From: an uncultured Chromatiaceae bacterium
GTDB lineage: Bacteria; Pseudomonadota; Gammaproteobacteria; Steroidobacterales; GCA-2729495
Length of the DNA stretch: 29,418 nucleotides
NCBI GenBank assembly: GCA_964350425.1
Contig: CAYGKB010000001.1
Location: 1 to 29,418 of the forward strand
Direction: 5' to 3'
Position 1 is the stretch's first letter. Each line of letters opens with the position of its first letter. Shown here piece by piece: positions 1-29,418 of the stretch. The notes under the pieces are model-generated. The model was not told the DNA's origin, ran no database searches, and was given only the letters and a program-made list of their open reading frames with translations. Position numbers and translations under genes: made by a program.

Positions 1-44
1 CATGCGCCAGCAACCTCAACCTTGAAACTGGACTGAAATCGACT

Positions 45-641
45 ATGCAAAGCGGACTTGTATTCGTTCTTCAGGCCCTGGCAGACCTCTATTTGCTCGC
101 CATGGCACTGCGACTGGCGATGCAGTGGGTACGCGCCGACTTTCGCAACCCCATCGTGCAGTTTGTTGTTACCGTCACGAATCCCCTGGTGGCGCCGCTG
201 CAAAAAGTGCTGGCGCCAATGTACAAAATTGATACGGCCACGCTAGTGGTGTTTGTGCTGCTGCAGCTTGCCGTGATTGCGGTACTCAGCATTCTAAGCT
301 GCATGGTAACGCCGGACGTGATTACCCTGCTGTGGCTGGCAATCATCCGCGGCCTGCGGATGATCCTGAACATGTATTTTTTCGTGGTGTTCGGTTACGT
401 GCTGATGAGCTGGATTGCAGGCGGCGCTTATAATCCGTCACTAGCCATGCTCGGCAATCTGCTGCGCGAACTGGCCAGCCCGGTGATGCGCCCGGTGCAA
501 AAGCTGATTCCGCCGATTGCCGGCTGGGATCTGTCGCCCATCTTTTTGCTGATTGGTCTTGGAGCGGTCACCCGCATGCTGCTGGCGCCCGCGCAACAAC
601 TGGCTGCCGGATTTATGTGCCCGCTGGGGCTGATTCTCTAG
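45..641 (+). CDS. yggT: YggT family membrane protein
   Basis: Two repeated hydrophobic YGGT-like halves (RADFRNPIVQFVVTVTNPLVAPLQK; YNP...ASPVMRPVQKLIPPIAGWDLSPI). Confidence 0.9.
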   Translation: MQSGLVFVLQALADLYLLAMALRLAMQWVRADFRNPIVQFVVTVTNPLVAPLQKVLAPMYKIDTATLVVFVLLQLAVIAVLSILSCMVTPDVITLLWLAIIRGLRMILNMYFFVVFGYVLMSWIAGGAYNPSLAMLGNLLRELASPVMRPVQKLIPPIAGWDLSPIFLLIGLGAVTRMLLAPAQQLAAGFMCPLGLIL

Positions 642-1185
642 ATGCCGAATTTTCCAGCAGGTCTGCCAGCTCGGCGATAGCCTCAGCACGGACTTCGCCC
701 CGCTGCACCGCCAGCACGCCCTGCCCCGGGCGATAGATCATCACCGTCGGCTGGCCATTCAGTTCCAGCCCCGCTGCTGCCGCAAAGGCCTGCGCGTCAT
801 CAACAAACAGCACAGCACCCTGCTCCGGCGGAAGCAGATCAACGTAGTCTTTCGCAATACCACGGCGAATCAGGCCTTTGACGAAAAAAGGCGGGTTTTC
901 AATGACCGGGAAGTGCCAGAAACGCGTTACATCAGGATCGACGCCGGCGGCCAGCAGTGCTTTATGCCACCGGATGAGCTCTTTACCCTGCCAGGTGCCG
1001 TTGTCCTGATCCGTGGCGATACCCAGAAACAGCAAATGGGATTCGGCACCGCGGATGTCCGCAGGAAACTCGAACTCGCCCTTGGCAAAGTTTTTGGCTG
1101 TCACTTCTTCAAACGCGCCTGCCACTGAAGCAGCGAAGATCAGCAGGATTGACACACCTGCCAGCCGCATAGTTGTGAAGTTCAT
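613..1185 (-). CDS. Exported hypothetical protein, ATP10/YtfJ-like thioredoxin-related fold
   Basis: N-terminal signal peptide (MRLAGVSILLIFAASVAGA). Segments PVIENPPFFVKGLIRRGI and PTVMIYRPGQGVL resemble bacterial ATP10-like proteins, recognised from memory. Confidence 0.55.
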   Translation of the reverse strand: MNFTTMRLAGVSILLIFAASVAGAFEEVTAKNFAKGEFEFPADIRGAESHLLFLGIATDQDNGTWQGKELIRWHKALLAAGVDPDVTRFWHFPVIENPPFFVKGLIRRGIAKDYVDLLPPEQGAVLFVDDAQAFAAAAGLELNGQPTVMIYRPGQGVLAVQRGEVRAEAIAELADLLENSASRESAPAGT

Positions 1186-1637
1186 GTTTGGGCTCCCTGC
1201 ACTGCATGGCGCAGTCTTATGATGTCAGCATGCGATACGTAAAGCAGGTCGCCCACTTTGCGCATCAGGTATTCCTCGTATTTATCAAGCCGGTCATCGG
1301 CAAGCGCAACCTGCCAGAGCAACTCCACCACTGCGAGCTTCTGCTCATAATCAAGACTGTCGTGCAACGCGCGGGTAAAGTCGAACAGGCAAACGGCTTC
1401 GTCCATAGCCTTTCCGGCACGCTCCAGCAGTGCTGCGGCTTCGGCCTTGCTGAGGTCAAAATGCCGGCTGAGCAGGCGAACAATTTCGCCGTGTTCATCA
1501 GCCGATTCATCGAAATCGGCGCGCGCCATCTCCACCAGCAATGCCGCCAGCGCCAGTTGCTGGCGGTCCTGCGGATCGGCCGCACTCTCTGCGTAGGCGC
1601 GGTCGCCCAGCAATACGTCTTTCAGTTTACCCAGCAT
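1182..1637 (-). CDS. TerB family (tellurite-resistance-like) protein
   Basis: LALAALLVEMARAD, ELLWQVALADDRLDKYEEYLMRKVGDLLYV. Start moved to MLGKLK (ATG at 1637) to avoid overlap with the upstream gene, which ends at 1691. Confidence 0.85.
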   Translation of the reverse strand: MLGKLKDVLLGDRAYAESAADPQDRQQLALAALLVEMARADFDESADEHGEIVRLLSRHFDLSKAEAAALLERAGKAMDEAVCLFDFTRALHDSLDYEQKLAVVELLWQVALADDRLDKYEEYLMRKVGDLLYVSHADIIRLRHAVQGAQT

Positions 1638-1690
1638 GCTATGGCCTGCTTTGTTTTCCTGGTTGATCTGCTTGCTTGTTGCCCTGACAT

Positions 1691-2335
1691 TCAATTGTCG
1701 TTCGCGGGGCCGCACTTATCCACTATGAGTTTGCGCAATACGACCAGCGCGCCGTGGAAAAAATGTCCGACCCCGGGCAGCTCCAGAAGTTCGGGACCCG
1801 GCTGATTTGCTGCCACCCAGGCACGTACTTCAGCTATCGGCACAATTTCATCCGCATCGCCCTGCACAATCAGCCACGGCATGGTCGGCCGGCTGCGCAG
1901 CGTCTTCCCGAGCATATTGACTGCCGGCGCCACACAGACGAGCCTAGCCGCCTGAATCTCCGCTGCGCTGCGGGCTGCGATCACAGCACCGAAAGAAAAG
2001 CCTGCCAGCCATATGGATGCGTCCGGCTGCGTTTGCCGCACATGGTCGGCGACCGCAAGCAGATCAGCAGCTTCCCCGTCGCCGCCACCATAGCTGCCCT
2101 GACTGTCGCCGACGCCGCGAAAATTAAAGCGCAATGCCGGCAGGCCGAGTTCATTAAATGCACGCACCAGCGTGTGCACAACTTTATTATGCATTGTGCC
2201 CTGATGCTGCGGATGCGGATGACAGACTATTGCCAGCGCATCGCGGCGCGCGCCGGCGGGCGTCTCCAGCAGGGCCTGCAGGCTGCCGGCCGGACCATTA
2301 ATAACCAGTTCGGATTTGTTGGTTGCTGCGGGCAT
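1691..2335 (-). CDS. Alpha/beta-fold hydrolase (HPHP-GGTM type)
   Basis: HPHPQHQGTMHNKVV, RFNFRGVGDSQG, nucleophile elbow GFSFG, QGDADEIV, HFFHG. Confidence 0.9.
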   Translation of the reverse strand: MPAATNKSELVINGPAGSLQALLETPAGARRDALAIVCHPHPQHQGTMHNKVVHTLVRAFNELGLPALRFNFRGVGDSQGSYGGGDGEAADLLAVADHVRQTQPDASIWLAGFSFGAVIAARSAAEIQAARLVCVAPAVNMLGKTLRSRPTMPWLIVQGDADEIVPIAEVRAWVAANQPGPELLELPGVGHFFHGALVVLRKLIVDKCGPANDN

Positions 2336-2425
2336 GATGCATTATCGCAGCAATACTGCAATTATTACGATGCACTGCGCCGACCGCAGATTGCTTGCAA
2401 CTTTTTACCGGGAGCCCGACCGCAT

Positions 2426-3049
2426 ATGAAACTTACTTCCGCCAGCTTTGGCCAGAACGAACGCATTCCGGAGCGCTGCGCCTTTGGCATTCCCTGCCCT
2501 GACGAGCACGTCCGGCTGGGCGAAAACCGCAACCCGCAGCTGAGCTGGACCGACCTGCCGGCGGACGCTAAATCGCTGGTGCTGATATGTGTGGACACGG
2601 ATGTGCCTACATCCATGGATGACTTCAACAAGGAAGGTCGCACGGTGCCGGCAGCGCTGCCGCGCACCAATTTTATTCACTGGGTCATGACCGATATACC
2701 GGCAGGCGACGGGTCGCTGGCGGAAGGCGAATGTTCCGATGGTGTCACACCCGGCGGCAAGGACACACCAGCGGGGCCGCCGGGATCACGCCAGGGCATT
2801 AATGACTACACCGGATTCATGGCCGGCGATGCAAACATGGCGGGTAACTATCACGGCTATGACGGACCCTGCCCGCCGTGGAACGACGAAATCGTGCACC
2901 ATTACCGCTTCAAACTGTTCGCCCTGGATGTGCCAACACTCGGTCTGTCGGGCGCCTTCACGGCCAGCGATGCGCTGGCAGCTATGAAAGGCCATATACT
3001 CGATCAGGCCGAACTGACCGGCATCTACTCAATCGCGAACGTCGAGTAA
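2426..3049 (+). CDS. YbhB/YbcL family Raf-kinase-inhibitor-like (PEBP) protein
   Basis: MKLTSASF, NPQLSW, DTDVP, FIHWV, YDGPCPPWND..HHYRFKLFALD. True start is ATG 2426; the upstream part of the 431-aa track ORF is antisense to the hydrolase. Confidence 0.92.
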   Translation: MKLTSASFGQNERIPERCAFGIPCPDEHVRLGENRNPQLSWTDLPADAKSLVLICVDTDVPTSMDDFNKEGRTVPAALPRTNFIHWVMTDIPAGDGSLAEGECSDGVTPGGKDTPAGPPGSRQGINDYTGFMAGDANMAGNYHGYDGPCPPWNDEIVHHYRFKLFALDVPTLGLSGAFTASDALAAMKGHILDQAELTGIYSIANVE

Positions 3050-3487
3050 ATCCACCTCAAACAAGAGAGTCGCATTGGGCGGGATAACCGTGCCGGCGCC
3101 GCGCGCACCGTATCCCATTTCCGGCGGGATGATCAGCAGACGCTTGCCGCCCACCTGCATGCCGTCAAAACCCTTCTCCCAGCCCTGAATAACCCGGCCT
3201 GCGCCCAGCGTAAAACTGAGCGGCTCGTCGCGATCCAGTGAACTGTCGAACTGGTCACCTTTGTTGTCCGGTTGCGAGGTGTCGTAGAGCCAGCCTGTGT
3301 AATGCACCACAACGTTTTTGCCGGCCTCAGCCAGCGCGCCATCGCCGACAGCAAGATCGGTAATTTTCAGGTTGCCCACGGTCACTTCCTCCGCACTGCC
3401 AGTTTGTGCTGCAGGTTCTCCACCGGCTGTTTGCGGCTGGCAGGCCATCAGCCCGGCCAGCACGACAGCCAGCCACATCAGCCGCAT
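3029..3487 (-). CDS. FKBP-type peptidyl-prolyl cis-trans isomerase, probable lipoprotein
   Basis: VVHYTGWL, FDSS, VIQGWEKG, LIIPPEMGYG, IPPNATLLFEVDLL. Lipobox-like signal MRLMWLAVVLAGLMAC; start taken at ATG 3487. Confidence 0.95.
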   Translation of the reverse strand: MRLMWLAVVLAGLMACQPQTAGGEPAAQTGSAEEVTVGNLKITDLAVGDGALAEAGKNVVVHYTGWLYDTSQPDNKGDQFDSSLDRDEPLSFTLGAGRVIQGWEKGFDGMQVGGKRLLIIPPEMGYGARGAGTVIPPNATLLFEVDLLDVRD

Positions 3488-3516
3488 ATTGCCGGACGTC
3501 AACAAGCTATTAGTCA

Positions 3517-3924
3517 TCAGTCATCCTTGTTTGCAGCGTCCAGCTCCAAAGACGCCGAATTAATACAGTACCTCAGTCCGGTCGGTTGCGGACCGTCGCT
3601 GAACACGTGCCCGAGGTGCGCACCACAACGCGCGCAGACCACTTCTTCGCGGATCATGCCATGGCTAAGATCGCGGTTGCTGGTCACTTTGTCGGCCTGC
3701 GCCGGTTGCCAGAAACTTGGCCAGCCACTGCCGGAATCGTATTTGTGTGCCGACGAGAACAGTTCCTCGCCGCAACACACGCACAGATAATTGCCAGGCG
3801 TTTTGCAATCGTGATAGCGGCCGGTAAAGGCCGGTTCCGTACCCTGCTCCTGGGTAATATGAAATTGCTCCGGAGTCAGCCGCTCACGTAATGCGGCTGC
3901 GGAATGATCCCGCTTGTCGTTCAT
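3517..3924 (-). CDS. msrB: Peptide-methionine (R)-S-oxide reductase
   Basis: GTEPAF, CVCC and CARC Zn ligands, [32 protein letters not shown]. Confidence 0.97.
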
Positions 3925-5147
3925 AGGGCAAATACCAGTTCAAAGGCCAGAAGAAATATGCACAACAGGGCACCGCACAATGATACCCAAATCGGGTAGT
4001 CAACCGTAGCAACGGCCCGCCGCCCGGACAGCTTGAGCCACAAGGCAGATGCGTTCACGGCGGCAAAAATCAGCAAAACAATAAAGCTGGTGATTTTGGC
4101 CAGCGTCACCAGCGGTATCAGGACAGCCAAAAATATCACGCTGCCGACGATAACCAGTGTCGCGGCCAGCGGTGTTTGCGTCATGGCATTGATGCGGGCA
4201 AACCACGCCGGCGCGCTGCCCTGCACTGCCAGACCGTAGATCACCCGCGAGCCCATAACCAGTTGCGGCAGCACGCTGTTGGTAATGGCAACCGCGCTCA
4301 GCGCCGCAATAACGGTCGGTGACAGCCAGCTGTCGCGGCCCACTATGGCAACCAGGGGCGCCTGGCTGCCGGCCAGTTCTGCCGGGCTGACCCGCAGTAC
4401 AGCAACCGTAGCAACGGCGACGTACAGCAGCGTGGCAATCAGCAGTGCCAGCAGAATGGCCGCGGGCATGGTGCGATCCGGCTGCCGGACCTCCTCGGCA
4501 ACATTCACCATGTCCTCAAAGCCGATAAAGGCGTAAAACGCCAGAAAACTGCCAAGCACGATCCCGGTCCAGCGGGCCAGGCTGAAACCCGGCAGCACAT
4601 CCGGCCAGCGTTGTGGCAGCGTTGCAAAGCTGTCGGCTGCCGCACTCAGCACCAGCAGCAAACCGGCGACAGAAATCAGGGTCATCACTGCGGCCGACCA
4701 GGCCGACTCCACAATCCCCCAGCAAGCGACCAGCCCCAGCAACACAACGAATGCCATTATGATCAGCGTGCCGGACACAGCGCCTTGCGGCATGGGCAAC
4801 AGCAAAGCCGCGTAGCCCGTGATGCCTCGGGCCAGCGTGGCGCTCGACACAATGCCGGTCAGCACCACCGCCCAGCCCGTCATGTCGGCTAGCCAGCGAC
4901 GGCCAAAAGCCTCGCGCACGTAAGCGGCCTCGCCGGCGCTGCGCGGATACCGGGCGGCCAGCTCCGCATAGGAAAAACCGGTAAACGCAGCAATAACAGC
5001 GGCCAGCAAAAAAGCCAGCGGCGCCTGCAGGCCGGCCTTGCCGGCAACCTCACCGACCAGTACGTAGATCCCGGCGCCGACGATGGAGCCAAGGCCGTAC
5101 AGGGTCAGCAGCGGCAATGACAGACCGCGTCTAAGTTGTGTCGCCAT
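3921..5147 (-). CDS. APC-family amino acid permease
   Basis: [42 protein letters not shown]; about 12 hydrophobic segments. Confidence 0.92.
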
Positions 5148-5273
5148 ATTCGCTAATGTATTTCCGTCTTGGTTTCGCTATGATCCAAGCTGTTAGGGTG
5201 GTTTCGCAGTGCGCACCTGCCGTCATTTCCAACTGAGCCAGCTTCGCCGATGTCACGACGACAGCGATCACGT

Positions 5274-6524
5274 ATGCCAAAAATAGCAATTATAGGATCC
5301 AAGGGAATACCGGCTCGTTACGGCGGTTTCGAGACCCTGGCGGAGAACCTGGTAAAACACCTTAACAAGCGCTGTGAGTTTATCGTTTATTGCAGCGCCC
5401 GCGCCTACAACCGGCAGCCTGAGCGCTTCCTCGGCGCTGAACTCAAATACCTGCCGCTGGATGCCAACGGCGTACAAAGCATTCCGTATGACATCTGGTC
5501 AATGATTCATGCCAGCCGACGCGCCGACGCAATGCTGATACTGGGTGTATCCGGCTGCATTTTTTTGCCTGTGCTGAAACTGTTCTACCGGGGCAAAATC
5601 TTTGTCAACCTGGACGGCATGGACTGGAAACGCCCTAAATGGGGACGGCTGGCCAGGGCCTTTCTGAAGTTTTCCGAGATTGTCGCAGCCAGATTCGCCG
5701 ATCAACTGATCGCCGACAATGACGCCATCCATGATTACATCGGCACAGTATATAGCCGCGACAGTTTTCTGGTGGAATACGGTGGCGACAACGCACGCTC
5801 GGAACTACCGGAAAAAAGCGATGCATCAGTTTCTGTGGTAGCCCTGCACAAGAGCGAGCCGGACAGCGATCTGGTAGATACCGGTTTTGCTAAATACGCC
5901 ATTGCTGTCTGCCGCATTGAGCCGGAAAACAATATTCACATTATTCTCGAGGCATTTGCTCAGGCTGATACGCTGCCGCTGGTGTTTCTGGGCAACTGGT
6001 CAAACAGCGAATATGGCCGTGCACTGCGGCGACGCTACCGCTCCAATCCGAATCTGTTGCTGCTGGACCCGATATTCGAGCCCCGCAAACTGTTCGCCCT
6101 GCGCAGCAACGCGGCCCTCTATGTACACGGTCACAGCTCTGGCGGCACCAATCCGTCGCTGGTGGAAAGCATGTCGCTGGGCCTGCCGGTGATTGCGTTT
6201 GACGTGGTGTTCAACCGTGCCACCACCGAAAACAAAGCGATATATTTTGACTCCACCGCCAGTCTGGCCGAGACACTGCGCGGGCTCAATAATCTGGACT
6301 TGCGCGGCAATGCCGCACAGATGCGGGAACTGGCTAAACGCCGCTATTCATGGGCCACGATCGCCGGCAAGTATGCAACTTTGTTTGAACTGCCGCCGCT
6401 TACTGAGCCGGAAGTCCTGCCGGAACAGCCGGCACCGCAGACGGCAGAGGTCGAGACTGTCAGGCCACTGTCCGGCACCGATCAAGCAACCAGTCTGTCG
6501 CGGGTCGGCTCAAATCGCGTCTGA
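5274..6524 (+). CDS. DUF1972-containing glycosyltransferase (WchF/Cps2T-like; possible rhamnosyltransferase)
   Basis: IAIIGSKGIPARYGGFET, NLDGMDWKRPKW, CRIEPENN, HGHSSGGTNPSLVESM. Start taken at ATG 5274. Confidence 0.88.
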   Translation: MPKIAIIGSKGIPARYGGFETLAENLVKHLNKRCEFIVYCSARAYNRQPERFLGAELKYLPLDANGVQSIPYDIWSMIHASRRADAMLILGVSGCIFLPVLKLFYRGKIFVNLDGMDWKRPKWGRLARAFLKFSEIVAARFADQLIADNDAIHDYIGTVYSRDSFLVEYGGDNARSELPEKSDASVSVVALHKSEPDSDLVDTGFAKYAIAVCRIEPENNIHIILEAFAQADTLPLVFLGNWSNSEYGRALRRRYRSNPNLLLLDPIFEPRKLFALRSNAALYVHGHSSGGTNPSLVESMSLGLPVIAFDVVFNRATTENKAIYFDSTASLAETLRGLNNLDLRGNAAQMRELAKRRYSWATIAGKYATLFELPPLTEPEVLPEQPAPQTAEVETVRPLSGTDQATSLSRVGSNRV

Positions 6525-6533
6525 ACAAACGCT

Positions 6534-7757
6534 ATGCGCAAGCCAACCGTTCTAAACGGTTCCAACAACTATTACATTCCGGGCGGCGCTGAAAAATACT
6601 TTTTCGAACTGGGCAACCTGCTGGAACAGCATGGCCATAAGGTCATACCGTTTTGCGGGGCATCGGACCGCAATATCGAAAGTGAATACGCCCGCTATTT
6701 TCCGCCGGCCGTGGATACTGCCAATCTTGCGCTGACTGACGTATTCCGTTTTATTTATTCGCGCGATGCGCGTCGCTATATCACGCGCGCTATCGAGGAA
6801 ACTCATCCCGACATCGCCCACCTGCACATCTACCACGGCAAACTGACCGGCGCGATATTGAAACCCCTCAGCGACCGCGGCATCCCTATTGTGCAGACAC
6901 TGCATGACTACAAACAGCTGTGCCCGGTATACAGCTGCGTGCGCCACGGCGAAGTCTGCGAAGCCTGTGAGGGCAAGCACTACTGGAAAGCGCTGGCTTA
7001 CCGCTGCAACCGCGGTTCTGTCGCCCGCAGTGCCGTAAGCTGTGTCGAAAGTTACGTTGCCAGGATGCTGGGCGCGGTGGACAAAATAGACCATTTCATC
7101 TGCGTCAGCCACTTCATGGCCGGCAAAATGCGCGACATCGGCGTCGCGGCCACGGACATCACCACGGTGCACAATTTTGTTGACTGCGAACGGCTGCAGC
7201 CCGCCAGTGAGACCGGCCGCTATGTGCTGTATTTCGGGCGACTGGATGCGACCAAAGGATTGTTCACCCTGCTTGATGCAATGCGCATGAACCCGGACCT
7301 CAACTGTATCGTTGCGGGCAGCGGACCGGAGCGTGAGGCGCTGGGGCGCTACGCCGCTGAACACAATATCTGCAATGTGGAATTTCCCGGCTTTGTCAGC
7401 GGTGCCGCATTGGCCGAACTGGTCAGCTCCGCTGCCTGCACGGTGCTGCCGTCCGAAGGATTCGAAAACTGTCCGATGTCGGTGCTTGAATCACTGGCGC
7501 ATGCCTGCCCGGTTGTCGGTACGCGTATCGGTGGCATCCCGGAACTCATCACTGACGGCGATGACGGTTATATAGTTGAACCCGGAGCAACCGAAGCCCT
7601 GGCTGATGCGCTGCGCAAACTCGCCGGCAACCCGCAGCAGGCCAGGCACATGGGTCAGGCTGGTCGCGAAAAGATGGCGCGCGATTTTTCGCCGCAGCGG
7701 CATTATGCGCAAATTCGGGCGGTATACGAAAAACTGCCGGGAGTGACAGCTTGGTAG
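6534..7757 (+). CDS. GT4-family glycosyltransferase
   Basis: GGAE, QTLHDY..CP, YFGRL...KG, PSEGFENCPMSVLESLA (EX7E), GGIPELI. Confidence 0.93.
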   Translation: MRKPTVLNGSNNYYIPGGAEKYFFELGNLLEQHGHKVIPFCGASDRNIESEYARYFPPAVDTANLALTDVFRFIYSRDARRYITRAIEETHPDIAHLHIYHGKLTGAILKPLSDRGIPIVQTLHDYKQLCPVYSCVRHGEVCEACEGKHYWKALAYRCNRGSVARSAVSCVESYVARMLGAVDKIDHFICVSHFMAGKMRDIGVAATDITTVHNFVDCERLQPASETGRYVLYFGRLDATKGLFTLLDAMRMNPDLNCIVAGSGPEREALGRYAAEHNICNVEFPGFVSGAALAELVSSAACTVLPSEGFENCPMSVLESLAHACPVVGTRIGGIPELITDGDDGYIVEPGATEALADALRKLAGNPQQARHMGQAGREKMARDFSPQRHYAQIRAVYEKLPGVTAW

Positions 7758-8761
7758 CGCAGCTCGACACCGCCTACGTAACCACGCGACCGGCACGCGC
7801 GCTGTCACGTGCCGTGAGTTATGCGTTTTTTGAGGGCCGCCCGCTGCTGACCCGCGGGCGCTGGATCAACCCCTGGTTATTGCGCCGGGCAAAAAAAGTA
7901 GCGCAACGCAAGCAGTCTGCGGCAGTTGACCGGCCCCTGTTCATCCTCGGCACCGGTCGTTCCGGCACCACCGTGCTGGGTAAAATACTTTCCATGCATC
8001 GCGAAGTGGGTTGGCTCAATGAGCCCAAACTGATGTGGCACGCAGCCTGCGAGCATGAAGACCTGAACGGTAATTACACCGACTCAGCCGCCGCTTACCG
8101 GCTGGCTGCGGCAGATGCGACGCCGGCAGTGCAGCGGGCCATGCGCAACCAGTACGCCGCTTATCTGCGAACAACGCGAAACAGCCGCGTTCTCGACAAG
8201 TATCCCGAACTGATTTTCCGTACCGAATTTGTGCGACAGATATTTCCCGATGCGCGCTTTCTGTTTCTGGTTCGTGACGGCTATGCAACCTGTCGCTCCA
8301 TTGCACGCTGGTCGCAACATCACGGTCAGAGCAGCCGCAAAGACAACACGGACTGGTGGGGCGTAAACCGGCGCAAATGGCAGTTGCTGGTTGAGCAACT
8401 GGTGCGCCGGGACCCGCAACTGGGCAACCATGCCGATACCATTGCCGGGTTCGATGATCACGTCTCCATGGCTGCCGTGGAATGGATTCTGACTATGCAG
8501 GAGGGCCTGCGGCTGACCGAAACCTGCAGTGACGTAACCCTGACGGTGCACTACGAACAGCTGACTCGCGCACCGCGCGAAACAGTCGCTGATATTCTGC
8601 AGTTTGCCGGTCTGCAGCCGGACGAGACAGTCCTGGACTACGCCCGCAAAACCCTCCGCCCGGTCGGAGAAACCGCTGCGCTGGAGCTACCCGCCATTAT
8701 CCGCAACAGTTTTGATGCAGCCATGCAAAAGCTCGGCTATCAGTCGGCGCCAAACTCGTAG
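7751..8761 (+). CDS. PAPS-dependent sulfotransferase (Sulfotransfer_3-like)
   Basis: 5'-PSB loop ILGTGRSGTT, LNEP, VLDKYP, 3'-PB LVRDG...S, VHYEQL. TTG start overlapping the GT stop codon. Confidence 0.88.
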   Translation: MVAQLDTAYVTTRPARALSRAVSYAFFEGRPLLTRGRWINPWLLRRAKKVAQRKQSAAVDRPLFILGTGRSGTTVLGKILSMHREVGWLNEPKLMWHAACEHEDLNGNYTDSAAAYRLAAADATPAVQRAMRNQYAAYLRTTRNSRVLDKYPELIFRTEFVRQIFPDARFLFLVRDGYATCRSIARWSQHHGQSSRKDNTDWWGVNRRKWQLLVEQLVRRDPQLGNHADTIAGFDDHVSMAAVEWILTMQEGLRLTETCSDVTLTVHYEQLTRAPRETVADILQFAGLQPDETVLDYARKTLRPVGETAALELPAIIRNSFDAAMQKLGYQSAPNS

Positions 8762-9429
8762 TTAAAAAGCCCGATATCGCGAGCGTAGATTTCCGCTACA
8801 CGATCACGTGTATCGGCATCATAGTAGTCCGTGTAGTGCCGGTGCGCCGGTTCGCGGCGGACCCCCAGCCAGTCGCGCAGGCGTTCTGCCAGACTCAGGC
8901 TGACACCGGCGGGGTCTCTGACGTGCGGTAGTGGTGCCGGTTCAAGCCCGAGACGGCTGCAAACCATGGCAAAGTCATGCTGCAGGTTCTCGTAGCGGCC
9001 GACAAACTCAACCAGCAACTCACCGTCCGGCGTATACAAAAATTCGCTCTGTGGAATCACGTGCCGGTAGGCATCGCTCATATCCTTGGCCGGCCAGTGG
9101 GCACTGACAAATTCCCGGAACCCGAAGCGCAGATAGTGCCTGCGGTAACGATACTCGGATACCAGTCGTGCCCACGGGTTGCGCACAAAACTGAAGCGGT
9201 ATGCCTGCTCAAACTGCTCCTGTTCGAGATGCCCCAGCGTCACGTATTCGGCGGCCGTCAGGTGTGCCAGTCGCTCCGGCCCCCGGGCCGGGTCATCGTT
9301 GGGCCGCAGCAACAATGCAGCGCGCTGCTCCCAGCTCAGCCCCAGCAGACCAAGAAAAAAGCTTTCAATACTCTTGCCCGCAGTTTTGGGAATATGCACG
9401 AATAAGCAGTTATATTCTTGGCAGTACAT
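8740..9429 (-). CDS. Sulfotransferase family 2 protein (carbohydrate-sulfotransferase-like)
   Basis: FVHIPKTAGKSI, FSFVRNPWARLVSEY, PQSEF, VGRYENL, VAEIYARDIGLFNY. Confidence 0.9.
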   Translation of the reverse strand: MYCQEYNCLFVHIPKTAGKSIESFFLGLLGLSWEQRAALLLRPNDDPARGPERLAHLTAAEYVTLGHLEQEQFEQAYRFSFVRNPWARLVSEYRYRRHYLRFGFREFVSAHWPAKDMSDAYRHVIPQSEFLYTPDGELLVEFVGRYENLQHDFAMVCSRLGLEPAPLPHVRDPAGVSLSLAERLRDWLGVRREPAHRHYTDYYDADTRDRVAEIYARDIGLFNYEFGAD

Positions 9430-9455
9430 TGTTCTGCAGGCCCATTATTCCATCC

Positions 9456-10310
9456 ATGCAATCAATCAAGGACCGCTTGCCCGCCTGGGTCAAAAAACCG
9501 CTCAAACACCTGGTCTGGAGGCAGCGCCTGGCCACGGCCGACGCCCGCGTTTTTCCTGACCTGATTGTAATCGGCGCGCAAAAAGCCGGCACCACCAGCC
9601 TGCATGCATGGCTGGCGCAACATCCGCAGATACTACCGCCTTTGGAAAAAGAAGTTCACTACTTTGACGGCGGCATCAGGGCGGGCAGCGACAATTTTGC
9701 GCGCGGACCGGACTGGTACCGTGCGCATTTTCCGCGCCGACAGACCGCTACCGGATCAATCAGTTTTGAAACCACGCCGATGTATCTGTTCCACCCGCTG
9801 GCGGCAGCACGAATCAAATCGCTGCTGCCCGCAGTAAAGCTGGTTGCGCTACTGCGAAATCCTGCCGAGCGCGCTGTCTCGCATTATTTTCATGCAGTGC
9901 GCAACGGTGGCGAAACCCTGGCGGCAGATGCCGCCTTTGCCGCCGAAGCACAGCGACTGGCCCCGGCACTCGCAGCCGGCGACTATGCGGCGCCGGAATT
10001 TGTGCGCCATTCCTACCAGGCACGCGGCCGCTACGCCGAACAACTGCGACGCTACTTCGATTGTTTCGCGCGCGAGCAGATACTGGTTCTGGACAGCGAG
10101 GGCCTGTTCGCGGCGCCGGACGAATACCTGCAGCGCATTTATGAATTTGCCGGCGTGGATAGCGGCTTCACGCCGCCCGACCTGCGACCGCGCAACGTTT
10201 CTGCGTCCCGGCAACCGGTAGACGATGCAGTGTACGCCGCACTCAACGAGTATTTCCGACCGCACAATCGCGAGTTGTTTGGCTTGCTGGGCGAATCTTT
10301 CGACTGGTAA
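9456..10310 (+). CDS. Sulfotransferase, heparan-sulfate 3-O-sulfotransferase-like domain
   Basis: PDLIVIGAQKAGTTSL, KEVHYFD, FETTPMY, LLRNPAERAVSHY, RGRYAEQL. Start moved to ATG 9456 because the track ORF extension is antisense to the 8740-9429 gene. Confidence 0.88.
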   Translation: MQSIKDRLPAWVKKPLKHLVWRQRLATADARVFPDLIVIGAQKAGTTSLHAWLAQHPQILPPLEKEVHYFDGGIRAGSDNFARGPDWYRAHFPRRQTATGSISFETTPMYLFHPLAAARIKSLLPAVKLVALLRNPAERAVSHYFHAVRNGGETLAADAAFAAEAQRLAPALAAGDYAAPEFVRHSYQARGRYAEQLRRYFDCFAREQILVLDSEGLFAAPDEYLQRIYEFAGVDSGFTPPDLRPRNVSASRQPVDDAVYAALNEYFRPHNRELFGLLGESFDW

Positions 10311-10314
10311 GACT

Positions 10315-11622
10315 TCAGCGCTGCGCGGCATCCGGATTCCAGAATGCCTGGCCGGACTGCGCTATAACCCTGTCAACCAGTTCCGGTTCAGCGCGATTGA
10401 CGAGGCTCCATAGCGTCGCAATCATGCCCTTGCCGCCCTGCTCCATCCCCGCCACGTAGCGGCTGAATGCCGCGATGTTGGCAGGCCGCTCGCGGGTCGA
10501 GCCAAGCACCTCATGGCCTGCCGCCGCAAAAGCTGCGGCAGTGGGAAAATCGGTGCCTTCATCCCAGTAGTGCCAGTCACAAATCACAATGTCGCGGGGC
10601 AGCTGTTCACGCAGTTCAGCATAGCCCTTGTTGCCATGCATATTGCGCCTGACCATGCCGGGAAACTCGTCATAGCGGATCAGCATGTCACCCCACATCC
10701 AGGTCCGGATAGATTGCCGGGCGAGAAAAGCCCTGATGTCGCGCACATGTTGCAGAAATAACTCCGGCGGCAGCATGGCTTCGCCGGCACGCGGCCATTT
10801 GCGACGCTGCGTCGCGCTCCACTTCGCCCGAGCCTTGCGCGGAAAAGCGCCCTCCACCTCGTCATGCCCGATATGAATGACGGTAGGCTGAATCAGTTCA
10901 ATAATCTCCTGCAAATGGGCATAGACCCGTCGCATGGTTTCGGGATTGCGCGGGTCATAGGTGGCATTGTTGAACATCAGCTCCGGCGCATCCTGCTTGA
11001 AAAAGCGATGCTGTTTGGTCAGCAACGGCAAATGCGGCACTACCTGCATACCGCTGGCGCGCGCATAGGCAACGGCAGCAGCGAAATCTGCAGGCGACAT
11101 TGCATTCGGCAGGGGCGTTATACCGGCAGCAGCAAAGGCAACATCGTCACCGACATACAGCAGCAGCGTATTCATGCGGGCCAGCCGTGCTTTGTCGATC
11201 AGGCCCTGCAAACGCGCCGGCGTCATCTTGCGCATCATCAGGTGCAGGGCGCGCACCGACAGTGCGGCGCGCTCACGCTGCTGCCCCGCCGTCAGCCTGC
11301 CGTCGGAGCGCGCCAGCCGCTGCGCCAGGCTATCGGCGGCATACAGCGCTGCCGCCCGCGTATTGGCGCGAATGCTGACCGCCGCGGGGCCAACCAGAAT
11401 TACAAATTCGTCGTATTCAGCTCCGTTACCGAAATCCGGATCAATATCGATCTGCACCGGGGGAATATTCTCACGAGCGATAGCCGCAAAAGGGCTGGTA
11501 ATGCCCGTATACAACTCATCCAGACTCATTGCCGGGAGTCCGGCGGCGTACCCGAGCGCAAGCGCGGCTGCGAGCGCCTGCCCGACCCGGTTCCAAACAC
11601 GATTACGATAGGCAACACGCAC
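10315..11622 (-). CDS. Secreted family 20 glycoside hydrolase (beta-N-acetylhexosaminidase-like)
   Basis: Signal peptide; GH20b-like segment (EFVILVG..VSIRANTRAAALYAADSL); IHIGHDE with the catalytic Asp-Glu pair; MWGDML; DWHY. Confidence 0.82.
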   Translation of the reverse strand: MRVAYRNRVWNRVGQALAAALALGYAAGLPAMSLDELYTGITSPFAAIARENIPPVQIDIDPDFGNGAEYDEFVILVGPAAVSIRANTRAAALYAADSLAQRLARSDGRLTAGQQRERAALSVRALHLMMRKMTPARLQGLIDKARLARMNTLLLYVGDDVAFAAAGITPLPNAMSPADFAAAVAYARASGMQVVPHLPLLTKQHRFFKQDAPELMFNNATYDPRNPETMRRVYAHLQEIIELIQPTVIHIGHDEVEGAFPRKARAKWSATQRRKWPRAGEAMLPPELFLQHVRDIRAFLARQSIRTWMWGDMLIRYDEFPGMVRRNMHGNKGYAELREQLPRDIVICDWHYWDEGTDFPTAAAFAAAGHEVLGSTRERPANIAAFSRYVAGMEQGGKGMIATLWSLVNRAEPELVDRVIAQSGQAFWNPDAAQR

Positions 11623-11672
11623 GTCAGTACCTAAAATGGCGAATTCCTTCAGACCACAGAGTATGCATTAAT

Positions 11673-12581
11673 ATGACCGTCAGGCTGCCAAACCTGATTC
11701 TGCTGGGCGCGCAAAAAAGCGGTTCCACCGCAGTCTATGACTGGCTGTCCCAGCATCCCGACATTTTCGGCAACCCGGCCATGAAGGACTTTCCGTTTTT
11801 CTGCGACCCGCGTTACTACGAGCGCGGGCCCGACTGGTTTGCGGAGCATTTTCGTGGCCAGCACGCTGAAAGTTATATCCTGCACGGCTATGTGCACTAT
11901 TTATTTCTTGGTAGTGAGATTGCGCAGCGGCTGCATAAGTTCAACCCTGAACTGCGGCTGATCGTATTGTTGCGCAATCCGGTCGAACGGGCATTTTCCG
12001 GCTGGCTGCAGGCCTGTAAAACCGGCCATGAGACAGACAGCGTATTTGCATCCGCGCTGCAGCCGGACCGCAATGATCAGCTGCATAGCCTGCACGACCG
12101 AGTGTATCGCAGCTACCTGAGCCACGGTCTTTACGGAAAGCAACTGCAACAATACCTGCGGGTTTTTCCGCGCGAGCAAATTCACATTGAACTGTATGAA
12201 TCGGTGCAACAAAACCCTGCTGCCCTGTGTGAGCGGCTGTTCACGTTTCTTGGCATTGATCACGGCTTCCGGCCCAGACTGAGCGAGAAAAACGTTTATG
12301 GGAAACCGCGGTTTGCAGCGATCGAAAAACTTATCCAGCGTGGTATACCATCGGCACTGCTGCACAAGCTGATACCGCTTACAGTCCGCAGCAAACTGCG
12401 GCAGCGGGCGCGTGCACTGAACACGGTTGCAGTGGCGAAACCCGCGCTGGACCCGACAACCCGCAGTGAACTGCAGAGTTATTATGCGACTGACGTTGCG
12501 TTACTGCAGGAACTCACCGGTCTGGATCTGCAGCACTGGTTGCGCCCTGCTCCCGCCGGTGAACTTCCGCCAGCACCATAG
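11673..12581 (+). CDS. Sulfotransferase, second heparan-sulfate-sulfotransferase-like domain
   Basis: PNLILLGAQKSGSTA, LLRNPVERAFS, GLYGKQLQQYLRVFPREQI. Start taken at ATG 11673. Confidence 0.88.
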   Translation: MTVRLPNLILLGAQKSGSTAVYDWLSQHPDIFGNPAMKDFPFFCDPRYYERGPDWFAEHFRGQHAESYILHGYVHYLFLGSEIAQRLHKFNPELRLIVLLRNPVERAFSGWLQACKTGHETDSVFASALQPDRNDQLHSLHDRVYRSYLSHGLYGKQLQQYLRVFPREQIHIELYESVQQNPAALCERLFTFLGIDHGFRPRLSEKNVYGKPRFAAIEKLIQRGIPSALLHKLIPLTVRSKLRQRARALNTVAVAKPALDPTTRSELQSYYATDVALLQELTGLDLQHWLRPAPAGELPPAP

Positions 12582-13878
12582 CCAGGCCGGCAAACAGAAA
12601 CAGGTACATGCGCACGTAGGACAGCGTCAGCAGCAGCGCCAGCAACACCACCACCGCCAAAGACAGGCGCAATGCCTGGGCCAGTCGGACATCGGCCGAA
12701 TTTGGCGAGGTCAGCTTGACCGGGCCGAGCAGGCGCACAGTAGCCACCAGAAACGTAATAAATGCCAGCAGGGAAACTGCCCCGCCCTCCAGCGCCAGCC
12801 GGAGATAAAACGGATCCAGCGCGCCCAGTTCCAGCGTCTCAACGATGTTGCGCGCGTAACCGAAACCGAACAATGGCGCCTCCAGCAGCAGCAGCGGCAC
12901 CGATACATAGGCGCTAAGGCGCGCTTCGGTGCTGCGGGCATACGCATCGCCGAACAGTAGTTCGCGGAGTAATTCGTCGGCAAACAATCCGAGCAGAGCC
13001 GCCCCGGCAACCGCGCCACAAATGGCGACCAGCAGCCGGCCGGTGGTTGCCATATCGCGTGTAAGCCACCGGTAGCCAAACCAGGCAAATATCAGCAGGA
13101 CGATACCCAGCGCCGCGCGTGAACCAGAGAATATTGCCGTCGGCAGTGCCAGCAATAGCGATGCCCCGGCCAGCACCCGCACCAGCAGAGTGCCGGCATT
13201 CGTTGCCAGATACCCCACCAGTGGCAACGCCATACCGAGCAGCGCAGTCAGCTTGAGCGGGTTGTCAAACACCCCCATGGCGCGAAAGCTGGCATCGCGA
13301 ATGCGGCCGGCCACCACCGCGTCGCCGCGGCCGCCAACTTCATAACGCAGGCTCAGGTCAGCGGGAAATACCGTTTCCTGGGCAAGATACTCGTACACCG
13401 ACACAAGCTGATTGAACAGCAACGACGCCATTACCAGCCCCAGCACTATGATGATCTGCGAGCGGGTGCGCACGTAGGTAACCGCCAGCAACACAATAAA
13501 CAGGCTGATGAGGCTCTCGCTGATGAGCTGGCCCGCGACGCTCAGATCGAGCCGGCCGGTCAACAGATTGCCCACCAGTCGCGCCAGCAAATAAACCAGC
13601 AAAGCGGCAAGCGCCAGCCGATAACGCTGCAGCAGCTCCCAGCCCTGCCGCACTTCGGCTGAACCCCATAGCGCGCGTGCCAGGTACATTGCCAGCAGCA
13701 GAAACAGCATGGCTCTTTGCATGGTCAGCGCGAATCCGTCTTCGGCAAAACCCATGGCAAAAAAACGCGGGTAAATACCGTAGAACAGGATGGCAACAAA
13801 AAACGCTGCACGCATATCGAAAAACAACAGAACCGCGAAGGCCAGCAGCGTCACAGCGAATAGCAGAGTAATTTCCAT
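12514..13878 (-). CDS. O-antigen ligase/polymerase (Wzy_C-like) family membrane protein
   Basis: About 11-12 TM segments; RAMGVFDNPL, SGSRAA, STEARL, PLFGFGY, DPFYLRLALEGG. Start taken at ATG 13878, 13 nt downstream of the flippase stop. Confidence 0.78.
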   Translation of the reverse strand: MEITLLFAVTLLAFAVLLFFDMRAAFFVAILFYGIYPRFFAMGFAEDGFALTMQRAMLFLLLAMYLARALWGSAEVRQGWELLQRYRLALAALLVYLLARLVGNLLTGRLDLSVAGQLISESLISLFIVLLAVTYVRTRSQIIIVLGLVMASLLFNQLVSVYEYLAQETVFPADLSLRYEVGGRGDAVVAGRIRDASFRAMGVFDNPLKLTALLGMALPLVGYLATNAGTLLVRVLAGASLLLALPTAIFSGSRAALGIVLLIFAWFGYRWLTRDMATTGRLLVAICGAVAGAALLGLFADELLRELLFGDAYARSTEARLSAYVSVPLLLLEAPLFGFGYARNIVETLELGALDPFYLRLALEGGAVSLLAFITFLVATVRLLGPVKLTSPNSADVRLAQALRLSLAVVVLLALLLTLSYVRMYLFLFAGLAMVLAEVHRREQGATSAADPDR

Positions 13879-13891
13879 TTCTTGCCGCCGG

Positions 13892-15181
13892 CTATTTCTG
13901 CGCGCTGCCCAACAGCGGCAATACACCCAGGCGGCGCCATACCAGCAGCGCCGCGACAAGATTGTTTACGACCAGACCCGCCGTAGCGGCAATCGCCGCA
14001 CCCACATCCTGCCATGGCGGAATGAGCGCAAAGCAGAGCACCAGAATGACAATGCCGCCGGCCGCGCTCGCCCGGCGATGATCCTGCTCGTGTCCGGTCA
14101 TGATCAGCATGGAACGCACCGGACCGGTTAGCGCATTGAACAATTGTCCGCCCGCGAGAATCACCAGCAGCAGACCCGCAGCGGTGAATTCACTGCCGAA
14201 CAGACCGAGCAGCAACTCAGGTGCCACAAACAATGCCACCGCAACAGGGACCGACACAGCCAGCATTAGCAGAGTCGCCTGTTGCGCCAGCCGAAAAAAT
14301 CCGCCGCGCTGGTCTTTGGCCCACAACGCCGCCATCTTTGGCGCCAGCATCCGGTTTACCGGCACGGTTGCAAAAACCACCAGCGCGGCCAGACGATTGG
14401 CGGCCGCGAACAAACCGATGCTGGCCGCTGTGCTCCACATGCCCAGAAATATAACCGGTGCCCACGGCTGAATGATCTTGTTTATCAGGTCTGAAGCTGC
14501 CAGTGAGCGGGCGCTGCGCAATAGCGGCGCGAAATCGTAATCGCCCTGCGACACCGGCCGGTAACTGCTGGCACTGCGCTGCCAGAACACGCTGACCAGC
14601 AGTACCACCCATGCGCCGGCTGCATAGGCCTGAATCACGGCAGCAAGACTCCAGCCGGATACCAGCAGAAAAACCCCCGTCATGAGCAGCGGCAGCAGCC
14701 CGGTCTGCACCAGCACAGCCGCGCCAACGTGCTTTTCTGCCTGCAGGAATTGGCCATGCAGCATGAAAAGCGCCAGCGGCACCAGCACGAATATCATACC
14801 GCGCAGACTGGCGGTCAGTTCTGGCTTGTCAAAAACCGCCATTGCCAGCGACTGCGCACCGCCATAAAGCAGCGCAGCTATCAGCAAGGCCGCCGCCAGC
14901 ACGAAGGCAACCGCGCGCAGGTAAATCATCCCGGCAGCCTGGCGCTCGTCATGCGCCAGATGCGCTGCGACGAATCGCACAACCGTGCCATCCAGACCGG
15001 CGCGGCTAAGGACCGCCGCCACGGTCACCAGCGCCAGCGCAAGGTAAAACAATCCGGAGTCCGCCGCGCCCAGCAGCCGCGCGAGCATAACGCCAAAAGC
15101 GAAAACTCCCAGCGCCGCCGTTATGCGCGCGATCAGTCCGCCGACCGCGCCCCGCAACAACTCAATAAAGTGACTGTCCAA
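13892..15181 (-). CDS. Wzx-type oligosaccharide flippase (MOP superfamily)
   Basis: LARLLGAADSGLFYLAL, GLDGTVVRF, IGLFAAANR, ELLLGLFGSEF, LIPPWQDVGAAIAT; about 12 TM; TTG start. Confidence 0.9.
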   Translation of the reverse strand: MDSHFIELLRGAVGGLIARITAALGVFAFGVMLARLLGAADSGLFYLALALVTVAAVLSRAGLDGTVVRFVAAHLAHDERQAAGMIYLRAVAFVLAAALLIAALLYGGAQSLAMAVFDKPELTASLRGMIFVLVPLALFMLHGQFLQAEKHVGAAVLVQTGLLPLLMTGVFLLVSGWSLAAVIQAYAAGAWVVLLVSVFWQRSASSYRPVSQGDYDFAPLLRSARSLAASDLINKIIQPWAPVIFLGMWSTAASIGLFAAANRLAALVVFATVPVNRMLAPKMAALWAKDQRGGFFRLAQQATLLMLAVSVPVAVALFVAPELLLGLFGSEFTAAGLLLVILAGGQLFNALTGPVRSMLIMTGHEQDHRRASAAGGIVILVLCFALIPPWQDVGAAIAATAGLVVNNLVAALLVWRRLGVLPLLGSAQK

Positions 15182-15210
15182 ATCAGCGACTGCGATTCAG
15201 CGACAGTTGT

Positions 15211-16128
15211 TCAGCGACTACTGGTGTCGCCCAATGCATCCGTCCGCAAGCGCCGGACAGCGAACAACAAAAAGCTGGCAAATACGCCCAGGATAAGACC
15301 GATAAGAAAACCGATAAACACCATGAACGAACGGTTTGGGCGGATATAGTGGTCCGCATCCGGCGCGACGGCCTCACTGAGCACCTTGAGCGCATATTCC
15401 TCACGCACGTTGGCAACGGTACGCGAATTGATCTGGTTTTCGATCATAAAAAATATCGCCTGCCGCACTTCAACAATGCGGGCCTTTTCGAGTTCCTTAT
15501 TGAGATATTCAATGGTCCGGTTGGCCTCTTCAATCGCAACGCTGCGCAGGCGTTCATTGAGCATGGCTATGAGTGAATTTACCCAGGCCGCGGCCTGCTC
15601 GCGATCATGCCATTCGATAGCGACTGTTATGATTCCGGGCGATGCCTTGTTTTCGGTGACACTGAGCAGCTCCTCACGAAAAAACACATAAGCATCTTCG
15701 TCGGTAGGTATCTCGGCCGCATCCTCGACCAGCCACTCCTGATTCTCTGCATCCCAAAGCTTGGCAAACAACAGCGGCTTAAGACTGCCAGTGTTAATGA
15801 AGTCGATCAGAAAAGTCGGCGAACGCAGGGTCACCAGACTTTCTGTCAACGTATCACGTTGCGAAAATCTGCCGATAGAACCCATGCCCGGCACCGCCGA
15901 AAATCGATTGATCAGGGAGGACAAATCACCGCCGCCGGCAGCACTATCGGCTGCCGCCGCTACCTGCGCTTCGGCCCGGTAAACCGGGGTAGCAAGCAAC
16001 GCCGCCACAACGGCGAGCACCGTGCAGAAAATCCAGATGCCGACCAGCAGCACCCGGTATTGTTTGAGTACGACGATGATATCGCCGGGCGTAAGTTCTG
16101 CTGGATTGCTGTCTGTCCGGGCATTCAT
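15211..16128 (-). CDS. Wzz/FepE-type chain-length determinant (OtnB-like polysaccharide co-polymerase)
   Basis: TM followed by TPVYRAEA, a coiled-coil region, and C-terminal P-N-R + TM with GLILG. No tyrosine-kinase domain. ATG 16128 (TTG 16134 possible). Confidence 0.88.
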   Translation of the reverse strand: MNARTDSNPAELTPGDIIVVLKQYRVLLVGIWIFCTVLAVVAALLATPVYRAEAQVAAAADSAAGGGDLSSLINRFSAVPGMGSIGRFSQRDTLTESLVTLRSPTFLIDFINTGSLKPLLFAKLWDAENQEWLVEDAAEIPTDEDAYVFFREELLSVTENKASPGIITVAIEWHDREQAAAWVNSLIAMLNERLRSVAIEEANRTIEYLNKELEKARIVEVRQAIFFMIENQINSRTVANVREEYALKVLSEAVAPDADHYIRPNRSFMVFIGFLIGLILGVFASFLLFAVRRLRTDALGDTSSR

Positions 16129-16146
16129 GTTCAACTTACAGCCCTG

Positions 16147-18729
16147 CTAGTTGGAAATGCCGTTGATAGCCGCGACTGCAACCGCAGTGTTGTAGGCGAT
16201 CTTGGTGATACTGGCCCATGACTGCAGCCGGAAGCCGCGTTGCGTGTCCAGCGGCACCACGATGGTATCGCCGGGTTGAATTCTGGTTTTGCCGCCGCCC
16301 CAGCGGCTGCCGGAAGCCAGTACCGCGCCATTGGCGCGCACTACATAAATGCCTTTCTTGGATGCATTGGGCGCCAGGCCGCCGCTGCGGTCAATGTAAT
16401 CCTGCCGGCTGAGTTTTTCCGCATACAGGTGCGAGGTGGCAAACTGCACTTCACCAATAACCGTAACGGCCTGAGTTCGTCTCGGTACCAGCAACTGGTC
16501 GCCATCCTTGAGCAAGACATCGGCGGCCGCGCCGTCAGGCGCCAGCAAGGCCGGCAGATCTATCACCAGGCGGCCGGTCGCATCGACGGAGTTCAGTGAG
16601 GCCAGCAGCGCCGTGCCGACACTCTTGGCGTCCACTACTGAAGTGTCTTCCAGCGTGGTGGCAGCCTGCAACGAAATCGAGGCAATGTCGCTGCGCAGCC
16701 GCTCGCGCAAAGTAGCAAGTTGCTGCTGTTCCCGCAGGCGCAATTCCTCGCGCAGGAACACACTGCCTTCCGGAAAAGCATGATCGGTAAGCCCGCCTGC
16801 CCGCGCCAGCACGGAACTGAGCGTCTCCCCCTGGCGCACTGTATAAGTGCCGGGATAACGCACTTCGCCTTCCAGGGTGATCGCCATTTCGTTGGCCCAG
16901 TCCTGAATCCGCCGCACCGTCAGAAAATCGCCGGGTTGCAGCAGCACATCCGCGTCGCTGTCACCGTTGAGAATCTGCGCAAGATTGACTTCAAACAGCT
17001 CGGAGGTGCGCGTCTGTTCACCCACCACGACATAGCGGGTCAGCTCCGCGGCATTCTTGTAGGCGCTCTCCCGGAGCGAGCCGCCGGCCCGCAACAGATC
17101 GCTGACACGCATGCCGGTTTCAAACGGGTACTCGCCGGGGACGCGGACTTCGCCCTTGACGGTAACGCGCTCAAACGGCATATCAACGTCGGCCTGGCGG
17201 CCTAATTCCTCCAGCAACGCCGCGACGACCACTGAACGGCTGGAGACATTTTCCGGGTCGTCATTGAGTGAAAAAACGTACACGCGATCGCGTGCCTGCA
17301 GGGCGATGTTTTCCGCAGCAGCGGGATTCCGCAAAGCTTCATCCAGGTTAGCCGAAATTACCTGCACGCGTTTTTCCGGCCATGTTTCACGCCGGATCAG
17401 CACATACTCCAGGTCAGCCTGTGGCTGCAGCACGTCAAGGCTCTGCACCAGGTCAGACAGGCGCATGCCATCAAACCATTCGAAATTGCCGGGCCGCTTG
17501 ACATGACCGACCAGGCTCAGGCCGTCGGTAAATTCCTGCAATACCGGCGGCACCAGCAAAATATCGCCGGCCTGCACACGCTGACTGCGGCCGGCATCAG
17601 TCTGCAGATTCAGGGCGAGGAACGAACGTTGCCATTTGCTGTCAATGCGCTCCAGCCTGGCACCTTCAGGATACGCGTCGGCGCGCAGCCCGCCGGCCAG
17701 CCGCAACATTTCCGCTGCCGTGGTCGGGGATTCCAGTTCATAAATGGCCGGTCGTTTGACGAATCCTCCGACCCCTACGGTGGTACCCACCGGCGGAATA
17801 AAAATCACATCGCCGCTTTCGAGACGGCGGTCATTGCGTGCATCGCCTCTCAGCAGGAGGTCATACAAGTCCAGCGTAGCGATCACTCGTCCGTCGCGCT
17901 TAAGCTGAATTTTGCGCAGCGAACCAACTTCGCTGACACCGCCGCTGACAAACAGCGCATTGGTAATTGTTGACAGCCCGCTGACGGTATAGGAACCGGG
18001 CCGCTTGGCATCGCCGGTCACGACTATATTCACGGAACGCAGCGACCCCATAGTGACTGCGGCACTGGTGCCAATCAGCTGTTCGGAAACCCGATCCAGA
18101 ATATCCTGCTTGAGCTCCTGGAAGCTGCGCCCCATGACATTGATCGGGCCGATGTTAGGGAAATTAATGGTGCCGTCACGATTCACCACCAGGCTGTATT
18201 GACGGTTTTCCTTGCCGAACAACTGCACATCCAGCGTGTCGCCGGGGCCCATTCGATATTCATTGGGCACCGGAATATCCGTTGCCGGCGCAAAGGTCGT
18301 GGGCGCGCCCTCGAACAGGTCATAGCCGAAAGGCTGCAGCCGGATATCGCGCTCAAAAAACGGCAGTTCGCTGTTCAGCCAGTCATCCGAAGCGGCCGTC
18401 AATTCGGCTAACTGCTCGGCACTGATTACCACCGGTTGACCGGCGGCATCGAGTACCGCATTGCCTTCCGCATCAAACAGCGGAATATCCGCGACCTCGT
18501 CCTCGTCTTCCTCGGCAATCAGGAGTTCCGGAAACACCGGCGCAACCTGTGATTGCCTTGCACCGGGATTCATCAGGCCGTTCAGCAGAGCGTCGCGCTC
18601 GGCCGGCGACATCCGCTGCAGCAGATTAAGCTGCACCGGATCCAGTTCAGCGGGTGACTGCGCCGAAACCGGCGCGGCGATACAAAACAGTAGCAAAGCG
18701 ACCGAAATTAGTCGGAAATTCAAAATCAT
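16147..18729 (-). CDS. Polysaccharide export protein with Poly_export and multiple SLBB domains (Wza/KpsD/OtnA-like)
   Basis: Signal peptide; PFGYDLF, YRMGPGDTLDVQLFG, repeated GxVxxPGxY SLBB starts; C-terminal IQPGDTIVVP and WASITKIAYNTAVAVAAI. Confidence 0.92.
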   Translation of the reverse strand: MILNFRLISVALLLFCIAAPVSAQSPAELDPVQLNLLQRMSPAERDALLNGLMNPGARQSQVAPVFPELLIAEEDEDEVADIPLFDAEGNAVLDAAGQPVVISAEQLAELTAASDDWLNSELPFFERDIRLQPFGYDLFEGAPTTFAPATDIPVPNEYRMGPGDTLDVQLFGKENRQYSLVVNRDGTINFPNIGPINVMGRSFQELKQDILDRVSEQLIGTSAAVTMGSLRSVNIVVTGDAKRPGSYTVSGLSTITNALFVSGGVSEVGSLRKIQLKRDGRVIATLDLYDLLLRGDARNDRRLESGDVIFIPPVGTTVGVGGFVKRPAIYELESPTTAAEMLRLAGGLRADAYPEGARLERIDSKWQRSFLALNLQTDAGRSQRVQAGDILLVPPVLQEFTDGLSLVGHVKRPGNFEWFDGMRLSDLVQSLDVLQPQADLEYVLIRRETWPEKRVQVISANLDEALRNPAAAENIALQARDRVYVFSLNDDPENVSSRSVVVAALLEELGRQADVDMPFERVTVKGEVRVPGEYPFETGMRVSDLLRAGGSLRESAYKNAAELTRYVVVGEQTRTSELFEVNLAQILNGDSDADVLLQPGDFLTVRRIQDWANEMAITLEGEVRYPGTYTVRQGETLSSVLARAGGLTDHAFPEGSVFLREELRLREQQQLATLRERLRSDIASISLQAATTLEDTSVVDAKSVGTALLASLNSVDATGRLVIDLPALLAPDGAAADVLLKDGDQLLVPRRTQAVTVIGEVQFATSHLYAEKLSRQDYIDRSGGLAPNASKKGIYVVRANGAVLASGSRWGGGKTRIQPGDTIVVPLDTQRGFRLQSWASITKIAYNTAVAVAAINGISN

Positions 18730-18814
18730 GCGTGCTGTGACCTGGCGTGGAATCGAAAGTTTCTTGTTCTTGTTCGCGCGTTAATGCGGCGCCGGCGCAG
18801 CCCGCTTTCTCCCG

Positions 18815-18841
18815 CAAGCAGACCGCTGGCTATTTTAGCTG
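18815..18841 (-). promoter_or_regulatory. Degenerate JUMPstart/ops-like element upstream of the export operon
   Basis: Minus strand CAGCTAAAATAGCCAGCGGTCTGCTTG resembles the JUMPstart hairpin (AGCT-aaaa-AGCCAG) followed by a weak ops-like AGCGGTCT (5/8 match to GGCGGTAG), 85 nt before the start codon. Confidence 0.3.
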
Positions 18842-18987
18842 AAATGCAGCAATTCGGCCTGCCTTTCGGCCGCAGCCTGATCAGCCTTGGCCGTAGCGGC
18901 GTTCGGCCAGATAGGCGCTGACTAACCCGGCCACCAGAATGGCCAGATAGAACTCGTCTACCACGGCCGGGAAGTCACGCAAAAAAC

Positions 18988-20052
18988 CTACATCCAGTTG
19001 TGAGTCCAGCGGGCATTTTGCTGAAACAGCTTGGTCGCTTCCATTTTATCGCCCGGCACGCTGTCGAGGAAAAGACTGTGGTCATAGCGCGTACGGTACT
19101 GCTCCAGTACCGGCCGATAAAGATCCATATGCACGTCCGGTATTCTGTGCTTGGCGCGGAACTGCGCAATCGGGATCATCGTAGTACGTCTGGTTTCAAA
19201 CGGGCCGCAGTTTTCCAGCTCGATACCGCGCGGGCCGAAAATAGCCGAGTTGCCGGGCGAGCCGTAATTGGTATCGTCAAAGAACCCCGGCAAACGTTCA
19301 CCTGTATTAACTGAGTTGTTGGTTGCAATGGTGTAGACGCTGTTGTGGTATGACGTAAGGCGGAAGTCGTGATACTCGAATCCGCCGGTAGCCACACGGC
19401 AGAATATTTCACCGCCCTTCATGGCCATGCAGCGGAACAACTCCGGCTCGAACTGCACAGCAGACATGGCGATATTGCCGATATCGGTTTGCACCACCGG
19501 CACCACGGCATCAATGCCGTACATTTCGACAAAGCGATCGTAAACATCGTAAATCGTGGTGGTGTACTGCTCTACCGGCCACATCCCACGGAGATTGCGC
19601 TGCTTCCACTGATTCGACACGATGCCCTGCGGCCCCATCAGGATCATCTGATGCAAAACATGGCCGGGCCAGTCAGCCTCATCTTTGAAGTAGCCGCCGA
19701 ACACGATATAGCAGTTGTACTGTTTAGCCTTCGCGGCCACCGCCGCCAGTTCCGGCCCGTCCAGTGTCAACGCCAGGTTGTAATGCTGCTCTTTGGTCCA
19801 CTGACTGAAACCGGTTATCGGAAACTCATGGAATACCAGCAGGTCACTGGGCGGCCCGCCGCTTTGCGCAATATCAATGCACTCCAGAAAATACTTCAGG
19901 TTGCGGTCAATATCGGGCTGCGGGTTGGCGCCGTTCACCCCGCCGACACGGGTCTGCACGGCGCTGACAAAAATCATGTCGCGACGCAGATCAACCACAG
20001 GATAAGTGCCGTCTTCACGAACCATTTGAGGCATGGACTTAGCTCCAGACAT
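18988..20052 (-). CDS. Nitrilase-superfamily carbon-nitrogen hydrolase, amidase/formamidase-like but atypical
   Basis: LVFHEFPITG (catalytic Glu), QWKQRN (Lys), TDIGNI...PELFRCMAMKGGEIFCR. Strong SD AAGGAG before ATG 20052. Confidence 0.82.
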   Translation of the reverse strand: MSGAKSMPQMVREDGTYPVVDLRRDMIFVSAVQTRVGGVNGANPQPDIDRNLKYFLECIDIAQSGGPPSDLLVFHEFPITGFSQWTKEQHYNLALTLDGPELAAVAAKAKQYNCYIVFGGYFKDEADWPGHVLHQMILMGPQGIVSNQWKQRNLRGMWPVEQYTTTIYDVYDRFVEMYGIDAVVPVVQTDIGNIAMSAVQFEPELFRCMAMKGGEIFCRVATGGFEYHDFRLTSYHNSVYTIATNNSVNTGERLPGFFDDTNYGSPGNSAIFGPRGIELENCGPFETRRTTMIPIAQFRAKHRIPDVHMDLYRPVLEQYRTRYDHSLFLDSVPGDKMEATKLFQQNARWTHNWM

Positions 20053-20198
20053 TATGTTGTTCTCCTTCTTGTTCTGCCGACGGGCGTCTGCCGCCTGTTG
20101 GTAGGCAGTGTAATGCATGCAATGCGCTGCCTGCACAAAAGCTATAATCAGGGCTACAGCTATGTTCGCTGCGCGGTGTCACCTTGGACGGGAGACTA

Positions 20199-21530
20199 AT
20201 GATGAACACCAGGAAACATTTCTTCGCCTCGGCAACAGGATTGTTCTTTGCATTGCTATTCAGCCTGCCGGTGCTGGCCGATGCACTGCTCGTCAGTGAA
20301 GCCGGCCGGCGTGCCATCAGCCCGGAAATTGCAGTCGGCCCTGATGGTGCAATTAACATCGTCTGGCTCGACAAGGGGCTTACTGCCAATCGGCCGCCGC
20401 CGAAACCGCGCAAGCCGGGTGAGCACAGTCACCGTTCGGAGACGGATCTGTATTTCTCCCGTTCGGAAGATCAGGGTAAGACCTGGAGCAAACCGGTCCG
20501 CGTAAATGACAGCGACGGTGAAGTCTGGGGCTTTTCAGTCAGTAAGCCGCGTATTGAAGTCGGACCGACCGGCACCATCCATGTTTTTTATCCGGCGAAT
20601 GACCGCTCCGAAGCCGTTGGCAAAGACGTGGTCAGCGCCCGCTATCGCCGCTCCACCGATAACGGTAAAACTTTTTCCGCAGCCATCACCATGAATCGCC
20701 CTGTTACTGAAGACCGCGAGGAAATTCTTGGCGAGGGGCTGGCCATGACCAACTCCTTCGGCACCATGGGCGTGGCTCCGGACGGCACCGTAATCACCGC
20801 ATGGCAGAACGTGGCCACCATGAAAGACAGCACCGGCGGCGCCGATGCCGTGGTAGCGATTTCGACCGATGACGGCCGCAGCTTCAGCAAGGAAATCATT
20901 GCCATTCCCGGCAACAAGATTTGTCCCTGCTGCCAGTTGACGCTGGCTTTCGCCGAGGACAGCTCGGCACTGATGGGACTGCGTTATCTGTTTGATGACG
21001 GTCGTGACAGTCAGGTCGCCCGCTCTGCTGATGGCGGCAAAAGTTTTCAGCTTAGCGGTCGGCTGGACCTGGACCCATGGCCCATCGATGGTTGCCCGCT
21101 CAAGCCGACCGAACTCGCAATTGATGGCGACAATGTCTACGCGGCCACTTACACCGGCGGCGAAACCCCGCCGGGTATTTATTTCACCGTTTCAAACGAC
21201 GGTGGCAAAAGTTTCAGCGGCAAACAGCAAGTTCACCAGCAGGCCGCTGTGGCCGACGCGCCGGCCCTGACGGTGGATGTCAACGGCCGTGTCCGGCTGG
21301 TGTGGCATGCCAAAGTGGACAGCGGCCGCCGCATTTTCACGGCCACTTCCGCTGATCAGGGCAAGACGCTGTCAGCCCCGGTTGAGGTAGCCACGCCCGC
21401 TGGCAAATCCATGTTTCCCGCCACAGCGGTTGCCGCAGACGGCAGCGTCTACGTCACCTGGCAGCAGGAAAATGAAGAGGTTTATGTCATTCGCCTGCCC
21501 GCGCCGGCACAGCAGATGGCAAGCGAATAA
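20199..21530 (+). CDS. Secreted BNR/Asp-box beta-propeller protein (sialidase-like fold) with CPCC motif
   Basis: Signal peptide; six Asp boxes (SEDQGKTW, STDNGKTF, STDDGRSF, SADGGKSF, SNDGGKSF, SADQGKTL); SD GGAGA before ATG 20199. Confidence 0.85.
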   Translation: MMNTRKHFFASATGLFFALLFSLPVLADALLVSEAGRRAISPEIAVGPDGAINIVWLDKGLTANRPPPKPRKPGEHSHRSETDLYFSRSEDQGKTWSKPVRVNDSDGEVWGFSVSKPRIEVGPTGTIHVFYPANDRSEAVGKDVVSARYRRSTDNGKTFSAAITMNRPVTEDREEILGEGLAMTNSFGTMGVAPDGTVITAWQNVATMKDSTGGADAVVAISTDDGRSFSKEIIAIPGNKICPCCQLTLAFAEDSSALMGLRYLFDDGRDSQVARSADGGKSFQLSGRLDLDPWPIDGCPLKPTELAIDGDNVYAATYTGGETPPGIYFTVSNDGGKSFSGKQQVHQQAAVADAPALTVDVNGRVRLVWHAKVDSGRRIFTATSADQGKTLSAPVEVATPAGKSMFPATAVAADGSVYVTWQQENEEVYVIRLPAPAQQMASE

Positions 21531-22036
21531 TGGCAGACTGGCTGCGCGCCGCGCTGAGCTGCGCACTGCTGCTTTGCTCAGGTCTGACGCTTGCCGAGGA
21601 TCGGCAGCAGCTAATAGCGCTCAATGCCGAAGGCTTTGAAGCCGCGCTCGAAGCCGTGCAGGCCGATGGTGCACCGGTAGTGCTGGTCAATTTCTGGGCG
21701 ACCTGGTGCCAGCCCTGCCGCGAGGAAATTCCGATTTTTCTCGAATTGCAGGAGCAATACGGCGATCAGGGATTTCGCTTTGTGGCAGTTTCGCTCGACG
21801 AAATAGAAACCATGGACACCGTGGTGCTGCCGTTTATGCAAAAGTGGTTCCCTGAGTTCTACAGCTATATCAGCGCCGAATACGACATGGATGACATGGT
21901 CAGCGTGATTGATAATGGCTGGAACGAGGTACTGCCGACCAGTTACGTGTTTGCCCGCGACGGCAGTCTCAGCGAGCGGCTGCAGGGCAAATATACCGCT
22001 GAGGAATTTGCTGCCCGCATCAAAGCACTGTTATAG
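21530..22036 (+). CDS. TlpA/ResA-family periplasmic thiol-disulfide oxidoreductase
   Basis: VLVNFWATWCQPCREEIP, LPTSYVF; signal peptide; TAATG coupling to the upstream gene. Confidence 0.93.
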   Translation: MADWLRAALSCALLLCSGLTLAEDRQQLIALNAEGFEAALEAVQADGAPVVLVNFWATWCQPCREEIPIFLELQEQYGDQGFRFVAVSLDEIETMDTVVLPFMQKWFPEFYSYISAEYDMDDMVSVIDNGWNEVLPTSYVFARDGSLSERLQGKYTAEEFAARIKALL

Positions 22037-22048
22037 ATCAACCACATC

Positions 22049-23104
22049 ATGGCAGCCGCATACAATCGCCAGTGGCGGGTTGCCCGCTATCCGCAGCCGG
22101 GCGAAGCCGTCAGCGAGAAGCTGTTCAGCTACACGACTGCCGCAGTGCCGGAACCGGCTGCCAACGAGTTTCTGGTGCGCACCCTGTGCCTTGCCCCCGG
22201 GCCGGCACAACGCGGCTACCTGCAGGATGCAGACGGCGAAGCGTTTTTGCAGCCGGTTGCCATAGGCGCGGTCATGCGTGGCCGGGGCGTCGGCCAGATT
22301 GTTGCCTCGCGCCATCCTGACTATCCCGAAGGGGCCATCTTCGTCGGTTCGCTGGGCTGGCAGGACTATTCAATCCAGCAGCCGCGCGGCAAGGAGTTCG
22401 TCTTCAGCACGCGGCTGGTTGAGCAGCCGCTGCTGCCGCTGTCGAGCGAACTGACGCTGCTGGGACAGGCCGGCGCCACGGCCTGGTTTGGCCTGCACGA
22501 TGCGGCCGGCCTCCGGGCCGGCGACCACGTATTGATCTCGGCTGCTGCCGGCGGCGTGGGCTCGTCTGCCGGGCAGATTGCCCGGCTGATGGGCGCTGCA
22601 AAAGTTGTCGGCCTGGCCGGCACTGATGAGAAATGCGCCTGGCTAATCAATACGCTGGGCTTTGACGCTGCCATCAACTACCGCAGCGACAATCTGGCGG
22701 CGCGACTGACAGAGCTGTTTCCCCACGGCATTGATGTGTTTTTCGATAATGTCGGCGGCAAAATACTGAATACGGCGCTCGGACACCTTGCCATGCACGC
22801 CCGTGTTGCCATCTGCGGCTTTATTTCCACTGATTACGACCCGGATGCCGAGTGCGGCCCAATCAATTATCGCAATCTGGTCAGTAAGCGCGCCCGCATG
22901 CAGGGCTTCGTGTTCTTCGATTACTGGGAACGCTATGCGGAAGCGCAGGCAGCACTGCGCGGCTGGTATCGTGATGGTTTATTACATAATACGGAGCATG
23001 TCTTTAACGAGCTGGAGGCCATGCCGGCGGCGCTGGCCGGGCTGTTCACCGGCGGCAATCGCGGCGTAGCGGTGTGCCGCGTTGCCCCGGACCCCAAGCT
23101 ATAG
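22049..23104 (+). CDS. NADP-dependent oxidoreductase (PTGR/CurA-like, MDR superfamily)
   Basis: GAVMRG, SAAAGGVGS, GFDAAINY, GIDVFFDNVGG, RVAICGFIS, RMQGFV. Confidence 0.92.
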   Translation: MAAAYNRQWRVARYPQPGEAVSEKLFSYTTAAVPEPAANEFLVRTLCLAPGPAQRGYLQDADGEAFLQPVAIGAVMRGRGVGQIVASRHPDYPEGAIFVGSLGWQDYSIQQPRGKEFVFSTRLVEQPLLPLSSELTLLGQAGATAWFGLHDAAGLRAGDHVLISAAAGGVGSSAGQIARLMGAAKVVGLAGTDEKCAWLINTLGFDAAINYRSDNLAARLTELFPHGIDVFFDNVGGKILNTALGHLAMHARVAICGFISTDYDPDAECGPINYRNLVSKRARMQGFVFFDYWERYAEAQAALRGWYRDGLLHNTEHVFNELEAMPAALAGLFTGGNRGVAVCRVAPDPKL

Positions 23105-23158
23105 AATGGCCGGTTCTGACGGTTTACCAGCAACACTCTGATCGGTAAGAATAAACCC

Positions 23159-23941
23159 ATGCTAATTCTGATATCACCGGCGAAAACGCTGGATTTCGAC
23201 ACCCCCGTGAAGGCCCGCACTGCCACCCAGCCGGAATTTCTCGATCAGGCCGAGGCGCTCGTCAGGGAACTGCAGGCACTGACGCCGGACGGGCTGTCTT
23301 CCCTGATGCACATCAGCGACAAACTCGGCGTGCTGAATTACGAGCGCTACCTGGAATGGCACCGGCCGTTCACGCGCGACAATGCCAGGCAGGCGGTGCT
23401 GGCATTTAAGGGTGACGTCTATACCGGGCTGCAGGCGGAAAACTTTTCCGCCGCAGAATTTAAATTTGCCCAGCAGCATTTGCGGATTCTGTCCGGGCTG
23501 TATGGTGTGCTGCGGCCGCTGGATCTGATGCAGCCCTACCGGCTGGAAATGGGCACCCGCTTCACCAATCCGCGCGGCAAGGACCTTTATGAATTCTGGG
23601 GCAACGCCATCACGGAAAATCTGAATGAGCAGCTCCGCAAGCTGAAGTCGCATACGGTGGTCAACCTGGCATCCAATGAGTACTTCAAGGCAGTTCACAA
23701 GAAAGACCTTGATGCCACCGTCATTTCGCCGGCTTTTAAGGATCTGAAAAACGGCAAATACAAAATCATCAGCTTTTACGCCAAAAAGGCGCGCGGCCGC
23801 ATGGCTGCCTGGATTATCAGCAAGGGCATCACCGACCCGGCCCGGCTGAAGAAATACCGGCTTGACGGCTACAGCTATTGCGCCGACATGTCGACACCTG
23901 CCACACCCACCTTTATCCGGGACGAAGTACCCAACTCATGA
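23159..23941 (+). CDS. yaaA: Peroxide stress protein YaaA (UPF0246)
   Basis: MLILISPAKTLD, AFKGDVY, ILSGLYGVLRPLD, YRLEMGT, NLASNEY, SFYAKKARG. Confidence 0.96.
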   Translation: MLILISPAKTLDFDTPVKARTATQPEFLDQAEALVRELQALTPDGLSSLMHISDKLGVLNYERYLEWHRPFTRDNARQAVLAFKGDVYTGLQAENFSAAEFKFAQQHLRILSGLYGVLRPLDLMQPYRLEMGTRFTNPRGKDLYEFWGNAITENLNEQLRKLKSHTVVNLASNEYFKAVHKKDLDATVISPAFKDLKNGKYKIISFYAKKARGRMAAWIISKGITDPARLKKYRLDGYSYCADMSTPATPTFIRDEVPNS

Positions 23942-24888
23942 TTATTCTCAAACGCATTCTGGCCACCTGCGCATTGCTGTTGGTGGCCAGCTACCTCGCT
24001 CTCGTCGTTTACGCCTACTGGCCCACAGGCATTGAAACCATGCCGGCGAAGGAACTGGCCACCGCGGAAGACCGCTTTGCTGACGTCAACGGGCTGGAAT
24101 TGCGCTATCGCACCTATGGGGAACCGGCGGCAGACAAGCCGAATTTGCTGCTGCTGCATGGCATGGGAAACTCACTGCAGTCCTTTCGGCTGCTTGCGCC
24201 ATTGCTGCAGGATGACTTTTTTGTGGTGGCGCTGGATATGCCGGGCTTCGGACTATCATCCAAGCCATCAGACTATGACTATCGGGCGGGCAGCATGGCA
24301 GCAACCGTGGGTGAGTTTGCGCGGGCAATTGGTCTAGAGCGCTATGCCGTGGGCGGACATTCCATGGGCGGCGCGATTGCCCTGCTGACCGCCATTAACG
24401 AACCTGAAGTCAGCGGCCTGATACTGATGAACCCTGGCATCATTAATGACGGTGTGCCCGAATTCACGCGTTACATGCCGTTTCCGTTTCAGCGCATTTC
24501 TGCCAAGCAGTTTGGCGATCGCAATTTTCGCGAGCGCTTTCTGAAGATTTCCTACATCAACACAGCACTCATAACGGACGAGGTAATGGACGACCTGCAG
24601 CTGGCAGCTCGGACCGACGACTATCTGGCAGGCGCCACCAGCATGATGGGCCAGTATGAAGAGCCGGTGGGCGTAGCGCCGCTCGCTGATGTCACTGTCC
24701 CGACCTTAATCGCCTGGGGCGAACAGGATCTCAACAAGAATGAGACGGAGCTGCAGCAACTGCAGGAAGGGCTGACAAATACGCAGGTGAGCGTTGTCAA
24801 AGTGGCTGATTCCGGGCACTACGTGCATGAGGAAGGCGCCGCACCGGTGGCCCGGGCCATGATCGAAGCCGCACCGCTATGGCGCTGA
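23938..24888 (+). CDS. Alpha/beta hydrolase with N-terminal membrane anchor
   Basis: LLLHGMG, LDMPGFGLS, GHSMGG, WGEQD, GHYVHEE; ATGA overlap with the yaaA stop. Confidence 0.9.
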   Translation: MIILKRILATCALLLVASYLALVVYAYWPTGIETMPAKELATAEDRFADVNGLELRYRTYGEPAADKPNLLLLHGMGNSLQSFRLLAPLLQDDFFVVALDMPGFGLSSKPSDYDYRAGSMAATVGEFARAIGLERYAVGGHSMGGAIALLTAINEPEVSGLILMNPGIINDGVPEFTRYMPFPFQRISAKQFGDRNFRERFLKISYINTALITDEVMDDLQLAARTDDYLAGATSMMGQYEEPVGVAPLADVTVPTLIAWGEQDLNKNETELQQLQEGLTNTQVSVVKVADSGHYVHEEGAAPVARAMIEAAPLWR

Positions 24889-24890
24889 CC

Positions 24891-24958
24891 GGGTTCTTAC
24901 TCTGACCCCATTTATTGGGGTTTTTACTCTGACCCCATTTATTGGACCCCATTTATTG
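24891..24958. repeat. Short tandem hairpin repeats (GGGT-N10-ACCCCATTTATTG)
   Basis: gggttcttactctgaccccatttattgg at 24891 and gggtttttactctgaccccatttattgg at 24918 (period 27), plus a third partial gaccccatttattg at 24945. Confidence 0.85.
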
Positions 24959-24968
24959 CGGGCAAAGA

Positions 24969-24992
24969 AAAACCCCGCCGAAGCGGGGTTTT
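24969..24992 (-). terminator. Rho-independent terminator of the first VPLPA-CTERM gene (possibly bidirectional)
   Basis: Minus strand AAAACCCCGC-TTCG-GCGGGGTTTT followed by TCTTT; cUUCGg tetraloop. Confidence 0.9.
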
Positions 24993-25033
24993 CCGAATGC
25001 ATCTGCTAAGTAAAACTTAGCTGAATATCATTC

Positions 25034-25843
25034 TTAGGCTTTGATCTTGCGGCGGAAGCCGAGCAGACCAAGAGCCGAACCGAACAGCCAAACAGCGGCC
25101 GGAACCGGAACAACGGTTGTCGTCAGCGAGAACGAGTTCACCGTGTCAGTACCGTCCACGTCACCGGCTGCATCACGACCTTCAGTCAGCAGAGACAGCG
25201 TGCTGCCGTCCCAGGTAGCTTTCAGGCGTGCAGGGCCGTTGGGTCCGCAAGGCGGAGCCGTGCTGCCAGCATCGTTGATCGGATCGTTGGAAGCGCCGGG
25301 CAGGTAGCAGGCACCAGGAGTGACTGAACCATCAGAGATGTTCCAGGCAAACGGCATGCCGGCTGTAACACCCGGTGAACAGTTGGCCGGAGCGAACAGG
25401 GTGCGTGCGCAGTCAACGCTGCCGACGGTGCCAAATCCGCTAGCCAGGTCAATCGTGACGTCTTCCCAGATACGCAGCCACCAGCTGTTGCCACCTACGA
25501 CAACCTGGTCGCCAACCGTACCCGTGATCACGAGCGTACCGCCGATAACGTCACCGGTGCCATCGTCAGTGATGATAGTACCGCTGTAGGTTCCGGTGAA
25601 CGGAGACAGGGCCTTGGGAGCGCCGCCGTCGTCGTTCCAGGTAAAGGCACTCGGAGCACCCGCCAACAGCACGTCCGGCACTGCATCACCACCGTCAAAA
25701 ATTCCGGTCGTGTTGGGAGTGCCATCGGCGTTGTTGTTGGTAATGCTGGTGCTATCCCAGTTACCACCTGTGATGGTGATAACAGCAGCGTTTGCGCTAA
25801 ACGATACAAGCGCGAGAGCTGCCATTGTGATTACTTTCTTCAT
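25034..25843 (-). CDS. VPLPA-CTERM (PEP-CTERM-class) sorting-domain surface protein 1
   Basis: Signal peptide MKKVITMAALALVSFSANA; T/G/D-rich body; C-terminus VVPVPAAVWLFGSALGLLGFRRKIKA. Confidence 0.93.
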   Translation of the reverse strand: MKKVITMAALALVSFSANAAVITITGGNWDSTSITNNNADGTPNTTGIFDGGDAVPDVLLAGAPSAFTWNDDGGAPKALSPFTGTYSGTIITDDGTGDVIGGTLVITGTVGDQVVVGGNSWWLRIWEDVTIDLASGFGTVGSVDCARTLFAPANCSPGVTAGMPFAWNISDGSVTPGACYLPGASNDPINDAGSTAPPCGPNGPARLKATWDGSTLSLLTEGRDAAGDVDGTDTVNSFSLTTTVVPVPAAVWLFGSALGLLGFRRKIKA

Positions 25844-25880
25844 TACAACTAATCTCCAAATATTTATAGATTGTCTTATT

Positions 25881-26002
25881 AGAGATTTGCGGCCCGGCTG
25901 TCTCCCCTTGTAACACTCCTTTCAACTGCTTGGTACACAGCGGAAAGAGCGAGATCCGTAGCTTTGCGTCGCCGGCTCACGCCGGTTTTGCCTTTGTCCT
26001 CT
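25881..26002 (-). promoter_or_regulatory. c-di-GMP-I (GEMM) riboswitch
   Basis: Minus strand AGAGG-acaaa-GGCAAAACCGGC-GTGA-GCCGGC-GACGCAAAGCTACGGATCTC-(46 nt)-GAGACAGCCGGGCCGC-aaa-TCTCT. It shows the GGCAAA motif, GNRA-capped P1b, GACGCAAAGC junction, AGACAGCC 3' motif and a closing P1. Confidence 0.9.
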
Positions 26003-26240
26003 TTTCATCGACGAACCGAATGTAACCGGTTTGGGACATTGAATCAAAGCGTTTTTACATAAGCGAGAAAATAGCAAAAAAAATGTGAAAGCCAGCATTG
26101 GAGCCGTTTCCAGCTCCCCGGCGCAAGCCATTGTTTTATATGATTCATGGTCAAACCCGTGCTGCAGAGAGCGCAGCAAATGCCGCTGCCGTGAGCCACC
26201 GCCACAGGCAGAAATAAGGGGTTCGTGGCTGCACAGCAAT

Positions 26241-26274
26241 AAAAGCGGGCCGCCCGAAATCCGGGCGGCCCGCT
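26241..26274 (-). terminator. Rho-independent terminator of the second VPLPA-CTERM gene
   Basis: 13-bp perfect stem AGCGGGCCGCCCG/CGGGCGGCCCGCT with a 5-nt loop, followed on the minus strand by TTTATT. Confidence 0.85.
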
Positions 26275-26306
26275 GCGTTGCAATCGCTTATTTAATGTGT
26301 ATGGAG

Positions 26307-27065
26307 TTAACTCTGGCGCACCCGGCGACGCACCCCGAGCATAGCCAGTGCGGAACCGAACAGCCAAACCGCTGCCGGCACGGGCACTACCGTGGGCAGT
26401 TGTGACCCCAGCTCCAGATTGTATTCGGCCGTAGCAGCCAGTGCCACAAAACCATTCCATGAACTTATAGTATTGATGGTAAACGGGTTCATCAGGTTAT
26501 TGGTATCAACGGTGCCGGTAAAACCCGGACCGTCGAGAATATCGCCGTAAGCAAAAAAGTTATCGGCACCGGTCCAGTCGGTCAGGGCATACGGAGGGCC
26601 GAAGGTCTCCAGCGGACCGCCACGACCTACATAGTTGCCGCCATATTGATAACCCGGGCCGCAGGCTGCGCCGTTAGCGCCGTTGCAGCTTACGCTGCCG
26701 GTCAGCAAGCGCATACTGGATCCCACTGTTTTCCAGTGAAAGTCTTCCATTGTCACGGTGTCATATTCCGGAGTATTCGGGTAATCGGGGTTCAGATCCC
26801 AGTTGGATGTCAGACTGCCCACCTGTGCAAGATCGAGCCAGATCACGGCGCCAGTCGTGTCATCGAAGGTGATGACGCCGGCAACCGCCATTTCCGGTCC
26901 GCCGTTGGCGGTAGTGGACAGCGTATTGGCCCCGATCTGACCCGGATTCCAGGTCTGCATGCCATCCCAGGAGCCGGTCACGGTATAAGAAACAGGCGCA
27001 GCGTTAATTGCGGCTGCAAGTGCCAGGCCTCCCAGTAGTGCAGAGAATTGAATTAAACGGCGCAT
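26307..27065 (-). CDS. VPLPA-CTERM sorting-domain surface protein 2
   Basis: Signal peptide MRRLIQFSALLGGLALAAAINA; SD GGGGGA; C-terminus VVPVPAAVWLFGSALAMLGVRRRVRQS. Start moved to ATG 27065. Confidence 0.93.
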   Translation of the reverse strand: MRRLIQFSALLGGLALAAAINAAPVSYTVTGSWDGMQTWNPGQIGANTLSTTANGGPEMAVAGVITFDDTTGAVIWLDLAQVGSLTSNWDLNPDYPNTPEYDTVTMEDFHWKTVGSSMRLLTGSVSCNGANGAACGPGYQYGGNYVGRGGPLETFGPPYALTDWTGADNFFAYGDILDGPGFTGTVDTNNLMNPFTINTISSWNGFVALAATAEYNLELGSQLPTVVPVPAAVWLFGSALAMLGVRRRVRQS

Positions 27066-27172
27066 AAGGTTTCCCCCAATTGTTTGCCAGTTGTTGTGAT
27101 TGTGTTCGTAGTCGGGAGACACCCGCCGCCTGTGGTACGCAGGCAATATTCAGCAGGTGTTTGCGACAATCT

Positions 27173-27188
27173 GTAACCTACAGGTTAC
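27173..27188. promoter_or_regulatory. Candidate operator, inverted repeat GTAACCT-AC-AGGTTAC
   Basis: Perfect 7-bp arms in the divergent region between the VPLPA gene and the MarR-like gene. Confidence 0.5.
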
Positions 27189-27339
27189 GCCGCATGGCAA
27201 GAAGCACAGTTTCGATAACGCAATTGTTGCGGTTCCGGAACGATCTGTCGGTACCGGCTCGACAACATCAGTTAGGATTAAACGTTCGACACCGGTCCGC
27301 CGACGAAGGCACCAAACAATACTGGAGAGTTGTGCACTT

Positions 27340-27744
27340 ATGGAAAAGGCCGCCATCAAACAGGAGTTTGCGGAACTGACGGGTCAGGAAGTTCAGGAGC
27401 TGATGTTTGAAATATTCAACCTGCTGGCCGAACATTTTGACGGCGACACCACACTGAACAGCCTGCGCATTGGCAACTACATCGGCCTGAAGTCCATTTA
27501 TTACGGCGTCCCGACCAATAACAAGGACATCGCTGCAACTCTGAATATTTCACCGTCGACGGTCTCAAGACTGGTTACCAACCTGATGCAGCTGGGCTAT
27601 ATCGGCGAGGAATCGCACCCCAGTGACGGTCGGGTCAGACTGGTCAGCATTCTGCAGGATCACCCGGAGCAGCAGGCTTTTGAAAGCTCCGTCAGAGAGG
27701 CGCTCGGCCAGGGATTCCGGCTGAAGAAATCAGTTTTAAACTAA
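27340..27744 (+). CDS. MarR-like winged-helix transcriptional regulator
   Basis: NNKDIAATLNISPSTVSRLVTNLMQLGYI (HTH), HPSDGRVRLVSI (wing); SD GGAGAG before ATG 27340. Confidence 0.85.
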   Translation: MEKAAIKQEFAELTGQEVQELMFEIFNLLAEHFDGDTTLNSLRIGNYIGLKSIYYGVPTNNKDIAATLNISPSTVSRLVTNLMQLGYIGEESHPSDGRVRLVSILQDHPEQQAFESSVREALGQGFRLKKSVLN

Positions 27745-27823
27745 GCACCCCAGCGGCATGGTTCGACGGCGCGGCATCTTCTAGAATGCCGTTTTCTACC
27801 GCCGGCGAGATGCGAGCTTTTTC

Positions 27824-28198
27824 ATGGGTAAAACCGGAGTGACCGGCCTGCGCCGCGTCTGGAATGCGTTGTTTTTTTCGCTGGCCGGCCTGCGGGCTGC
27901 CTGGCGCCATGAATCGGCGTTCCGCCAGGAAACCACGCTGTGTGTGCTGCTCATTCCGGCCGCCTTCTGGCTGGGCAGCAATGCCATTGAATACAGCCTG
28001 CTGGTCGGCACGCTGCTGCTGGTACTAATTACCGAGCTGCTGAATTCGGCGGTGGAAGCCGTGGTTGACCGTATCGGCGATGCACCGCACACCCTGTCCG
28101 GCCAGGCCAAGGACATGGGCTCGGCGGCGGTGCTGATCTCGCTGCTGCTGGTGGTGTTTGTCTGGGGCAGTATTGCCTGGCAGAAGTTTTACTCCTGA
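27824..28198 (+). CDS. dgkA: Diacylglycerol kinase
   Basis: SLAGLRAAWRHESAFRQE, ELLNSAVEAVVDRIG, AKDMGSAAV. Confidence 0.95.
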   Translation: MGKTGVTGLRRVWNALFFSLAGLRAAWRHESAFRQETTLCVLLIPAAFWLGSNAIEYSLLVGTLLLVLITELLNSAVEAVVDRIGDAPHTLSGQAKDMGSAAVLISLLLVVFVWGSIAWQKFYS

Positions 28199-28211
28199 GT
28201 CCGATTGCGCC

Positions 28212-29418
28212 ATGCCACATGCTGATTTTCGCAGCTTTCTGCAGACCGCTGACGAAGCCGGCCTGGTCAGAACGATCAGGCGGCAGGTCGATCCGCTGGA
28301 AGAACCCGGTTGCTACGTCAAACTGATGTTCCACGGGCTGCCGGAAAGCGATCGCTTCGGTTTTCGCTTTGCAGATGTCAGCGGCTCCGCTTTGCCGCTG
28401 GCCACCGCCGTGCTGGGTGCCTCGACACGCGCGTATGCGCTGGCGCTGGATATCGTCCCCGACGAGATAAACAACCATTGGCTGCGTGCTTTGCAGGCAC
28501 CGCTACCGACGCACCTGATACAGAGCGGCCAATGTCAGGAAAACGTGCTGACAGGTTCAGACGCGCGACTAGACCGGTTGCCGATACCGGTCTGGACGCC
28601 GGGTAAGGATCCGGCTCCCTATATCACGACGCTCACTGTGCTGCATAATGCCGAGACCGGCGTGCAGAATGTCGCTGTGTATCGCACCCAGGTTACGGAC
28701 TCCGGCCATGTCGTCGTCAATATCAATCCCGGCAGACAGGGCTATGACTGCATGCAAAGCAGTTTTGCACGCGGCGAACCGGCGCCCGTTGCATGGGTCA
28801 TCGGCGCTGAGCCGGAATGCTACGCCGCCGCCGTGGCAAATCTGCGGCCCGGTTTTGACGAACTTACCGTGGCAGGTGCGATGCGCGGCGCGCCCATTAA
28901 TATGGTGCAGGCCAAAACTTCGGCACTGCAGGTTCCGGCCAGCGCGGAAATCATCATCGAAGGCGAGATATTGCCGGATGCTGCCGCAGCCGAGGGGCCG
29001 TTCGGCGAATCTGCCGGCTACATGAGTGGCGGTGCGCCCAAGCCGGTGGCGCGCATTACCGCTATCACCCATCGCAATAACGCCTGCTATTACGGACTGG
29101 CCAGTCAGATGCCACCTTCCGAAAGCACCGTACTGCAAAGTCTGTCGAATGCCGGTGTGATAATGCACATGCTGCGCCACGAAGCGGGTGAAGAGCGCGT
29201 CGTTGATGCACACATTGATCTGATGTTCGGCGGCGGCGCTGCGCACATCATCATTGCCATGGATCCGGTTGATCGCGAACATGTGCGGCGCGTGGGCCGT
29301 CTGATTGCCGACCATACGCCCGTCAAGCGCATCACCATAGTCGATGCCGACATTGATATCCGTGATCGGCTCGAACTCGACTGGGTCATGAGCTCCCACT
29401 ACAACCCGGATCGCGATA
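28212..29418 (+). CDS. UbiD-family prFMN-dependent decarboxylase (3' truncated by the window edge)
   Basis: Hand translation from ATG 28212 is open to the window end: MPHADFRSFL..LPIPVWTPGKDPAPYIT..QNVAVYRTQV..PASAEIIIEG..EGPFGESAGYM..VDADIDIRD. Confidence 0.92.
   Translation, partial: MPHADFRSFLQTADEAGLVRTIRRQVDPLEEPGCYVKLMFHGLPESDRFGFRFADVSGSALPLATAVLGASTRAYALALDIVPDEINNHWLRALQAPLPTHLIQSGQCQENVLTGSDARLDRLPIPVWTPGKDPAPYITTLTVLHNAETGVQNVAVYRTQVTDSGHVVVNINPGRQGYDCMQSSFARGEPAPVAWVIGAEPECYAAAVANLRPGFDELTVAGAMRGAPINMVQAKTSALQVPASAEIIIEGEILPDAAAAEGPFGESAGYMSGGAPKPVARITAITHRNNACYYGLASQMPPSESTVLQSLSNAGVIMHMLRHEAGEERVVDAHIDLMFGGGAAHIIIAMDPVDREHVRRVGRLIADHTPVKRITIVDADIDIRDRLELDWVMSSHYNPDRD

Follow-up and report, generated by a model that had tools for sequence, protein, structure and literature searches.

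A predicted c-di-GMP-I translational ON switch upstream of a PEP-CTERM-class secreted protein gene in an uncultured gammaproteobacterium

Introduction

Can a sessility signal take direct effect on the mRNA that encodes an exosortase substrate? The question is raised by a 29,418-nt stretch of DNA from an uncultured Chromatiaceae bacterium (the window), in which the gene of a secreted protein follows a leader resembling a c-di-GMP riboswitch; if the answer is yes, the locus could be a compact example of such control by c-di-GMP. The window DNA is present in biofloc, unlabelled-metagenome and activated-sludge runs, and in biofloc and activated sludge PEP-CTERM proteins are believed to contribute to aggregation. 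Neither this class of riboswitch nor its ON-switch design is new, and its pairing with PEP-CTERM genes has been published (PMC12530212); what the locus adds is therefore an annotation and a model open to testing, not a new principle. The features discussed below are collected in Table 1.

Table 1. Features of the leader, its gene and its terminator, in order of transcription (positions in the window).
Feature	Position	Strand	Remarks
TTATGTAAA motif	26054..26062	minus	6 nt before the -35 hexamer; a single copy in the window
Predicted sigma-70-type promoter	26019..26047	minus	TTGATT 26047-26042, 17 nt, TACATT 26024-26019
c-di-GMP-I aptamer	25885..26002	minus	RF01051, 49.5 bits vs 35; P2/P3 compensatory changes, nine relatives
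P1 5' strand, AGAGG	25998..26002	minus	pairs with UCUCU 25885-25881
G20 equivalent	25992	minus	unpaired G preceding the GC pair of P2; RF01051 and RF03167 alignments
P2 stem-loop	25966..25991	minus	GUGA (GNRA) tetraloop 25980-25977; C25968 is the C44 equivalent
A47 equivalent	25965	minus	first base past GACGC; A in RF01051, G in the RF03167 consensus, A in the window
P3	25891..25963	minus	structured 39-nt insertion at ~25946-25908; G25898 is the G83 equivalent
C92 equivalent	25889	minus	C two bases past P3; RF01051 and RF03167 alignments
AAA separating C92 from the P1 3' strand	25886..25888	minus	shift the P1 register
Anti-SD, AAUCUCUAA	25879..25887	minus	9 bp (one G-U) with 25859-25851
P1 3' strand, UCUCU	25881..25885	minus	also part of the anti-SD
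GAC of the conserved AAGAC motif	25873..25875	minus	candidate outer P1 extension with GUC 26012-26010
UUGGAGAUU	25851..25859	minus	contains the Shine-Dalgarno (SD) GGAG 25857-25854; minus-strand reading
Regulated gene, 269-aa secreted protein	25034..25843	minus	open reading frame; tail VPVPAAVWLFGSALGLLGFRRKIKA, PEP-CTERM class
Intrinsic terminator	24969..24994	minus	GGAAAACCCCGCUUCGGCGGGGUUUU resembles the terminator ends of several Rfam models

Results

The aptamer

In an Rfam scan of the whole 29.4-kb window, c-di-GMP-I was the sole match at or above the gathering score. The match to RF01051 (c-di-GMP-I, GEMM-I) lies on the minus strand at 26002..25885, scores 49.5 bits (E 5.2e-7) against a gathering cut-off of 35 bits and spans the model over its full length (1-87), in agreement with the first-pass annotation, which had described a complete GEMM aptamer. 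A genome-wide search returned the identical match and no second element of this kind; the genome is 67% complete. The modest score is mainly due to P3, which carries an insertion of 39 nt where the RF01051 model has 8 (cmscan). The inserted hairpin retains its UACCAAG loop in leader L061, with an altered stem sequence, and the insertion reaches ~230 nt in L066/L118. Over nine related leaders, RNAalifold recovered both P2 and P3, with 7 of 21 pairs changed on both sides (the compensatory pairs of P2 include GC/CG and CG/AU). Judged by its sequence and covariation, the aptamer is almost certainly a canonical member of the c-di-GMP-I (GEMM-I) family.

The bases of Vc2 that contact c-di-GMP are G20, A47 and C92; G20 contacts one guanine of the ligand, and C92 is the Watson-Crick partner of the second (PMC4744006, PMC5888326). 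Equivalents of all three had been proposed from inspection of the sequence, and the RF01051 and RF03167 alignments place them at G25992, A25965 and C25889. The interhelical C44-G83 pair, which is universally conserved (PMC4744006), likewise has its equivalents in C25968 (of GAC) and G25898 (of AG). A conserved C follows C92 in the RF01051 consensus; the window has A there.

Two variants of the family were considered and rejected. A permissive scan of 24500-28000 found a match to the GGC variant, RF03167, whose model includes P1, hence a score of 51.7 bits that exceeds that of RF01051 but falls short of the variant's cut-off (59); where the variant is defined by a G, the window has A25965. The comparison of covariance models suggested in the first-pass annotation thus leaves c-di-GMP-I above its cut-off and the GGC variant below. 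The GEMM-Ib 3',3'-cGAMP aptamers described by Kellenberger and by Nelson in 2015 are reported to have A in place of Vc2 G20; the window base at this position is G25992. A search for a second riboswitch before the upstream paralog (27146-26307) was negative, since the E-value scan of 24500-28000 gave no other aptamer for a cyclic dinucleotide.

The P1 helix

P1 comprises five pairs, one of them G-U, and lies three bases off the usual register; the pairs that RF03167 would place in register are flagged as non-canonical. The shifted register had gone unmentioned in the earlier annotation. Extra bases between C92 and P1 number 0 in L122, L133 and L127, 2 in L114 and L124, and 3 in the window, and P1 itself reads AGAAGG/CCUUCU in relatives versus AGAGG/UCUCU in the window. 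With P1 so short and displaced, ligand binding could be less tightly coupled to its formation. The helix may also extend outwards: the bipartite combination of P1 with GUC/GAC is the best 5'/3' duplex in the window leader and in L135, L114, L124, L118, L122 and L133. The shuffle p for the GUC/GAC extension is only 0.02-0.19, and the predicted outer part may serve as a lead, short of an established helix.

The expression platform

Downstream of C92, the leader contains a stretch complementary to the ribosome-binding site. A pairing of 9 bp with one G-U had been noted on first reading, and AAUCUCUAA (25887..25879) does pair with UUGGAGAUU (25859..25851); this SD hairpin alone amounts to -6.4 kcal/mol and is present in the minimum-energy fold (RNAfold). 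When the 18 nt past C92 are set against the SD window, the duplex reaches -9.6 kcal/mol, compared with a shuffle mean of -3.7, and 7 of 1000 shuffles attain that value. UCUCU is common to P1 and to the 9-bp hairpin, and P1 uses five of the nine anti-SD bases. Because both helices use UCUCU, they are mutually exclusive, which bears out the exclusion between the SD hairpin and P1 (AGAGG/UCUCU) proposed earlier; the distance of 37 nt given there between the end of the aptamer and the ATG is likewise right (25880 to 25844).

The state with P1 and the state with the hairpin differ by 1.3 kcal/mol in ensemble energy (RNAfold), P1 being the costlier, and this near balance means that ligand binding could tip it. 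In the model, 1.7 kcal/mol suffices to open an 8-nt window around the SD when P1 is enforced, compared with 6.6 when the P1 5' strand is kept unpaired, a drop of 4.9. With P1 enforced, RNAfold also forms a weaker local hairpin, AAUCU 25872-25868 / AGAUU 25855-25851, that covers part of the SD; in the P1 state the SD is predicted to be loosened, not fully freed.

A scan of the minus strand for terminators listed nothing from the aptamer to the ATG, and in a linker without a terminator, control by an intrinsic terminator is impossible; terminator-based control was therefore rejected. Related leaders have almost the same initiation region, GGAG(G)AUAGUUGUAAUGAAGAAA.

The transcription unit

The unit runs from the promoter through the aptamer, an AU-rich linker of 37 nt, GGAG and the ATG (25843..25841) to the 269-aa frame and its terminator. 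The gene upstream (27146..26307) closes with a strong terminator of its own at 26274-26244. The unit is monocistronic, and the riboswitch governs one gene.

The putative promoter matches the consensus at 8 of 12 positions and is unlisted in the promoter scan, whose rule is 9 of 12. It is conserved in L060-L062, and equivalent -35/-10 elements (TTGACC..TATAGT and similar) occur in L063, L068, L074 and L067. Transcription is predicted to start near G26012, ~10 nt before P1. In leaders from other genera, TTATGTAAA, TTATGTTAA or a close variant again lies 6-8 nt upstream of the -35, and this motif may be a candidate regulator or UP-like site. Sigma-54 promoters are expected for some PEP-CTERM systems; reading of the window sequence found no GG-N10-GC element upstream, and this type of promoter was rejected.

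A salt-marsh metatranscriptome contains a 698-nt contig from a relative (~84% identical) that covers 25314-25998, that is, the aptamer together with coding region, and has a 7-nt insertion also seen in L130. Among the assembled contigs of this metatranscriptome, no RNA contig was found upstream of 25999. The RNA contigs fit the predicted start and read-through, although assembled contigs prove neither a start nor a level. A frame of 28 codons, from ATG 26008 to a stop at 25922, crosses the aptamer as the tail of the open reading frame 25922..26239; it was treated as a by-product of the conserved RNA.

The regulated protein

The first-pass annotation had called the product a VPLPA-CTERM protein. 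Its membership in the PEP-CTERM class is probable, on a narrow pass of the NCBIfam model TIGR02595 (16.7 bits against a cut-off of 16). The VPLPA-CTERM assignment does not hold: TIGR03370 gives 14.6 bits against a cut-off of 25.35 (18.7 for the upstream paralog), and the VPVPAA motif is a resemblance only. Pfam PF07589 also stays under its cut-off (13.4 bits against 20.7), and the nearest ESM Atlas clusters are hypothetical proteins with PF07589. By its sequence, the protein is most accurately labelled as a VPVPA-motif protein of the PEP-CTERM class. An exosortase gene is present in the genome (PF09721, 248.9 bits, G000:C12:1489-2250), and the window also contains Wzz and polysaccharide-export genes.

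Related leaders

Leader and gene are kept together in 3 of the 10 other species of the genus. The congener leaders show 95%, 85% and 84% DNA identity to that of the window, and their proteins are 43-70% identical to the window protein; the G010 ortholog, at 70%, sits behind a homologous leader. When prokaryotic genomes, one for each species, were scanned with a sequence pattern, 24 stretches matched, 11 of them with a GEMM-I 5' half upstream. All 11 leaders come from metagenome-assembled genomes labelled Gammaproteobacteria, Chromatiales or Chromatiaceae, and all precede signal-peptide proteins. A tail of the VPVPAA..RRR type is present in each of the eight products read to the stop codon; the other three were unread to the tail.

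On a MAFFT alignment, RNAalifold predicted no consensus pairing for the expression platform, as the helix changes register from leader to leader. The platform was therefore judged by duplex and accessibility calculations on each sequence. In 8 of the 11 leaders, which share descent and are not independent tests, the stretch past C92 is complementary to the SD window (-9.6 to -14.7 kcal/mol, p<=0.012, 1000 shuffles); in the remaining three (L117, L122 and L133) the complementarity is no better than in shuffles. The pairs that flank the anti-SD differ by genus, being AAU:AUU in the window and AAAGA:UCUUU in L114, L118 and L124, while L130 has a duplicated CUAAUUUCUAA. Opening the SD was less costly with P1 formed in all nine leaders tested, by 0.6-6.6 kcal/mol, a sign test biased toward ON in that blocking any competing strand tends to lower the opening cost.

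Riboswitches of this class are common in the group: RF01051 matches occur in 40 of 41 related genomes, and within the genus 37 matches above the cut-off are spread over 10 of 11 genomes. The other riboswitches of the genus score 40-87 bits, most of them >60, and the window aptamer is among the lowest. Only four of the 37, all homologous, precede PEP-CTERM genes, and the rest precede genes for M23 peptidase, PilM-like, oxidase-like and other proteins, with linkers that are mostly longer. No PEP-CTERM tail was found in the 19 open frames called behind the best matches in 22 other relatives. A general link between riboswitch and PEP-CTERM genes in the genus was rejected on these counts.

Discussion

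The proposed switch and its alternatives

The best reading of the locus, and a likely one given its sequence and the folding models, is a translational ON switch for a single PEP-CTERM-class secreted protein. The analysis shows the aptamer family, the identity of the contact bases, the lack of a terminator, the mutual exclusion of the helices and the recurrence of the design in relatives; from sequence and models we infer that the RNA binds its ligand, that binding turns expression on, where transcription starts and that the exosortase processes the product. Events would run as follows. The sigma-70-type promoter would start the transcript ~10 nt before P1. Without ligand, AAUCUCUAA would pair with UUGGAGAUU and hide the GGAG ribosome-binding site. 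Binding of c-di-GMP between G25992, A25965 and C25889 would stabilise P1 (AGAGG/UCUCU), which would take five of the nine anti-SD bases, opening the SD hairpin and letting ribosomes start at ATG 25843. The protein would then be exported via its signal peptide and presumably handled by the exosortase of the genome. The proposal in the first-pass annotation of an ON switch that frees the ribosome-binding site is supported as to direction, for which the missing terminator, the overlap of P1 with the anti-SD and the opening costs (1.7 versus 6.6) all argue, but has to be softened in one respect, since the P1 model only loosens the SD.

An unlikely alternative is that c-di-GMP is bound but that the main output is mRNA stability or processing in the linker, or Rho-dependent termination inside the gene via altered translation. 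RNase E substrates are often AU-rich and single-stranded, and the AU-rich linker (here counted as 45 nt) is mostly single-stranded in the folds; the small thermodynamic gap between the two states points the same way. However, anti-SD and SD are far more complementary than chance would give, with different pairs maintaining this across genera, the linker is C-poor, which makes a rut site unlikely, and the RNA contig of the relative covers leader and gene.

Quite improbable is an OFF switch, in which binding of c-di-GMP would lower expression, the folded aptamer and the AAUCU/AGAUU hairpin making the ribosome-binding site less accessible than it is in the apo RNA. GEMM-I members that switch OFF exist, e.g., Cd1 (PMC4744006), and RNAfold with P1 enforced does pair part of the SD with AAUCU 25872-25868. 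That hairpin is weak, though, an uninterrupted AAUCU is missing in L135 and in the L114-type leaders, the leader is without a terminator, and opening of the SD was cheaper with P1 in nine of nine leaders.

A different ligand, 3',3'-cGAMP or another dinucleotide, recognised in a pocket remodelled by the shift of P1, the A past C92 and the P3 insertion, is highly improbable. An A rather than the conserved C follows C92, three A's separate C92 from P1 and RF03167 scores slightly higher than RF01051 (51.7 bits); nevertheless, that score is below the cut-off of 59, G20, A47 and C92 are all of the c-di-GMP type, and relatives without the extra A's have the same core. That the leader is a decaying relic with its regulation lost is scarcely credible in spite of a score among the lowest of the riboswitches in the genus, as its core positions are preserved, compensatory changes occur in P2 and P3, and the leader is 84-95% identical in three congeners versus 43-70% for the proteins.

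Comparison with known riboswitches

Cd1 acts through a transcription terminator. Found in the flgB leader of Clostridioides difficile, it is reported to be a c-di-GMP-I OFF switch (PMC4744006) of the same aptamer class as the window leader, which has no terminator and whose architecture predicts a translational ON switch. Vc2 (Vibrio cholerae tfoY) shares with the window the three-helix fold, the GNRA loop on P2 and the equivalents of G20/A47/C92 and of C44-G83 (PMC4744006); the window differs in its 39-nt P3 insertion, the three A's between C92 and P1, the A past C92 and the gene regulated. The RF03167 GGC variant has nearly the same fold, whereas the window has A in place of the defining G past GACGC. 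In the gbpA leader of V. cholerae, the GEMM-I riboswitch Vc1 is reported to exert c-di-GMP-dependent positive control of a secreted colonisation protein/adhesin (PMC4744006). The window likewise has a GEMM-I aptamer, with positive control of a secreted surface protein predicted only, but its platform is short, the P1 3' strand serves as the anti-SD and the cargo would be an exosortase substrate, gbpA being chitin-binding.

A precedent in gene content is that of Methylophaga nitratireducenticrescens GP59, in which the c-di-GMP riboswitches Ribo4-Ribo7 lie directly upstream of VPLPA-CTERM/PEP-CTERM genes in an exopolysaccharide region (PMC12530212, Table 4); the study gives transcript levels and no mechanism (PMC12530212). 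Here too a riboswitch precedes a PEP-CTERM-type gene, with exopolysaccharide genes near (compare the Wzz and export genes of the window), in a different organism.

A possible sub-lineage

That only four matches in the genus, all homologous, stand before PEP-CTERM genes sets these leaders apart as a sub-lineage, recognisable by the P3 insertion and the short platform. Tentatively, and with more doubt than belief, the leader might represent a separate sub-lineage of GEMM-I devoted to exosortase cargo in uncultured floc and sediment Gammaproteobacteria. Its marks, on the same doubtful reading, would include two to three A's that separate C92 from P1, and P3 enlarged by a structured insertion that ranges from 39 to ~230 nt. 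P1 may be in two parts (AGAGG/UCUCU and GUC/GAC), its 3' strand serving also as anti-SD; the initiation region hardly varies, and the conserved TTATGTAAA site completes the list. If it exists, such a sub-lineage could make the surface protein respond at another c-di-GMP threshold than other riboswitch-controlled genes, or bring its production under a second, transcriptional input. The short platform, with the P1 3' strand as anti-SD, would make the leader a convenient test case or sensor part. Its local variations, namely the A-bulge past C92, the P3 insertion, the TTATGTAAA motif and the possible GUC/GAC extension of P1, are minor.

Sequence elements of the riboswitch leader

PEP-CTERM riboswitch leaders from several genera carry TTATGTAAA, TTATGTTAA or a close variant 6-8 nt 5' of the -35 hexamer. 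The TTATGTAAA-type motif occurs only once within the window, and the copy found there may be a transcription-factor binding site, a candidate for regulatory input besides the riboswitch. Related leaders of several genera share a nearly invariant translation initiation region, GGAG(G)AUAGUUGUAAUGAAGAAA, and the PEP-CTERM genes that follow it encode proteins whose mature parts have strongly diverged. Within the aptamer, the P3 insertion forms a separate hairpin with a conserved loop, UACCAAG. A homologous leader from the same genus (L061) retains this hairpin with an altered stem sequence, and in one relative (L066 and L118, two labels for one leader) the insertion extends to ~230 nt.

Coordinates of the features discussed (window positions unless a genome and contig are named)
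Feature	Position	Strand	Remarks
TTATGTAAA/TTATGTTAA-type motif	26054-26062	(-)	also in leaders L063, L068, L074, L067, L064
P3 insertion	25908-25946	(-)	
Translation initiation region	25835-25860	(-)	
Upstream paralog	26307-27146	(-)	
Terminator of the paralog	26274-26244		strong
Exosortase	G000:C12:1489-2250		window's genome
Tandem aptamers	G005:C123:3454-3791		relative
Tandem aptamers	G004:C108:4477-4815		relative

The upstream paralog and the wider genus

The upstream paralog ends in the same tail as the riboswitch-preceded protein (VPVPAAVWLFGSAL..RRR) and has its own terminator; a search of its leader at E<=5 gave no cyclic-dinucleotide aptamer. The exosortase of this genome lies inside an open frame of 541 aa, as against the 254 positions of the Pfam domain, which suggests that an extra domain is fused to it.

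Two relatives contain tandem pairs of c-di-GMP-I aptamers on the same strand, ~170 nt apart. Across the genus, other c-di-GMP-I riboswitches (loci L090-L111) lie in front of several orthologous M23 peptidase genes, of PilM-like genes and of an oxidase-like gene, suggesting a wider c-di-GMP RNA regulon that takes in the cell wall and pili.

Environmental occurrence

The segment 25000-26100 of the window is present in biofloc and activated-sludge metagenomes, and a diverged relative of this locus occurs in a salt-marsh metatranscriptome.
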